Below are positions 1 through 64,000 of a stretch of DNA of 64,000 nt, piece by piece. Made by a program: the position numbers and the translations under genes. The number at the start of each line of letters is the position of its first letter. The stretch's first letter is position 1. Under the pieces are notes generated by a model. The model was not told the origin of the DNA and did not search any database. It saw nothing but the letters and a program-made list of their open reading frames with translations. Source of the stretch: Malacoraja senta. Its lineage: Eukaryota. The stretch lies in contig CM075988.1 of assembly GCA_038087875.1 (NCBI GenBank), positions 26,414,001 to 26,478,000 of the forward strand, given 5' to 3'.

Positions 1-39
1 GGCCAGTAACAATGTAACTAAATCAAGGCCATCTTTTCT

Positions 40-636
40 AGAGTCATAGAGTGATACAGTGTGGAACCAGGCCCTACGACCCAACTTGTCCACACCGGCC
101 AACATGTCCCAGCTACACTAGTCCCATCTGTCTGCGCTTGGTCCATATCCCTCCAAACTTATCCAATCCATGTAACTGTCTAACTGTTTCCTAAACGTTG
201 GGATAGTCCCAGCCTCAACTACCTCATCTGGCAGCTTGTTCCATACACCCACCACCCTTTGTGTGAAAAAGTTACCCCTCAGATTCCTCTTAAATCTTTC
301 CCCCTTCACCTTGAGCCTATGTCCTCTGGTCTTCGATTCCCCTACTCTGGGCAAGAGACCCTGTGCATCTACCCAATCTATTCCTCTCATGATTTTATAC
401 ACCTCTATAAGATCCCCCCTCATCCTCCTGCGCTCCAAGGAATGGAGACCCAGCCTATTCAACCTCTCCCTATAGCTCACACCCTCTAATCTTGGCAACA
501 TCCTCGTAAATCTTCTCTGAACCCTTTCAAGCTAAACAATATCTTTCCTATAACATGGTGCCCAGAACTGAACACAATATTCTAAATGCGGTCTCACCAA
601 CGTCTTGTACAACTGCAACATGACCTCCCAACTTCT
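40..636 (-). mobile_element. CR1-clade LINE, 5'-truncated 3' fragment
   Basis: ORF 118..501 encodes the typical CR1 ORF2 C-terminus (YRERLNRLGLHSLERRRMRGDLIEVYKIM...FFTQRVVGVWN), followed by a CR1-type 3' tail. Confidence 0.9.
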
Positions 637-1244
637 AACTTTGCATTGATTGAAGCATGTTAATTACAATAAATAACCATAGACTTCCAAGACATTATTT
701 CAGGAATAAATTCCAGATTACCTTGAGTAAGAGAATTATTAAATTGTGGTTGTTCAGTTGTTGTACAACCTCACTATCACTGGTACATTTTGAAGTATGA
801 ATGAAGTGATGATCTAAGCAATCTTACCCAGTAAGTCATCTTCCATTCTAATGTCACAACACCAGAAACTTGGGAATTGGTATAAAATTGAACTCCAAAT
901 CTTGCTGCCACAAATAATAGCTAAATCACACTCAAATAATTAAAGATGGACAAGTGTGAAACCTCCCAGGGCTCTAATTATTGGAACAAGTAATTAGTGG
1001 TCCATGTGTTTGGAATTATAGAGGCTAAATCACTGGCCTGGATTATTGATGGAGACATTAGTTTGGATCACATCGTGAGAGTCAGCAAACTTAAATTCAA
1101 GTGATTAAATAAATCTGGAGTAAAAGATGATGATGATCAGATTGTTGTAAAATCCACCTGATTAACTAACTTCCTTCACTCACTGTTCTCACCCAGTCTG
1201 CTTCTTAACTCCCCTCTCGAGGTTATAAGAATAGCACAACAAAA

Positions 1245-3030
1245 CAAACTACATACATATATACATGTAGCCCTCACTCAGAGGATATCAGGAAAGGCTT
1301 GGGAGTATAGATAAGTCTTTAGTCTTGACTTAAAAGAGTCGATGGAGGGGGCAGTTCTGATGAGAAAGGGGATGCTGTTCCACAGTCTAGGGGCTGCAAC
1401 CGCAAAGGCCCGGTCGCCCCTGAGCTTATGCCTAGACCGTGGGATATTCAGCAACCCCAATTCGGCCGATCTGAGGGGCCTGGTGGTGGAGTGATGGGTG
1501 AGAAGACTTTTTATGTAGGTGGGGGCAAGCCCATTGAGGGCTTTGTAGACATGGAGGAGGATCTTGAAGTTTATACGGAACCGCACAGGGAGCCAGTGGA
1601 GAGAGGCCAGGATCGGGGTGATGTGGTCCCTTTTTCGGGTGCCTGTCAGGAGTCTCGCTGCGGCGTTTTGGACCAGTTGCAGGCGGGACAGGGAAGATTG
1701 GCTGATGCCAGTGTAAAGGGAGTTGCAGTAATCTAGGCGGGAGGAGATGAATGTGTGGATGATCTTTTCGAGGTCATCAAGCTGGAGGAATTGTTTTATT
1801 TTAGCTATCATCCGAAGCTGAAAGAAGCTAGCTTTTACCACGGCATTGACTTGTTTGTCAAATTTCAGTGCTGAGTCAAATATCACGCCAAGATTTTTGG
1901 AAACTGTCTAATTTTGAAGAGCAGACCAATGAGACAGCCAGGTCACGGATGGAAGGGGAAATATTCGTTCTTATATTCTTTACCTTGCTGGTGAAAAATG
2001 TGGTAAATTCCTCGCACTTAGCAGGGGACCCAGTTAGGCTGGTGCTGGTGGCAGGACAGATGATGGAGGTGATGGTGCTAAAGAGGACCTTGCAATTTTG
2101 CACGTTTTTGGAGATAAGGGTGGAAAAATATTTAGTTCTTGCAGATTTTACTGCTTCCTGGTATTTGACAAGATTATTTTTCAGGAGTTCAAAGGAAATT
2201 TGAAGCTTATCAGATTTGTACTTCCGTTCTGATTTTCTGCATTCTCTTCTTAGGGCTCTGGTGGTATCATTGAGCCACGGCTCGCCTTTAGGCTTGGGCT
2301 TTTTCATTTTAAGAGGAGCAACAGAATCCAGGACGGAAGAGCAGGTATTATTGAATAAAGAAATTAGGTCGTCGGTACTGAGATGAGGGGTGGACGCCTC
2401 AATAGTGTAGATGTCAGGGGAGGCTATGAGAGCCTCAGAGAACTTACTGGCCGTCGTGGAGTTAACGTAGTGGGAGTAGCGAGCAGGGAGATGGGATTTT
2501 GAGGGAGAGAAAGGCAGAGATATATCAAATATAATAGCACTATGATCAGACAGGCAGGCATCAATAATATCTGTGTTACGAGTTGGGAGACCAGACGAAA
2601 GCACTAGGTCTAGTGTATGGCCAAGCTTGTGCGTGGGTCCAGTGGTGAGTAGAGACAGATTGAAGGACTCAACCAGGTTCATAAATTCACTCACAAGAGG
2701 CTTCGTGGGACAGCAAACGTGAATGTTAAAGTCACCAAGAATCACGACCTGGTCAAATTTGGGCAACAAGCTAGCAATAAGATCACCAAATTGTGAGATA
2801 AAGTCCTTATGCATCTTTGGTGGGCGATACACAAGAACAATTAAAAGCGGACAGATTAGACCAACTATGATTAGTTGATGTTCAAAACTGGAGACCTGAT
2901 CAGTGTTCAGAAAGCGACAGTTGAAATTCTTCTTAAACACAGTGTCTAGGCCCCCACCGCGACCTGAGAGCCTGGGCGAGCTGGAAAAGTTACAGGTTGT
3001 GCTCGGTATCATTTGGTAAAATATCTTCAC
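1245..3030 (-). mobile_element. L2-clade LINE with internal deletion (APE endonuclease joined to ORF2 C-terminus; RT core absent)
   Basis: ORF 1876..3030 has APE motifs (VYRPP, GDFNIH, GHTLDLV, SDH). ORF 1278..1886 has the L2 C-terminus (HITPILASLHWLPV). A short (TACA/TA) tail lies near 1250. Confidence 0.85.
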
Positions 3031-3287
3031 ACAATTTGTGCACTCAAGGGATGGATAACATTAGTGAGCCTCCCTCTATTATATGTGGGATGGAACTGCA
3101 GGTGCTGGTTTAAACCGAAGATAGACACAAAAAGCTGGAGTAACTCAGCGGGACAGGCAGCATGACGTCACCCATTCCTTCTCTCCAGAGATGCTGCCTG
3201 AGTTACTCCAGCATTTTGTGTCTATCTCCCTGTATCATGTTTTCTACTTACATCAGGCTAAAGGAAACGCACCCCCAATAATCTTAC

Positions 3288-3413
3288 CATTGTTACATAG
3301 ATTTCATTTTCATCATTTTTTGGTTCCGTATTGTCCTGTCCATCCACAGGTGCGGTTGTCGTGTTGCCTGGAAGTGCTGGTTGCCTCATCACGGTGATGT
3401 ATGTGTTTTGCTC
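3288..3413 (-). CDS. JAML/MPZL-family Ig receptor, cytoplasmic exon (EQNTYITV...NEIYVTM)
   Basis: 126-bp open exon in phase 0, AG acceptor 3414-3415 (weak pyrimidine tract), GTAAGA donor. Contains two tyrosine motifs. The terminal exon was not identified. Confidence 0.6.
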
Positions 3414-5278
3414 CTGATTGTTGGTGAATATATTTAATTAATCAACTGACCTTTCTTCCTCCAAATTCCAAATTAATTTCTACAGGTCCTAACTTATTTT
3501 GCTTATTGAACCAAGGCTGAATGGAACTTGATAACATTCACTGCTGAAGCTCATTCACAAAGAACGGGTGCTTTGGTGAGGTAGCGAAGCCTTTGGCACC
3601 AGGGCAAGACGATGTTCAGGAGATACAGATAAAGCTATAAAACAACTATCTCTGAATCACGCTAGTTTCCAATGCCACCCAATATCTAAGGAAGTCAAGC
3701 AAATGTGATTAGTGAACAATTCTAGAAACTGGCTACAAATACAATTATATTATTTAGTGAATAAGCCACTGTACTTGATTATATTATCATAGCAGAATAG
3801 TTAAGGGGAAAATACCATTGGACTAATAAAGCCTACATTTTTATTTCCTTAAATCACCTCTCACTGGCCCGAGTTCCAGTATTGTAAACCTTGTAGCGAA
3901 CCATTCTTGTAGCAGCTTGACTCAAATACCTGAACTCTATCATTGAAGCACAGGCCTGTAAGATCCTTATTGTCCTAATGAACACTGTCCCTCTTGTACC
4001 CTAACATTATCATTTACATGCTCTTTCACTAATGATCCGTCAGCAAATGATAGTGACCATTAGTCCCACAAACCACCCATCTCATTCTCCCTCAACCCAA
4101 TCTCTCACGGGAGTCGGTCTCTAGTTTCCCATCTCTTTGATGGAAGGCTAGCAATTCCACTGAAATATGACATATCAGTATCCCGCTAAAATATAATCTG
4201 CTGACGCTAAAGTCATCGCGAATATTTGTCCTCTATGTCACATTTGTTTCCAATAGATTATAAATATACAACCTCGGTCTATGTAACTGACTTTAGTTGA
4301 AGTAACATTCTGGACTCGTCTATAACTCTCAGTTTAATTTATTTCCTGGAACAGCAGTGCCCCTGAAGTGTTGAACAGAAACATGGAACATAGTAAGACA
4401 GGGTAGGGGGAATGTGTATGGGCATACCTGCCCTCATTGCTGAAGCATTGTTTAAGTGTTGGGACATCATGTTGCAAGTGTGGACAATGTTGCTGAGGCC
4501 ACACTTGTCTGTAGCTATGGCTGTACACTGTAAGGAGGATGTAAGTACCCTGGAGAGGGTGCAGAAATGATTCACAAGGGACGTTGCTTAGCCAGGGGTA
4601 GTGGTGAAGGCAGATACGAAAGTGACATTTTAGAGGCTTTCAGATGGGCAGGGAACGGAGGAACATGGATCACATGCAGAGCTGATTACTTTAATCTAGC
4701 ATTATGTTCAGTACAGACATAGTGGGCCGAAGGGCTTGGCCTTTTTACCCAGGAAAGACGAAGGCTGAGACACGACATCATGGAACAATATCAAATTAAC
4801 AGAGGCATGTATAGGTTAGATAGCAATGTCTGTTTCCCATGGTAGAGGTGTCTAACGTAGAGGGCATGCTTAAGGTGAGGGAGAAGGTTTAAGGTGGATC
4901 TGAGGATACATTTTTCATATAAAGAGTAGTTGGTATATGGAATGAGCTACCTGAGAAGGTGGTGGAGGCATGGACAGTAACAATAGTTACGCAGCATCTG
5001 TACAGGTATTTAAAGCTAAAAGTAGCAGGGTATATGTAGCAGGGCATAGAGGGGTAATGGAATTAGAACATACATTGAACCTAGAACAGTACAGCACAGG
5101 GGCTTGCCCTTCAACCAACCATGATGCTAATCCAAACTAAAGTTAACTGCTTGCATATGGTCTTTATTCCCAGCATATCCATGTGCCTATCTAAATGCTT
5201 CTTAAACATTGCTATCTGTTTCCACCACTTCCCCAGCAGCACCTTTCAGGTTCTAAAAACTTTCCTTGTAGACTTTCT

Positions 5279-5589
5279 TGTTTAGTTTAGTTTAGAGATA
5301 CAGCACAGAAACAGGCCCTTCGGCCCACCGGGTCCGCGCTGACCAGCGATCCTCGCTTATTAACACTATCCTATACGTACTAGGGAGAATTTTTAAAACA
5401 TTTACCCAGCCAATTTACCTACATACCTGTACGTCTTTGGAGTGTGGGAGGAAACCGAAGATCTTGGAGAAAACCCACGCGGTCACGAGGAGAACGCACA
5501 AACTCTGTACAGACAGCACCCGTAGTCGGGATCGAACCCGGGTCTCCGGCGCTGTGAGGCAGCAACTCTACTGCTGCGCCACCGTGCCG
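5279..5589 (-). mobile_element. tRNA-derived V-SINE (HE1-like)
   Basis: Minus strand has A box TGGCGCAGCAGT, B box GGTTCGATCC, a CR1-like 3' end and a (CTAAA)n tail. Related copies lie at ~30433-30738(-), ~39966-40245(+), and degenerate at ~21100-21250 and ~30040-30230. Confidence 0.8.
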
Positions 5590-5669
5590 CTCTTATAGTG
5601 TGCCAGTCACTGGAAGATCCCTCTCATTGATCGGGATCATAATAAATCTAGGCTTAAAACAGCCCTTAC

Positions 5670-5721
5670 CGTAACACTATGAAGGGCACCCGGATCATTC
5701 CTTGCAGACACATCGTAGGGT
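5670..5721 (-). CDS. JAML/MPZL-family Ig receptor, short cytoplasmic exon (RPYDVSARNDPGALHSVT)
   Basis: CCCCAG acceptor and GTAAGG donor; 52 bp, phase 2 to phase 0, compatible with the neighbouring exons. Confidence 0.7.
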
Positions 5722-5807
5722 CTGGGGGAGAAATGTTCAGCATTATACATTGTTCAACAGGTGGAGCGATGCAATTCCATTCATATCTGTCTCCAGAAAG
5801 ACTTTAC

Positions 5808-5973
5808 CTTTGATCCCTTGGTGCTGTTCTTGATGAACACTTCCGTTTGGTTACAAGAATGATGGAGAGCACAACAAGGAGGATAGAGAACCCAGCTGTC
5901 GTACTTATGATGAGACCCATTGGCATCACTTTCTCAGTCTTGTGAACGTGGATTGCTCGTGAGTGCTTGCCAT
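5808..5973 (-). CDS. JAML/MPZL-family Ig receptor, transmembrane exon
   Basis: Encodes the hydrophobic stretch LIISTTAGFSILLVVLSIILV followed by the basic stop-transfer TKRK. CAG acceptor, GTAAAG donor, phase 1 to phase 2. Confidence 0.8.
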
Positions 5974-6249
5974 CTGTGGGAGGTAGAAGAGGGGAAAAGT
6001 CAGAGAATCCCTCTCGGCTAGACACCTCTACCATGGGAAACAGACATTGCTATCTAGCTTATCCATGCCTCTGTAAATTTGATAATGTCCCATCATGTCG
6101 TCTCTCAGCCTTCGTCACTCCAGGGTGAATTTATAGCACTAGAAGTGCGACAGTGATGATGGTGGCCAAGATATTTAGATGTAAGAAGAGAAAAAATTAC
6201 CAGAAGAACCGTGACCAATTCACCCTCTAATGACCAATGATTTAACTCC

Positions 6250-6765
6250 ACTCCACAGACTGGGCGATCGTTTCGCGGAATACCTTTGCTCAGTCCGCGT
6301 GAACCTGCCTGATCTCCCGGTTGCTGGACACTTTAATTCTCCTTCCCATTCCCACACTGACCTTTCTGTCCTTGGCCTCCTCCATTGCCAGAGTGAGGCT
6401 AAACGCAAATTGGAGGAACAGCATCTCATATTTCGCTTGGGCAGCTTACAGCCCAATGGTATGAATATTGATTTCTCTCACTTCAGGTAGCCCCGGCATT
6501 CCCTCTCTCCCCCACCCAAGTCGCACTAACTCCTCATTTTCACCCAACAAACAGCTTACGATGGCCTGTTTCCTTTATCATCGTTACTTTTTTGCATATT
6601 TTTCATTCATTGTTCTTTATCTCTCCACATCACCGTCTTTATCTCTCATTTCCCTTATCCCTAACCAGTCTGAAGACGGGTCTCGACCCGAAACATGACC
6701 CATTCCTTCTCTCCAGAGATGCAGCCTGTCCCGCTGAGTTACTCCAGCTTTTTGTGTCTACTTTC
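6250..6765 (+). mobile_element. Penelope-like element 3' fragment (GIY-YIG endonuclease C-terminus plus terminal repeat)
   Basis: RLGDRFAEYL...PVAGHFN...RKLEEQHLIFRLGSLQPNGMNIDF resembles the end of a PLE endonuclease. It is followed by the terminal sequence with CTGAAGA-stem-GAAAC at ~6670. Confidence 0.85.
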
Positions 6766-6983
6766 ATTTTCGTTCCTATTTTTGCTTCCCAAGAGATAAT
6801 TTCCTTCCCTTTCACTTAATGTACAGAATCTCAAAAGATCACTCCCTCCCCATTTAGTTCTCTTGTATTGAATTGGAACATACCAATCCCTCGTTTGCTT
6901 ATATCCCACCATGTAGAATACCAAACCATCCAACTCTTTACATTCAATCCAACTGTGTACAATCGCAGTGGTTGTGTTTGTAC

Positions 6984-7200
6984 CTTCACACAAAACCATT
7001 AAAAGGGTCTTGCTGCGGTGGACTTTGTTCCACAATCTAGGGATGCGAAGATCGCAGATGAAGTTGCCATTGTCAGAGCACGTCACGTTGGTTATGAGAA
7101 TGGAGCCATTTTTCTTTCTGATGTCACCTATCCACTTTAGCCTCTGGGTGAACCTGTTGCCTTGCACCACCTCACTGTGGTCTCGGAGGTAAAACAAAAT
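6984..7200 (-). CDS. JAML/MPZL-family Ig receptor, second half of the V-set domain
   Basis: ILFYL...RFTQRLKWIGD...NGSILITNVTCSDNGNFIC contains the DxGx(Y/F)xC motif. CAG acceptor, GT donor, 217 bp, phase 0 to phase 1. Confidence 0.88.
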
Positions 7201-7805
7201 CTGTGTTGGAATAAAGAAGGAAAATAACTAAAAGGAAACAGTTCTCCATCAATTTCACCGATGAAAATTGCACTTGTTAAATGCAGAGTTGGATTATCCC
7301 TGCCCTGTCTTTATTAACATTTCCCAGAGGTGATACTTTTTAATATGATATCCAATAGATGCGACACTGACAAGTCCTGTATGTGTTGTCCATTTCTAAT
7401 ATCGCTGATATTGCCTTCTTGAACAGCGCGAATGCATATATCAGAGGTGCACAGTGCAGCGATGTAGAGTTTAGACCCAGCAATCACGAAAGATGACGAT
7501 TTGTTTCCAAATCCGGAAGGTATGTGACCTGGATGGGAACTTGCAGCTGATGGAAAACTCATGTACCCGCTGTCAGCTCTTCCTGGATGGTAAAACATGC
7601 AGGACTGGGAAGTCCAGTGGAAGCAAATGTAGGTGCTGTAATGTGTTCCAGAGGTGGCAGGAGAATGGGGTTGAGTAGGATGAATAGATCAGCCATGATT
7701 GAATGGCCTAATTCTACACCTTTGTCATTGGCCTTTCAAGTGGATTAAATCAGTGCACTGTTTTCATTGGTGAGGGTTGGTAGAGGCAGCAGGGTTTACA
7801 CTCAC

Positions 7806-7975
7806 CGCCTTCTCTCCAGTGCCATTATAAGGGGAGTACAACCATTCCAGCTTGATGTTGCGCATATCAGTGTGTTCGTGGTAGTCAAACATGCAGTCTA
7901 ACCGTAGATCCTTTCCCTGTTTCACAACCAGGTACTCTGGGGTATAGATACTAACAGCTGAGACTGGCCAGACAT
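7806..7975 (-). CDS. JAML/MPZL-family Ig receptor, first half of the V-set domain
   Basis: [23 protein letters not shown]...IKLEWLY provides the B-strand Cys and C-strand Trp. TAG acceptor, GTGAGT donor, 170 bp, phase 1 to phase 0. Confidence 0.88.
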
Positions 7976-8014
7976 CTACAAGGTAAAAGAAACCATCTGA
8001 ACTTAGACATCGAC

Positions 8015-9425
8015 ATACAGTGACACACAGACAGTGACAGACAAACAGACAGTGGCAGACAGACAGTGACAGACAGACAGACAGTGACAGACAGATAGAC
8101 AGCGACAGACAGACAGACAGGGACAGACAGACAGCGATAGACAGACAGTGACAGACAGACAGCGACAGACAGCGACAGACAGGCAGTGACAGACTGACAG
8201 TGACAGACAGACAGTGACAGACGGACAGGGACAGAGACAGACAGACAGCGACAGACAGACAGCGACAGACAGACAGCGACAGACAGACAGCGACAGACAG
8301 ACAGCGACAGACAGACAGACAGTGACAGACAGTGGCAGACAGACAGTGACATACAGACAGTGACAGACAGACAGTGACAGACAGACAGACAGTGACAGAC
8401 AGACAGTGACAGACAGACAGTGGCAGACAGACAGTGGCAGACAGACAGTGACAGACAGACAGTGACAGACAGACAGTGACAGACAGACAGTGACAGACAG
8501 ACAGACAGTGACATACAAACAGACAGTGACATACAAACAGACAGTGACAGACAGACAGTGACAGACAGACAGACAGTGACAGACAGACAGACAGTGACAG
8601 ACAGACAGACAGTGACAGACAGACAGACAGACAGTGACAGACAGACAGACAGACAGTGACAGACAGACAGTGACAGACAGATAGCGACAGACAGGCAGTG
8701 ACAGACAGACAGACAGTGACAGACAGACAGACAGTGACAGACAGACAGTGACATACAAACAGACAGTGACAGACAGACAGTGACAGACAGTGACAGACAG
8801 ACAGACAGTGACAGACAGACAGACAGTGACAGACAGAGTGACAGACAGATAGCGACACAGACAGTGACAGACAGACAGTGACAGACAGACAGTGACAGAC
8901 AGACAGACAGTGACAGACAGACAGTGACATACAAACAGACAGTGACAGACAGACAGTGACAGACAGTGACAGACAGACAGACAGTGACAGACAGACAGAC
9001 AGTGACAGACAGACAGTGACATACAAACAGACAGTGACAGACAGACAGACAGTGACAGACAGACAGACAGTGACAGACAGACAGTGACATACAAACAGAC
9101 AGTGACATACAAACAGACAGTGACAGACAGACAGTGACAGACAGTGACAGACAGACAGACAGTGACAGACAGACAGACAGTGACAGACAGAGTGACAGAC
9201 AGACAGTGACAGACAGATAGCGACACAGACAGTGACAGACAGACAGTGACAGACAGACAGACAGTGACAGACAGACAGACAGTGACAGACAGAGTGACAG
9301 ACAGACAGTGACAGACAGACAGTGACAGACAGACAGACAGTGACAGACAGGCAGTGACAGACAGGCAGTGACAGACAGACAGACAGTGACAGACAGACAG
9401 ACAGTGACAGACAGACAGTGACAAA
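8015..9425. repeat. Compound (GACA)n/GACAGT microsatellite, ~1.4 kb, intronic
   Basis: Direct observation; it produces the spurious Cys/Leu/Ser/Val ORFs. Confidence 0.97.
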
Positions 9426-11439
9426 CATCGCAGAGTCGAGTTGAGCTGGGTTAATTTCCATCCAAGAGGATGCTGCACCAACTATCTGTAATTCTATTTA
9501 CAGGACACTTAAACCTCTTGATTCGAGTTCAGCCCGTGACTGACTCACGGATATCTCTTACTCTATATATAATATCCAAAACATGGTTAGCTTTCATCTC
9601 TTTCCATCCCCTGATACCGGATATACTGTATTTATGCACAATTATCACTCTGTAATTCACTCCTAAATGTTTATGAATTTATACAAGGAAGACAAAAATG
9701 CTGGAGAAACTCAGGTGAGGCAGCATCTATGGAGCGAAGGAATAGGTGACGTTTTGGGTCTAGACCCTTCCTCAGACTTTATGCATAAACCCCTGAGCTT
9801 CTCTATTACATTCTGTTTGGTAATATATTTAAGAGTATTTGTTATTAACAACCTGCTTCATTTCAAGTTATCTGTTATAATCCACTCACTCACCTTGATT
9901 CTAGCTGAGAACTTTTCATCATTCTATGTGTAAAGCAGACAAACGCCAACATTATATTCAGTAGCCCAGCCACAGATCTCCAGGCATAATCGCCCCAAAC
10001 CATCTTTAGATTCTAGCCTCTGGTCTTTGATGGACAAACTTGCAATTCCAGAGCATTGATGCAAAGTATCTTTTGAAGTGTTGTCACATTTCTCCCGGGG
10101 TCTGATAAATGACAGCTCACTCTATGTAACCAAGCGAGCATTGCTACTTTAATCTTGGGGATTTTAATTTTGCTAACATGTAACCCCCATGATATGGTGT
10201 TTGGTCACAGACCTGTGAAAGACCATATTAACCACATCAACAACACTACTCTTTACAATCCTCTTATTGTTCTTCTAAACATTCTATTAAATGAGTAAAG
10301 AGAATTAGTCTTGAACAAATTGGGACTGGCTTGGTGTACTTATTACTTAATTGAGAGTCAGCTTGGGATGTCCATGCCACCAGTACAGGAAGAAACAGAG
10401 ACAAACTCTAAAGTGGTGTTTGAAGCAGATACATTCGCAATGTTGAAGAGACATTTAGACAGGTACCTGAACAGGCAAGGAATAGAGGGATATAGATCAA
10501 GTGCAGGGAGATCGTGGTAGTTTAATTTGGTGTTATGGTCGCTGCTGACACAGTGGCCTTAAGGGTCTGTTCCTGTGATGTACTTTGCTATATGCCTTGT
10601 TCTCAATAGAATTTAAAGGCAGCTGAAATCTCCCTACATAGGCAGTACGTTTAGTTTCCAAATAAGGCTTTCTTTGAAGAAATATAATCACTCCTTGTTT
10701 TAACCTGAAGTACTTATTCACATTAAAAGTTAAATTGGTCTGCAGCGTGCTAGCTGTTGTTGGTAAAATTCAGGTGCATGCAATGGAAACTGCAGGTGGT
10801 TTGTGGTTGGGCAAGAGGAAGGGATTTTGTGAAGTGATTTCCCCTTTATTGTAAATTACTGCTGCAGCTCTGCAGTAAAGTGTTCAACTGTGTATGGTCA
10901 AAGTGTCCACATAATTACAATTGAGCAAGGATCCACCATCATGTGGCTGTCCGCAGTCAAGTGGGCTTTAAACCTAGCTCCTGAAGGTTCCCCATGGCTA
11001 AAGAGTTCAGAAAAAGGGAATGTGGCTGGCATTCAATACTGAGGGTTTAGGTCAGAGAGCAGGGGATAGTTGTGATGCTGTATAATAGGTTGGATACATG
11101 GTTACAGGGGAATGGGTAAAGGGATATGAGAATGGGCAGGTATGAATGAGAGGGGGGGGGGGTAACATGCTCACCCTGAGGTCAACATTACAGGTAAAGT
11201 CTAGTCCAACACACCATGTATTATACTGTACATGGATCCATGGAGCCCCCTTGCACTGATGCACCTTGGACTCCATTCCACCTGAGACACTAGAGTGGGG
11301 ATTTCATTGACTTCTCATTGGGATTGACAGATTCTGTGGCACTATTTGAAGGGTGGCTATGGAGATTTTGCCAACCGCCATTCATTCTTTAATCACTTGG
11401 TAGTGTTGTAGGTCGTGAGAAGTGTTATCTAAGGCTAGA

Positions 11440-12235
11440 GAATGAAATAAAACAGTTGGAAAGTCAGATGAATTTAATGCTGACATGTGAGGTGAACACT
11501 TTGATAGGACAAACATAGTTAAAGGTAGAGCCCTAGGGTGTTAATAAACAGGGGGAATAAACGTCCATAAATCCATGAAAGTAGCAGCACATGTAGAGAG
11601 AGAGACTGGTGAAGCAGGCAAATGGGATGCTTGCCCTCATTGGGCATGGGGTAGAACAAAATGTTGCAACTTCATAAAACAATGGTCAGGTCATATTTGG
11701 AGTACTGTGTCTAGTCCTGGTCACCACCAAATATAACGGGTGTGATGGGACTGGAGAGGATTGAAGGACGATTCACCAGCGTGTCGCTTGGTTTGCAGCA
11801 TTTCAGTTCTGCAGAGACATGGGATTGGCTGGGTTGGTTTTCCCTGGAACAGAGGAGGCTGAGAAGACCGATTAGAGGTATTTAAATATATTAGTGAGAT
11901 GTATAGGATAAATAGTAAGAATCTTTATTTTCCACGGTGGGATTGTCTCAGGCAAGAGGGCATGGGCTTAAGGGGAGTGGCGGGAGATTTTGAAGGGATT
12001 TAAAGGGGGAATTCTCCCATACAGAGGGCGGTTGGAATCAGGATCACTCTGAGAAAGGGGTGGAGGCAGGTACTGTCACAGCATTGAAGAATCATCTAGA
12101 CAGGCACATTAATTGGCAAGGTATAGAAGGCTATCAAACTAATGCAGGTAACAGGGATTAGTATAGATTAATGCAGCAGTCAATATGGATGTAGTGGGTC
12201 AGAGCACTTGCTTCTGTATTGCAAGACCCTAAGAC
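11440..12235 (+). mobile_element. Old degenerate CR1 LINE fragment
   Basis: Decayed CR1 ORF2 3' sequence (GAGTACTGTGT...TGGTCACC, equivalent to [10 protein letters not shown]) and a CR1-like 3' UTR. Confidence 0.7.
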
Positions 12236-13116
12236 TACCACTGGAAAATCAGATTATCTAATTTCCTCATATTGGTGTGGAAAGTTGCTATGGGTAACCA
12301 GTTACTGTAGTTCAGAAGTACTTAATTTGTCTCCTGAGGTTGGAAAATATAAAGCATGAATGCAAGTTCTTTCTTTCTTCTACTTCTGCCTGGAGTGTGG
12401 TGAGCACAGGCTCATGCTTGGAAGCTGAGACTTCTCTGGTCTGCATGACTTCATGCCATAGTGGCAGCTCGTTCTAAACTTCCTACTCGACTGTGCCTGG
12501 TATCACACAAGGTGGTCATTGACCTGAGACCTGTCATTGACCAAAAACTGTATCTCTATTACCCGCTCCACAGACATTGCCTGACCTGTTGAGCATGTCG
12601 AGATTGCCAGCATTTCCAGGTTTTGTTTGCAGATTTCCAGCATCTGCGGGGTTTTTTCTTTTACACCTCATTTACCGTTGTGCTTCTGGGCTGAAGTGGC
12701 TGTGGAGCCATGGCTGAGAGACACTTGAAGCTGGAGATAGTTGGCTCACACGATTACAGGTTGGCGCTGAGGAATTCCCAGCAGGAACACAATGTGCAAG
12801 TTAATGGTTATCATAACCTCCATACCTCAATTAAGGTTGGCAACAGCTCTTAGAGATTGTTCTGTAATCTCCAAGATTTAAACATTAGTAATTTAGTAAA
12901 TGACCAGGGGAAAAAAAGGTTTATTTTACTTTCATTCATTGAAAACGTAAAAATTTGGGTTATGGGTAGTGAAAGCCTGTTCGATCGGTCAATAGTCTGA
13001 TGTTTGTTTGAAGTTATCCAAATGAATGGCAATGCATCCTAAGCACTAATCATGGTACCAGCGAACATATAACTCAGCATTCCACTATCTCTACTTTCAA
13101 TAGACAGAACACTTAC

Positions 13117-13168
13117 CATTGAATATGAGAATCGTGTGGAGGAAGAGCAGTCCTGTTCTGCTAAGCAT
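13117..13168 (-). CDS. JAML/MPZL-family Ig receptor, signal-peptide exon (MLSRTGLLFLHTILIFN)
   Basis: CTGCAG acceptor upstream of 13171, ATG at 13168 and GTAAGT donor in phase 1. Splices to [13 protein letters not shown], giving a plausible cleavable signal peptide. Confidence 0.75.
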
Positions 13169-14896
13169 TATCTGCAGAGAGGACAGGAGATTATAGACCT
13201 TGTAATTATCAAACTTAAATCTGATACAGTGCTTTACAGAAGTGAGATCAAACAAAACAAAATCACTTCTGGACATGTTAGGAGAGGCAACTAGGTTGGT
13301 CAAAGAAGTGGCTTTAAGAAGCATCTTAAAGGAGGAAGTAGAGGGGGTGGAGAGATGAAATGGAGTATTGCAGGACTTGGGCCTGAAGAGCTGAAAGCCA
13401 CTGAAGGTGTTCAAGGGGAATCAGGGATCTGTGTGAGTGTCCAGGAGTGCACCGGCCATAGAGTGCTGGACAAGGTCACAGAGCCAGAGAGGCCAGCGTC
13501 ATTTAGTGGGGTCAGAAAACAAGGATTAAAGGGTTAAAACTGAAATGAACCTGGGTTTTTGGTTCAATTCAGTTCTACACTCATTCTGTCAGTCTGTCCA
13601 GTCCATTGAAAATCTAATTCACCATTAAACAAGCCCGACAGCAGCGTCAGACACTGACGAGAAGCCTTTTTAAAGAGGAGGAGGGGAAGTATTTTCATGT
13701 TTTAAAAATTCTTCTACCTTCTGAATTAACAATTTCTAGAGAACTGTAGAGTAGATAATAAGCTCACAATTCACCAAATCACTCCTTAATGTTGGGATGT
13801 GGTCAGTTTAGACAAAAAAAAAACACCGATTTTCAAAAGAATCTTAAACTAAGTATACCTTTGCATTAAACTTGTGATCTGCTTCATTCTTTCATTGTAA
13901 ATATTCACCCAGTGTTGATAATTTATTGTTCTCTTGTTCGAATTGAAGAAGCTGTTCTGTCCAATCACTATTTCAATTCTCTCTTGGCCAGTCTCACCCC
14001 AGCCACCTTCAGCAAACTCATCCAACACGCCACTGGGTGTACCCTAACTTCATCATTCTCCCTCCCCCCCCCCCATTCCACTGTTGTACATTTCTGCAAA
14101 CTCATCCAACCCTGTAACCTCTGGTTTTTCCTCTGCAGATGCTGGAATCTTAAGCAAAACACCAAGTACTGGAGGAACTCAGCGTGAGGATCTGGTAAGG
14201 AATGAATGGACAGGTGAGGTTTCAAGTCGGGACCTTTCTTTAGACTGAGTCTGAATTCAAATTTGAATTAGACCAAGTCTAAAGATGGATCCTGTCCAAA
14301 AACGTGGCCTCTCCATTTCGTCCTCAGTTACTGCCTGACCCCTGGGGTCCTCCAGCACTTTGTGTTTTGAACTAAATTAGAAACTCTGTAATTAAAACAG
14401 AAGTCTCTGACCATGAGATGATCTTTATGAATAATGTTTTTTAAAAATGTTTCAGAGCAAGGAAGAACTTACTAGAAGTTGATGACTCCACCAAAGATCG
14501 TGCTGTAGAACGGCCACAATCCACTTGTGTTCAACTGCTGTGGGTCCAGCTGCTGTGGGCTGTGTGGCAACCTTCTCTGTGTTCCTCAGTATGTTGATTC
14601 TCATCTGCAAGGTAGCCAATTGTGTTACTGTGCTTCCGTTACTGGTTCCCGAGTCCAGGAAACCACACTGAAGAAGTGAAGGAGATGGTTTTAGTTGCAC
14701 TTTTCTCCTTTTTTAAAAGCGGCTGCTTCTTTACTGAAGAGCTGAGATCTTTGGAATAAACCTTTTTTAATGTTTTAGAAAAAATGTCATCAAATTAAAA
14801 GCTAATATCAATATTGTGTGTTTTACTTCCCTATCAGAATATCCAGAGTACTTTACAGTCAATGCAGCATTACATTACACGCTTTTTACAGGATGT

Positions 14897-15195
14897 CCAG
14901 GCAGCATCTGTGGAGAACATGGATAGGTGACGTTTCACAGAGTGCTGGAGTAACTCAGCGGGTCAGGCAGCATCTGTGGAGAACATGGATAGGTGACGTT
15001 TCACAGAGTGCTGGAGTAACTCAGCGGGTCAGGCAGCATCTGTAGAGAACATGGATAGGTGACGTTTCACAGAGTGCTGGAGTAACTCAGCGGGTTTGGC
15101 AGCATCTCTGGAGAACATGGATAGGTAACGTTTCACAGAGTGCTGGAGTAACTCAGCGGGTCAGGCAGCATCTGTGGAGAACATGGATAGGTGAT
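14897..15195. repeat. 66-bp tandem repeat (~4.5 copies) derived from the Penelope terminal sequence
   Basis: The unit CAGGCAGCATCTGTGGAGAACATGGATAGGTGACGTTTCACAGAGTGCTGGAGTAACTCAGCGGGT recurs every 66 bp. Confidence 0.92.
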
Positions 15196-15688
15196 ATTCC
15201 GGGTTGAGACCCTGCTTCAGACGTTGTAGCAACGGGAGAAAGTGGGAAAAGAGTTGGGGCTGGAACAAAGCTTGGCAGGTTGTAGGTGGATACAGGTGAG
15301 TGTAAGGGGGGGGGGGGGGAGAGAGGATTGCTTGGCAGACAGTTGGACAACGGCCAGAAATGAGTGGGAGAGATGGGTGTGCATCCGGGTGGGACACAGG
15401 GAATAACTCCTATTACTTGTTGTTGGAGTAATTCTATTCCTTTAACAAGTTCACTAGACCATCCGGCCCATCGACTCCACTCCGCCATTCAATCATGGCT
15501 GATCTCTGTCTCCTAATCCCATTTTCCTGCCTTCTCCCCGTCACCCTTGACACCCATTCTAATCAAGAATTTGGCCATCTCTGCCTTAAAAATATCCACT
15601 GACTTGGCGTCCACAGCCCTCTGTGGCAATAAGTTCCACAGATTAACTACCCTCTCACTAAAGATGTTCCTCCTCGCATCCTTTCTAA

Positions 15689-17033
15689 GGCCCCTGTCCC
15701 ACTTTCACGACCTAATTCACGACCTCTGCCGAGTTTGCCCTTGACTCATACTCGCAGCATGGTCGTCACGAGGTCGTAGGTAGTTAGTAGTAGGTCGTGA
15801 TGCTAGTCGTAGGTACCCGTGGCATCAAGTAGGTCGCGGTGGTTTTTCTAGCCTGATAAAAAATGTCCATGAGTAAAAAAAAAGGTCGGCATAGAAAAAA
15901 TCTATACTTTTTACTCGTAGGTAGGTCGTTGTAGGTCGTGGTGCTGGTCGCAGGTGGTCGGAGGCAGTCAAACGTAATAGCTTCGGGGTGAATAAAAGGC
16001 AGTAGAAAAAAAAGGTAATTTAAACAGCAGAACGTCACCTCTGTCACTCCAAGCCATGTTCATTCATAGCTGGAGAGTTTTTTGGAGAGGAGACGCGTTT
16101 TAGAGATGGCACCAAAAAGGCAGCAGCACAGGGGGAGCGCACAACCCTAAAAAAAACCTGTCATGCATGTGTTGCCCACCCAGGAGGAGGAGTGGCAGGA
16201 GGTGATGCCACAGGAGGTGATAGTGCAGGAGGAGGTAGCCCTGCATGAGAGACCCCTGGAGGAGGAGACCAGGGAGGTAGTATATGTCCCCACCACCACC
16301 CCATCCTTCACTGCCTCATTTGAAGGCAGCAAAGCAGCCCTTTCTCCTGTGTCTAACACAGCATCAGAGGCAGATGCCCCATTGGTGGTGAGGGAGGGCT
16401 GGAGGAAGGTTATGCCCTACACCTTCACCAGGCAGCAGGAGGGGGACCCTGAGGAATGGTTCCAGCAGAGTGCTATCCTGTACGAAAAGGAAAATGAGGG
16501 GTACAGGGACAAGAATGGCATGCTTGCCATCCATTGCCCCACATGTGTGCTTAAAGTTCCATCTTTTGTCAAAGCCCAGCACCACTCTCTTCCAGTCACC
16601 TGGTGTACTGGGACAGTCCATCACATCATCTCCATTCACCCATTGAGACATCTTCTTGTGCTTCCTCTTCACCCTTGCTCTTCCCCTCTGCCTTTCTGAA
16701 AAGGCTGCTGAAGCAAAAGGGCTACTGCAAACAGCAGTAGTTGTATTTTTACTAACATTCTCCAAACTAGATCCTTCCTTGTTTGCATGGTTCAGAATGA
16801 TTTGCCAAAGACCATCCTCGAGTAAAACGTACATGATCGAAGCCAGTCTTTAACATAGTCGAAGGAGGTCGAAGGAGGTCTTCTTCATAGTCGAGGGAGG
16901 TCTTCAACATAGTCGTAGGAGGTCGTACGAATAGTCGTGGAAGGTCGTAGGTTACTGCGACCTTGATTTTTTTTTAGGTCATTTAAGGTCGTCAGAGGTC
17001 GTGAATTAGGTCGTGAAAGTGGGACAGGGGCTT
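15689..17033. mobile_element. PIF/Harbinger DNA transposon, internally deleted, nested in a CR1 fragment
   Basis: ~40-bp TIRs (GCCCCTGTCCCACTTTCACGACCTAATTCACGACCTCTG) and a TAA target duplication. Minus strand has a transposase remnant (WNFKHTCGAMDGKH); plus strand has a Myb/MADF-like remnant (ILYEKENEGYRDK). Confidence 0.9.
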
Positions 17034-18675
17034 TAAAGAGCGCCCTTTAATTCTGAGGCTATTACCTCTGGTCCTAGTCTCCCTCTCTCTCTCTCTCTCC
17101 CTCACCCTCTCTCTCTCTCTCTCTGTCCATCTTGTGCCCTCTTAATTATCTGGCCTCTCGTTTTCTCTATCAAAATGTAATGCTTTTCCTTTCTCAGCAT
17201 TAAATTTGATCTGCTATCAATCCATTCATTCATCCTACCTGTCTTCGCATCACAGGTTCAGTTCACCTCCATGATATCGTTATCTGCAAATTAGGAAATT
17301 ATTCCCCATGTGCCCGATTCAAAGTTGTTAATATATATTAAGAGGAGCAGCGTTTCTGTGTTTCTTGGTAGCTAATTCAATATCTTTGTTTCTTGGTAGC
17401 CAATGTTCTTATCATCTGCTACACACTCCTTTATTCCATGGTCTTCAAGCCACAATGACAAACTATAATATGACACGTCATTAAACACCTTTGGGAAGTC
17501 CATTTCTAATGCATCGACCACATTTTCCTCAGAAGCTGCCGACTGACTTGAAGTGTTCAATGGTGTTCGCCGGTGCCAGCACCACTTTGTTTCTTTAATA
17601 TACATCAATAATTTAAAATTGGGCATTGAGATTTGATCATGTAAATAGTTTTGACTCTCAGCTTCAGTCATCAAGTTAAGATAGAACTTCACTAATGAGT
17701 CACCATATTTCTCCGATCAGGAAAGCCAAAGACCATTTTTCAAACAATTCTATCAGACCAAAACTCATCAGTTTGGATCCGGCAGTGGGGAAATTTACAG
17801 GTGACCACATCAGTTTGTCTCTGCTGCCTTCAGGTACACCAACACTGGTTTCAGTTACACCACAACTCATTGAAACCAAAGCTTACATCATAAGCGTATA
17901 TTACCTTGCACATCACGAAAAGGAAACAGAACAGAAAGGAATATAGAAACGCTTAATTAGCAACACTGTTAAATTGCAATGGAACCAAGAACTGGAATAA
18001 CGATGGATTCCAATGTAAAACATACAACTAAAGTCTAAGATAATTTAGAGTAGCTATTCTATCATGTTTGAGAACGACATAAGATCAGAGATCTCTTCTT
18101 CAAGGAGTGAGAGAGAAGCCATCCATTTGAAGTAAGATAGCTCAGGATCCATGCCATTGCTCAGGACTTCCAATGCTTTAATCTGAGCTTCCTACATTGG
18201 CCATAACATCAAAATGGAAGCAAGTTATCTCCAACACTCAAAGAAAACAAATGTCAAACTGACTAACAAAGCAAAAGGTTGCTGATACCAAAAGCCTGAA
18301 ATACAAACAGGAAATGTTGGAAATACTCAGAAAACTGGGCAGTAAGTGCAAAGAGAGAACCATTTTCTCTTGCTCCTTCTCCAAGATGCTGAAACAGGAA
18401 GATACGTCTTGTTAATTCTGAGGCAATCTTTAAATGCCCCCTGTCCATCTTCCCCTTCATCCTCTTCCACTCATTTCACTCCTCCTCTTCTCTCCATATG
18501 GACAATAGACAATAGGTGTAGGAGTAGGCCATTCGGCCCTTCGAGCCAGCACCGCCATTCAATGTGAGCATGGCTGATCATCCACAATCAGTACCCAGTT
18601 CCTGTCTCCTCCCCATATCCCCTGACTCCACTATCTTTCAGAGCCCTATCAAGCTCTCTCTTGAAAGTATCCAGA

Positions 18676-20106
18676 TAGGCTGTGGGCCGAGTAGCTGTTT
18701 TGTTCAAGTTCGTGACCCAACTCACGGAACTACATGAATTTTTTAACATATTGTGTAAACATATATAAATCATACCTGAAACTCATCAAGAAAAAAACCT
18801 GCAATTTTTTTAAAAATGAGAAAAGGCTCCAATTTTCCGAGTAGTAATTGTCCAATAAATGCACGTTTGACATTGAGGTCGGACGTAAATTGACCAACCC
18901 CGCGCTTTGATTTATGGTCGCTTGGCAGGGAGGACCCTGGGATCATGGCTGCCTCCTCATTACATCAAAACAATAACAAGGTTTCCAAGGAATAAAGGTA
19001 ATGCTCACCTTGCTGATCATTTTGTTTTTCAATTGATTTATCTATATAAAGTTATGATGTGAACTGTTAAATAAAAATGATAGATAATAAATGTAGAGCT
19101 AGCGTTAGGATTAGGGTTAGGGTCGGTCGGTCGGTCAGTCAGTCAGTCTGTCGGTCGGGCTTGTCGGTAGGCCGATGGATGCTGTGGAGGATCGGTTGGG
19201 CTGCCGGGCCGTCGGTGGGTGGTGAGAGTTGGGTTGGGCCGCCGGTGGATGGTGAGAGTGGTCGGTCGGGCCGGGCCACCGGTGGGTGCTGCGAGTGGTC
19301 GGACGGCCAGTGTTGCAGCAAGCGTGTGGGCGGACTGACGGAGCCGGCGCTATGGTGGTGCTGAAGGCGGCCCGGGCGGCGTGCAGGGCTGTGCTGCTCC
19401 CCACCATCATCACCTACGATGAACCAGAAGGGCATGCTGGCCGAGGTGGACGCGCTGCGGGGCCACACGTATGGAGCCCGCAGCCGGTCCCAAAGCGGCT
19501 CCAGCTCCAGCCGTGGGCAGCTCTGGAAGGGGAGGGCGAGTTAGGGTTAGGGTTAGGGTTAGGCATTTTCCTGTCAGTGGAAGATGCCTTAGCCTTCCCC
19601 CAGCCTGGTACTGCCCCAGTCCCACTATGGCCGTGACCCCCACCCTGCACACTGGCAGTCAGTGGGGTTCAGTAAATGGGGGAACCCACAGGAACTGCCC
19701 TCACCCATGAATTAGGCTGGTTCAGGAGTCGGACCTCTGCGGCAGTCTCCTTCAAAATACACTCACAATTATATTCATTATATTAGTTTTATATAATTAT
19801 ATATGATTACACTAATATTCACAAGTCATATATATATACAGTATAATAATGTATGGTTTACATAGGCCGCAGCACGGAATTAATCTCACCATGGTGTAAT
19901 ATGGGCATTGGACAAGAGATGGCGCTTTTTCGATCTCATTTTCTAATTAGTTTAATTAATTAATGTGCACCTTTTGGCAATGACGAGTTCTGACTTTCTT
20001 CTCAATTATATGTTATCTAAATCTGTGCAAAATTTAATGTAGTTCCGAGACATGGGTCATGAAAGTTAAATTCAAGACACATTTATGATGCTCGGCCCAC
20101 AGCCTA
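18676..20106. mobile_element. Non-autonomous DNA transposon (hAT-like) with 16-bp TIR
   Basis: TAGGCTGTGGGCCGAG at 18676 and its exact reverse complement at 20091-20106. No matching TSD; internal TTAGGG runs. Confidence 0.7.
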
Positions 20107-20270
20107 CAGCGGGTGAGGCAGCATCTATGGAGCGAAGGAATAAGTGACGTTTCGGGTCGAGACCCTTCTTCAGACGTCTGAAGGATCACAACCCGAAACG
20201 TCGCCTATTCCTTCGCTCCATAGATGCTGCCTCACCTGTTGAGTTTCTCCAGCATTTTTGTCTACCTTCC
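20107..20270. mobile_element. Penelope-derived foldback mini-element with an intact minimal hammerhead motif on the minus strand
   Basis: Minus strand 20143-20175 reads GTCTGAAGAAGGGTCTCGACCCGAAACGTCACT, flanked by inverted arms. Confidence 0.75.
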
Positions 20271-23047
20271 CTTCTTATGGTTATATCCATAACATTTCCC
20301 CAAAGTACATGTATACAGGGTATTGATGTTTCCCCGAATATCAAATCAGTAAAGTTTCTGATCCAACGTAATTTGTTTTTAACCAAGATGCTGCCTGTCC
20401 CGCTGAGCTACTCCAGCTTTTTGTGTCCATTTAAACCAACATCTTCCTACACATCTAACCATCTGCACCTTGATGATTTGAAACATTTGGCTCTTTGCTG
20501 CCCACAGCTGGGCAATGATGAGATAGCAGTGTGATTCTGAGCCATTTCCTAACTAGTCTTGTCCTTTATTTCCATTCCATCCTGAAGTATTAATTTGCCA
20601 GAAGTTGTCACCCTGCAACCACAAACTTATAGAGTGGATGTGGAGAGGATGTTTCTAGTAATGGGAGAATCTAGGACCAGAGGGCATAGCCTCAGAATAA
20701 AAGGATGTACCTTTAGAATGGAAATGAGGAGGAATTTGTTTAATCAGAGTGTGGCGAATCTGTGAAATTCATCGCCACAGATGGTGGTGGACGCCAAAAT
20801 TGGGTACTTTTAAAGCGGGGAGTGATAGGTTCTTCATTAGTAAGGGTGTCCAAGGTTACAGGGAGAAGGCAGGAGAATGGTGTTAAGAAGGAAAAATAGA
20901 TCAGCCATGATTGAATGGTGGACAGACTCAATGGGCTGAATGGCCTAATTCTGCTCATATGTCTTATGAACTCAGGTGATCACTGGCTCAATGAGCCGTG
21001 CAAGTTTCTAGTAGAACCTATTCCAATGTAGTTCCATGACTTATTCGCTCACACTTGCCCCATCAATTTCCTTTTTTGATTCATTTGCCACATACCTACA
21101 CTAAATGGCAATTTACAGGCATGTGTTTTGGGGATTGGAGGAAAACATGTGCGTTCAGGTGTAAACTCCAGCGTACAGCGTTCCAGGTCAGAACTGAACC
21201 AAAGTCACCGGAGATGTGAAGCAGCAGCACTAATTGCTGCACCACTCTGCCTTCCAGCTTAGTGAAGGAAGGGATATAAATTTGCAAGTGAGGTGGGGAT
21301 GGCCCACAGGGGAATATGAACACCCATGCTTCCAAGCATCAATTCCTTTGCCAGATGTTCCAGGCTTGGGAAATACTTTCAAAGTGGTTTATTCTTATAT
21401 GCTGCAATAAGCTGCTAATCGCCAGTGAAGGGAGTTAAATGTTGAGGGTTGTGGCTTCAACTGTCATGGATATTGTAGGGTGAGTATTAGTAGAACTGCA
21501 CTCATGAGTTTTCCACTCTGTTCCTGCCTTGTGCCGTGCAGCTGTGGCAAAGTTACAAGATACTCAGGATTTATTCTACTTGGTCAGGTTTCTGGTCACT
21601 GTGGATGTACAAGATGTTGTTGCCAATGGATTCAGCATGCAATGCTTTCATTAATGTAAAGAGGAGGGGGGAGGGAGGGAATGTTCCCTCGCTGTGCAGC
21701 CCTTCAAATAAATGATGCACGTGGAACCCACTGCTATTATCAACGATCATTCCAATTCCTGACACAACAATAAGACAATTGAGTACACACGTGGAGTTTT
21801 GGGTTTTAAAAGGGATCTGTACTTTTTTTTAGAAAAGGAAACGTGGATTTAAAAAATACATTGGGTAAACAATGTTCCCTTCTGTTTTCCTAACATAGGC
21901 AACCAGCACAGGTATTATATTAATAGGTTCCTGCAAAACACCAAAGAAAAATAAACTTTATGGTGTAATCATCTATGATTTCATTACTTAGGACTTTGTG
22001 AAGCTGGATGGCATTGGAGATGAAAGCAGATTTTTCCTTCCGTTCCCAAGTACATGCAGCCTACCAAGGTCAATTTGTCACCATTTCTCACATGAGACAC
22101 CTTTATGGTCTTCTAAGTTAGTCATTTAAATGATGAAGAATGCCACGTATATTCATTCAGTGTTTCTGTTACAATTCAGTAATTCTATTACAATTCCCTC
22201 CAAATCTTCAAGCACATGGTTGGCATAAAAGTAATGGACCAAAGAGTCTTTTTATGTGCTCCTGTATATAACATTGGTAAATTCAATCTTTCCACATTGG
22301 ATTTGAACCCAGAACTGATGGCTGAAAGCACTGCAACACATATAATACAACACAATTGGAATACCAAGACATGAGATATGCAATCATTTTTTGATTCATT
22401 ATATTTCAATCTCAAAATAACATGTCATTTCACGATACAATTCATCACAAGCACAGAGAAAAATCATATAGTAAGTAAACATTAAACAAAACAAAATGGT
22501 TTAAGCCCCAATAGTTCAACACTTCATTTCAGATGCTGTATTATTCATCACTAAAAACCAACAGTACATTTTTAAAATGCAAGGACAATTTTATGGCACA
22601 GAATTTAGTTTTAATGCTTGCAATCTGATTAACAATAATCTAGATCCTCAGCAATCATTCTATTCCCATTATATTATCTTTCATAATTAAAACTGGGCAG
22701 CCAGGCATCACCTGTACCCCAAATGTGAAGTGTTCAGTGATACTACAGCACTTGCTTCAATAGTACATTGAGGCCATGATACACAAGTCTTCCAGATATT
22801 CTGTGCTACATTCAATGCCGGCTTTCCACAAAATTACATCCAATCTGCAAAGAGATATGGAAGTGGCATCCACACCACATCTCACACAAGACTACAGTTT
22901 ATATTGCTTACTTCAAATTGCTCTCACTTGCAATAATGCAGAAAATATTAGCAGATCATTGAGTCGATTGTGTCAGAACAGTGCAGGACAAAGATAGGGA
23001 GCTCCACTGAGATTACGGCTGGGCAATAATGGGGAAATGAAAGCTGC

Positions 23048-23476
23048 TCATTCTTCTTTGTCAGCAGTGATGAATGCCCCATCCATAAGCTTTCCCTTGG
23101 CCTTCAAGTTCCTCATGAAGTCCCGTGGTCCTTTGCCTTCCAAGGCTGACGGGTATTTGTAGGAGCCTCCAATTCGGTCCCACAGTGTGAAGTACTGCCC
23201 ATAGTTATAATCAAAGTATAGGTGGTGATCTGTGTGATGGGCCGACCCATTAATGATGCCCTCAAGAATTCTGGGCACTCTGTAGTCCCCATCGTGAATG
23301 GACACCGTCCAGATGTTGACAAAGACGTAGAGACCCAGGTAGACCACTTTGTGCAGCGGGAAGAGGAACGGGTAGATGTGGTATGGGATACTCTGCAGGA
23401 AGCCATCCACTGGGTGAAAGGCATGACTTGCAAATGGCGTTGGAAGCTTCCAAGTATGGTGAGGCTTGTGCAAGTG
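23048..23476 (-). CDS. SC5D: Lathosterol oxidase (sterol-C5-desaturase), last coding exon
   Basis: [29 protein letters not shown]...[30 protein letters not shown] carries the desaturase His boxes. TAG acceptor at 23477-23478; TGA stop. Confidence 0.97.
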
Positions 23477-23966
23477 CTAAAGACAATACCAGAGGTTTAA
23501 AGAATCCACACATTAAGTGCTCATGTTAAATTTAAGACACGTTTGATATTACTTACAATGCTTTTCAAGCCCATCCTCACTATGACTAATCAACTAACAG
23601 ATAAAGCAGGGTCCATGAAATCATGGAATGTCATTGGCATTTTATTAATTAAATATAACGCAAGGAGAATGAAGTCAAGACCATATGTTCAGGCAACACA
23701 TTCAATGATCATTCTCAAACATTCACACATGAATATATGAATTTGCAATGTCGGGGGCAGCAGCATTGGGCGGGTTGGGACTAATGGAGGAGCTCCTTCA
23801 GAGAGTTGGCACAGGTACAACAGCACTAAGGTGCTGGATTATGCAATGAAATAGCAGCTAGGCATTTGAATACCTCCCACATATGCATTTCTCAAATGTG
23901 TGCTAACGGCCATTTTCAGATCTCTACAACCAAACAAAACCTGTCACCCAACCCCAAGCTTCTTAC

Positions 23967-24067
23967 TTTATAGAGGAGCCTGTTATGAAGAAACCGATGG
24001 ATCCAGTAGATACACATGTCTGTGAAGAAGAGGAAGGAGATCATACTGAGCACCACTCCAAACCAAC
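23967..24067 (-). CDS. SC5D: SC5D coding exon 3 (101 bp)
   Basis: GWFGVVLSMISFLFFTDMCIYWIHRFLHNRLLYK contains the first His box; CAG/GTAAGA splice sites. Confidence 0.96.
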
Positions 24068-25296
24068 CTGAAAAGAAAGGTTGGAGTTTCAGTACAGAGA
24101 TCACTCAGCCCTTCCAGATAACATAACAGCACTCAGGATCACAGTCGCAGATTTATGATTTGGTGCTGGTGAGTATAAAGAAAGTATCCTTAAACTATGC
24201 AAACATTAAATATTCTAATTTTCCACAGTGAAAGAGTGCAGTTATGGTAACTTGCATCTGTATACCACAGTTAACATCTAAAAACATTCAAAGATGCCTC
24301 CAAGACGATTATAATAGTTTGGCAGTGAAGCTGGAAAAAGTGGTATGTTCTAATATTGGACAAGAAAGCTGGTTCCTTTGAACGTCTGGAAAAGAGTGGT
24401 TTAAAGTAAACCCAGATCTTAAGCCATTCATAGGCATAATAGAATCTAGCTTAGTTTAGTTTTTATTGTCATGTGTACCGAGGTAGAGTGAAACGGTTTT
24501 GTTTTTACAATAAAACAAGGAAATAGGAGCTGGAGCTGGCCATTTGATCCTTCAATATGATCATGGCTTATCTGTCCTTGTTCTCCAACCTCTTCTGTGC
24601 CAATTCCCCACATTCTCCAATTGTAAAAATTTTAGACAATTTATCTACAGCAAAACACTAAATTGCAAGAAGAACTCAGTAGGTAAGACAGCACCTGTGG
24701 AGAGAATGGACAGATAACATTTCAAGTCAGGACCCTTCTTCAGACTGATGGAATTGGGGGGAGCGAATACTGGAAAAGAGAGTTGGGGGCAAGGTGAGGC
24801 CTGGCAAGTGATAGGTGGATACAGGTGAGGAAGGGGCTTGTGGTGATTGGCAGATGGGTGGAGATAGTGACAAAAACTAGAGGTGAAAAGGTGAACATCT
24901 ACATCTATTTAAATTCCTCCGGCTAAATAGAGTAGAATAACCATCTATTTAAATTGATCCAGCATCTGCAACCTTGCAGAGTAGAACATTTTCAGAGATT
25001 TTCCATCCTCTGTGAAAAATATTCTGACACACCTCACTTGTAAACGACCACACTTGTATCTTACAACACATTGGAGACTCTCCAAGTGGAGGAAACATGG
25101 CAACAGACCCTTCCTGTTCTCAACCAAACCAAACTAGCAGGTTTAAAATTGTAGCCATTCATTTCTAGTTTGCTGTTTGAGGATGGATTTCAGTGCAAGA
25201 AGATTAAATAAAAGTGACAAATACCCAGCAGCCAAGTGGCAACACCACCAGGTTACCCACTTCCCGGCTCTGTTGCGCTTCTTTCTCAACACTTAC

Positions 25297-25429
25297 CATA
25301 AGGGGAATCCTCAATGTTATCGTACAATTTGCTGTAGCCACGGATTTCTGCAAAGAACAGTCCAACCGTCGGAATACTTATCCATGGAAGTGATTGCATA
25401 GCATACTTTATTTCTCGTCGCACTTGATT
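25297..25429 (-). CDS. SC5D: SC5D coding exon 2 (133 bp)
   Basis: NQVRREIKYAMQSLPWISIPTVGLFFAEIRGYSKLYDNIEDSPY; TAG/GTAAGT splice sites; not in the ORF track. Confidence 0.96.
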
Positions 25430-25904
25430 CTATGGAGAGATAAAATAAGTTCAGTACAGGTGACCTGAATATTGCAGCCGTTTGGGCAAGGGAAATTTGT
25501 CTTGCAGAATTCATTTCCCAAAATTTGTGATAAAGTATAATAACATTTATGTAAAAAAATTACAGAATATATGTAAAGGAAGTAAATAGATAAACGTTTT
25601 TAAGTGCAGATGATGTGGCTTTGATATACAGAAAATTACATGAAAGATAGTTTGAGGAATGCAACCCCCCATAATGCAAGAGTTGCCTGTCACTCTTTCA
25701 CTAACCTGTGTGCACTTAAATTGCCTTGGCTCACAAACATTGAGAAGCACCTGAACACAAAATATTATCAAATAGTGGTGCAGGGGAAGGTGCAGCAAGC
25801 CATGATGTCTACATCAGTCTCTCTCTCCTCAGAGTGTGATGCCTCATTCTGCTTCAATAACAAAATATTTCCGCATTCTAATCTTTCAAGTTTCTCTTAT
25901 ATTA

Positions 25905-26646
25905 TACCAGGGAAAGACCTAGTGACGGCCTGGAGAGACTGCTGACCGGAGGGAATAGACCCCACCGGGGCTGGCATGGGCTAGCTCCTCATGCCAGCAG
26001 GATCCATTGCTAATCAGCGTTTTGGATCCACCCTTATATTGCTACGGAAGGAATCGACTATGAATAAGAGAACTAGCACAGCAATTGACAGAGCAGCAGC
26101 CCCCGGCAGGACATAAGCTAAGAAGCTGCATCTGTGGCTGGGAAAAGATAACATCAGAGAAGGGTCTCAAGATCCACCAGGGCAGTGAAAAGTGCCTGAG
26201 AGAGCTTGGTGAGGGGCCTCGCATTGACCATTACTTTCTAAGAGGTAGGCCAAATCAGTCGAGTGAAGCCCAGTGGCAGGTTAACCACCACAGTCCACAG
26301 GGTATCAGCACCCCAAGCGAAGCTCAACCAAGTACTGTCCCACCAACGGACACGAGTCCAGAGTCCAACCAGCCACAGTCAGCGGTAGAGTGGAAGATGG
26401 AAGGAAAAAAGCAGAATGGAGCAGTCACTGGCTGTGGCTGAAGAGAAAAGATGCTGTCTGGGCTGCCATGTGACCATCTAGAGGCTAACCATAAGACACA
26501 CACCCAGGGCTGATCACCCTGCGGAGGGCCTGCCTCAACTGAGGGTGTCTTGTGATAAAAGGCCGAAACACCCAGTGACGTTGAGGTACACAACTGAAGA
26601 TGTGTCTTGGATCCACCCTGTCTTAGACACAACTGAAGATGTGTCT
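25905..26646 (+). mobile_element. HERO/NeSL-like (restriction-like endonuclease clade) non-LTR element, internally deleted
   Basis: An N-terminal zinc-finger-like CICG...GLKIHQG..KC is joined to the C-terminal SHWLWLKRKDAVWAAM* and a structured 3' UTR. Clade assignment is from memory of the family. Confidence 0.6.
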
Positions 26647-27738
26647 GATTGGTAGCAAAATCACCTAGTGGTCATCCCCAAGAATACCAGGTGTCAGTTG
26701 TGGTGAAAAACCTTAAGGATTGTAACATCCAGTCCCACTAATCAATTTACCCGCAAAATAGCAACCACAAACGCCAGTGAACATAATTTACTTTGAAGGC
26801 GAATTCTCCCAGATATTAATCTTCAAATAAGTAAAACCATAACTTTTCAAATCTCTCTTGATGCCCATTTACACTCATACAATAAAGTAGTACAAATTGA
26901 ATTAACATCACAGGCAAGGCAACACATACAAAGATAAGAATTTGCCACTGCAAGGAATAAAATAACTGCTTCACCTTTTAAATGCGAAGTTCAGCATATC
27001 CCTGACAGCCCTCAATAATTCCTACAGATGCACTGTAGAAAGCATATCGGGATGCATCACGGCATGGTTTGGTTAACAGCTCTATCGAAGACAGCAAGAA
27101 ATTGCAGAGAAATGTGGACGACATAGTCCATCACGCAACCCAACTCCCTTCCATTGACTCCATATATACCATCCTGCATCGGCAAGGCCAGCAGCATAAT
27201 CAAGGACCAGTCTCACTCCGGTCACTCTCTCTCTTCTGCCCTCTCCCAGGACGTACAGATGTTTGTAAACGTATGCCTCCAGATTCAGAGACAGCTTCTT
27301 CCCAGGCAACTGAACCATCCTATCACCAGCTAGAGTGTGGTCCTGACCTTTCATCTACTTCATTCCAGATCTTTGAACTAACTTTAATCAGATTTCATCT
27401 TACACAAAATATTGTACGCTGTATCCTTTATCTGTACACTGTGGAAGGCTTGATTGTAATCATGTATTGTGTTTTCTTTGACTGGATAGCAAGCAACAAA
27501 AAGGTTTTCACTGTACCTCGGCACACGTGACAATAATAATCTAAAATAAACTAAATCCACTTGGGAAATGAGAGAGGAGGCCATTTAAAACTGGATCAGG
27601 GAATCTAACTATGAGTGGTTTACACGCAGAGTACTCAATACCCAATACTGATCAGTGGTGTAAAAATCAAATCAAAACACGTTGTCACATATTTCCACAG
27701 AAAAGGTTCTATGGAACATCCATGGATGTAAGACTTAC

Positions 27739-27948
27739 TGGCAAATATTGTGGATGTTTCTTCAGTGTATGATCAAAAATAAGATAATAGCTCAACATTC
27801 CAAAGAACAGATATATAGCGGTGGCTCCCAGGTTGGTTACAATGAGGAGGCTAATTATCTGACGTAGAGCGCCACCCTCTGGCCAGGTGCTGGGATACAC
27901 ATACGGTGTGAAAACGTGGTCATCTGCGCAGCGTAGTACAATGTCCAT
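27739..27948 (-). CDS. SC5D: SC5D coding exon 1 (210 bp, start codon)
   Basis: MDIVLRCADDHVFTPYVYPSTWPE...FDHTLKKHPQYLP; ACCATGG Kozak context, acceptor at 27957-27958, GTAAGT donor. The joined CDS is 873 bp (290 aa). Confidence 0.96.
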
Positions 27949-28044
27949 GGTAGAACCTGCCAATAAAGAGAAGAGGTTGTAGTAGTTCATCACAAATGAC
28001 GATTGCAAGTCTACCGTCTGTTTCAGAGCTACATTCACGGAATA

Positions 28045-28960
28045 CTTGAGTCCTTGTTATATTCCTGAGGGGGATATGTAAAGTTAATGTGTGAATTCAA
28101 ATGGTGTGTTTATAACTGTTGCATGTGGGCTGTCCTGCTTAATAAACCACTGCACAATGTCATGCATTGGCTTGGACAGACACACAATAGCCACAGACTG
28201 GTCTCATCTGAAGGATTACCTTTAAAACATTAACAATTTTAAAAGAATGGCAACCATGCATCAATTACAGCTGCCCCGAGGCTGCCTGAGGATTTTCTCA
28301 CAGTAGGACAATCTATTTATTATGGTCATTTATACAAACTGACAATTTTAAAATGATGTTAGGTGATGTACATTGAATGTTACCCAACTTAGTGTAGTTA
28401 CTTTGCATGATAGATCCCAAACATTGACCAGATGGCAACACCTTTATTATCAGACCAGTAACCCTGAAATAATCATTCAGATCCCACTATTATAGATATG
28501 GTACCTACTGTAGATTCACTAAATCTGAAAACAAGTCACATTAAAAGTGATTATGTAACCACAGCTCTCACAAAGCTAATACTTTGATCTCAATCCAACA
28601 CCCACTGCAATATGTTAAAGAAGGAACTGCAGATGCTGGAAAATCGAAGGTACACAAAAATGCTGGAGAAACTCAGCGGGTGCAGCAGCATCTATGGAGC
28701 GAAGGAAATAGGCAACGTTTCGGGCCGAAACTCTTCTTCAGACTGAAGAAGGGTTTTGGCCCGAAACGTTGCCTATTTCCTTCGCTCCATAGATGCTGCT
28801 GCACCCGCTGAGTTTCTCCAGCATTTTTGTGTAACCACTGCAATATGGTTGACTCTTAAAAGCTTTTGAAAGAACCCTTCAACCGATAATTATAAACACA
28901 CCATTTGAATTCACACATTAACTTTACATATCCCCCTCAGGAATATAACAAGGACTCAAG
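28045..28960. repeat. 71-bp perfect inverted repeat pair (28045-28115 / 28890-28960)
   Basis: CTTGAGTCCTTGTTATATTCC...GGTGTGTTTATAA and its reverse complement. Confidence 0.9.
28615..28834. mobile_element. Penelope-derived palindromic mini-element with 13-bp TSD
   Basis: Head-to-head PLE termini centred at ~28741, flanked by CCACTGCAATATG on both sides. Confidence 0.8.
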
Positions 28961-31044
28961 CACCATCACCCATACCTCTGATTGAGCATGGGAAACCTTG
29001 GCCAGACTGGTCTAGTGGCAGGTGAAGAAAAACCCAACACGAGGATAAACCCCCTTGACATCATCCACACTAATATACTTACTGTCGATACATCTCTTGT
29101 GACAACATTGGTAGGAACAACAACCATAATCTTCGCAGAGTCAGAGTCTATATTCACACTGAAGATACCTGCCATATATGGAGCTAAATCGGATTTAGCT
29201 CCATATATATTCTACCAGTAATGTCATCATTACCGGTAGAATATAGTTCATCATGAGCTGCACTCTCCACCAATACAGTCAAGACAAGGAGCACAAGAAA
29301 CTTCTATCAAGAGTAGCGATGAACTTGTCTGATGCATCACTGATACAACCACAAGAGTAAATCAGAGATTCAATGTTCTGTACTGCAACTTGTGGGATCC
29401 ATTTCCAAAACATAAGCTAAAGCTATGATGGAATTTTGCACTTAGTCTGTTTGATGCAATTCTTGCACTACTAACACACCTCAATACTGGAACAAGTCAA
29501 CCCACTTCATTGGCAGCCTACGCACCAGCTTAAACACAAGAACTGCAGTTACAACAAAATAAACATGGTTAAAATTCATTGAGGAATAAAATATTGGACA
29601 GAACATCATAAAAGTTTGCAACAAAAACTTGCATTGTTACAACTTATATAAAATGTAGTAAACTGTCCTAAAATGGGTTTATTCATCAAACATAGTGAAA
29701 GCACAGGAAGCAGATAATTGGTTTACAATGCTTACACTGACTCTTTCAAAAGGGCTCTGCAATTAATTCCAGTCCTCTACTTCTCCCTTACCATTATGGC
29801 TCAATTGGTACACTCACATCCGACGTCAATAGATCATGGGTTCAACCCTCTCCGAAGGCGGATGTTCTAAATCTATCATCTCAGTGCTACACCGAGGGCA
29901 AAATTAAACTGGGGTCTCATTTCCTTACCACACAGTAGGATGCCATATCTGCCCATCGAGTACGTGCTGGCTCAGAGCTATCTCACTAATTATCCCTGTA
30001 GTATATTCTCCCCACATTCCCTCAAATTACCCCTAGATCCTACCACTCACCTTCACACATCAGGCTATTTACACTGGCCAAATAACCTGTCAATGTGCAC
30101 ATCTGTGGAATGTGGGAGGAAACCAGCACACCCTCGGGAAACCTTTCACTCACAGAGACAATATGCACACTGTGCACACACAGCTCCAATGTCAGGTGTG
30201 AATCCAGGTCACTGGAACTGCAAGGCCGCAGCTCTCTCATCTACATTATTAAGCACTCTCATCACTGTCCAGGCTGCCAAACGATCCCAACCCACTGTTT
30301 TGACGAGAATAGCCCATGTAATGTTCTTTGTGAAAAATGTATTCATATCTCCTGTAAATTTCTCCCCATTCACCTAAAGCATCTAGTTTTAGAATCTTCC
30401 ACCTTGGGAAAATACTGTGATTATATATCATATAGTTTAGTTTAGAGATTCAGCACAGAAGCAGGCCCTTTGGCCCACTGAGTCCATGCTGACCATCGAT
30501 CATCCATTGAATGTTATCCCACTTTCGCATTTCACTCCCTACACACCAGGGGCAATTTACTGAGGACCAATTAACCTACAAACCCGCACGTCTTTGGGAT
30601 GTGGGAGGAAACCAGAGCACCCGAAGGAAACCCATTCAGTCACAGGAAGAACATGCAAATTCTACACAGAGAGTACCCAAGGTCAGGGTCGAAGGCGGGT
30701 GTCACACTGTGACGCAGCAGCTCTACCCGCTGTGCCACCTTATGCCCCTCATAACTTTATAAACCTCTAAGAGGTCACCCCTCAGCCTTCGGTTTAAACC
30801 AGCATCTGCAGTTCCTTCCTACACACCCCTCAGCCTGCATTCTAGTGAGAATAAACCCTGCCTATCAAAGCTCTCCGTATAAACAGAGCCCTTCATTCCA
30901 GGCAACATCCAAATGAATCTCTTCTGCACTCTCGCCATTGCGACCAACAAAACTGTACAAAATACCCCAAGTGCAGCCTGACCAATGATCTGCACAGCTG
31001 CAACATGATACCCCAACTCACATACTGAATGCATTGGCCTATGA

Positions 31045-31975
31045 AGACAAGTATGACACAAAGCTGGGTGGCAGTGTGAACTATGAAGAGGATGTTAGGA
31101 GGTTGCAGGGTGACCTGGACAGGTTGAGTGTGTGGGTAGATGCGTGGCAGATGCAGTATAATGTAGATAAATGTGAGGTTATCCACTTTGGCGGCAAAAA
31201 CAAGGGGGCAGATTATTATCTCAATGAGGTTAGGTTAGGTAAGGGGGAGGTGCAGCGAGACCTGGGTGTCCTTGTACACCAGTCACTGAAAGTTGGAGTG
31301 CAGGTACAGCAGGCAGTGAAGAAAGCTAATGGAATGTTGGCCTTCATAACAAGAGGATTTCAGTATAGGAGTAAAGAGGTTCTTCTGCAGTTGTATAGGG
31401 CTCTGGTGAGACCACATCTGGAGTATTGTGTACAGTTTTGGTCTCCTTATTTGAGGAAGGACATCCTTGTGATTGAGGCAGTGCAGCGTAGGTTCACGAG
31501 ATTGATCCCTGGGATGGTGGGACTGTCATATGAGGAAAGTTGAAAAGACTAGGCTTGTATTCACTGGAGTTTAGAAGGATGAGGGGGAGATCTTATAGAA
31601 ACATATAAAATTATAAAAGGACTGGACAAGCTAGACGCAGGAAAAACGTTCCCAATGTTGGGCTAGTCCAGAACTAGGGGGCCACAGTCTTAGAATAAAG
31701 GGGAGGCCATTTAAGATTGAGGTGAGAAAAAACATTTTCACCCAGAGAGTTGTGAATTTGTGCAATTCCCTGCCACAGAGGGCAGTGGAGGCCAAATCAC
31801 TGGATGGATTTAAGAGAGTTAGATAGAGCTCTAGGGGCTAGTGGAATCAAGGGATATGGGGAGAAGGCAGGCACGGGTTATTGATTGGGGACGATCAGCC
31901 ATGATCACAATGAATGGCGGTGCTGGCTCGAAGGGCCGAATGGCCTCCTCCTGCACCTATTTTCTATGTTTCTAT
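31045..31975 (+). mobile_element. CR1 LINE 3' fragment, nested in an older CR1
   Basis: DTKLGG...WQMQYNVDKC...[13 protein letters not shown]; (TTTCTATG) tail. Confidence 0.9.
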
Positions 31976-32968
31976 GCCAAATGCCTTCTTCACTGCTCTA
32001 TCCACCCATGTTGCCATTTCCAGGGATCAATAAACTTGGATCCGAAGGTCACTCTTTATTTCCACACTCCTGAGACTCCTGGCATGTATTGCTCTTGTCC
32101 TGTAAGCATTTGATATCTCTCCTCCCCCCCCCCACCCCACCCCACTCTCCTCCCTTCTTCCCTCCCCCCTCCAAATCCAACAAAAACAAAATATGGTACC
32201 TTTCCTGACAAAGAGGAGAGAAAAGGAAAATGAAGAATTGCATATCTATCGTACCTTATAGGTTGAAGATCCTGAACTGGGAAGCGGGAAGTCTTGATCC
32301 CTGTTCTGATAAAGGGTCTTCGACCCAAAATGCTTCTTTCCACAAATGCTGCTTGCCCTGCTGAGGGAGGGATTCCTGTATTTTCTGTTTTTTTATGCCA
32401 TATCGTACCTTTAAAGTAAAGCAGTTTACATGTTAAGCTACAAGCTCCCAAAAGCAGTAATGTGATAACCACGTTATTAATTGTCGCATTGATCAACAGA
32501 CACATAATAACCAAAACACCTTGCACGTCGCTAATGCAAAGGAAACAAAACTGCTGTCGAATCCCACACCAAGTACCCAATTTGTTGCAAACACGGAATT
32601 CGCTGGAAAAGCTCATCAGGTCACCATATTGTGTGGTGCTGCTGTAAGGAAGAATGTCATTGTTCTGGGTACACAAAAATGCTGGAGAAACTCAGCGGGT
32701 GCAGCAGCATCTATGGAGCGAAGGAAATAGGTAACGTTTCGGGCCGAAACCCTTCTTCAGAATGTCATTGTTCTATCTGGGACATGACAATAAAACACTC
32801 TTGACCCTTGAGGTCGGACGGCATCTTCGGAAGAGAAGAATGTTTCGGATCTGCGACCACCCTTCGCTAGATGGGGAAGAGAGCGCTGCGAGTTAGTATT
32901 CGGGGGGGGAAGAGTCTAATCATCTGCAGACTGCTCGGGATATGTTTGACTGGGTATCAGAACATTAC

Positions 32969-33335
32969 CTGGCTCGCTGGGTCCACGGGCCGGTACGAGG
33001 GCTGAGCGCTGTGTCCCGAGGCTGGGTCTGGGGTGTGAGCGCTGGGTCCACGGGCTGGGCTCTGGGGTGTGAGCGCTGGGTCCACGGGCTGGGCTCTGGG
33101 GTGTGAGTGCTGGGTCCCCCGGGGCTGGGTCCACGGGCCGGTGCGAGGGCTGAGCGCTGTGTGTCCCGGGGCTGGGTCTGGGCTCTGGGCGCTGTGTGTC
33201 CCGGGGCTGGGCTCTGGGGTGTGAGTGCTGGGTCCCCCGGGGCTGGGTCCACGGGCCGGTGCGAGGGCTGAGCGCTGTGTGTCCCGGGGCTGGGTCTGGG
33301 CTCTGGGCGCTGTGTGTCCCGGGGCTGGGCTCTGA
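32969..33335 (-). repeat. GC-rich minisatellite within the probable non-coding first exon of SC5D
   Basis: Nested units, including a ~118-bp unit present twice. Minus-strand donor CCAG|GTAATG at 32969/32968, just downstream of the CCAAT cluster. Confidence 0.65.
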
Positions 33336-33560
33336 TAGGGCGGAGCCGGCGACTGACTGACTGCCTGCCAGTTGCAGCAGCCAATCGCAGGCGGCCGTGT
33401 GACCCCCCCGCCTCCTCTGGAGGGGCCGGGACAGCCAATTGGCGGAGGGGGCAGGGATGCGGCGGGCCAATCACACACTCTGCGTCAGCTCAGCTGCGGC
33501 TGCCATTGGCCGAGCAGTCGTCTGACCAATGACATCAGGATAGCGCCACCCGCGGCGCTC
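33335..33560 (-). promoter_or_regulatory. SC5D: SC5D CpG-island promoter with CCAAT boxes and an SRE-like site
   Basis: CCAAT/ATTGG at 33381, 33435, 33467, 33505 and 33526; ATCACACAC at 33470; GC box at 33338; CRE-like TGCGTCA and TGACATCA. Confidence 0.75.
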
Positions 33561-33564
33561 TTCA

Positions 33565-34692
33565 AGCACTGGGACAGGGGGCACTGGGACAGTGGTGGTG
33601 GGGGCACTGGGACAGGGGGCACTGGGACAGTGGCGGTGGGGGCACTGGGACAGGGGGCACTGGGACAGTGGCGGTGGGGGCACTGGGACAGGGGGCACTG
33701 GGACAGTGGCGGTGGGGGCACTGGGACAGGGGGCACTGGGACAGTGGCGGTGGGGGCACTGGGACAGGGGGCACTGGGACAGTGGCGGTGGGGGCACTGG
33801 GACAGTGGCGGTGGGGGCACTGGGACAGGGGGCACTGGGACAGTGGCGGTGGGGGCACTGGGACAGGGGGCACTGGGACAGTGGCGGTGGGGGCACTGGG
33901 ACAGGGGGCACTGGGACAGTGGCGGTGGGGGCACTGGGACAGTGGCGGTGGGGGCACTGGGACAGGGGGCACTGGACAGTGGCGGTGGGGGCACTGGGAC
34001 AGGGGGCACTGGGACAGTGGCGGTGGGGGCACTGGGACAGGGGGCACTGGGACAGTGGCGGTGGGGGCACTGGGACAGTGGCGGTGGGGGCACTGGGACA
34101 GGGGGCACTGGGACAGTGGCGGTGGGGGCACTGGGACAGTGGCGGTGGGGGCACAGGGACAGTGGCGGTGGCGGCATTGGGACAGGGGGCACTGGGACAG
34201 TGGCGGTGGCGGCATTGGGACAGTGGCGGTGGGGGCACTGGGACAGTGGCGGTGGGGGCACAGGGACAGTGGCGGTGGCGGCATTGGGACAGTGGCGGTG
34301 GGGGCACTGGGACAGTGGCGGTGGGGGCACTGGGACAGGGGGCACTGGGACAGTGGCGGTGGGGGCACTGGGACAGTGGCGGTGGGGGCACTGAGACAGT
34401 GGCGGTGGGGGCACTGGGACAGTGGCGGTGGTGGCATTGGGACAGGAGGCACTGGGACAGTGGCGGTGGGGGCACTGGGACGGGGCACTGGGACAGTGGC
34501 GGTGGGGGCACTGGGACAGTGGCGGTGGGGGCAGTGGGACAGGGGGCACTGGGACAGTGGCGGTGGCGGCATTGGGACAGGAGGCACTGGGACAGTGGCG
34601 GTGGGGGCACTGGGACGGGGCACTGGGACAGTGGCGGTGGGGGCACTGGGACAGTGGCAGTGGCGGCACTGGGACAGGAGGCACTGGGACAG
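33565..34692. repeat. G-rich minisatellite (GGGGGCACTGGGACA / GGGGGCACTGGGACAGTGGCGGT units)
   Basis: Direct observation; ~1.1 kb of alternating 15- and 23-bp units. Confidence 0.97.
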
Positions 34693-35006
34693 GTAAATGG
34701 TAGCAAATTGAGGAATGCAGTTGAACAGAGGGATCTAGGAATAACTGTGCATAGTTCCCTGAAGGTGGAATCTCATGTAGATAGGGTGGTAAAGAAAGCT
34801 TTTGGTGTGCTGGCCTTTATAAATCAGAGCATTGAGTATAGAAGTTGGGATGTAATGTTAAAATTGTACAATGCATTGGTGAGGCCAATTCTGGAGTATG
34901 GAGTACAATTTTGGTCGCGTAATTATAGGAAAGATGTCAACAAAATAGAGAGAGTACAGAGGAGATTTACGAGAATCTTGCCTGGGTTTTAGCACCTAAG
35001 TTACAG
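34693..35006 (+). mobile_element. CR1 LINE fragment running into the assembly gap
   Basis: EQRDLGITVHSSLK...LVRPILEYGVQFW. Confidence 0.88.
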
Positions 35007-35206
35007 NNNNNNNNNNNNNNNNNNNNNNNNNNNNNNNNNNNNNNNNNNNNNNNNNNNNNNNNNNNNNNNNNNNNNNNNNNNNNNNNNNNNNNNNNNNNNN
35101 NNNNNNNNNNNNNNNNNNNNNNNNNNNNNNNNNNNNNNNNNNNNNNNNNNNNNNNNNNNNNNNNNNNNNNNNNNNNNNNNNNNNNNNNNNNNNNNNNNNN
35201 NNNNNN
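35007..35206. other. Assembly gap (200 N)
   Basis: Run of N. Confidence 1.
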
Positions 35207-36105
35207 CAAGTGCTCCCCCGAGTAAAAAAAAAAAAAAAAAACTCGTGGTAAGCAGGTAGAATGAATGTAGCGGGTACGTTGGAGCTCGGGGACGTCTCTT
35301 AGCGGCTTGTAACGCTAATGGCAGGTACTCGGGAAGACTCGCTAACGGCAGGTAAAAGGCCTGTCTCACGAGTCTGCGGTCATTGGCAGTGATACAGGCA
35401 GTATCTACCGCTCGTGGACCGCCAGAGACCGCGGGTTCGGTCAAACGCACACCGCCGGGGCCGTGCGGCGTTTGTCCCAACACCGCACGGTGCTCACAAA
35501 AAGTCAGCACTGTCCAAAAATAATTTCTTACCGCACAGCCGCCGCCAGTGAGGCATGAGTGCGGCACGGTCACCGCCACAGCCGCCGCCAGTGCGGCACG
35601 AGCGCCGTGAGTCGAACTCACCGCCACAGCCGCCGCCAGTGAGGCACGAGTGCGGCACGGTCACCGCCACAGCCTCCGCCAGTGAGGCACGTGTGCAGCA
35701 CGGGCGCCGCCACAGCGCCGCGATCAGCACTACCGCTGCCACAGCCCCGCTTGTCTTTTATAAAGTGAATTTCTATAACACCGCAAGCTCGTGGGACCGG
35801 CCGTACTGAGATCACTCGGCTCCCGCGCAGCATCCGTGCGGCGCTCCGGCGGCATAGGCTAGGCGCTCTCGCGGTTGACGTGCGGTCCCCTCTTCCGGCG
35901 ACGCCGGGCTTCACCGCCAATGACCGCAACACCGTGAGACAGAGCCTTAAGCTCGGGAAGACTCGTGAAGATTTTTCAACATGTTGAAAAATGTCCACGA
36001 GAGCCCCGAGTACTTACGAGCGGCCATTACCGTAAATCTCCGAGTTCGAATCAGGGCAAACCCGGGGAGAACTCTTGAATGAACTCGTACAGTGGGACAG
36101 GGCTT
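35207..36105. mobile_element. Harbinger-like MITE (right end GTGGGACAGGGC-TTTAA) with a second MITE nested at ~35357-35947
   Basis: The outer terminus resembles the 15689 element's TIR. The inner element has imperfect TIRs (AGGCCTGTCTCACG..TGCGGTCATTGGC / GCCAATGACCGCA..CGTGAGACAGAGCCT) and a TAA duplication. Confidence 0.7.
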
Positions 36106-36224
36106 TAAATGTTCTCTTATATAATGATAAGTTGTAAAGAATATAAGGCATTCGAGAGTTTAGGGCTCTGGCATTTAAATGTATGCCCGTCATTGGGCAT
36201 TTCATTTCAGTTTCTTTTGCTATT

Positions 36225-37155
36225 AGAAACATTTACAATACAATACGATACAATAATACTTTATTAGCCAGGTATGGGGTCAAGGAAAGAGCGTTCACGT
36301 CGCGGCCCTGTTTCCACCAATCTTTCCACCACCACGCACAAGAAGCGCAAGACAGACACCATTGTATGCAGATGCCGAGAAGTGTGTTCAGCTCTTGCTG
36401 AACAACTTCTAATCTTGTGTGTGGACTCGAAAAGAAGAAGACGGGTATGTTTTGCAACTTACAAGGAATGTCATTTGCCAAGTCAGTCATACAAAAGCAA
36501 CGGAACACACAAAATACATTGTAATATAAACATCCACCACAGTGATTCCTCCACATTCCACACTGTGACGGAAGACGAAAAAAATTTAAATCTCTTCCCT
36601 TCTTTGCTCTCCCGCGGTCGGGGGCCTCGAGCCTTCCGTTGACGGGACGATTTTGACTACTGTAGCCGGTGGCGTTTGGGCCCTCCATGTCAGGGCGATC
36701 AGCTCCCACATCGGGGGGATGTCAGCATCCCGGGCCGGATGATCGGACCCCGGGTCGGGGCTTGTCGAACATCTGTGTCGTTGGAGCGCCCGACCCGGCC
36801 TCTCCCGAGAATGTGACATGTCGATGTAAAGTCCGCAGACCGCGGTTGGAGCGATCCCAGGCAAGGGATCAGCCCCGATGTAAGTCCATGCCCCGCGGAG
36901 GGGCTCAAAGTCAGTCCGAGGATGCCTCCAGCTCCACGATGTTAGGCCGCAGAGCGACCGGCGATACGACCCGGAAAACAATCGTATCTCCGGCAAGGTA
37001 AGAGACTGATAAAAAAAAGTTTCCCCCGATCCCCTCTCCCTCCCTCCACATAAAATAAACCAGAGAACATTTAAACAAACTTTTTAATCGCACTAAAAAT
37101 AACGAAAAAAAGACAGACTGTTGGCGGGGCTGCCAATTGTGTGACACCCCTGGTG
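36225..37155 (-). mobile_element. Unclassified CpG-rich non-autonomous retroposon
   Basis: Sharply bounded GC-rich block. On the minus strand it ends in AATAAA plus a (TATTG)n-like tail at ~36235-36265. Confidence 0.5.
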
Positions 37156-40100
37156 GTTTGTACCCTGGTGATTTTCTTAATAATTACTCTTAAGAGTGTA
37201 TGAACAAATCTAACAAATCTCTTGCCCTGCTGTCATCTCGGAGGAACCATCAGTTTGTTTTTATTACCACAGAGCTTAAGTCTTTCATCCCTGTGTAATT
37301 TATTATGAATCTTTTATGTACCCTTCAAGTCTTTAAAGCCATGGTGTCATAAATGGAGAAAGAATATATAACATTCTAGATGACGCTTAACCAGTATTAA
37401 AGATCCATGTTTCTCTATTTATTATGATTTTGTTTGGAAAAAAATCTTCTTAACCTGTCTTGGGGTCTTCAAAGATATGTACAGGTATCTCCCCACCTGG
37501 TCTCAGATCCGCACCATTTTATTTCAAATTGTTTTTCTTCATTCATCTTTCCAACATGCATCACCTAATGTTTCTGTTAATTCATGGACTGATTAATGGG
37601 CTGATCAATGGATTCAACTGCATAATTAGAACTTCAACACTGAGAATGTTGGCCTGGATGAGAACATTGTTGTTGCTTCATTTATCCAGAGCATATGGAG
37701 TACTCTTCAGAAGTAATATTGGTAGTAACTTTGGAAAAGCCTTGATTTTCACAACAATGTGAGATCGCTGTTGCCTGGTAGACCATAAATTTATCAGGTG
37801 TGAAGTTATGATCCACCATTCCTCAAGAGAAATTAAACAGCTCTATAGGCACCTCAGGCGGAGGACCAACAAAGAACTTTGGTTGAACAACCATATGGTG
37901 GATGGAAAGAGTGTGGAGGTCCCAGCAATTTGCTGATAATCATGACGTGCATGGATTCTTTAGCACTGTTAGGGTAATCAATAGTTCAACCTCCCATAGT
38001 CCCAATCTATTAGGAGGTAAGAACATGAGTGTTTTTTAAGGAGAAAGGCAGCAAATATCTGCTTGAAGAAACACTTAAGACCTTGTCCACTGTGATTTCA
38101 TCTTAGTCATGGGCAACCTTGACTCTGCCAAATAACAACCTTTTCGGATCAGCCATGCTATCGCTACTGATCAACAAGAAGTCAAAATGGCCATGTCCTT
38201 TCTAAAAGCGTACAGGACCTTGGGGTTTGACAGTGGCTATTCATCTACGAAGACCTTTAGTCACAAATCTCCAATCTCAATACCCACATCTGGAAAGAGA
38301 AAGATGTACTTGTACTTCAAGATGAGGCAGATATCAGCAGGAACATTACAATTGTCTAGAATCTCGCTGGAATTACTGAAAAAAATATATAAACAGTTTT
38401 CACCTTTAAAACTTGTGATGAGTATAAATAAAAATGAATTGAACCTTTGCCTGGTAGATTTTTGATGTTTGTTATCCTGGATCCCCAATGAAGAATGTTC
38501 CATGAGTGAAGTACAAGTAATAGGCTGGGGACCACTATTCCAACAGGAGTTTTACACCTTTAGGAGAGGACAACAACAATTAGAAATCTTTAAGACTGAA
38601 TGCAATAATCTACAAACAACAAAATTCAATCACAATATTATATACTTACAATGTGAGTGTTGATGTTATCTGCTTGTTTTATTAAAAAAGCCAAGACGTA
38701 TTTATGTGGCAAATTTGTATTTAACATTGCCCTACTCTACAATCAGATGGGAGAGTATTAGGGGGAACAATTTTAAAAAGCACTCAGATTCTTCATAAAT
38801 AACCTGCATTTTTTATGCTGAGGTGCCTTAATAATACCATTGACGTTAATACAATTTGCTCTAGATTTTCTAAAGAGTGGTTGAAAGGTGAGCACACACC
38901 TCTCAGTATGAAATTTGATAATCATTGGTACATATAATCAAAATATAATTAATTGCTGGTCCAATTACTTTTGAACTTGACAACCTGATTCCATGCATAA
39001 ATGTTTTGCACTGGATTGCAAAATATTTTTAAAATAAAATGGGATTCTGATTAAGATATAAAATACACCAAAAGATTTGCCACTATTATTATATGATAAT
39101 GTTTCTTTTTAATTCCTAAGAAATTGCATGATAGAAAATAAATATTTTCACTCGCTAGCTGCATGTGTATTGCAAAATGTGCCATTCACCAAATTAAGAC
39201 ATTTATGTAGTTGTAAGTACAACCGCTGGCTATTCCATTTTACCTTCCCTCTCTTGGGAACAAATGTTCTGTTCAACTTGAGCAGCTGCCCAGAATCTGC
39301 ATATGGTTTTCATAAGACTTTGAAAAAGTTTTCGTTCTTGCTAGTTCTTAGAATAGGCAAAACGTATTGCACATGTGCCCATTTGACACTTAATTTGCTT
39401 AACCATCACCAGATCCACCTAGCATTAACATTGTTTGATGTGGTCTATGAGGAATAAAATGAACAATAAACTGATGGAGAAACTCAGCGGGTTGAGAAGC
39501 ATCTGTGCAGGCAGTGGGATATTTGACATTTTGGGTTGCGGTCCTTGCATTGCGACTGAGAGTGTAGACAGAAGTTAAAGAGGAGAGATGAGACGGCCTA
39601 GTATGTGATAGATGGAACCAATTAGATGGGGGATGATGGGCAGATGGAACCAGGTGTGGTGGGAGTGTTTGGAGACTGGCGCTGGTGACGTGAAAATAGA
39701 TACGTAGATTTAAAAAATGTGCGGAAGGAGCCACAGGAGGAGAAGGCAGAGACAGATGTAACGGTGGTGAGATTCTGTTGTACCTGACGAAAATGGTTAA
39801 GGATGATGTTGGATGCGTACGCTAGTGGGATATGAAAGATGAGGACCAAGGGATTTTTCCCTTATGATAGGAAGGAGTGAGAGCTGGCATCTGGGAAATG
39901 GAAGAGTTTCCATTGAACACTATCTGGTCTAATTATTTTTTTCCAAAAACAATATTGTGACATAACTGGTAGAGCAGCTGCCTCACAGTGCTAGGACCCA
40001 GTTTGATTTTGACCTGAGGTGCTGTATGAGGTGTGCACATTCTCCCTGCGACCACATGGGTTCCTCTGGGTACTCTCTTTTTTCCACATCCCAAAAATGT

Positions 40101-40550
40101 GCCGATTTGAAGATTATCTGGCTTCCGAAAATTGTTCTAGAATATAGGGAGCGGATGTGAAAGTGGGATTACATAGAACAAGTGTGAATGGGTGATCGAT
40201 GGTCAGCGTGGACTGAAGGGCCAGTTCCAATGCTATATCTTTCAATTCAATCAATTGAGCAATCAAGTACTGCTTGTGGAGATTACTAATTTACAAAGTA
40301 ATCTGCAGTTCCTATTCTTCACACATGAATCAACTCACTCCTTCCACTTTTTACTCCAATAAGTTTGATAATCAGAGACATTTTTGTCTGATTGTTGTTA
40401 ATGACCAGCCAACTCTGCTACTCCCCTTGTTCCTACTCCATCTACATCTGAAATAAAAAGAGAAAATACTCAGAAGAAATGCAGCAGGACAAGCAGCATC
40501 TACGGAAAGAGAAACAAATTATATTCCTTGAAAGGTTGAAGACCTTTATC

Positions 40551-41570
40551 TAGCAATGTTACAAAATTTTGAGATTTTAAAAATCAAGTCTGTAATTTAT
40601 CCCATCAGATAAAGCATACAAAGACGTTTAATTTGACACCTAATTCACTTTAATATCTTCAGTATTAAAACAGTTATGGCCATTTTCATACTCGGAAATT
40701 AGCATCTTGTTCCCTATTGCTTTTCCATTGACTTAACACAAAAGCTGTGATCGAGGACAGTCAAAAGCCCATAACTTTCTTAAAAATTAAGAGAACTGAA
40801 AGAAATGTTCAGTTATTATAGATTGAAGCATTCTGAAACAAATATGAAACAATCTTACTTAGATGACATGAAATTAAAGCATATAATTAGTTAGTTACTT
40901 AATTGTAGCTAATTAAAAAATTCAATCACTAGATCTAAACATCTATCAATTTCTTAAGAATAGATTAACATTTTTAAATAGCCTAAGTGTCCAAATAACA
41001 TTCACACAAGAATTCACAATAACATAATTTTAAAATCTCATTGTCATGGATTTATAGGCCAATTGGAAGGAATTTAATGTTTAATACCTGTAAATTAATG
41101 GGCATTTAAATCATCTTGTGAGTGGGTTTTTCTGGAACGCGATCAATTGGAACGTTGCATTTGCGGTGAATTTAACCCCGTATTGGCATGAAAAATACTG
41201 CCGGTTTGTTCGGGGGAAAAATCACCGTTTCGCAATTTAAAATGTGCACTTTTATACATAAAATAAACGGCTTTCGTTTACCTGTCCCGTGCGTGAAAAT
41301 AGTCCCCGTTGTCGGCGTTGACGGCTTTAGAAGCTGATTTTAAAATAACTCCAGAGCTGAAATTGTCGGGCGAATAAAAATAAAAAATACACAAAACGCC
41401 TGTCGGAACGATTCTTCCGCAAAAGCTTGCACTCCAACGAAATATAATTCAGGACAAGGTAGGAAAAACCCGTGTTTTAACCCCGCCCCCCCCTCAAAGG
41501 CGCCAAAATCGCGCACACGGCCAGTGGCAGAATTGCAGCGCCGCTGAAGGTAAGTATTGCAACATACTTA
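40551..41570. mobile_element. Non-autonomous DNA transposon (hAT-like)
   Basis: Imperfect TIRs TAGCAATGTTACAA / TTGCAACATACTTA, flanked by duplicated CTTTATC (40544-40550, 41571-41577). Confidence 0.7.
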
Positions 41571-41619
41571 CTTTATCAGAACTGAGAAAATGAGAAAGCA
41601 AGACAGACTAAGTCATCTA

Positions 41620-42485
41620 TAGCAATGATTTGGATGAAAAAGTACATGGCATGATTAAAAATTGCAGCAGGATCTTGATCGGTTAGGCAGGTGGGCTGAG
41701 GAATGGTTGATGGAATTTAATACAGAGAAATGTGAGGTGTTGTATTTTGAGAAAGTCTAACATGGACAGGACCTACGCAGTGAATTGAAGGGGTCTGGGG
41801 AGTGTTGTAGAGCAGAGGGATCTAGGAATACAGGTACATAGTTTCTTGAAAGTGGCGTCAGGTACATAGGGTGGTCAAAAAGGCTCAGTCAAGAGTAATG
41901 AGTAAAAGAAGTTGAGAGGTCATGTTGCAGTTATATGAGATGTTGGTGAGGCTATATTTAGAGTATTGCATTCAGTTTTGGGCACCATGTTTTAAGAAAG
42001 ATGTTGTCAAGCTAGAAAGGGTGCAGAAAAGATTCACAATTATGTTGCCAGCACTCGAGGACCTGAGCTATAGGGAGAGATTGAGCAGGCTAGGACTTGA
42101 AGCTCTGGAGGATGATGGGTGATCTTAGAGGTGTACAAAATCATGAGATGTATAGATTGGGTAAACGCACAGAGTCTCCTGCCCAGAGTAGGGGAATGAA
42201 GAACCAGAGGATATAGGTTTACGGTGAGGGAGGAAAAATTTAATAGGAACCCGAGGGGTAACTGTTTTACACAACGGGTGCTGGGTGTACGGAACGAACT
42301 GCTGGAGGGCGAGGTTGAGACAGGTACTATCGCAATGTTTAAGAAACATTTAGACAGGTACATGGATAGGATAGGTTTAGAGGGATATGGGCCAAACGCA
42401 GGTGGGTGAGACTCATGTAGTTGGGACATATTGGTCGGTGTGGCGAGTTGTGCCGAAGGACCTGTTTCCACACTACATGATTCTA
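41620..42485 (+). mobile_element. CR1 LINE 3' fragment
   Basis: LVRLYLEYCIQFWAP...LERVQKRFT; the 3' tail resembles the copy at 40-636. Confidence 0.85.
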
Positions 42486-44359
42486 AGTGGCAGAAATGTT
42501 TGGGTAACTCCTTCTCTGTTCAGATGAAAGATCTTCAACCTGAAAAGATAACTTGTTTTCTTTCCACAATCCTGCTCCCAATCCTGCTGAATCTTTTCAG
42601 CAATTTCTGTTTTGAAATGCAGATTTCCAGCATTTGTAGTTGCTTTCATTTCCATCTATACTTGCGTTTATTGGATCTGAACCATTTCCTTGCTCCTATT
42701 ACTACTTCCCACAGTGGCTGTAAGTATCCTGTACCACATACAACTTATTATTGCTGGGCCACATTAGTTTGAGATCACTCAAGGGCTCAAATTTTCAATT
42801 CTAATATTCCTGATCAGATCCTTTGTAACCACTAAATTCTCTATACTAGAGTGGCCATAATAATGAAACTGCCATCAAGCAAACAGCCTAGTAATAAATC
42901 AGAGCAATCAAATATCCACAGCAGTAGAGTTAACAAAGCTCTACTTAGCCAAAATAAAAACAATATAAGTGATGGTGGGGGGTGGGGGGCTGTCCAAAGA
43001 AGATGGGAATAGGAAAGATGGAGTCACAGTGAACAATCTATAAAAATAAGGGTTACTGTCAAGGAATGAACTTTACTAAAAACTGCAATATTTAAGATTA
43101 TAAAGAACTGTAACATGCAACTGTTACAATTAAAATCATTATTTTGGGTTTACTTGTATAGTTTAAGATTGGCTTTATTATTGAGCCAAGATGGTTTGTC
43201 ATGGCAGCTTCGTTGCCTATACAAACAGATAACCAAGAAACTTAAAGTAACAAAAGAGATGTATGTTAGGTTCGATAAATTAGGGCATTCTGAAGTATTT
43301 TACCACTAGGTAAACTAGGTAAAGGAGGAAGTATAATGGAGTAATTAATTAATTTTGATCTGCTTCATGATTCCATTTATTTGATTTGGTTCTGTAATCC
43401 TAACAAAATAACCTAACAAAAAACCAATTCATCTCAGTTTTAATGAAATATTTTGGGTTTGCTATACATCATGGCCACTTTCTTTCCAATTTTTGAAATT
43501 CAGCATTCAAAATAGTCCTGGAGGAATTGAATTTATGTTCATTACATTTTTACGTAATTTGTTTAGATTTTAAATCACCAGTCACAAATAGAATTGAAAC
43601 AAGAGGTGAAAAGTGTTTGGGACTTTAGGTTTAAGAAGCAACTGCAGATGCTGGAAAAATCGAAGGTAGACAAAAATGCTGGAGAAACTCAGCGGGTGAG
43701 GCAGCATCTATGGAGTTTATCTAGGGACTAGGTGTTTTTTTTAAATAAGCAACATAAATACTCAGTAATCCACAACTGTGGATGTCTATGTCAGTTAACA
43801 TTTGTAGAACAGAAACATGAGTTTTCTCGATTAAAAAATCTGTCTTCAACTATAGGACTGATATTTTTTGGCTTTTGGGAGTATAAAAAAACCTGGCACA
43901 AGCAAAATTATCAAACTCATAGAAACATAGAAAATAGGTGCAGGAGTAGGCCATTCGGCCCTTCGAGCCTGCACCGCCATTCGATATGATCATGGCTGAT
44001 CATCCAACTCAAATGTTTATCTTTGCCATGTGTTGTCAAACTTCACTTTCATTTCCTTGATTTCATATTTCTCCTATAAATGTATTTTATTTCTGCTCAG
44101 TTGGACAAGGAAAATACAAAAGATAGTATAATATAGTTAAATGCACAAAAAAAAAGTTGAACTAAGACTAATTGATCTAAAGGAGTAACAAGCTCAATGA
44201 AGGCTAACTGTTTTCAAGTAAATCTGAATGCAAGAAATACATTGGAGATTTGCCTACAAAGGTATTTGGAGTAGTTTGATGCACACAAGGTCACCTTCAC
44301 TTGCAGGTGGGTGTAGGAGAGGGAAGTTGCTTCCTCTTTGATCTTTGCTTCCAATGGCT

Positions 44360-44647
44360 AGATGTTGGGCAGCGCGCATGCGCGCGGATGCAGCCCAGGC
44401 CCCGGGGTGAAAGCGCGCTTGCGCGCGGATGCAGCCCAGGCCCCGGGGTGAAGGTGCGCACCGCTCAGACGCGGGGCTGCGCATGCGCGTCCGCCCTGGC
44501 GCGCGCGGTTGGCGGTTGGCGGTTGGCGGTTGGCGGTTGGGGTTTGAATGTGCGCGCGCGGCCGTGGCGGGAAGGTGAGAAGGCGCTCGCCTCCTCCTCC
44601 TCCTCCTCCCTCCACTGAACAGGTGGGCAGTGGGAGCTTGATGGTAG
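44360..44647 (+). promoter_or_regulatory. TEX12: TEX12 CpG-island promoter / first exon
   Basis: CpG-dense. NRF1-type GCGCATGCGC twice, (TTGGCGG)n, TTTGAA at 44543 and GGCGGGAA at 44566. A candidate ATGGTAG|GTATCA (44641-44647) splices in frame to the 47326 exon; the start is uncertain. Confidence 0.65.
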
Positions 44648-45244
44648 GTATCAACGCACAGGACACTGCAGATGCTGGAATCTAGAGCAAATATTTGTTT
44701 TTAAAACCATGCTGGAGGAACTCAGCAGATCCAACAGCATCAGTGTTTTTTATTGTCACCTGTACCCAGATACAGTGAAAAAACATTGCATGCACAACAA
44801 CGCAACACAGGTGAAGCAGAGAGTGAAATGAGGAAAAAATACCAGAGTGCAGAATGTAGTGTTACATTGAAAGCGCACATAAATAAAAGTGTTGGTCTGC
44901 TGTGAGGTAGGTTGGAAGAGTGTGTCCACACACTTGTTTAAAGGAAGACCTGATGTGAAATTCTGAGGAAATGGAAACATTGATGTGCTTCCTCTGAAAT
45001 TGCATCCATATCATCTCGATCCACAACAGATAATCAGACTGAATGAAGGGTCTCGACCCAAAACGTCACCCATTCCTTCTCTCCAGAGGTGCTGCCTTTC
45101 CCGCTGAGTTACTCCAGCTTTTTGTGTCTACCTTCAATTTAAACCAGCATCTGCAGTTCTTTCCAACACAGATAATCAGACATGTGCAAGCCTCGTAATG
45201 AGAAGCTGTTGATTCTCTCCACTGCCACTGAAGACAGGTGCATT

Positions 45245-46230
45245 TTATTTATTGAAGTCAACAATCAATTCCTTTGTCTCCTGGCACCACTGGAACAAGT
45301 TATCAATCCCCCGCCTGTAGTCTGAATCATTATCTGTCATTCGTCCAACAACAGTGGTATCAGTGGACAGTAAACTGGACTGGTCCAGGAACGCTGAGGC
45401 ACTGTATAAGAAGGGACAGAGCCGTCTGTACTTTTGGAGGAGGCTCCACTCTTTCAACGTCTGCAGTAAGATGCTGCAGATGTTCTACCAATCGGTGGTG
45501 ACCAGTGCCATCTTCTACGCTGTCGTGTGCTGGGGAAGCAGGGTGAAGGCCATGGACGCCAACAGAACCAACAAGCTCATCAGGAAGGCTGTCTCTGTCC
45601 TGCGGGTGGGGTTGGATTCACTGGAGGTAGTCTTGGAGGGGAGAATGCTCCTCAAACTGTGGGGCATCTTGGACAATACAGCTCACCTCTTCCATGACTC
45701 ACTGGTCAACCTGAGGAGCACCTTCAGCAACAGACTGGTTCCACCAAAAAGCAGCACAGAACGCCACAGGAGATTATTTTTCCCTATAGCTATCAAACTG
45801 TACAACTCACCTCCCCCCCAGACTTGGCCAGGGATGCAGCCCTGAGGTGCCCCAGTGCTGGTGGCCAGTGAGGAGGACGTGTTGCTAATTTGTACTGATG
45901 GAGGTGTGTTGATGAGGAAGCCAAGGATTAATTTGCGCAGAGACCCATTTCCCTGAGTTTGATGTTAAGTTTGAAAGGGATCTGTTGTGGCGATGGATAA
46001 ATTGAAGTGGATCCAAATCCTGTCTAAGGCAGGAGTTGATGTCCATCATAACCAACCACTCAAAGCACTTCATAACAATGGATATGGCGGGTGCCACCAG
46101 TTGGCAATAGTTGAGGCATATTCCTTGCTCTTCTTGTGTACTGATATTATGGATGTTTATTAAAGTAGGTGGGGTTCTTGGACTTTAGTAGTGAGAGATT
46201 GAAGATATCTACAAAAACTCTGGCCAGTTA
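45245..46230. mobile_element. Rearranged Rex1/Babar-like LINE fragments in mixed orientation
   Basis: Minus-strand RT pieces ([14 protein letters not shown]) flank a plus-strand C-terminal piece (KGQSRLYFWRRL). Confidence 0.7.
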
Positions 46231-47325
46231 GTCCATGTGGATTTTATGAAATTGGGTTGTCTGCATCCATGCTGGAATACTGGCAGGAAGTGCTCTCCTC
46301 CACCTGTGCACTTCAATAAAATGAGTGTGGAGTGAGTTACCAAGGCAATGTGCAGATGCTGCCGGTGTGAGTTTGTGTTGGTTGGGCTGCTCTCGTACTA
46401 GGGTGAGATGTGGCAGGCATGTTGAGTGCATGCCACTGCTGGGGACCCTCAGTGACTGTTCCACATGTTACATACTAGCCAAATCCTATGTTCTCTCATC
46501 ACCTGTTCGATATGATGGAAGATACTACTTTCCCTTCTCTGTTCTCCCCAGCTGTGTAATTTCTCAATGCAATTGCTATTGAACTTGCTCCAATCTTCAC
46601 GGTTTCTGACCCAGCAATAAACAGGCAGATGTTTCTGGCACAGCAGGTAAATATACACATCAAAATTACTCCATGTAGCACTGATTCCATGAGCATTCTC
46701 ATTCCTGGGAATACAACTTGTGTGCTAATTGAATTATCGGTGTACTTACCGCCATCTATGGATTATTGTCCATTTTTCTTGTACTTTTGTATGGTACATC
46801 TAGACACTTTTCTCTCAAAGACATTAAAGAATGGTTTTTGTCTCACGATCATTTGCCTTTTAGGTTTGAGTCTTGCATTATCTAAAATCGAATTTGAATT
46901 TCCATGCTGTTTTAGTGGAACAAAATGATACTGTACCGAGACCAAAATTTGAAATTTCGCTGCTAATCATAGGGTAATCTTTGCTCTCAGTTGTAATTAA
47001 AATAATTCCTTGGGGCGGAGTTTATTTTAAATGCAGCACATTCTATAGCTCTAGTGTATTATCATTTCACAAAGAGTCTTACAAAATAATATAGATGTGT
47101 ATCATTGAGTGAAAAAGCATCCTGATCATTCGTTTTGCATATTATATAATACTTAAAAGATTTGAGGAACAACAAAAAATTGTCCATGGCAAACTCTGGT
47201 TTTGCACTTTTATTTGCAATGTATGATGGAGAAGGTAAAGTTAGATGTAAAGAACATGAAAGTTTCAAAATGATCGTACTGGTGTAATAGAAATTAATAA
47301 CAGTAAAATGTTTTAACTCATTTAG

Positions 47326-47393
47326 AGACTGATGTGACTATTCCAATCAAAATTGCTGAGACCAAAGGTGCAAAACATAGAGAAGAAATGGAG
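47326..47393 (+). CDS. TEX12: TEX12 exon (TDVTIPIKIAETKGAKHREEME)
   Basis: TTTAG acceptor and GAG|GTATGT donor; open in the frame that joins the next exon in phase 0. Confidence 0.7.
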
Positions 47394-49292
47394 GTATGTA
47401 AGCTATTCTTTTATGCTGTTTTTCTTCTAAGATTTTGGCTTTCTAAGCTTTGGTAAACTATTGGTTAGGGAAGAACTTCATAGGGAAGATGTGATTTAGA
47501 TATAACATCTAAATCACATCTTAACAGCAATGGCACACAATGTACTGGAGTAACTCAGCGGGTCAGGCAGTATCTCTGGAGAACATGGATAGGTAACGTT
47601 TCAGACAATGATTTGATCACAGAATCATTCAATTTATATGTACAATATGTTCACCGTCCATCAGTTGGTCATCATACTCGGCCTCATCGTACTTCCCAGT
47701 ACTTGTTCATAGCCATTCAGGATATTCCTCTCCAAGTACACATGTGAGTACTGTTTTTGTGTGGTATGGGTTTCTGCCTCTACCACCCTTTAGGCAGTGA
47801 ATTCCAGACACCTGCCATTCTCTGGATGAAAAGATTTTGCTTGGATGATTTTTCTTTCAACTTACGATAATGTCATTCCAAAGAGTCACTTCACTTAGGT
47901 AGTGCAAACAAAATTCCACCTGAAAAACTTTAACAAAAAATTAAATGGTATAATGAACTTGTGTGCAATATCAAGCACAGAAGCAGAACATTTGGCCTCA
48001 ACCATTGGTACACTGACAATTAATGAGGTCAATATTTTCTAACCACCATAAATTCTATATTTTTCAGTTTTTTTTTTTCCTTTCTCCATTCCAGATAATT
48101 AATTTTGGACTTCATTTAATTTAATTTCAAAAGTTCCTCTATGTGAGAGACCAAAGGAACAAACAAAATTCTCGTTATCTCTAATGAATCAGGCTTGGAG
48201 AAAAAGTACAGTGAGCTCAGCATCTGAATGAAATAATTTATTCTGATATTTTTTTCCTGTTAGTGTCATGTTTAACAGTTTTTTAATTAAATATCAATGT
48301 TAACTTTTAGTTTTTCTCTATTAGTTTGAACATAAAAGCAGAAAAGATCTAATTGGGCTGTGATGAAGGTCTACTGTTTCTGATTTATTTCCACCCCTTG
48401 GAGGCAAACCAAACAAATCTGAAACATTAATTTTGGTTCCTTGCCTTGTGTGCTTGACTAGGCTGAATGTTTCTAACATTTGTATTTGTTTGGTATTGTG
48501 TAGTGTTCAGTTTCAGTATATGATTCTTGTTCATTGGTTGTTATTTCAGATATGCCACATATAAAGTCATGTTTTGATTGGTTAGAAGCTAAACTTTGCC
48601 TAGAATACAAGTAATGAATGTGCAGGAAAGCACTGCAGATGCTGGTTTAAATCGAAGATAGACACAAAATGCTGGAGTAACTCAGCGGGACAGACTGAAC
48701 AAGGGTCTTGACCCCAAACGTCACCAATTCCTTCTCTCCGACACCACCCCCAGCCTGCACTACCTTCCAGGTGGCATAGGTTTAAGGGGAGATGAAAAAA
48801 ATGTAAAGGGGATCTAAGGGACAATTTTTTCACACACAGCGTGGTGTGAATAAAGAGTGAGCTACCAGAAGAAGTAGTTAAGGTTGTATGATTGCAACAT
48901 TTCAAAGAAAATTAGACAGGTACATGGATAGGAAATATTAGAGGGGTATAGGCCAAACAAATGGGACTAGCTCAGCTAAACAACCTTGCATGGACGAGTT
49001 GGGCCAAAGGCCTGTTTCCGTGCTGTAAAACTCCCAATCTAAACTCCCGACTTTAAACATCCCAATCTTTTGCTAAATTTGTTTTCCCGCTCATAATGCC
49101 TATTTTACAGACGCTCTAGCACTTGTACAATGCCAAGTAAGGTGAAATGCCAAGTAAGTTGGACAGCCTCATTGGCCGTTAAAAGAAAAAAGTGAGACCG
49201 TTTTTCAAAATCTTTTACTACTGGCTTTGAATTTGCTCAGTGATTTTAAAGCAAAAAATGAACAATATGCCTGCATGCCTTGTATATTACAG

Positions 49293-49404
49293 ACTGAATT
49301 CACTGAAACAAATATTCAGACCAAACGGCATGCAGCTTTGGCTTCTGTTTCAGATGGAGGAGCTTTCTCTTCTAATTCAGAATCAATGGAAAAACTCATG
49401 CATG
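49293..49404 (+). CDS. TEX12: TEX12 exon (112 bp; TEFTETN...ESMEKLMH)
   Basis: TACAG acceptor, GTAATA donor, phase 0 to phase 1. ESMEKLMHD aligns with mammalian EALEKDLND. Confidence 0.82.
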
Positions 49405-49921
49405 GTAATAACACAAAAATGCACCAAACATTATTTTTAAATGTTAAATCGATATTACTGCCTTTGAAATGTTTCTTAAAAAACAATTACAACTTTGTAT
49501 TGTGGTAGCCAATACAGAATAATAAGTAACTAATTCTAAATGGATTGAAACAATTCATTCTATGTTTCTATGTAATACCAAAAAAGTCCAAAAATATATT
49601 TTTAAGTTGTTGCAAGTTTACTTCAAAGTAATTATCTGTTTTTCCATCTTACATATAATTTCTAAGCTTATCTTTTCCATTAGTCCCTATTTCTATGAAA
49701 TTCCTAATCACCCCAATGTGTTTCAAAATGCAATCATTGATTGTATAGGTCCATGGGATGCCTTACGGTCATGAAAAACACCCTTTGAATCTTTTCTACT
49801 GACCTTCCTGCATGTAACAAAAGTATTACCCATCCAACATTTGACATTGAACACATAGCATAACATTTTTCAATTTTATGCAGAATATCCTTCAATGAAA
49901 GAGTGTATAATCAATTGAATT

Positions 49922-51220
49922 GTTCAAGTTCAAGTTCAAGTGAGTTTATTGTTATGTGTCCCTGATAGGACAATGAAATTCTTGCTTTGCATAGTAGGCA
50001 TTTACTACAAAACAGATCAGTGTGTCCATATACCATAATATAAATATATACACACATGAATAAATAAACTGATCAAGTGAAAATAACAGATAATGGGTTA
50101 TTAATAATCAGAGTTTTGTCCGAGCCAGGTTTAATAGCCTGATGGCTGTGGGGAAGTAGCTATTCCTGAACTTGGTTGTTGCCGTCTTCAGGCTCCTGTA
50201 TCTTCTACCTGAAGGTAGCAGGGAGATGAGTGTGTGGCCAGGATGGTGTGGGTCTTTGATGATACTGCCAGCCTTTTTGAGGCAGCGACTGCGATAAATC
50301 CCCTCGATGGAAGGAAGGTCAGAGCCGATGATGGACTAGGCAGTGTTTACTACTTTTTGTAGTCTTTTCCTCTCCAGGGCGCTCAAGTTGCCGAACCAAG
50401 CCACGATGCAACCGGTCAGCATGCACTCTACTGTGTACCTGTAGAAGTTAGAGAGAGTCCTCCTTGACAAACCGACTCTCCGTAATCTTCTCAGGAAGTA
50501 GAGGCGCTGATGAGCTTTCTTGATAATTGCATTAGTGTTCTCGGACCAGGAAAGATCTTCAGAGATGTGCACGCCCAGGAATTTGAAGCTCTTGACCCTT
50601 TCAACCATCGACCCGTTGATATAAATGGGACTGTGGGTCCCCATCCTACTCCTTCCAAAGTCCACAATCAGTTCCTTGGTTTTGCTGGTGTTGAGGGTCA
50701 GGTTATTGTGCTGGCACCATATGGACAGTTGCTCGATCTCTCTTCTGTACTCTGACTCATCCCCATCAGTGATACGTCCCACAACAGTGGTGTCGTCAGC
50801 GAACTTGATGATGGAGTTCGCACTGTGACCGGCTAAGCAGTCATGAGTAAAGAGTGAGTACAGCAGGGGGCTGAGCACGCAGCCTTGAGGTGCTCCCGTG
50901 CTGATTGTTATCGAGGCTGACACATTTCCACCAATACGAACAGACTGTGGTCTGTGAATGAGGAAGTCGAGGATCCAATTGCAGAGGGATGCGCAGAGAC
51001 CCAGTTCTGCGAGTTTGGTAACCAGCTTGGAGGGGATGATTGTGTTAAATGCCGAGCTGTAATCGATGAATAACAGCCTGACATATGAGTTTTTGTTGTC
51101 CAAGTGGTCCAGAGCGGAGTGGAGGGCCAGTGAGATCGCATCCATCGTTGATCTGTTGTGGCGGTAAGCGAACTGCAGTGGGTCCAGGTTTTTGTCGAGG
51201 TAGGAGTTGATTTGCTCCAT
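49922..51220 (-). mobile_element. Rex1/Babar-clade LINE, 5'-truncated (RT and 3' end)
   Basis: [14 protein letters not shown]...[15 protein letters not shown]...KFADD; (CTTGAA)n tail at 49922-49940. Confidence 0.9.
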
Positions 51221-51804
51221 TATCCAAGATCAACCATGAATACAAGAGACACAATAAAAAGCAGAGGAAAAAATACTGTAGTTTTACATAAATATAATCT
51301 ATTAAATATATTATGCAGACTTGCACATGTACAGGCAGTCCACAGGTTCTGTGAGAGTTCCATTCCTGAGCATTGTCCATAAGCCGATTTCTCCAGTCAG
51401 AAACATACATTTTCTGTAGTTACCCATATTGTTCATACAGTTGTTAGAATTATTTTCTTGATTTTTTTTATTGCACATGTAGCAAGATATAAAGCTTTGT
51501 GTGCTATCCAGGCAAATTATGCCATAATTTCTCACGGTAATGTAAGAGGAAAAGAAACAAAATGCAGAATAAAGTGTTATATCTTCAGAGAAGGTGCAAA
51601 ATAAGTGTAAGGGCTGCAACAAGATAGTTCAGGAGATCAGGAATTCATCCTTGGCGTCTGAGAGATAAATTCAAGAGTGTGAAAACAGTGGGAAAGATGC
51701 TGTTCTTGAATCTAGTGATATGTGCTTTCAAGCCTCTGTATCTGCTGCCTGAGAGAGGAGGGAGAAGAGAGAATGACCAGGCTATGTGCGGTTCTTGAAT
51801 GTGT

Positions 51805-53660
51805 TACATAGAAACATAGAAAATAGGTGCAGGAGGAGGCCATTCGGCCCTTCGAGCCAGCACCGCCATTCATTGTGATCATGGCTGATCGTCCCCTATC
51901 AATAACCCGTGCCTGCCTTCTCCCTATATCCCTTGACTCCACTAGCCCCTAGAGCTCTATCTAACTCTCTTAAATCCATCCAGTGACTTGGCCTCCACTG
52001 CCCTCTGTGGCAGGGAATTCCATAAATTCACAACTCTCTGGGTGAAAAAGTTTTTTCTCACCTCAGTCTTAAATGACCTCCCCATTATTCTAAGACTGTG
52101 GCCCCTGGTTCTGGACTCGCCCAACATTGGGAACATTTTTCCTGCATCTAGCTTGTCCAGTCCTTTTATAATTTTATATGTTTCTATAAGATCCCCCTCA
52201 TCCTTCTAAACTCCAGTGAATACAAGCCTAGTCTTTTCAATCTTTCCTCGTATGACAGTCCCGCCATCCCAGGGATCAATCTCGTGAACCTACGCTGCAC
52301 TTCCTCAATCACAAGGATGTCCTTCCTCAAATTAGGAGACCAAAACTGTACACAATACTCCAGATGTGGTCTCACCGGAGCCCTATACAATTGCAGAAGA
52401 ACCTCTTTACTCCTATACTGAAATCCTCTTGTTATGAAGGCCAATTTTCCATTAGCTTTCTTCACTGCCTGCTGTACCTGTAAGCCAACTTTCAGTGACC
52501 GGTGTACAAGGACGCCCAGGTCTCGCTGCACCTCCCCCTTACCTAACCTAACCCCATTGAGATAATAATCTGCCCCCTTGTTTTTGCCGCCAAAGTTGAT
52601 AACCTCACATTTATCTATATTATACTGCATCTGCCACGCATCTGCCCACTCACTCAACCTGTCCAGGTCACCCTACAACCTCCTAACATCCTCGTCACAG
52701 CTCACACTGCCACCCAGCCTTGTGTCATCCGCAAACTTGCTAGTGTTGCTCCTAATTCCCTCTTCCAAATCATTAATATATATGGTAAACTGTTGTGGCC
52801 CCAGCACCGAGCCTTGCGGCACTCCACTCGCCACTGCCTGCCATTCTGAAAAGGACCCGTTCACTCCTACTCTTTGCTTCCGGTCTGCCAACTAATTTTC
52901 TATCCATGTCAACACCCTACCACCAATACCATGTGCTCTAATTTTAGTCACCAGTCTCCCGTGCTGGACCTTATCAAAGGCTTTCTGAAGGTCTAGATAC
53001 ACTACATCCACTGGCACCCCTTCATCCATTTTACTTGTCACATCCTCAAAAAATTCCAGAAGATTAGTCAAGCATGATTTCCCTTTCATAAATCCATGTT
53101 GACTTGGACTAATCCTTTTACTGCTATCCAAATGCTCCATTATTACCTCTTTAATAATTGACTCCAGCATCTTTCCCACCACCGAAGTCACGCTAACTGG
53201 TCTGTAATTCCCCGTTTTCTCTCTCGCTCCTTTCTTGAAAAGTGGGATAACATTAACTATCCTCCAATCCACAGGAACTGATCCTGAATCTATTGAACAT
53301 TGGAAAATGATCACCAATGCGTCCACTATTTCTAGAGCCACCTCCCTGAGGACCCTGGGATGCAGACCATCAAGTCCAGGGGATTTATCATCCTTCAGTC
53401 CCATTAGCCTACCCAATACTATTTCTCGCCTAATGAAAATTTCTTTCAGTTCCTCTACCCCCCTTAGATCCTCTGTCCCCCAGTACATCTGGGAGATTGT
53501 TTGTGTCTTCCTTAGTGAAGACAGATCCGAAGTACCTATTCAACTCTTCTGCCATTTCCTTGTTGCCCATAATAATTTCACCCATGTCTGCCTTCAAGGG
53601 ACCCACATTTGTCTTTGCTACTCTTTTTCCCTTAACATATCTAAAAAAGCTTTTATTGTC
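51805..53660 (-). mobile_element. CR1 LINE, 5'-truncated (RT domain with stops)
   Basis: KSPGLDGLHPRVL...GNYRPVS...GVPQGSVLGP...KFADDT; same subfamily as 31045-31975. Confidence 0.92.
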
Positions 53661-54229
53661 CTTACTGTGTTAGCTGCTGTCCTTTCCTGAAGCAGCATGA
53701 GGTATAGAGTAAGTTGATTTGTGGGGTGGGGGATGCGTTTGGGTGAGGAGGCGAGGCTGGTTTGTGGGTTGGATGCTGCAACTGCTTGTGGTCTTGGACA
53801 GAGCACTTGCCATATAAAGATATGTGGTGGATCCAGATAGGATGCTTTCTATGGTACATCAGCAGAAATTGGTAGGAGTCATTGGTGACATGCCAAATTT
53901 CCTTAGTCTGAGGAATGAAATTATTTTAATCAATTATTTAAATTAATATAATAATCACTCACACTACCCTTAATTAAAATACTGGAGTAGATGCTGTATC
54001 CAGTCATTCACAAATACATTAAAATATTTTATTATTACTAGCTTGAAAAATGCTTTAACCTATTCACTGCCAAGATTTTGTTTTCACTTGTATACTCGGA
54101 GGTGGCACTGAACATGTTAAAAATGTATGAAAGCATATAGTCTGATTTCTGTAAGTCAGGCTATACATTACTCAGGGAGACCCTGTATTTGGAAAATTGT
54201 TACAAATTGTACACTTTGTTTTTTAACAG

Positions 54230-54281
54230 ATGTCAATGAAGTAGTTAATATTCTATTGTCTACATATTCAGAAACACTGAG
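54230..54281 (+). CDS. TEX12: TEX12 exon (52 bp; DVNEVVNILLSTYSETLS)
   Basis: AACAG acceptor and GTAACT donor. Matches mammalian DVSKEINLMLSTYAKLLS as recalled. Confidence 0.9.
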
Positions 54282-54364
54282 GTAACTATTAATTCAATCA
54301 ATATAAACATTAATTGATGAGGTTATTCATAGTCTAGTAATTTTTTTCTTAATAATTACGTAAG

Positions 54365-54512
54365 TCAGAGAACAGCAGTGAATGCCAAGCATGTCCAACA
54401 ACTAACTACAATCCTGGAAGAAGCCAAGGCCATGGAAAGATATCTGAAACAGAAGAAAGAAGGACTCAGACATAAGCTTACTATGATTGCTAATGCTCTT
54501 CAAACAGAATGA
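54365..54512 (+). CDS. TEX12: TEX12 last coding exon
   Basis: SQRTAVNAKHVQQLTTILEEAKAMERYLKQKKEGLRHKLTMIANALQTE* compares with mammalian [54 protein letters not shown] at 54821. An alternative in-frame acceptor at 54371 is possible. Confidence 0.9.
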
Positions 54513-55045
54513 TTCTTTTCGGGTTGTCTTTAAAATTAGCAAATGTATGAAATGGGAGAATCTATAAAATTTAAACGTATTTTCTGAAGCTGTTTAAATT
54601 CTGTTATAATTATTCTGCATTTTGTATGTTCATTGATTTATCATTTACTGCTTATTAATCTCTTTGGGATAAGATTGAAAAGTAATGTAATTGTCAGTGT
54701 GTTTACTTGAGTATTTAATAATTAGATATTAGAATATTGGAATTAACATGAAAACCAAGTTTATTCCAAAAATAATTCATGTGAAAAATAGAAATTCAAG
54801 CTATGATCCTTCTCATAAAAAATAAATCAGTATTTCACAAACTTTCAATTGTATTCTTTTTATAATCATGTAGTTTCCTTTCTTAAAATATGGTATTTTA
54901 CTTCAATTTAACTATTTATTACAAGAAGTAAGAAATAATAGTCATTAAATGTATATTACATAACAGAGCATAATTAAGTTGCTTCTCCCTTAAATTGTTA
55001 CTTCATTACTATCTACTTTTTCCAAAATCTGTATGACCTTTGGAC

Positions 55046-56112
55046 GGTACCTGGATGTGGCGCCGACCGACGAGAAGCCGAAGCAAAGAAGTGGAAGCCA
55101 AATAACCGAATGGAAACGAGGCCGAAACACCAAATAACCGAAAGTGTACGAAGCCGAAACGCCAACTAACCGAAAGAGTGGGACGCCTAAATGCAAACTA
55201 ACCGAAAGGGCAGGACGCCTAAAAGCCAACTAACCGAAAGGCTGCGTCGCCTAAAAGCAAACTTACCGAATGGCCGCTCTGCCGAAACGCCACCTACCCA
55301 AAAGGCGGCGTCGTCTTACAAGCCAACGAACCGAATGCCGCTCAACAGAAAAGTCAAATAACGGACGTGACATTGCCGGGGGCGGGACTTGTCAGCGATT
55401 GGTCCAGACCCCCGCGTCCATCACATCACTGTGGAGGGAGACGAGGCGGAGGGTGGCCGTGGGAGAGTGGGGGCTGTCCCGAGGGATGCGCTCCTTCGGC
55501 CGCTTACAACTTGGTGCTTGGGTTCAGATTGCCCAGTCACCTATGGCTTGTGTGGGGAAATGACCCCCACCTTCCCGTCTCCACCGGTGGGAGGGTGGGG
55601 TCATTTTCCCCACACAAGCCATAGGTGACTGGGCAATCTGAACCCAAGCACCAAGTTGTAAGCGGCCGAAGGTGCGCATCCCTCGGGACAGCCCCCACAC
55701 TCCTACGGCACCCTCTGCGGGCTGTGGGTCGGGTGGAGCAGAGGTTTTGGACAATGTTCATCCCTCCACAGTGATGTGATGGACACGGGGGTCTGGACCA
55801 AGTCCCGCCCCCCGGCCACGTCATGTCCGTTATTTGACTTTTCTGTTGAGCGGCATTCGGTTCGTTGGCTTGTAGGCGACGCCGCCTTTCGGGTAGGTGG
55901 TGTTTCGGCAGAGCGGCCATTCGGTAAGTTTGCATTTAGGCGTCCCACCCTTTCAGTTAGTTGGCGTTTCGGCTTCGTTTCCATTCGGTTAGTTGCCGTT
56001 TCGGCTTCGTTTCCATTCGGTTATTTGGCGTTTCGGCTTTGTTTCCATTCGGTTATTTGGCTTCCACTTCTTTGCTTCGGCTTCTCATCCGTCGGCGCCA
56101 CGTCCGCACACG
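55046..56112. mobile_element. Foldback/Mutator-like element (near-complete palindrome, 9-bp TSD)
   Basis: Long inverted arms meet near 55585; modular AACCGAA subrepeats; CCTTTGGAC duplicated at 55037-55045 and 56113-56121. Confidence 0.85.
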
Positions 56113-56602
56113 CCTTTGGACACTGAAGATGTAATTTTAGGTTCAGTTTTATGATGCTCTTCATATGGCACTGGGTTCATTTTGATTTTGTGATAAGGCA
56201 TTGTAAATGTTGAGAATAATCCAGAAGTGCATCATTAGAAAGGCTTTGACACACTCTCATGTTTTAATATCATGTTCAGAGACTGCAGACCTGAGGAAGG
56301 GTGCATACCTGAAACATCACCCATCCTTATTCTCCAGAGGTGCTGCCTGACCCGCTGAGTTCCCCCAGCACTTTGTGTCTATTAACGTGGTTAAGAAGGC
56401 ATGTGGAATGCTGGACTTCATTAGTGGCAGCACTGAATACAAGAGCAGGAAGGTCATGCTCCAACTTTATAAAACATTGGAAAGAGCTCAATTTAATTAC
56501 TATGTGCAGTTGTATATACATGTAAAATTACAATATATAGGTGTTGGTTAGAGTGTAGGAATCATTTATGTTTATTAGAAGTGAATACAAATTAATGAAC
56601 GT

Positions 56603-56807
56603 ACACAAAAATGCTGGAGAAACTCAGCGGGTGCAGCAGCATCTATGGAGCGAAGGAAATAGGCAATGTTTCAGGCCGAAACCCTTGGGGTTTCGGCCCG
56701 AAACATTGCCTATTTCCTTCGCTCCATAGATGCTGCTGCACCCGCTGAGTTTCTCCAGCATTTTTGTGTACCTTCGATTTTCCAGCATCTGCAGTTCCTT
56801 CTTTAAC
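56603..56807. mobile_element. Penelope-derived palindromic mini-element with 16-bp TSD
   Basis: Inverted PLE termini; ACAAATTAATGAACGT at 56587-56602 and 56808-56823. Confidence 0.8.
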
Positions 56808-57940
56808 ACAAATTAATGAACGTTAGTTTAAGTAAAGGGGTAAGAAATTTAGAGGGGATTTGAAGGAGACAATTTCACTGATTGGGATGAATGCAGGTTG
56901 GCTTGGACCTGATGGTTGAATGGTTTGTTTTCATGCTGCATGACTATCACAACATCTAACATGGTATTCATTTGAAGAGAGGATTATAAATATAATGAAT
57001 CAGCATATGGCGTGAAAATGTATTTATCCCCTATGCTGACCTCTGATGGAAAATCAAGGGAAAATTATGAGACCTTTAGGTAGACAATTGTCAATATAGT
57101 CCAAGTATATATTTGGAGGATGGGTGGAGTCTGACACCACCTCTTCTTTCCTAACCTCACTAGCCCTTTACCCAGTTTCTTTCATCTTTCTCCCAGCTGG
57201 TTCCATTCCTACACAACCTACAAGGTCTCAAATCTTCCCACCCACACTGGTTCATCTGCATGCTCATTATCCCTCCCTTTTTAGTTCCACTTTATCACCT
57301 TATAAAATTCCAGAATCTGCGGCCCTTTGGTGTCTTCAATTATGACCTTCCAGCCTATTTATTTACCTCCCTCCTTCATATCCGGTTCCATCTGCCCATA
57401 ATTCCCTTCCTCACCTCTTTATACTGATGATCTGTCCTCTCCGCACTCTATCTTGATGCAGGGTCTTGACCCAAAACATTGAATATCCCTCTGCCTGCAC
57501 AAATGCTGCCCGTCCTACTGAGTTCCTCCAGCAGTTTATTTTTTGCTCAAGGTATGTTGTTGGCCTTTAAATGTGAACACTCCTGTTTTGAAGGGAACTA
57601 AGTGCATTTTTAATTTAATCTCCAATATTTTAAAAAGATACAATGCTGTAGATCTTGTTTCTTTATAATCTCAGAACTACTTACTACAGTGGGTGTTGTA
57701 AATCACTTCAAAGCATATAAGATTTACACACATCTTTAATCAGCACATTAACTTGGCAGCATTACCAAACGAGGTGTTGTCAGTTCATCCTGGCTGCTTC
57801 AACTAACGGTGCTGGGAATGGGCGTTAGTATAAATGTCATAATGGGGTGGAGTTAGTGATGCTAGCTAAGTGTGATTGATTCACATGCATCATCAATCTA
57901 CATCCTTCCCCCTAAAGATTAAATGTGGAGAGGAAGCATA

Positions 57941-59600
57941 TTAAACATACTCGCCATACCTGTCTGGTGGTCTACTAACACGGCCCGAACGCGTGCGGAC
58001 CCAACCATCCCCTCCCTCAACTGAAGGATTAGGCGGAGAGGCTGAAGGTGAAAACCGCACGGGAGAGGATTGTGGTGACCGAGGGGGGAAACATGCGGTG
58101 GGTGAAACCCCGTGGTTAGTGGAGACAGATGGACGTGGGGGGGTGCCAGGCATGCGGGGACGGGCGGGAGACATTGCGGAAGGCGGCTGGAACTGGAGCG
58201 GCGGAGCATAGGGATCAGCAGGCGGTGGTTGGGGCTCCTTCACAGCAAGCAGGTGTTGTCGACTTCTCTGGTAAACCGCTCCCTCACAGTCCACAAGGTA
58301 CGATCGCGGCTCATCAGTCGGGCGCACAACAATGCCCAGACGAGAATGTCCAGTTGGAGTTCGTAGACGAACGACCTGGCCCGGCAGTAGAGGCTGGAGT
58401 GGTCTGCTGGAACTGTCGTATGACCGTTTTTGGATATCGTGCTTCTCTTGGAGACGTTGCTGGATAGTGGCGGGCTTCAACACCCGAGGAACCAGCCGCT
58501 GTTGTGCGATGGGGACCGGAGACCTTGTCGCCCTCGACAGCAGCCGCTGTGCTGGTGACCCCAAGATTCCGTCTCTTGCGGTGTTTCTGAGATTCAGTAG
58601 ATCGAGATAGACGTCAGACTTTGAAATGCGCCCTCCCGCCAGCAAGTGCTTGGCGCTTCTGACAGCGCGTTCAGCGAGTCCATTACTCTGTGGATATTCG
58701 GGACTGCTTGTGACGTGCTGGAAGTTCCATCGGTCGGCGAAAAGCTTGAACAAGTGGCTGGTGAACTGTGGACCATTGTCGGTTCTCAGAATAACAGGAA
58801 TGCCATGGTCTGCGAAATGTCTTTTCAGCTTCCTGATGACCATCTCCGACGTGAGGAAGGTCAGTTGGTCAAGTTCAAACCAGTTGGAGAACGAGTCGAC
58901 CAGAACGAGGTAGTGCTTACCGCACCATTCGAAAATGTCCGCAGCCAGCGACGACCATGACAGTGCTGGTGGAGGTTGTTGCAGAAGGGGTTGCCGCTGC
59001 TGATGAGGTGCAAGATTGTTGCAACTGGGGCAGGAGGCTACGCGGTCCCGGATGTATGTGGCCATTCCGGGCCAGTAGAACAGATCCCGGGTGCGTGCCA
59101 GTGTGGAGTCAGCTCCTGGGTGACCGTTGTGTACCTCTTTGAAGTATTCGTCTTGTAGCGATGCAGGTACAACTACCTTGTGGCCCTTGACGACCACACC
59201 ATCCTGAACCACCAGTTCATCGCGGACCAAGAAGTACGGCTGCACCTCTGTGGGCGTGTTGGATTGTTTGTCTGGCCAGCCTGTTTTGATGATGGACGAG
59301 AGGGCTTGAAGCGTATCATCCTTGGGAGTGTGCGCGGCCAGGGTGCGCAGTTGCTGGAGACTAGACCGAAACCGAGAACCATGAAATTCTCCCGTTCGTG
59401 TGGGTGTTGTTCGCAAGATGATCGAGGGGCACGAGAGACGGTGTCAGCAACATGCATGTCCTTGCCCTTTGTGTAGGTAATAGAAAAGTCGTACCACTGC
59501 AGCTGCATCATCATGCGCTGCAAACGAGTTGGGGCGGCGTGGATAGGCTTGTTCAAGATTGTCATCAGTGGTTGGTGGTCCGTCTCAACCATGAACGTGT
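57941..59600 (-). CDS. pol: Gypsy pol remnant: RNase H end (frameshifted) plus integrase
   Basis: ETDHQPL RNase H motif; integrase HHCC (HNGH...CPSC) and D,D35E (AADIF, TDNG, AERAV). Confidence 0.9.
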
Positions 59601-59601
59601 T

Positions 59602-59626
59602 GTGTGGGTTCGTATCCCACTCCTGA
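59602..59626 (+). other. tRNA-Leu 3'-arm-derived fragment at the internal junction of the LTR element
   Basis: GTGGGTTCGTATCCCACTCCTGA versus vertebrate tRNA-Leu(CAG) GTGGGTTCGAATCCCACTCCTGA (recalled); the single mismatch is at position 58. Confidence 0.75.
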
Positions 59627-59729
59627 ATGTGTGTAAATCTTATATGCTTTGAAGTGATATACATGGCGTCAGAAATGGTCCTATCCACTCCTCTTGTATA
59701 ACGGTTTTTTATTTTATCTTTTGTGAGTT

Positions 59730-60752
59730 TTGCTTTACTTTACGATGGCTAATTCTTGTCGGAAGCCTGAGCCTCTTGTCTTTGATGCCGATATCAGCGA
59801 ACGGTGGGCCACGTTTGAAATTGATTACCAGCACTACATGAACATTGTACACCGAAATGAACCAGATGCTGTTAAGGCCTCTCTCCTGCTCAACCTTGCG
59901 GGACCTGGTGCCCTTCATCGATCCAGAATATTCCGTTATGCTCCGGCTATCCGTGATGCCAATGACCAGGTAATTACACCGGCGGAGTCTCCTACTGACC
60001 CTAATGTTTTGCTGCGTAAACTGGCTCAGATCTGTGACCTGCCCTCAAATCACATTTTAGACAGGGCAAGGTTTTTCTCTCGTCGTCAACTTCCCGGGGA
60101 ACGAGTGGACTCATTTATTTCTTCTTTAATGTATCTAGTCCAACGTAGTCGATTTCAAGAAATGCCATTGGATCAGTTGACTGATCAGTTAACGAGGGAT
60201 ATTTTAGTGAATGGTATCACCGATCAAAAGCTCAGATCAGAGCTCCTGAGACGGCCAGAGTTATTGCTAGATGACGCGGCGCATGCATGCAGAACGGCTG
60301 AACTTGTTGATCCTATAGACATTTCGCATGAAAGCAATACCATCAATCTGACGGGCCTCACTAGGCAGCGGACATACACAGATAACAGCCGATCTAAGAT
60401 CCAAGCTAGCCAGGCAGCTCTCAGCGTTCCTCCACAGAAATGTCCTAACTGCGGCTATATACACAACAGGCAATCCACCTGCCCCGCCCTCGGGAAGGCT
60501 TGTAATTACTGCAAAAAGCTAAATCACTTTGCCTCAGCCTGTCGGGCTGCTATCAGGGCCCGAGGAAAGAATGCGCCCAGTCCCAAGTCTAATCTCAATT
60601 TTTTGCAACGAGACAGCAACACACTGACTCCTCACTTCCAGCTCGAAGCCGCCCCCGAATATATTCCATTTGACTCGCAAGACGACCCTACTGTTTACAT
60701 GTTACAGCATGCTGCTGCCAAGAACTCTGATCCCACTTCTGACACCATGTAA
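59730..60752 (+). CDS. gag: Gypsy gag with two Cys/His knuckles, inverted relative to the LTRs and pol
   Basis: Open 340-aa frame with RARFFSRRQLPGERVDSFISSL, RDILVNGI, CPNCGYIH...C and CNYCKKLNHFASAC. Confidence 0.9.
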   Translation: MLYFTMANSCRKPEPLVFDADISERWATFEIDYQHYMNIVHRNEPDAVKASLLLNLAGPGALHRSRIFRYAPAIRDANDQVITPAESPTDPNVLLRKLAQICDLPSNHILDRARFFSRRQLPGERVDSFISSLMYLVQRSRFQEMPLDQLTDQLTRDILVNGITDQKLRSELLRRPELLLDDAAHACRTAELVDPIDISHESNTINLTGLTRQRTYTDNSRSKIQASQAALSVPPQKCPNCGYIHNRQSTCPALGKACNYCKKLNHFASACRAAIRARGKNAPSPKSNLNFLQRDSNTLTPHFQLEAAPEYIPFDSQDDPTVYMLQHAAAKNSDPTSDTM

Positions 60753-61799
60753 ATCACTTCAAAGCATATAAGATTTACACACATCTTTAATCAGCACATT
60801 AACTTGGCAGCATTACCAAACGAGGTGTTGTCAGTTCATCCTGGCTGCTTCAACTAATGGTGCTGGGAATGGGCGTTAGTATAAATGTTATAATGGGGTG
60901 GAGTTAGTGATGCTAGCTAAGTGTGATTGATTCACATGCATCATCAATCTACAGGTGTGACTTTATATAGTCAATTATAAATCTCCAGGAACCATTTGGC
61001 TTATCAACCTGCTATACGCATGAGTGATTTATTAAAGCCACTGGGTGCAGTACTCCCTGTTGTAACATATTTATAAAACCAAGAAGAATTCAGCTTATTT
61101 TAGAAACCTTTATTTGTGGCTTTGGATGGTGGCCATCTATGACTATCTCATCCATCATCCAGCCACAGTTGTGATTATGTATGTCAAAAGCAGGATTCCC
61201 CAGTCTGTATGAATGTATGCCTTGACAGAAACTTACACTGATATCTCCCCTAATTTGCCCATTTGCTAATTGCAGCAATTTACTGAATTAAATGCAACAT
61301 TACACTATCACATCAGAGCCAAGCATGCGTCAATTTCTGGGTGTGTATTTACTAATGTTGAGGATAACAATCCCAATTTTCAAATCTAAATTTTAGTTCA
61401 TCAGTTCTGGATCCTTTCTGTGAATGGTCAGAAACAATAGCCTGTTTAGTTTGCCACAATTACCCCAAGGGTGTGTTGAGAGTGGTGTAAAACACTCTAG
61501 TATTTCAAAAATATTTGCCAGGACTATCTCTTTCCTTCCACTAGAGTTTGTTTTATGCAATTGCATTTGGTGCTACTTACCCATATAAGAGAGCCTGACA
61601 CCATCCTGCTCTTAGACTTGGGTCCAGGAGCTGATGCTACCGAGAGTTAGGGCTCTGATTGGGTCCATGAAGATGTACAGTACATGTTCTTTACTTTGGT
61701 AATAAAGGTCTTTCCTTTATAAAGAGTATGATGCAATGAGATAAAGTTATATTATTAAATTTAAATTGTTTATTAAGTTCTGATAGGCATAGATAGGAT

Positions 61800-64000
61800 C
61801 TAAGATGGCGCCTACTCGCTGTGACATTTTGCCAGTGGCACAACAGAAAATCTTCAAATATAGTATTTTTGAACTCACCTGCATCAAAGAATCTGCAGAA
61901 ATCAACTTTGTAAGTAGCGAGCTGCTAAAGCATTTAACTGCATTAGCGCTACTGCGAACTCCCGAAGATAGCGACGGTAAGAGAATCCCCGAACGGAAGG
62001 GAATCCCCGATCTCGCGGAGGCGCGCAGGTATAGTAAGTACTGTACCTGTAAACACCGGGGAGGTCTTCATGGAGTACGGAACCGTGGTAGTTGGGCAGG
62101 ACCACAAGTAAGACTGAAGTGTAGGGGACTTCGGCCCCCTCTTCCTACCATCCTACTGGCCAACGTACAGTCACTAGAAAACAAAGTGGAGAAGTTAAGG
62201 ACAAGGCTGCTTTACCAAAGGGAGCTGAGGGAATGCTCTGTGTTCTGTTTCACAGAGACATGACTCACCCCCAGCTCCCCAGACTCACCAGTCCAGCCTG
62301 AAGGGTTCTCCATCCACCGTATGCACCATACGCAGGCATCTGGGAAAGGGAGAGGAGGGGGCGTCTGCCTCATGGTCAACTCTGCGTGGTGCTCAGACGT
62401 GGCATTCCTATCCAACTCCTGCTCTTCACACCTCGAAAATCTGGCGGTGAAGTGCCGTCCCTTCTACCTACCGAGGGAATTCTCCTCCATCATCCTGACT
62501 GTGGTCTACATCCCACCCCAGGCAGACATCCGTCTGGCACTGGAGCTGCACGCCGTGGTCAACCAGCCGGGAACTTCAACAGAACCAACCTTAAGAAATC
62601 GCTCCCTAACTTCCACCAACATGTCTCCTGCAGCACCAGAGGACCAAACACCCTCGACCACTGCTATACGACCATCAAGGATGCCTATCGCTCTATCCCT
62701 CGCCCTCACTTCGGTAAATCCGACCATACCGCGGTGCTGCTTCTTCCTGCCTACAGGCAGCAATTGAAGAGCGCATCCCCAGAGATGAGGACTGTACAGA
62801 GCTGGTCGGGGAGGGGGGCGGGGGGGGGCACAGGAACAACTCCAGGACTGTTTGGAGTCAGCAGACTGGGCAATGTTCAAGGACTCGGTAACGGACCTGA
62901 ATGAATTTGCCACAGTCGTTACAGACTTCATAAAGAAATGTGTGGAGACTGCATCCCAACAAAAACCTTCCGAGTGTTTCCTAACCAGAAGCCTTGGATG
63001 AACCATGAGATCTGCATTCTTCTGAAGACCAGATCCCGGGCATTCAGGTCTGGAGATACAGAGGTCTACAAGAAGTCCAGATACGACCTTGGTAAGGCCA
63101 TCAAAAAGGCCAAAAGGGACCTGCTCCAAGCTGGAGGATGAGACGGATGTTCAGCAACTGTGGCGGCGCTTAAATGCAATCACCTCGCAGCTCAAATGTC
63201 AGCGATGCATCACTCCCTGACGAGCTCAATGCATTTTATGCACACTTTGATAGGGAGAACACTGATGTGCCTTCCCGAGCACCCATTCACCGTGATGATA
63301 TTTCGGTCACAGTCACAGAGGCCGACGTCAGAAGATCCTTCAGGGGGGGTGAATCCTCAGAAGCGCCTGAACCTGATGGTATGCCCGGGCATGTTTTAGA
63401 AACCCGTGCAGACCAACTGGCTGGAGTTTTTACAGACATTTTCAACCTCTCACTTTTGAGGTCTGAGGTTCCCACCTGCTTTAAAAGGGCATCAATAATA
63501 CCCAGTGCCCAAGAAGAGCAAGGTGACGTGCCTCAATGACTATCGACCAGTGGCACTAACGCCTGTGGTGATGAAGTGCTTTGAGAGGCTGATCATGGCG
63601 CAAATCAACTCATACCTCGACAAAAACCTGGACCCACTGCAGTTCGCTTACCACCACAACAGATCAACGGTGGATGCGATCTCACTGGCTCTCCACTCCG
63701 CTCTGGACCACTTGGACAACAAAAATGTCAGGCTGTTATTCATTGACTACAGCTCGGCGTTTAATACCATCATCCCCTCCAAGCTGGTTACCAAGCTCTC
63801 AGATCTGGGTCTCTGCGCATCCCTCTGCAATTGGATCCTCGACTTCCTCATTCACAGACCACAGTCTGTCAGTATTGGTAGAAATGTGTCATCCTCGATA
63901 ACAATCAGCACAGGAGCACCTCAAGGCTGCGTGCTCAGCCCCCTGCTGTACTCACTCTATACTCATGACTGCGTAGCCGGACATAGTGCGAACTCCATCA
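61800..64000 (+). mobile_element. Rex1/Babar-clade LINE, 5' part (endonuclease and RT start, frameshifted), continuing beyond the window
   Basis: [57 protein letters not shown]. Confidence 0.9.

Follow-up and report, generated by a model that had tools for sequence, protein, structure and literature searches.

The letters flagged in the window (the whole stretch of 64,000 nucleotides that was analysed) are the centre of a conserved RNA domain of about 125 nt, predicted from its alignment to be knotted and shared by R2-like LINEs and their short derivatives. All the letters of a hammerhead core were present in it, the site block coming first, then the GAAA block and then CUGANGA, as had been proposed in an earlier look at this DNA (hereafter the sequence-only reading), and this core was conserved in four diverged LINE lineages. 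In our best explanation, to which we give about even confidence, the domain of these LINEs and short derivatives is a putatively self-cutting hammerhead of the strand order known as type SGC, with two helices, P1 and P2, interposed.

A covariance model of the domain found one copy in the window, the flagged one. It belongs to a dead copy of S, a short, non-autonomous LINE derivative:

25906..26746, plus strand: S copy, with 5' UTR, broken N-terminal ORF piece and 3' UTR
26060..26441, plus strand: what is left of the N-terminal part of the LINE ORF, with a CxC...H...C motif and, in the window copy, a frameshift
26650..26746, plus strand: rest of the S-type 3' UTR, ending in ...ACTAATCAAT

The S repeat is a short derivative of R2-like LINEs, with more than 1000 candidate copies in the genome (first-look counts 1049 and 1130). 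The 3' end at 26745/26746 was common to all 28 dispersed copies compared, and 5' ends ranged from 25906 (six copies) to 26319; locus L003 is a duplicate of the whole locus, 97% identical. The ORF remnant reads MNK(R/I)TSTAIDR... in other copies and IRELAQQL..., in a different frame, in the window copy. It was 65-81% identical to the N-termini of proteins of 1124-1175 aa with an RT domain (best alignments, nine of 13 matches); those matches that bear a species name belong to four genera of fish. The FL lineage has an ORF of 1179 aa, and RVT_1 was found in its ORF relatives P0004 and P0001. R2 proteins were the best solved relatives of the RT part of the FL ORF, in which CxxC...H...C and RPD...E...K were seen by eye at the C-terminus, as in LINEs with a restriction-like endonuclease. 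The element had at first been called HERO-like; the evidence here points as far as an R2-type LINE and no further. Segment 26650-26746 of the S 3' UTR was absent from the FL lineage. A junction pattern for a full-length partner of the S element gave no match in the genome, and loci with longer open frames, considered as such partners, turned out to be ordinary short copies. The 5' UTR contained small hairpins separated by UGAC. No HDV-like fold was seen in it, and Rfam gave no ribozyme match at the element 5' ends in two loci (L049 and L046).

The domain was common to four lineages of the same genome, where it begins with the stop codon of the ORF or shortly behind it, and occurred both in autonomous LINEs and in their short derivatives. 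T and T2 domains stood directly behind ORF ends that were 42-52% identical to the FL ORF end. In the T lineages the domain represented nearly the whole 3' UTR, with a tail of about 30 nt behind, and in the T lineage the stop codon falls within P1. Its parts in the window copy are, from 5' to 3':

26491..26500, plus strand: P1 5' strand ATAAGACACA, pairing with 26640-26649; seven of 11 P1 pairs change on both sides
26501..26526, plus strand: P2 hairpin, with a covarying stem and the loop CUGAUCA at 26510-26516
26527..26530, plus strand: GGCC, proposed stem II 5' strand (10.1-10.4), pairing with 26561-26564; no spacer after P2
26533..26539, plus strand: P3a 5' strand CCTCAAC, outer part of the K-turn hairpin, pairing with 26580-26586; six of eight pairs change on both sides
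26540..26542, plus strand: non-bulged K-turn strand U-GA; GA constant, first letter U, G or C
26543..26548, plus strand: stem III strand 16.6-16.1, GGGTGT, pairing with 26568-26573; five of six pairs invariant in 14 rows
26549..26549, plus strand: C17, with cleavage predicted 3' of the base by hammerhead analogy; lineage majorities C, A, C, C
26550..26554, plus strand: stem I 5' strand TTGTG, within the hairpin loop, pairing with 26589-26593
26555..26560, plus strand: linker AUAAAA from stem I to the stem II strand; four of six positions vary between lineages
26561..26564, plus strand: GGCC, stem II 3' strand (11.4-11.1); in T lineages G[A/G]CCC, pairing with GGGUC
26565..26567, plus strand: G12 A13 A14, constant in the four lineage majorities
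26568..26573, plus strand: stem III strand 15.1-15.6, ACACCC, pairing with 26543-26548
26574..26579, plus strand: bulged K-turn strand AGU-GA-C; GA and U constant, L1, L2 and 3b varying
26580..26586, plus strand: P3a 3' strand GTTGAGG, pairing with 26533-26539; also in RNAalifold
26589..26600, plus strand: stem I 3' strand CACAA followed by C3-A9, CUGAAGA (first copy, the one originally noticed); C3, U4, G5, A6, G8 and A9 constant
26608..26646 (or equally 26588-26626, by the repeat), plus strand: 39-nt insertion, which duplicates CACAACTGAAGATGTGTCT and adds TGGATCCACCCTGTCTTAG
26640..26649, plus strand: P1 3' strand TGTGTCTGAT, directly after CUGANGA in uninserted copies

The P2 loop (YUGAUCA across lineages) was constant at positions 2 to 7 in the four lineages, and a T to A change at 26525 disrupts one P2 pair in the window copy. 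A canonical K-turn is made of a stem, a 3-nt bulge, tandem G-A and A-G pairs and a second stem. Judged by its letters alone, the P3a hairpin displays this pattern (ACACCC-AGU-GA-C-GUUGAGG opposite CCUCAAC-U-GA-GGGUGU). Both GA pairs were constant and L1, L2, 3b and 3n varied, the internal loop being NGA opposite RRUGAY. In the four-lineage comparison, the loop of this hairpin pairs twice with strands outside it, downstream as UUGUG-CACAA and upstream as GGCC-GGCC. The downstream pairing (stem I) appeared as UUGUG/CACAA, UAGUG/CACUA and UGAUG/CAUCA across lineages. There were no unpaired letters at the P1/P2, P2/GGCC and A9/P1 steps, an arrangement equivalent to a four-way junction. Two other local structures were rejected: a second K-turn built from CUGANGA, the opposite strand of which is discontinuous, and a hairpin ACACA/UGUGU around CUGAAGA, the closing pair of which is lost in FL while the same change is compensated in stem I.

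Structure statistics were obtained from 15 sequences (14 distinct rows) representing four lineages of one genome. Overall, 94.7% of the alignment cells were paired, with 98.8% in stem III and 94.3% in stem I. Both-side changes were observed at 18 of 39 pairs against 13.8 +/- 1.6 in shuffles, two of 500 reaching the observed value, and the covariation score was 0.417 versus 0.183 in shuffles (0 of 500 reaching it) and at most 0.110 when partners were slid. These changes were found in P1 (7/11), P3a (6/8), the inner part of P2 (2/4), stem I (2/5) and stem II with its upstream partner (1/5), and stem III had none (0/6). RNAalifold recovered P1, P2, P3a and P3b unaided; the single-sequence MFE fold of one S copy was the same (z = -3.36), P1 also being recovered. 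Stems III and I are supported as they had been drawn originally: they were kept in 14 rows and four lineages, stem I covarying as given above. A GAGUGU variant of stem III, seen at the loose end of run X7, had six genome matches whose partner letters were not displayed, and therefore offers no usable covariation for this stem. Genome-wide searches used IUPAC patterns: the core pattern gave 1130 exact matches versus six for its control, the T-type loop pattern 928 versus 23, and the T-type CUGANGA side 576 versus none.

The single-stranded letters between these helices are those of a hammerhead. GUC at 26547-26549, then UUGUG, provides a cleavage triplet in which H17 is C or A. G12 A13 A14 lie between GGCC and ACACCC (GGCC-GAA-ACACCC, 26561-26573), and CUGANGA stands directly 3' of the stem I return strand, with lineage majorities CUGAAGA, CUGAUGA, CUGAUGA and CUGAGGA. 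Twelve of 35 unpaired columns differed between lineage majorities, and none of the nine hammerhead-invariant letters did (C3, U4, G5, A6, G8, A9, G12, A13, A14). Both free core positions varied (N7 being A/U/U/G and H17 C/A/C/C; hypergeometric P = 2.4e-3). Pairs A15.1-U16.1 and C15.2-G16.2 were invariant in 14 rows, and G10.1-C11.1 was G-C in 12 rows and G-U in two. The form GUGAGGA, a change of C3 present in two T2 copies, was considered as a trait of that lineage; it occurred once among the first 100 of 576 matches and was attributed to private mutations.

The GGCC at 26561-26564 most likely has the upstream GGCC at 26527-26530 as its partner, according to the alignment, where 100% of the cells of this helix were paired. 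The covariation of this upstream stem II consists of one compensatory event, C-G to U-A, at column pair 55-88 (C-G in S and FL, U-A in T and T2, U-G in Tb), and the same G-to-A change also fits the U proposed as partner in the sequence-only reading (G-U to A-U). In hammerheads, the 10.1 strand of stem II continues from A9 with at most one or two extra letters; here, the letters after A9 form P1.

The strand order had been presented as lying outside the standard hammerhead types. The order is not unknown, since it corresponds to the 'type SGC' hammerhead (HRIMA-1 motif and variants), a non-circular permutation that Eckert, Friedrich, Weinberg and Weinberg described and validated in 2023 (NAR, PMC10085705). 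The topology therefore has a precedent; what is new is its occurrence in a LINE, together with the K-turn and a CUGANGA block that is split. The RNAMotif pattern hhead-SGC, printed in the supplement of that paper (PMC10085705), reads h5 stemIII(4-7) UH h5 stemI(4-7) ss(0-8) h5 stemII(2-6) CGAAA h3 stemIII ss(0-15) h3 stemI CUGAUGA(U)G, then h3 stemII. With N7 left free, all elements but the last were found in eight of 15 sequences, the seven others having mutations of their own, and the two FL rows matched the printed words CGAAA and CUGAUGAUG exactly. The last element, h3 stemII directly after CUGAUGA(U)G, and hence the full descriptor, occurred in none of the 15 sequences, the letters after CUGANGA (UGUGUC...) not pairing with those before GAAA. 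According to Eckert et al., insertions between CUGAnGA and the adjoining stems do not exceed one or two letters in any hammerhead known (PMC10085705). By that account, a core with a two-helix unit between CUGANGA and the stem II strand therefore has no precedent for activity.

Type SGC, as described there, and the LINE domain share the order of the site, GAAA and CUGAnGA blocks, a 5-bp stem I, the word CUGAUGAUG, a short linker that runs from stem I into the stem II strand preceding CGAAA, a stretch of 15 nt or less between stem III and the return strand of stem I, two core pseudoknots, and an extra helix (here, by prediction, P3a) tying the far ends of stems I and II. They differ in that, here, the proposed 10.x strand of stem II precedes the site block, A9 and G10.1 are separated by P1 and P2, and the tying helix is predicted to be continuous with stem III via the K-turn. 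Likewise, type SGC was found in metatranscriptome RNAs linked to hairpin ribozymes, whereas the present domain occupies the 3' UTR of vertebrate-type LINEs with some 1000 or more genomic copies and, unlike the validated type SGC, is known from sequence alone. That standard descriptors would miss the motif was borne out: the Rfam 15 hammerhead models (types I, II and III) gave no gathering-score match in the window, and a search of 26200-27000 up to E = 10 gave no ribozyme match, only four weak matches of snoRNA type. A metagenome scan with AAAAGGCCGAAANNNNNAGTGA returned at least 118 stretches, none of which had the hairpin and CUGANGA in place among the matches listed; they look like chance matches, on unrelated contigs.

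The predicted cut had been suggested to process the 3' end of the element RNA. This is not supported, since all 28 dispersed copies reach 26745/26746, 197 nt past the predicted cut. All copies contained the letters on either side of that cut. Among at least 1130 core copies, none began at the predicted 5' end of the 3' product: patterns for copies starting at position 1.1 gave one match in S/FL, an intact junction with an extra T, and none in the T types, the control position also giving no match. Contigs from four sequencing runs of uncertain kind, for which RNA is a guess, were compared, and in three of the runs a contig bridged the predicted site in the FL 3' UTR (X1 4800-5135, X3 4998-5139, X8 4968-5151). 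They had no variant letters listed between 5029 and 5156 and no accumulation of ends, although contigs of this kind do not reveal ends or expression. No clear benefit can be named for an internal cut in an element copied from its 3' end.

Several other explanations were weighed. That the motif is a functionless constellation of short words in AC/GT-rich repeat DNA is hardly credible, even if the region is rich in ACAC/GTGT words allowing many alternative pairings and the motif was spotted by eye within a very large scan. All words quoted at the outset were present at their coordinates on the plus strand (GGGTGT-C 26543-26549, TTGTG 26550-26554, AAGGC 26559-26563, GAA-ACACCC 26565-26573, CACAA 26589-26593, CTGAAGA 26594-26600 and GTCTT 26604-26608). 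A search of the 64-kb window for a stem III strand, UH and a stem I strand, followed by GAAA with the other stem III strand and then by the other stem I strand with CUGANGA, matched the flagged site alone. The match was counted twice, owing to a second copy of CACAACTGAAGA at 26628-26639. After dinucleotide shuffling of the window, the motif appeared in none of 100 cases with stems of at least 6 and 5 bp and in one of 100 with at least 5 and 5 bp. The motif therefore exceeds the chance expectation for a single window, and a scan over very many windows would still yield chance motifs. As regards the helices, chance is refuted by their covariation over four lineages with such diverged ORF ends. 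Very improbable, too, is the exact model of the sequence-only reading, a three-stem knotted hammerhead making the element's 3' end, with stem II formed by GTCTT 26604-26608 and AAGGC 26559-26563. Three of the five stem II pairs (87-133, 88-132, 90-131) can form in all 14 rows, and the UG after CUGANGA is constant, as in the printed word CUGAUGAUG. Yet the two other pairs, 85-135 and 86-134, were unpaired in eight and 11 of 14 rows, the extra C of the T lineages would bulge the helix, and a 3-nt bulge adjoining A9 is needed. This stem II further uses letters of the covarying P1 and T26608, which lies in the 39-nt insertion. The latter is private to the window copy (absent from all 29 other aligned copies, L003 included), with a 20-nt direct repeat, 26588-26607 / 26627-26646, underlying it; in another locus (L002), this position is occupied by a 26-nt insert of other sequence. 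The distance of 197 nt from the cut to the 3' end also stands against this model.

It is distinctly possible, though we would not lean towards it, that the domain and its helices are real and constitute not a ribozyme but a handle for the reverse transcriptase in target-primed reverse transcription, as in R2. The hammerhead-like letters would then be kept as a compact junction (tandem G-A pairs, U-turn) or as protein contacts. [quoted passage not shown] Like it, the LINE domain is predicted to be a small pseudoknotted, kinked RNA at the 3' UTR end of an R2-type element, binding being proposed here by analogy; no sequence likeness is claimed, and hammerhead letters are not reported for R2Tg in the sections of that source used here. 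Such a handle agrees with the position of the domain right after the stop, with its share of the T-lineage 3' UTR and with its occurrence in both autonomous LINEs and short derivatives. It also agrees with genomic copies that all hold both cut sides, none starting at the cut, and with a stem II separated from A9, an arrangement for which active hammerheads offer no precedent (PMC10085705). Moreover, stem III and many unpaired letters outside the core (P2 loop, K-turn) were constant; since these letters are not those of a hammerhead and stem III showed no covariation, the constraint may stem from protein binding alone. What a handle leaves to coincidence is that GAA, CUGANGA and UH fill the spacers of three covarying helices and that stem III is closed by an A-U pair, a combination whose chance in unrelated letters we estimated at about one in a million (4^-9 times pair and H terms), and that the sole varying core positions are the two that are free in hammerheads (P as above). 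The roles of handle and ribozyme are not mutually exclusive.

In the hammerhead reading of SGC order with P1 and P2 interposed, the inner stem GGGUGU/ACACCC would be stem III, the downstream pseudoknot stem I and the upstream pseudoknot stem II, with G10.1-C11.1 adjoining G12. Cleavage would occur at the C or A after GU, and GAA and CUGANGA would be placed as the core requires. The K-turn would fold P3a back, tying the far ends of stems I and II, and the RNA would form an active site of hammerhead type and cleave itself behind C26549, or behind the corresponding base of other copies. To start copying, the element's reverse transcriptase may bind this very domain. Cutting would most likely serve to process transcripts that read through or that come from head-to-tail arrays, or else be coupled to translation, because the T-lineage stop codon lies in P1. 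A bolder version, which we consider unlikely, is an active hammerhead of unseen build, with four strand segments, stem II provided from upstream, A9 and G10.1 meeting over a four-way junction and a K-turn closing the knot, the whole acting as reverse transcriptase handle and switchable cutter. The domain would be held unfolded by ribosomes that terminate at the stop codon within P1 or beside it; once folded, it would cut read-through or array transcripts to unit RNAs, perhaps circularised by ligation as in retrozymes. If true, cutting and ligation would help account for tandem arrays.

Parts of this organization are found in other RNAs. In the SAM-I riboswitch, a K-turn bends a hairpin so that its loop can meet a strand of the junction. 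The LINE domain likewise displays a stem, a 3-nt bulge, tandem G-A/A-G pairs and a second stem, the loop of the kinked hairpin being predicted to pseudoknot with junction strands, and no ligand-sensing role is suggested for it, unlike SAM-I. The hammerheads known from retroelements form three-way junctions of the standard type I (or III), which ordinary descriptors detect, and are located in terminal repeats of Penelope-like elements (PLE) or in small non-coding repeats. As with the present domain, the core lies inside a retroelement, both cut sides are found in every copy, and head-to-tail or partial tandem arrangements are frequent; the setting here differs, being the 3' UTR of an R2-type LINE. 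Hammerheads are described in Penelope-like elements, retrozymes and Schistosoma SINE-like repeats (PMC4209133, PMC7229834, PMC4918200). R2 and other LINEs carry HDV-like ribozymes at their 5' end, which free the element RNA from co-transcripts (PMC3774820). As that source presents them, they differ from the LINE domain by their fold, their 5' location and a cut upstream of themselves.

Non-circularly permuted hammerheads are so far known from metatranscriptome RNAs alone (2023). If the hammerhead reading is true, this would be the first one in a eukaryotic genome and the first hammerhead of any kind tied to an R2-type element, its place being the 3' UTR of LINEs that form an abundant family, some copies of which are intact. 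The rule of an uninterrupted CUGANGA block would be broken, which would widen the search space for ribozymes. The K-turn would answer the type-SGC geometry puzzle of Eckert et al., with the far end of the tie between stems I and II running straight into that of stem III. Self-cleavage would, moreover, be linked with the RNA that the reverse transcriptase must recognise. Even without cutting, the covariation-backed map of the domain (P1, P2, K-turn hairpin and two pseudoknots) provides a concrete recognition model for these LINEs and their short parasites.

All the words from which the sequence-only reading had built a hammerhead ribozyme of knotted strand order were found at their assigned places on the + strand of the window. 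A scan for their constellation (stem III strand ending in U, H, stem I strand ... GAAA with stem III return ... stem I return with CUGANGA) matched a single site in the window, counted twice because CACAACTGAAGA recurs at 26628-26639. Dinucleotide-preserving shuffles of the window matched in 0/100 cases with stems of at least 6 and at least 5 bp, and in 1/100 with at least 5 and at least 5. Standard descriptors do miss the motif, as had been anticipated: Rfam gave no match at gathering score over the whole window; near the site, with the limit relaxed to E = 10, it still gave no ribozyme, the only matches being four weak ones of snoRNA type. The window also contains 200 N and, elsewhere, long open frames (e.g. 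7764-9497, - strand; 33471-34992, both strands; 57941-59443, - strand).

The site lies in a copy of S, a short non-autonomous LINE derivative. A search of the same genome (1.94 Gb) with 26400-26720 listed 41 matches from 1049 first-look candidates. Twenty-eight dispersed copies shared a 3' end at 26745/26746. Their 5' ends were staggered between 25906 (reached by 6 copies) and 26319, as is typical of target-primed reverse transcription. S holds an ORF start (MNK...CICGWEKITSEKGLKIHQG...), open over 122-169 codons in most copies. In the best alignments (9 of 13 hits) this piece shows 65-81% identity to the N-termini of proteins with a reverse-transcriptase domain, 1124-1175 amino acids long and named from several fishes. 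The window copy itself is dead; its ORF piece is frameshifted, A at 26525 breaks one pair of hairpin P2, and a private 39-nt insertion has left a 20-nt direct repeat (26588-26607 and 26627-26646). This insertion was absent from 29/29 other aligned copies, including L003, where the whole locus 24901-28292 is duplicated at 97% identity. Locus L002 displayed a different, palindromic insert of 26 nt at the same spot (about 1690-1720).

Further observations concern S and its surroundings. The CUGAAGA stretch (window 26588-26646), with ACACA/UGUGU on its flanks, is a rearrangement hotspot; locus L046 holds two copies with deletions there, and the unique part of the 39-nt insertion (TGGATCCACCCT...) resembles 26024-26036 in the 5' part of the same element. 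S copies are often immediately preceded by part of the 3' end of another copy (L006, L007, L014, L026, L046). The 5' UTR (window 25906-26000; L049:1365-1460), a row of small hairpins with UGAC between them, is 85% identical between S and the related full-length family FL, more than the ORF start (76%); it displayed neither an HDV-like fold nor an Rfam match. A CPEB3 (HDV-like) ribozyme match (L046:3931-4008, + strand; 43.2 bits against a gathering score of 35, E = 7e-9) was found on another contig of the same genome, outside the window, with an S copy about 1.6 kb upstream of it. S and the lineage T end in ATCAAT, sometimes repeated (ATCAATATCAAT; window 26737-26746 and T copies), unlike FL. 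The 3' flank ATATCAA(A/C)AA was common to seven S copies, suggestive of a preferred target or of a larger duplicated unit that contains the copies.

Comparison of 15 sequences (14 distinct rows) from four lineages of this one genome revealed a shared 3' UTR RNA domain, whose elements are as follows.

Features of the S copy and of its 3' UTR domain (window coordinates)
25906-26746, + strand: S repeat copy, from genome search and copy alignment
26491-26500 with 26640-26649, + strand: P1, both-side changes at 7/11 pairs
26501-26526, + strand: P2 hairpin, loop YUGAUCA
26527-26530, + strand: GGCC, partner of 26561-26564
26533-26539 with 26580-26586, + strand: P3a, both-side changes at 6/8 pairs
Between P3a and the inner stem: internal loop, NGA opposite RRUGAY, both GA steps constant
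26543-26548 with 26568-26573, + strand: inner stem GGGUGU/ACACCC, 5/6 pairs invariant
26550-26554 with 26589-26593, + strand: loop pairing 1, UUGUG/CACAA, both-side changes at 2/5 pairs
26561-26564 with 26527-26530, + strand: loop pairing 2, GGCC/GGCC, all cells paired

Over all helices, 94.7% of alignment cells pair. Both loop pairings connect the loop of the P3a/inner-stem hairpin to strands that lie beyond it. The FL form of loop pairing 1 is UAGUG/CACUA, and the form in T and its sub-lineage T2 is UGAUG/CAUCA; loop pairing 2 becomes GACCC with GGGUC in T and T2 (C-G to U-A), and U-G in sub-lineage Tb. Both-side changes occurred at 18/39 pairs (shuffles 13.8 +/- 1.6, the observed value being reached by 2/500), and the covariation score was 0.417 against 0.183 in shuffles (0/500 reach it) and at most 0.110 with slid partners; with few lineages from one genome, these shuffle figures are not probabilities. 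RNAalifold, unaided, recovered P1, P2, P3a and the inner stem, and a single S copy adopted the same predicted fold (z = -3.36). By its letters, the internal loop has the form of a K-turn. One 60-nt contig from sequencing run X3 joins L049:5027 to 5110. The 82 nt that it lacks begin in the P2 loop and stop just short of CUGAUGA; the contig reflects either a variant with a deletion or a jump over the folded core.

FL was full length in 40/40 scored matches, the open frame being 1181 amino acids long in most of them (1179 from ATG to stop in L049), and its 3' UTR matched window 26506-26609 at 79%. The best solved relatives of its reverse-transcriptase part were R2 proteins, with L1 ORF2 close behind. 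By eye, its C-terminus displays CxxC...H...C and RPD...E...K, which we take to be the mark of restriction-like-endonuclease LINEs (R2, R4, NeSL, HERO). FL copies (L047-L056) occurred mostly in head-to-tail arrays, often about 3.95 kb from one copy to the next, and in 7/8 distinct arrays the 3' UTR of the upstream neighbour abuts the copy, ...TTTGATTC meeting the next 5' end TGATAATCTGGAC.... Such arrays are also explicable by template jumping of R2-type enzymes. Core-pattern matches likewise included pairs of places about 3.95 kb apart. Loose ends of sequencing-run contigs hinted at further variants, and a pattern derived from them led to T, with 928 matches where the control had 23, and to Tb and T2. 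T and T2 domains lie directly behind ORF ends only 42-52% identical to that of FL, so that these are well-separated LINE families.

The four-lineage comparison upheld the core, stem I and stem III of the initial proposal. Read as a hammerhead, the inner stem would serve as stem III (A15.1-U16.1, C15.2-G16.2), loop pairing 1 as stem I with CUGANGA directly 3' of its return strand, GAA as G12-A14, and the ..GGCC preceding it as 11.4-11.1; position 17, the base after GU and 5' of the predicted cut, is C in S, T and T2 and A in FL. The lineage majorities disagree at 12/35 unpaired columns. These include both free positions (N7 = A, U, U, G; H17 = C, A, C, C) and not one of the nine hammerhead-invariant letters, a split between invariant and free positions with a hypergeometric P of 2.4e-3.

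The stem II originally drawn, GTCTT (26604-26608) with AAGGC (26559-26563), did not survive. It draws on T26608 of the private insertion and requires UGU to bulge out beside A9. Of its five pairs, three are possible in every row, and the remaining two are open in 8/14 and 11/14 rows. Its 3' letters belong to a strand of P1, which covaries. What fits the comparison is that the upstream GGCC would pair with 11.1-11.4, placing a predicted G10.1-C11.1 pair beside G12, and the 10.x strand would then be unconnected to A9. In all four lineages no spacer separates A9 from the P1 3' strand, the P1 5' strand from P2, or P2 from G10.1, which on paper amounts to a perfect four-way junction. A second register fits as well; in it, the U after A9 would be an additional letter and the G behind it would be G10.1, paired to C11.1, with P1 starting two pairs later; it resembles the printed word CUGAUGAUG, and FL changes at the two top P1 pairs leave wobble pairs only. 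P3a connects the predicted 10.x strand (via UG) with the stem I return (via UA), in each case at the far end, and the K-turn would fold the stem III extension back, letting P3a tie the far ends of stems I and II. C11.1-G12 is a CpG, read as TG or CA in several copies (T lineage L175, L179 and L189; loose ends of run X7); in many dead copies, ordinary decay of this CpG has thus removed G12 or C11.1.

The strand order is not new: site block, GAAA block, CUGAnGA block is the order of type SGC, described from metatranscriptomes, together with type CSG, by Eckert, Friedrich, Weinberg and Weinberg (NAR 2023; PMC10085705). In that work, type SGC cleaves at the predicted site, loses activity in a core mutant and is rescued by compensatory changes in four helices; its stem I has 5 bp and leads into stem II over some three linker letters, and a helix ties the other sides of both stems (PMC10085705). 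The RNAMotif pattern for type SGC, printed in its supplement, was run on the 15 domain sequences. Without its last element (stem III, UH, stem I, spacer of up to 8, stem II strand, CGAAA, stem III return, spacer of up to 15, stem I return, CUGAUGA(U)G) and with N7 free, 8/15 passed, both FL rows with the printed words; the 7/15 misses carried private mutations, several of them at the C11.1-G12 CpG. The last element, a stem II return right after CUGAUGA(U)G, was found in 0/15, so the domain falls outside the type as published. Contrary to type SGC, its CUGANGA block is split, and the authors state that known hammerheads never have more than 1-2 letters inserted between CUGAnGA and its stems (PMC10085705). 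At most, the domain would be a type SGC variant with a split block. No follow-up on type SGC beyond PMC10085705 appeared among RNA papers, and the listings and abstracts on hammerheads in non-LTR elements or fish retrotransposons dealt with Penelope-like elements, retrozymes and HDV-like agents instead of any R2-type 3' UTR.

Weighing these results, we give about even chances to a predicted hammerhead-type, cleavage-competent core. That the domain is purely structural and binds protein, its letters imitating those of a hammerhead, is a serious possibility, if short of even; a parallel for such a role is the small pseudoknotted, kinked RNA at the 3' UTR end of R2Tg, bound by its protein and reported to be both necessary and sufficient for insertion (PMC12222951). 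Little weight falls on the model exactly as first drawn, given its stem II, or on chance, given the shuffles.

Processing of the RNA 3' end, also proposed at first, disagrees with the copies, all of which continue past the predicted cut to the common 3' end (197 nt beyond in S; about 300 nt in FL, by alignment; about 110 nt in T, some 30 of them past the P1 3' strand). Since the site block comes first, the 3' product of a cut would retain the tail together with the GAAA and CUGANGA blocks. Among at least 1130 core copies, those beginning exactly at 1.1, the first base 3' of the cut, numbered none with T-type patterns, and the one match to the S/FL pattern was an intact junction with an extra T; as a control position also gave 0, this is mild evidence only. 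Other hammerhead-bearing retroelements carry both sides of their cut too, so that an internal site alone does not exclude activity.

Most likely, judging from its position and its presence in both autonomous and short elements, the domain is a handle for the element's reverse transcriptase, combined with a hammerhead-type core that may be able to cut. As tandem arrangement is frequent, a cut could free units from read-through or head-to-tail array transcripts. Alternatively, the position of the stop codon, inside P1 or shortly ahead of it, could couple cutting to translation; in the T lineage (L175, L179, L181) UGA lies inside the P1 5' strand (CCACCUGAACACA), where a terminating ribosome would hold the domain open.

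What the first reader, a model, noticed from the sequence alone, without database searches (positions are those of the whole stretch)
57697..60953. Young Gypsy element with an intact gag inverted against its own LTRs and pol
Seen: the LTRs, PBS, PPT and integrase all read on the minus strand, but a 340-aa gag ORF reads on the plus strand. The inverted block starts with 37 nt of LTR end (59627-59663, one mismatch to the flanking LTRs) and its own PBS TGGCGTCAGAA (59664-59674). Protease and RT are missing, yet the TSD is intact and the LTRs differ at only 2 of 206 positions. Inference: the rearranged molecule was built during reverse transcription and then integrated as a unit. LTR-driven transcription would give antisense-gag RNA, a possible source of silencing small RNAs, or this could be the founder of a non-autonomous family.
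Basis: partly seen in the sequence, partly recalled or inferred. Interest (0 to 1): 0.8.

Follow-up and report, generated by a model that had tools for sequence, protein, structure and literature searches.

The report
Retrotransposon copying accident with tRNA scar
A dead Gypsy retrotransposon copy, likely in a skate or ray relative, carries its gag region backwards next to a 23-base piece of its own primer tRNA, which marks it as a likely one-off reverse-transcription accident rather than a new kind of element.

Summary
The structure is in the sequence as described: 206-bp LTRs (2 differences), a 5-bp target duplication, PBS, PPT and integrase on minus, and a 1.1-kb LTR-end/PBS/gag block on plus. 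At 59604-59626, between the inverted block and RNase H, lie 23 nt of leucine tRNA (positions 49-71), reaching 10 nt past any PBS. It has T at position 58, where 128 of 129 natural matches have A, as expected from reverse transcriptase reading through m1A58. The other junction falls exactly after 18 tRNA-complementary bases, the normal plus-strand stop. So the molecule was most likely built by three template switches during reverse transcription and then integrated. Corrections: the 'intact gag' is the cut-off front of a single gag-pol frame, with its stop supplied by the inverted LTR; the pol remnant has a frame break; 'young' is only relative. Remobilisation looks unlikely, because the predicted RNA locks its PBS in a 52-bp stem. 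The internal junctions were not seen in independent reads; copy number and expression are untested. Verdict: new variant of a known kind (defective LTR copy), interest 0.35.

The parts
57692..57696 (.). Target-site duplication, left copy (5 bp)
   Evidence: identical to 60954-60958; contigs of two related organisms join the two flanks without the element (table 8, X4 record 26, X12 record 10)
57697..57902 (-). 3' LTR, 206 bp, TG...CA
57903..57913 (-). Polypurine tract
57941..59353 (-). Integrase region, open for 470 codons to its stop
   Evidence: Pfam Integrase_H2C2 and rve
59354..59603 (-). C-terminal part of RNase H and linker; in a different frame from integrase (break near 59350-59362)
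   Evidence: tblastn with polyprotein homologues, 67% to P0124
59604..59626 (+). 23 nt of leucine tRNA, positions 49-71 (T-arm plus part of the acceptor strand); T at tRNA position 58 (59613); junctions 3 (59603/59604) and 2 (59626/59627) bound it
   Evidence: T-arm match in Rfam scan, weak on its own, E 0.75; 129 natural matches, 128 with A at that site, 75 of 78 ARAGORN-called genes holding the pattern are tRNA-Leu
59627..59663 (+). Last 37 nt of an LTR, inverted relative to the flanking LTRs; one mismatch (59659) where both full LTRs agree
59664..59678 (+). Second PBS (genomic type: 15-nt match with 2 substitutions, then diverges)
59679..59744 (+). gag leader, inverted relative to the LTRs
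   Evidence: sequence between PBS2 and the ATG
59745..60752 (+). gag ORF, 335 aa: front of the gag-pol frame cut just before protease; last codons and stop come from the inverted PBS and LTR
60730..60747 (-). 5' PBS: exactly 18 nt of tRNA-Leu complement; junction 1 lies at its end
60748..60953 (-). 5' LTR, 206 bp; holds an 8-bp inverted repeat at its 3' end (60772-60779 / 60748-60755)
60954..60958 (.). Target-site duplication, right copy
   Evidence: X2 record 21 runs from 60928 through it into the flank with 0 other letters

Best explanation
This is a defective Gypsy insertion with an inverted LTR-end/PBS/gag block and a 23-nt tRNA-Leu tract, most likely built by three template switches in one round of reverse transcription and then integrated whole as a likely one-off dead copy. 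Most likely path (inferred): the plus-strand strong-stop DNA, ending at 18 tRNA-copied bases, jumped not to the PBS but to a plus-sense gag template just before protease (junction 1). It copied that template backwards through leader, PBS and 37 nt of LTR end. It then realigned on a tRNA-primed minus strand through the 8-bp inverted repeat in the LTR end (junction 2), copied the tRNA from position 71 to 49, reading through m1A58 with a wrong base, and joined the RNase H part of the minus strand (junction 3). The product had two proper LTR ends, so integrase inserted it with a 5-bp duplication. Shown: the anatomy, the tRNA origin of the tract, the register at junction 2, the empty site in relatives. 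Inferred: the strand and order of the switches, single copy number, lack of function.
For: tRNA tract: 22 of 23 nt match the tRNA-Leu pattern, bounded on both sides (window has T before and A after, where 126 and 125 of 129 natural matches have C); the 10 nt beyond the PBS match 9 of 10, chance about 3e-5 at a fixed place. The one mismatch is at position 58: A in 128 of 129 natural matches; the single T case (L119) is a tRNA fragment that carries CCA and is not called as a tRNA gene. m1A58 stops plus-strand synthesis and m1A causes misincorporation on read-through (PMC8599865 passages and discussion; PMC4787781 passages). The 5' PBS is exactly 18 nt of tRNA complement, whereas the block's own PBS matches for 15 nt with 2 substitutions and Steamer-type elements have a 12-bp PBS (PMC8905726 section 9 part 1). 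Junction 2 is in exact register with the normal LTR-end/tRNA join through the 8-bp inverted repeat (rough post hoc chance 0.3%). D-P at the gag break is shared by 3 of 3 homologues that reach it, which implies a few bases of microhomology with the PBS end. The two tRNA copies differ at one site that also varies among tRNA-Leu genes, fitting two primer molecules. Both LTRs share a letter (57766/60817) that almost no contig of the family has, fitting one template for both LTRs. Intact target duplication and empty orthologous site in two related organisms.
Against: No listed contig or joint spans either internal junction (641 joints and 270,523 pieces were not shown), so the orientation of the block rests on this assembly alone. 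The m1A58 argument is one base; a later point mutation or an unusual host tRNA gene cannot be excluded, since no host genome was held. PMC4787781 names U at +1 as the context most prone to this misincorporation; here the +1 base is A. Junction 2 needs extension from a 5-nt unpaired tail, which is demanding. Microhomology at junctions 1 and 3 could not be read at DNA level because no parent DNA was obtained. The same three junctions would exist in a molecule with gag in normal sense that was flipped later between the 52-bp arms.
Confidence: 0.7

Rival explanations
1. Reverse transcription made the three junctions with gag in normal sense, and the 1.1-kb block was flipped afterwards between the 52-bp inverted arms (59627-59678 / 60733-60784), by host recombination or by the assembler.
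For: The arms are 94% complementary with a 32-bp identical run; flipping between them keeps all three junction sequences. No independent read spans the internal junctions.
Against: 32 bp is short for homologous recombination (general knowledge). An assembly that resolves a 3.3-kb member of a very abundant family with both unique flanks is probably long-read based, which would not confuse a 1.1-kb block (inference). In this route junction 2 has no homology to guide it and the register match would be chance.
Confidence: 0.15
2. Two steps: an earlier round gave a deleted element (LTR, over-long tRNA copy, RNase H, integrase, LTR), and the inverted gag block was later pasted into its tRNA tract by templated repair or a second event, leaving a 13-bp duplication.
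For: 13-nt direct repeats with one mismatch do flank the block (59614-59626 / 60730-60742). Over-long tRNA copies next to LTR-like ends occur elsewhere: 7 of 129 matches.
Against: The block has no poly(A) tail and no terminal repeats of its own. The one mismatch falls on the site that varies among tRNA-Leu genes; a later mutation at that site has a chance of about 0.9%. One repeat ends exactly at the 18-nt stop, and the other end is in register with the LTR inverted repeat; a random insertion explains neither.
Confidence: 0.07
3. The rearranged form is a spreading non-autonomous subfamily, or a copy kept by selection because its LTR-driven RNA is antisense to the PBS, leader and gag of the active family and silences it.
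For: Both LTRs, PPT and one PBS are in place; chimeric LTR copies can be remobilised in flies (PMC5131818 passages). The target family is very abundant: summed contig depth over gag is roughly 400 to 2,000 times that of the unique flanks in X1 and X2 (the tool warns this is no copy number).
Against: In the predicted transcript 15 of 18 PBS bases pair in a 52-bp stem with probability 0.97 or more (arm duplex -82.5 against -33.2 kcal/mol for an 18-bp primer duplex), and the second tRNA tract lacks the five bases that pair with the primer's 3' end. The leader, where packaging signals usually lie (general knowledge), is inverted. An open 1-kb gag frame at about 0.5% decay needs no selection (inference). 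One copy among very many family members would add little antisense RNA.
Confidence: 0.08

Closest known systems
Gypsy C-clade / Steamer-like LTR retrotransposons of aquatic animals (PMC8905726 passages and section 9 part 1; PMC11046912 passages)
   Same: LTR length near 200 bp, TG...CA ends, tRNA-Leu PBS, PPT, two zinc knuckles in gag, single gag-pol frame in relatives, homologues labelled K02A2.6-like.
   Different: This copy lacks protease, RT and the start of RNase H (about 500 codons of P0124), has gag inverted, two PBSs and an internal tRNA tract. Branch within the clade not determined: no reference tree was built.
Aberrant plus-strand transfer products of retroviruses (tRNA copied past m1A58; deletions starting at the PBS)
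   Same: A junction at the 18-nt stop and a tRNA copy running past position 58. PMC8599865 (discussion read) describes the over-run and holds that such HIV-1 products fail at transfer and do not integrate. PBS-anchored deletions in retroviral vectors (Pulsinelli and Temin 1991) are recalled, not read.
   Different: Here the over-run product was rescued by further switches, carries a 1.1-kb inversion, and reached the germline of an animal.
LTR-mediated retrocopies and chimeras formed by microsimilarity template switching (PMC5131818 passages)
   Same: Internal ORFs replaced by switched-in sequence between two LTRs, inserted as a unit.
   Different: The captured sequence is the element's own gag in antisense plus primer tRNA, not a host mRNA; that paper's text has no hit for 'inverted' or 'orientation'.

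Membership tests
Ty3/Gypsy LTR retrotransposon (derivative) | Two direct LTRs with TG...CA ends, PBS, PPT, short target duplication | tested here: met
Ty3/Gypsy LTR retrotransposon (derivative) | Domain order RNase H then integrase | tested here: met
Autonomous Ty3/Gypsy element | gag, protease, RT, RNase H, integrase co-oriented and open | tested here: not met
   protease and RT absent, gag inverted, frame break near 59350-59362
Gypsy C-clade / Steamer-like | tRNA-Leu PBS, LTR about 150-220 bp, single gag-pol frame, two zinc knuckles | tested here: met
   (single frame seen in relatives, not in this broken copy)
Gypsy C-clade / Steamer-like | Phylogenetic placement on RT/RNase H against reference elements | not testable with these tools
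   RT is missing from this copy and no named reference set was available; PMC8905726 says these structural features are shared among C-clade branches
Non-autonomous LTR family (TRIM/LARD-like) | Several insertions sharing the same internal structure at different sites | tested here: inconclusive
   one copy in the window; no genome held; junction-spanning contigs not among the rows shown
Non-autonomous LTR family (TRIM/LARD-like) | Usable PBS and packaging region on the LTR-driven RNA | tested here: inconclusive
   prediction only: PBS paired in a 52-bp stem, leader inverted
[quoted passage not shown] | Poly(A) tail and exact target duplication around the insert | tested here: not met
   no poly(A); the 13-nt flanking repeat has one mismatch and is tRNA sequence
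Antisense / piRNA source locus | Antisense transcript or small RNAs from the locus | not testable with these tools
   only contigs could be laid

The most novel reading that the evidence does not exclude
One reverse-transcription accident turned a Gypsy copy into a self-made silencer: its own LTR drives RNA antisense to the primer site, leader and gag of an abundant family, plus a 52-bp hairpin, and the host has kept it.
Probability: 0.07. Interest if true: 0.7.

Novelty: new variant of a known kind. Interest (0 to 1): 0.35.

Why it matters
As it stands it is a well-preserved germline record of reverse-transcriptase errors. One molecule holds both the normal stop at 18 tRNA bases and a likely read-through of m1A58 with a wrong base, and it shows that an over-run product can still be integrated if further switches rescue it. 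That suggests a cheap genome-wide test: tRNA tracts past position 58 inside LTR elements can mark which internal rearrangements arose in the particle, and record tRNA modification. It also shows a one-step route to an LTR-driven antisense-gag cassette. Without expression data or further copies it is one dead insertion, not a new system. My ten literature searches (listings read, seven papers opened) gave no report of this exact layout, but only searches were aimed at it and the library lacks most older virology papers.

Tried and rejected
No own genome is held, so copies could not be counted. Search of viral contigs with the junction-1 stretch found 0 matches and with the gag protein no relative. 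Run search: no RNA holder listed. I laid 4 of the 24 listed runs (X1, X2, X4, X12), all contigs; a repeat in the left flank filled the joint and loose-end tables, so the internal junctions were neither shown nor excluded. X2 may be the assembled sample itself (0 other letters in 1,701 flank bases), so it is not independent, and its right-junction contig holds only 26 LTR bases, under the tool's 31-base bar for bridging. The Rfam hit on the tract (tRNA-Sec model, E 0.75) is not significant alone and was used only as a lead. ARAGORN finds no tRNA gene in the window. The seven CCA-then-TG metagenome matches could not be confirmed as LTR ends: no gag-pol by tblastn with 6 homologues, no second LTR in the loci. 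Pfam scan of 80 stop-to-stop frames (77 of the 124 listed for 36-64 kb outside the element, plus 3 from further left) found no host exon near the element; only a V-set domain at 6742-7227 came near its cut-off, so whether the element sits in an intron is open. Rejected: chance match of the tRNA tract; a separately terminated gag gene; a LINE-type retrocopy of gag (no poly(A)). Look-ups of earlier findings by place, sequence and first word set were empty. No supplements were opened.
Full report
Observation. The element spans 57697-60953 (3,257 bp). Its LTRs are 206 bp and differ at two positions; the same five bases flank both ends. On the minus strand lie the 5' LTR, a PBS (60730-60747), a C-terminal piece of RNase H, integrase (open for 470 codons), a PPT (57903-57913) and the 3' LTR. 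On the plus strand, between 59627 and about 60729, lie the last 37 nt of an LTR (one mismatch), a second PBS, a leader and a 335-aa ORF with two zinc-knuckle motifs. No other copy is in the window.

Family and host. The gag ORF's best named relatives are little-skate proteins (42-57% identity), so the host is likely a cartilaginous fish (inference). Integrase relatives are mostly single polyproteins of about 1,350 aa, several labelled K02A2.6-like; 101 of the 122 homologues tested hit both strands of the element. LTR size, tRNA-Leu PBS, single frame and twin knuckles fit the Gypsy C-clade / Steamer-like group (PMC8905726 passages and section 9 part 1; PMC11046912 passages); no tree was built. 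The closest relative, P0124, is one frame from gag into integrase. The window ORF follows it to a D-P pair just before protease, then reads into the inverted PBS and stops in the inverted LTR; about 500 codons (protease, RT, start of RNase H) are gone. So the 'intact gag' is the cut front of gag-pol. The pol remnant changes frame near 59350-59362.

The missed part. Between the inverted block and RNase H, 59604-59626 is 23 nt of leucine tRNA, positions 49-71. A scan of metagenome contigs with this motif, two positions left open, gave 121 loci and 129 matches from 13 of 64 parts of the collection. ARAGORN without introns called 78 genes holding the pattern, 75 of them tRNA-Leu. At the open position in the T-loop (58) 128 of 129 have A; the window has T. 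The one other T (L119) is a tRNA 3' fragment that carries CCA and is not called as a gene. The tract stops sharply on both sides and reaches 10 nt past the 18 nt that a PBS can cover. m1A58 is the plus-strand stop signal (PMC8599865, passages and discussion), and RT misincorporates when it reads through m1A (PMC4787781, passages; that paper names U at +1 as the most prone context, and here +1 is A). An assembler cannot invent such a tract. The single base is strong but not conclusive, as host tRNA genes were not available.

The three junctions. Junction 1 (60729/60730): the 5' PBS is exactly 18 nt of tRNA complement, while the block's own PBS matches only 15 nt with two substitutions. This is what an unresolved plus-strand strong-stop end would look like. 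D-P at the gag break is present in 3 of 3 homologues that reach it, which implies a few shared bases with the PBS end (inferred from protein only). Junction 2 (59626/59627): the LTR end holds an 8-bp inverted repeat; read on minus, the junction lines up base for base with the normal LTR/tRNA join through that repeat, with five unmatched bases between. A rough, post hoc chance for this register is 0.3%. Junction 3 (59603/59604) joins tRNA position 49 to RNase H; microhomology could not be read. The two tRNA copies form a 13-nt direct repeat around the block with one mismatch, at a site that varies among tRNA-Leu genes (56 T and 8 C among 64 CAG genes).

Mechanism. The reading that explains all of this with one growing strand: plus-strand strong-stop DNA jumps to plus-sense gag of a second template, copies back through the PBS and 37 nt of LTR end, realigns on a tRNA-primed minus strand, reads the tRNA through position 58 to 49, joins the RNase H part of the minus strand, and both strands finish. 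The ends are normal, so integrase acts normally. I put 0.7 on 'made in reverse transcription, integrated as seen, one-off', and about 0.5 on this exact path. The block's arm has three mismatches in 52 nt, more than 0.5% decay would give (P about 0.002 for three, 0.025 for two), which fits a slightly different second template. Rivals: a later flip between the 52-bp arms, in vivo or in assembly (0.15); a two-step nested insertion (0.07); a spreading or selected form (0.08).

Independent data. Of 24 listed runs I laid four, all contigs. Organisms B (X4) and F (X12) each have a contig joining the two flanks without the element, so the insertion postdates those splits. Their flanks differ from the window by 4.8% (78 of 1,623) and 5.8% (104 of 1,800); X1 differs by 0.26% (4 of 1,539), X2 by 0 of 1,701. 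LTR divergence is 0.97% (95% interval 0.12-3.5%), about a fifth of the way to those splits. With the epaulette-shark rate of 7e-10 per generation (PMC10587355 passages) that would be millions of generations (illustrative, other species, one of the two changes is at a CpG). The family is very abundant in organism A by summed depth, which is not a copy number. Of 32 difference rows shown inside the element, 14 are places where 96% or more of the depth in both X1 and X2 differs from the window; two of these are the same site in both LTRs (529 rows hidden). One X2 contig runs from the last 26 LTR bases into the right flank. Nothing shown spans the internal junctions, so orientation and copy number remain untested.

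Function. If the 5' LTR is active, the RNA would be antisense to gag, leader and PBS. Folding 59590-60860 (minus) pairs 15 of 18 PBS bases in a 52-bp stem at probability 0.97 or more, and the second tRNA tract cannot pair with the primer's last five bases. Remobilisation therefore looks unlikely (prediction). No expression evidence was obtainable.

Comparison and novelty. It works like the aberrant strand-transfer and template-switch products known from retroviruses and LTR elements (PMC8599865; PMC5131818 passages; PBS-anchored vector deletions recalled, not read). PMC3832253 and PMC12789967 (passages) added nothing specific. Over-long tRNA-Leu copies next to LTR-like ends are not unique: 7 of the 129 matches have CCA then TG within one base, all with A at 58, none confirmed as LTRs. 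An earlier AI note in this scan describes a similar one-off RT accident in a fungal Gypsy copy (unchecked). I did not find this layout in the searches run. Verdict: real, a new variant of a known kind, interest 0.35.

Noticed in passing
L019, L027, L052, L071, L084, L100, L106: tRNA-Leu 3' tracts of 28 nt or more with CCA followed by TG within one base, like LTR ends with an over-long primer copy; L084 begins at the same tRNA position 49 as the window tract; L027/L071 and L019/L100 share sequence beyond the CCA.
   Followed up: partly
L119:294-330 (minus): tRNA-Leu 3' fragment with CCA and T at position 58, not called as a tRNA gene: a second likely fossil of m1A58 read-through in another organism.
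   Followed up: partly
window 57972-60731: In X1 and X2 summed contig depth over the 3' part of integrase is several times that over gag and the RNase H piece, which may mean many family copies deleted from the 5' side, or cross-mapping of related families.
   Followed up: no
window 6739-9497 (minus): Exon-like frames of an immunoglobulin V-set gene (Pfam V-set E 1.2e-05 at 6742-7227) with a long simple repeat at about 7950-9450.
   Followed up: no
window 55053-56105: About 1-kb imperfect palindrome, 79% identity to its own reverse complement.
   Followed up: no
window 32900-35206: GC-rich tandem arrays next to the only assembly gap (200 N at 35007-35206).
   Followed up: no
window 31053-31976 and 51807-52728: Two LINE RT fragments 95.6% identical in opposite orientation.
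   Followed up: no

What the first reader, a model, noticed from the sequence alone, without database searches (positions are those of the whole stretch)
59602..60747. Two tRNA-Leu copies at the rearrangement junctions, one ending at and one misreading m1A58
Seen: 60730-60747 is ATCCCACTTCTGACACCA, exactly the last 18 nt of tRNA-Leu including CCA. It ends at position 59, whereas the internal PBS matches only ~11 nt. At the other junction, 59604-59626 matches a different Leu isodecoder (..CACTCCTGA), extends through the T-loop and has A>T at position 58. Established: retroviral-type plus-strand strong-stop synthesis halts at m1A58, and RT read-through of m1A causes misincorporation. Inference: the genome preserves a record of repeated aberrant strand transfers involving two primer tRNAs, including the signature of a tRNA modification.
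Basis: partly seen in the sequence, partly recalled or inferred. Interest (0 to 1): 0.85.

Follow-up and report, generated by a model that had tools for sequence, protein, structure and literature searches.

The report
Retrotransposon copies record host tRNA modifications
This broken jumping gene carries two pieces of host leucine tRNA at its breakpoints, and the genome holds hundreds of similar copies whose tRNA pieces are misread or cut off at the same three positions, which likely record chemical marks on the tRNA and would let those marks be read from a genome sequence.

Summary
Observation confirmed, and it is not a one-off. The locus is a young minus-strand Ty3/Gypsy element (206-bp LTRs, 5-bp target duplication) with gag inverted. 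60730-60747 is tRNA-Leu nt 59-76, in the primer-site position; 59604-59626 is nt 49-71 with T58. All 13 host Leu gene-like loci with a 3' half have A58, and intact copies lack the insert. Genome-wide, 493 hits match this T-arm; 148 of 157 inspected are tRNA+CCA fused to an LTR, with 154 different junctions. Position 58 is non-A in 175 of 493 (neighbouring 59: 5 of 323). The variable-loop C is changed in 75 of 96 and G37 in 5 of 6 spliced copies, and copies tend to end just 3' of both sites; these match m1A58, m3C-e2 and m1G37. In this family 34 of 66 copies with a tRNA-type primer site have an 18-nt tRNA copy plus an inverted segment starting at ATCC, scattered over the LTR tree. Best reading (inferred): plus-strand strong-stop DNA mis-primes on the element's RNA, like L1 twin priming. 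The window's second, internal tRNA piece is unique in the sample. The steps are known singly; ten literature searches found no genomic report.

The parts
57692..57696 (.). target-site duplication, left copy (GGTGT)
57697..57902 (-). 3' LTR, 206 bp, TG...CA, 2 differences from the 5' LTR
57903..57913 (-). polypurine tract next to the 3' LTR
   Evidence: read from the sequence
57914..59602 (-). pol remnant: end of RNase H and integrase (PF17921, PF00665); protease, RT and most of RNase H are absent (about 1.5 kb lost)
59604..59626 (+). internal copy of tRNA-Leu nt 49-71 (C67, Leu-CAG type), T in place of A58 at 59613
   Evidence: junction found only here and in the duplicate contig C6105
59627..59663 (+). 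last 37 nt of the LTR, inverted relative to the element; one difference from both flanking LTRs
59664..59678 (+). family-type primer-binding site inside the inverted segment, 13 of 15 nt complementary to tRNA-Leu
59679..60729 (+). 5' leader and truncated gag (ATG at 59745; two CCHC-like motifs), inverted relative to the LTRs and pol
60730..60747 (+). tRNA-Leu nt 59-76 including CCA, in the primer-site position of the minus-strand element; 60730-60733 (ATCC) also matches gag
60748..60953 (-). 5' LTR, 206 bp
60954..60958 (.). target-site duplication, right copy (GGTGT)

Best explanation
This is a Gypsy retrotransposon copy with an inverted gag and two host tRNA-Leu pieces, integrated as one unit, and it likely arose when reverse transcriptase copied its primer tRNA and then primed at the wrong place. 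Steps. (1, established for retroviruses, inferred here) Plus-strand strong-stop DNA copies the LTR and 18 nt of primer tRNA-Leu and halts before m1A58. (2, shown) The family primer site pairs with only 15 nt, so the last three copied bases have no partner at the correct landing site. (3, inferred) The free 3' end pairs instead with ATCC on a sense-strand template, probably the element's RNA ahead of the unfinished minus strand, and copies it backwards. Here it runs through gag, the primer site and 37 nt of LTR. (4, inferred, least certain) The polymerase switches to a second tRNA-Leu, or to a read-through copy of one; reading through m1A58 puts in a wrong base (T58 in tRNA sense). (5, inferred) The strand joins the stalled minus strand in RNase H, both strands are completed, and integrase inserts the product with a 5-bp duplication. 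The same enzymes read through the primer in hundreds of other insertions, misreading or stopping at m1A58, the variable-loop m3C and m1G37.
For: Anatomy and target duplication. Map on an intact copy used only as a ruler: 1-221, then 1279 back to 170, then 2775 to the end. Base at 58 genome-wide: A 318, T 110, G 48, C 17; non-A at 59: 5; Fisher p 8e-38. 148 of 157 inspected loci end in CCA+TG, with 154 distinct junctions. Variable-loop C changed in 75 of 96 (T 59, A 11, G 5) while 13 of 13 gene-like loci have C. G37>T in 5 of 6 intron-less copies. Ends: 33 of 85 copies stop 1-2 nt 3' of the loop C; 26 of 101 that pass the loop stop at nt 38. These are the mutation and stop sites reported for tRNA-Leu (PMC5066629; PMC11417395). 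Family sample: 34 of 66 are 18/19-nt plus inversion; 20 start at the only 6-nt complement of the tail in the element and 10 at a second ATCC site. Each has its own second junction, and the hotspot label is scattered on the LTR tree (17 changes, shuffled mean 17.4). The return point lies 3' of the inversion start in 29 of 31 (chance 0.60, p 3e-5) and within about 20 nt of it in 4 of 31 (p 7e-5). 15 of 17 assessable inverted copies have a target duplication.
Against: No modification was measured in this host. The commonest donor (Leu-CAA, AAC loop, G57) has no exact gene among the 15 loci found; the two AAC genes have A57, so the gene set is incomplete. Variable-loop m3C is reported for Leu-CAG, not Leu-CAA, in the passages read, yet most copies here are CAA-type. 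Two of 31 return points lie 5' of the inversion start. Three inverted segments (window, L299, L322) run into the LTR end, which RNase H should have removed on a primed RNA; this needs a second RNA or a DNA template. No other copy among the 66 has an internal tRNA piece, so step 4 rests on one locus. The order of the switches cannot be read from the product.
Confidence: 0.8

Rival explanations
1. Same ingredients, different route for the internal tRNA. A second reverse-transcription intermediate was an ordinary read-through product (LTR, long tRNA copy, pol), and the backwards-running strand recombined into it at tRNA nt 71, in the same particle or a later round.
For: Read-through copies joined collinearly to pol are common in the family (8 of 66), several joining near the window's return point of 2775 (2506, 2650, 2753, 2840). 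There is no microhomology at the LTR/tRNA joint.
Against: No separate parent with the same pol/tRNA junction is assembled (only the window and its duplicate contig), so it would have to occur within one particle. It then differs from the best reading only in step 4.
Confidence: 0.35
2. The odd bases are not misreadings. They come from unassembled tRNA isodecoder genes or from later mutation.
For: The main donor gene is not among those found. C>T is the commonest later mutation.
Against: All three alternative bases occur at 58 and at the loop C, in three loop backgrounds. Position 59 changes in 5 of 323. The loop C is not in a CpG. Copies also stop at these sites. Copies carry CCA and lack the intron, so they come from mature tRNA.
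Confidence: 0.07
3. A few rearranged master elements with a perfect 18-nt primer site were amplified and then lost sequence, so the inversions are not repeated errors.
For: 20 of 34 inversions start at one site; a perfect primer site could help a non-autonomous copy.
Against: Second junctions differ in every unlinked copy; identical pairs share their flanks and are local duplicates. The hotspot class needs at least 7 origins on well-supported branches and shares identical LTRs with normal copies. The hotspot is the single best complement of the tail.
Confidence: 0.08
4. The rearrangement happened after integration (break repair that captured tRNA cDNA) or is an assembly error.
For: No read-level confirmation of the window's joints was obtained.
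Against: Matching target duplication and LTRs 99% alike; the same structure in a second contig, 99.87% over 4.6 kb with flanks; dozens of analogous copies whose tRNA piece always begins at CCA next to the LTR.
Confidence: 0.03

Closest known systems
Retroviral plus-strand strong-stop at m1A58 (HIV-1; PMC8599865, PMC13191261, passages read)
   Same: 18-nt copy of the primer ending before A58; minor read-through products that stop at later modified bases.
   Different: Those papers treat products past nt 54-55 as unable to transfer or integrate. Here read-through products reaching nt 38, and in one case the whole tRNA, are integrated with target duplications in hundreds of inherited copies.
Deletions from errors in strand transfer (Pulsinelli and Temin 1991, J Virol 65:4786; title seen in a reference list; text not available, content recalled)
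   Same: Strong-stop DNA lands at a wrong internal site and deletes sequence 3' of the primer site.
   Different: Vector experiment in cultured cells. Here the commonest outcome of the 18-nt product is an inversion on the sense strand at a microhomology hotspot, fixed in the germline.
L1 twin priming (Ostertag and Kazazian 2001; recalled, not read)
   Same: Topology: a second DNA end primes internally on the RNA, copies towards the 5' end, and is joined to the stalled first cDNA, giving an inversion with a deletion.
   Different: LTR element with integrase. The internal primer is the element's own tRNA-copied plus-strand end, not a target DNA end.
RT signatures of m1A, m3C and m1G in tRNA sequencing (PMC4787781, PMC5066629, PMC11417395; passages read)
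   Same: Misincorporation plus stops at nt 58, the variable loop and nt 37 of tRNA-Leu.
   Different: Made in vivo by the element's RT and stored in chromosomal DNA; points to a loop mark on Leu-CAA, which those passages list only for Leu-CAG and Ser.
Ty3/Gypsy (Metaviridae) LTR retrotransposons
   Same: LTRs, target duplication, primer site, polypurine tract, RT-RNase H-integrase order.
   Different: This copy is non-autonomous and rearranged. The clade (a Mag-like look is recalled) was not tested.

Membership tests
Ty3/Gypsy LTR retrotransposon | Direct terminal repeats TG...CA with a 4-6 bp target duplication | tested here: met
   206-bp LTRs, 2 differences, GGTGT duplication
Ty3/Gypsy LTR retrotransposon | pol order RT, RNase H, integrase | tested here: met
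   Relative L046: RVT_1 131-259, RT_RNaseH 323-454, integrase 563-722; no Pfam protease hit. The window keeps only the RNase H end and integrase
Ty3/Gypsy LTR retrotransposon | tRNA primer-binding site after the 5' LTR and polypurine tract before the 3' LTR | tested here: met
Ty3/Gypsy LTR retrotransposon | Gag with capsid and CCHC knuckles | tested here: inconclusive
   No Pfam hit; atlas look-alikes are Gag / zf-CCHC clusters at 0.96; CCHC-like motifs visible
Mag clade | RT phylogeny with reference elements | not tested
   Resemblance is recalled only
tRNA-derived SINE | 5' tRNA head with both promoter boxes followed by a shared body | tested here: not met
   Only 3' parts ending in CCA, fused to many different LTRs; 154 distinct junctions in 157 loci
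tRNA gene | Complete cloverleaf without encoded CCA | tested here: not met
   ARAGORN finds none in the window or in 30 of 30 hits
L1 twin priming | Target-primed insertion by a LINE | tested here: not met
   LTRs and 5-bp duplication; it works like twin priming but is not an L1 product
L1 twin priming | Inversion starts at a microhomology; sense part resumes at or 3' of that point | tested here: met
   ATCC sites; 29 of 31 resume 3', 4 of 31 within about 20 nt
m1A58 / m3C-e2 / m1G37 RT signature | Site-specific misincorporation and stops against unmodified neighbours | tested here: met
m1A58 / m3C-e2 / m1G37 RT signature | Signal lost after demethylation or in a methyltransferase mutant | not testable with these tools
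   Needs host RNA

The most novel reading that the evidence does not exclude
Animal genome assemblies hold an unread fossil tRNA-seq. Gypsy reverse transcriptases routinely read through their primer and integrate the product, so the sites of germline tRNA base methylation (m1A58, variable-loop m3C, including an unreported one on Leu-CAA, and m1G37) can be read from DNA and roughly dated by LTR divergence. In families whose primer site is shorter than 18 nt, a twin-priming-like inversion by the plus-strand end is a main outcome of replication.
Probability: 0.6. Interest if true: 0.85.

Novelty: new variant of a known kind. Interest (0 to 1): 0.72.

Why it matters
It gives in vivo, germline evidence on a point that the HIV literature still calls unresolved: whether m1A58 is the plus-strand stop and what becomes of products that pass it. 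Here they do integrate. It offers a way to detect tRNA methylation sites from genome sequence alone, with a testable prediction (a variable-loop mark on Leu-CAA). It identifies a frequent route by which LTR elements make dead, inverted copies, tied to a primer site shorter than the copied tRNA, which bears on copy-number control. It also matters for annotation: one full-length copy is called a tRNA gene by ARAGORN.

Tried and rejected
tRNA gene in the window: none. T58 SINE or T58 host gene: rejected. Insert as normal pol: rejected, 6 of 6 intact copies lack it. Separate parent with the same junction: none assembled. Single master for the hotspot inversions: rejected by the LTR tree. Other internal tRNA pieces: none among 66 family copies; the two 12-mer hits were an unrelated insert and the facing primer copy of L299. 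L299 and L322, which also run into the LTR end, show no tRNA at that joint. Telling apart the templates of the gag, pol and LTR parts by nearest intact copy was inconclusive (all 96-98%). Read check: two contig sets from one study cover the family but show no joint across the window's junctions, so they neither confirm nor refute them. The per-position value at 58 is inflated by how the sets were chosen and was not used; the G>A there at V-9 comes from the choice of reference isodecoder. Literature: ten searches found no report of this in genomes; subscription and older papers are not covered and no supplements were read. The scan's earlier findings gave nothing similar apart from one loosely related note.

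Full report
Anatomy. The finding lies in an LTR element on the minus strand: LTRs at 57697-57902 and 60748-60953 (206 bp, 2 differences), a GGTGT duplication on both sides and a purine tract beside the 3' LTR. The minus-strand ORF has integrase domains. An intact relative shows RT, RNase H, integrase in Gypsy order; intact copies are about 4.7 kb. Mapped on one such copy, used only as a ruler, the window element reads 1-221, then 1279 backwards to 170, then 2775 to the end. So gag, the primer site and the last 37 nt of the LTR are inverted, and about 1.5 kb of pol is lost. The same locus, flanks included, is assembled a second time in contig C6105 (99.87% over 4600 nt). G000 is a 1.94-Gb genome; I did not identify the organism.

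The observation. Host tRNA-Leu genes were found with a recalled D-arm motif: 10 exact hits, 15 with up to two mismatches. Thirteen are gene-like with a 3' half; one lacks it and one is LTR-linked. All 13 have A58 and a C before TGGAG-type sequence in the variable loop. 60730-60747 matches nt 59-76 exactly. 59604-59626 matches nt 49-71 of C67-type Leu-CAG with the single change A58>T; chance expectation 2.4e-5. Six of six intact copies lack the insert; their pol matches the window up to 59602. The 18-mer stands where the primer site belongs, and its ATCC end also matches gag. The family's own site pairs with the tRNA over 15 nt and then diverges.

Genome-wide read-through. The T-arm pattern has 428 hits with A or T at 58 (control 0), 110 of them T, and 65 more with G (48) or C (17, counted from the listing). 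Non-A at 59 gives 5 hits. So 175 of 493 differ at 58 against 5 of 323 at 59 (p 8e-38); about eight of the A hits are genes. I inspected 176 locus records from four searches; after dropping repeats and three gene or gene-like loci, 157 remained. 148 end in CCA followed by TG of an LTR, from many LTR families, with 154 distinct junctions. The loop C is changed in 75 of 96 copies that span it (T 59, A 11, G 5). Six intron-less copies cross the anticodon loop and five have G37>T; the one full-length copy, L085, keeps G37. Of 85 copies not chosen for length, 33 end 1-2 nt 3' of the loop C; of 101 that pass the loop, 26 end at nt 38. Human and zebrafish tRNA sequencing report mutation and stop signals at m1A58, m1G37 and m3C47d/e2 of tRNA-Leu, the last for Leu-CAG (PMC5066629 and PMC11417395, passages). 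m1A gives both arrest and misincorporation (PMC4787781, abstract and passages). That the sites here are these marks is inference.

Not confined to this genome. A metagenome scan gave 30 loci, about 17 distinct, of tRNA-Leu read-through + CCA + TG; 27 have A58 and 3 T58. Five of the 30 have Gypsy-like coding sequence within 400 nt. Their CAA loop lacks the C and shows no such spread of bases, which fits the reading.

The family's usual fault. LTR end plus tRNA-type site has 208 hits; LTR end plus the variant site has 36. I examined 71 of the 208 in listing order (30 with 1.5 kb, 41 with about 5 kb) and dropped 5 local duplicates. Of 66: 34 have an 18/19-nt tRNA copy followed by an inverted segment, 10 read through, 14 start normally (10 with 15 nt, 4 with 18 nt), 3 are collinear deletions, 5 other. 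One of the 14, L299, is in fact an inverted copy seen from its inner site. Twenty inversions start at the only 6-nt complement of the tail in the element, ten at a nearby ATCC, four at other ATCC-type sites. The sense part resumes 3' of the inversion start in 29 of 31 with a visible return (p 3e-5) and almost at it in 4 (p 7e-5). Fifteen of 17 assessable copies have target duplications. On an LTR tree the hotspot class needs 17 changes (shuffled mean 17.4; at least 7 forced, bootstrap not fully settled), so these are repeated events. Read-through copies are mostly collinear: 8 of 10 in the family (p 3e-4 against the 18-nt class) and 102 collinear, 19 inverted, 36 uncalled of 157 overall.

Mechanism. 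Shown: structure, integration as a unit, mature-tRNA origin, site-specific changes and stops, microhomology, independence. Inferred: the plus-strand strong-stop DNA halts before m1A58 with three bases that cannot pair at the 15-nt site, primes on sense RNA ahead of the unfinished minus strand, copies backwards, and is joined to the stalled minus strand. This has the topology of L1 twin priming (recalled). In the window the backwards copy crossed the primer site into the LTR end, as in L299 and L322, which suggests a second, uncut RNA or a DNA template. It then picked up nt 71-49 of a C67 tRNA with A58 misread. That piece is unique: no other among the 66, and its junction occurs only in the window and its duplicate. 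Whether it came straight from a tRNA or through a read-through intermediate cannot be decided.

Against. No modification was measured. The main donor isodecoder is missing from the genes found. The loop mark is not reported for Leu-CAA in what I read. Two return points break the 3' rule. 'Two tRNAs' rests on one base. The pattern searches need exact matches, so older copies are under-counted and family shares are approximate. The joints were not confirmed in reads.

Known and new. The m1A58 stop and minor read-through products are known in HIV-1, where products past nt 54-55 are said not to transfer or integrate (PMC8599865, PMC13191261, passages). Strand-transfer deletions are known from vectors (Pulsinelli and Temin 1991, title only). 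PMC12789967 and PMC9278108 (passages) added nothing on tRNA capture. Ten searches found no report of a genomic record of this kind, but the library lacks most subscription and older papers and I read no supplements.

Verdict. Real, correctly read by the first stage, and one case of a genome-wide phenomenon. New variant of a known kind; interest 0.72.

Noticed in passing
L085 (G000:C4936:178234, minus): A complete, intron-less tRNA-Leu-CAA with CCA lies between an LTR start and Gypsy pol sequence: a full-length primer copy. ARAGORN calls it a tRNA gene.
   Followed up: partly
L310 (G000:C2:61507350-61512900): Tandem miniature elements: LTR, 18-nt tRNA copy, about 110 nt of 3' sequence, LTR. A TRIM-like product of the same mis-transfer.
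   Followed up: no
L299, L322, L287 and the window: Backwards copies that reach the 5' end stop at LTR position 165, about 180, 207 (first base of the primer site) and 170; two end beside the polyadenylation signal at 163-168. This may mark the RNA 5' end or RNase H cuts.
   Followed up: partly
L123, L198, L190, L050, L189: Copies with a doubled tRNA piece or a fold-back of their own LTR and tRNA tail, i.e. repeated re-priming.
   Followed up: no
L237, L289, L302, L312: Correctly transferred copies that inherited the 18-nt tRNA copy in place of the 15-nt family site.
   Followed up: partly
L083, L084 (G000:C7:13402204, 13461245): The two Leu-CAA genes with the AAC loop have A57, whereas the many AAC-type copies (selected for G57) have G57; their donor gene seems to be missing from the set found.
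   Followed up: partly
L257, L263, L267, L271 (metagenome loci): The sequence upstream of the tRNA copy repeats the start of the adjoining LTR, a fold-back junction.
   Followed up: no
window 61793-64000, 50336-51229: Degraded LINE-like reverse-transcriptase coding sequence in two inverted copies, 93-96% alike; family not tested.
   Followed up: no
window 55053-56105: Large imperfect palindrome built from 32-nt tandem units around a 121-nt hairpin.
   Followed up: no
window 7945-9500 and 33532-34800: Long minisatellites (14-nt and 15/23-nt units) that create long spurious open frames.
   Followed up: no
window 28613-28844, 56597-56808: Head-to-head pairs of an abundant short interspersed repeat forming near-perfect 88-91 nt palindromes.
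   Followed up: no
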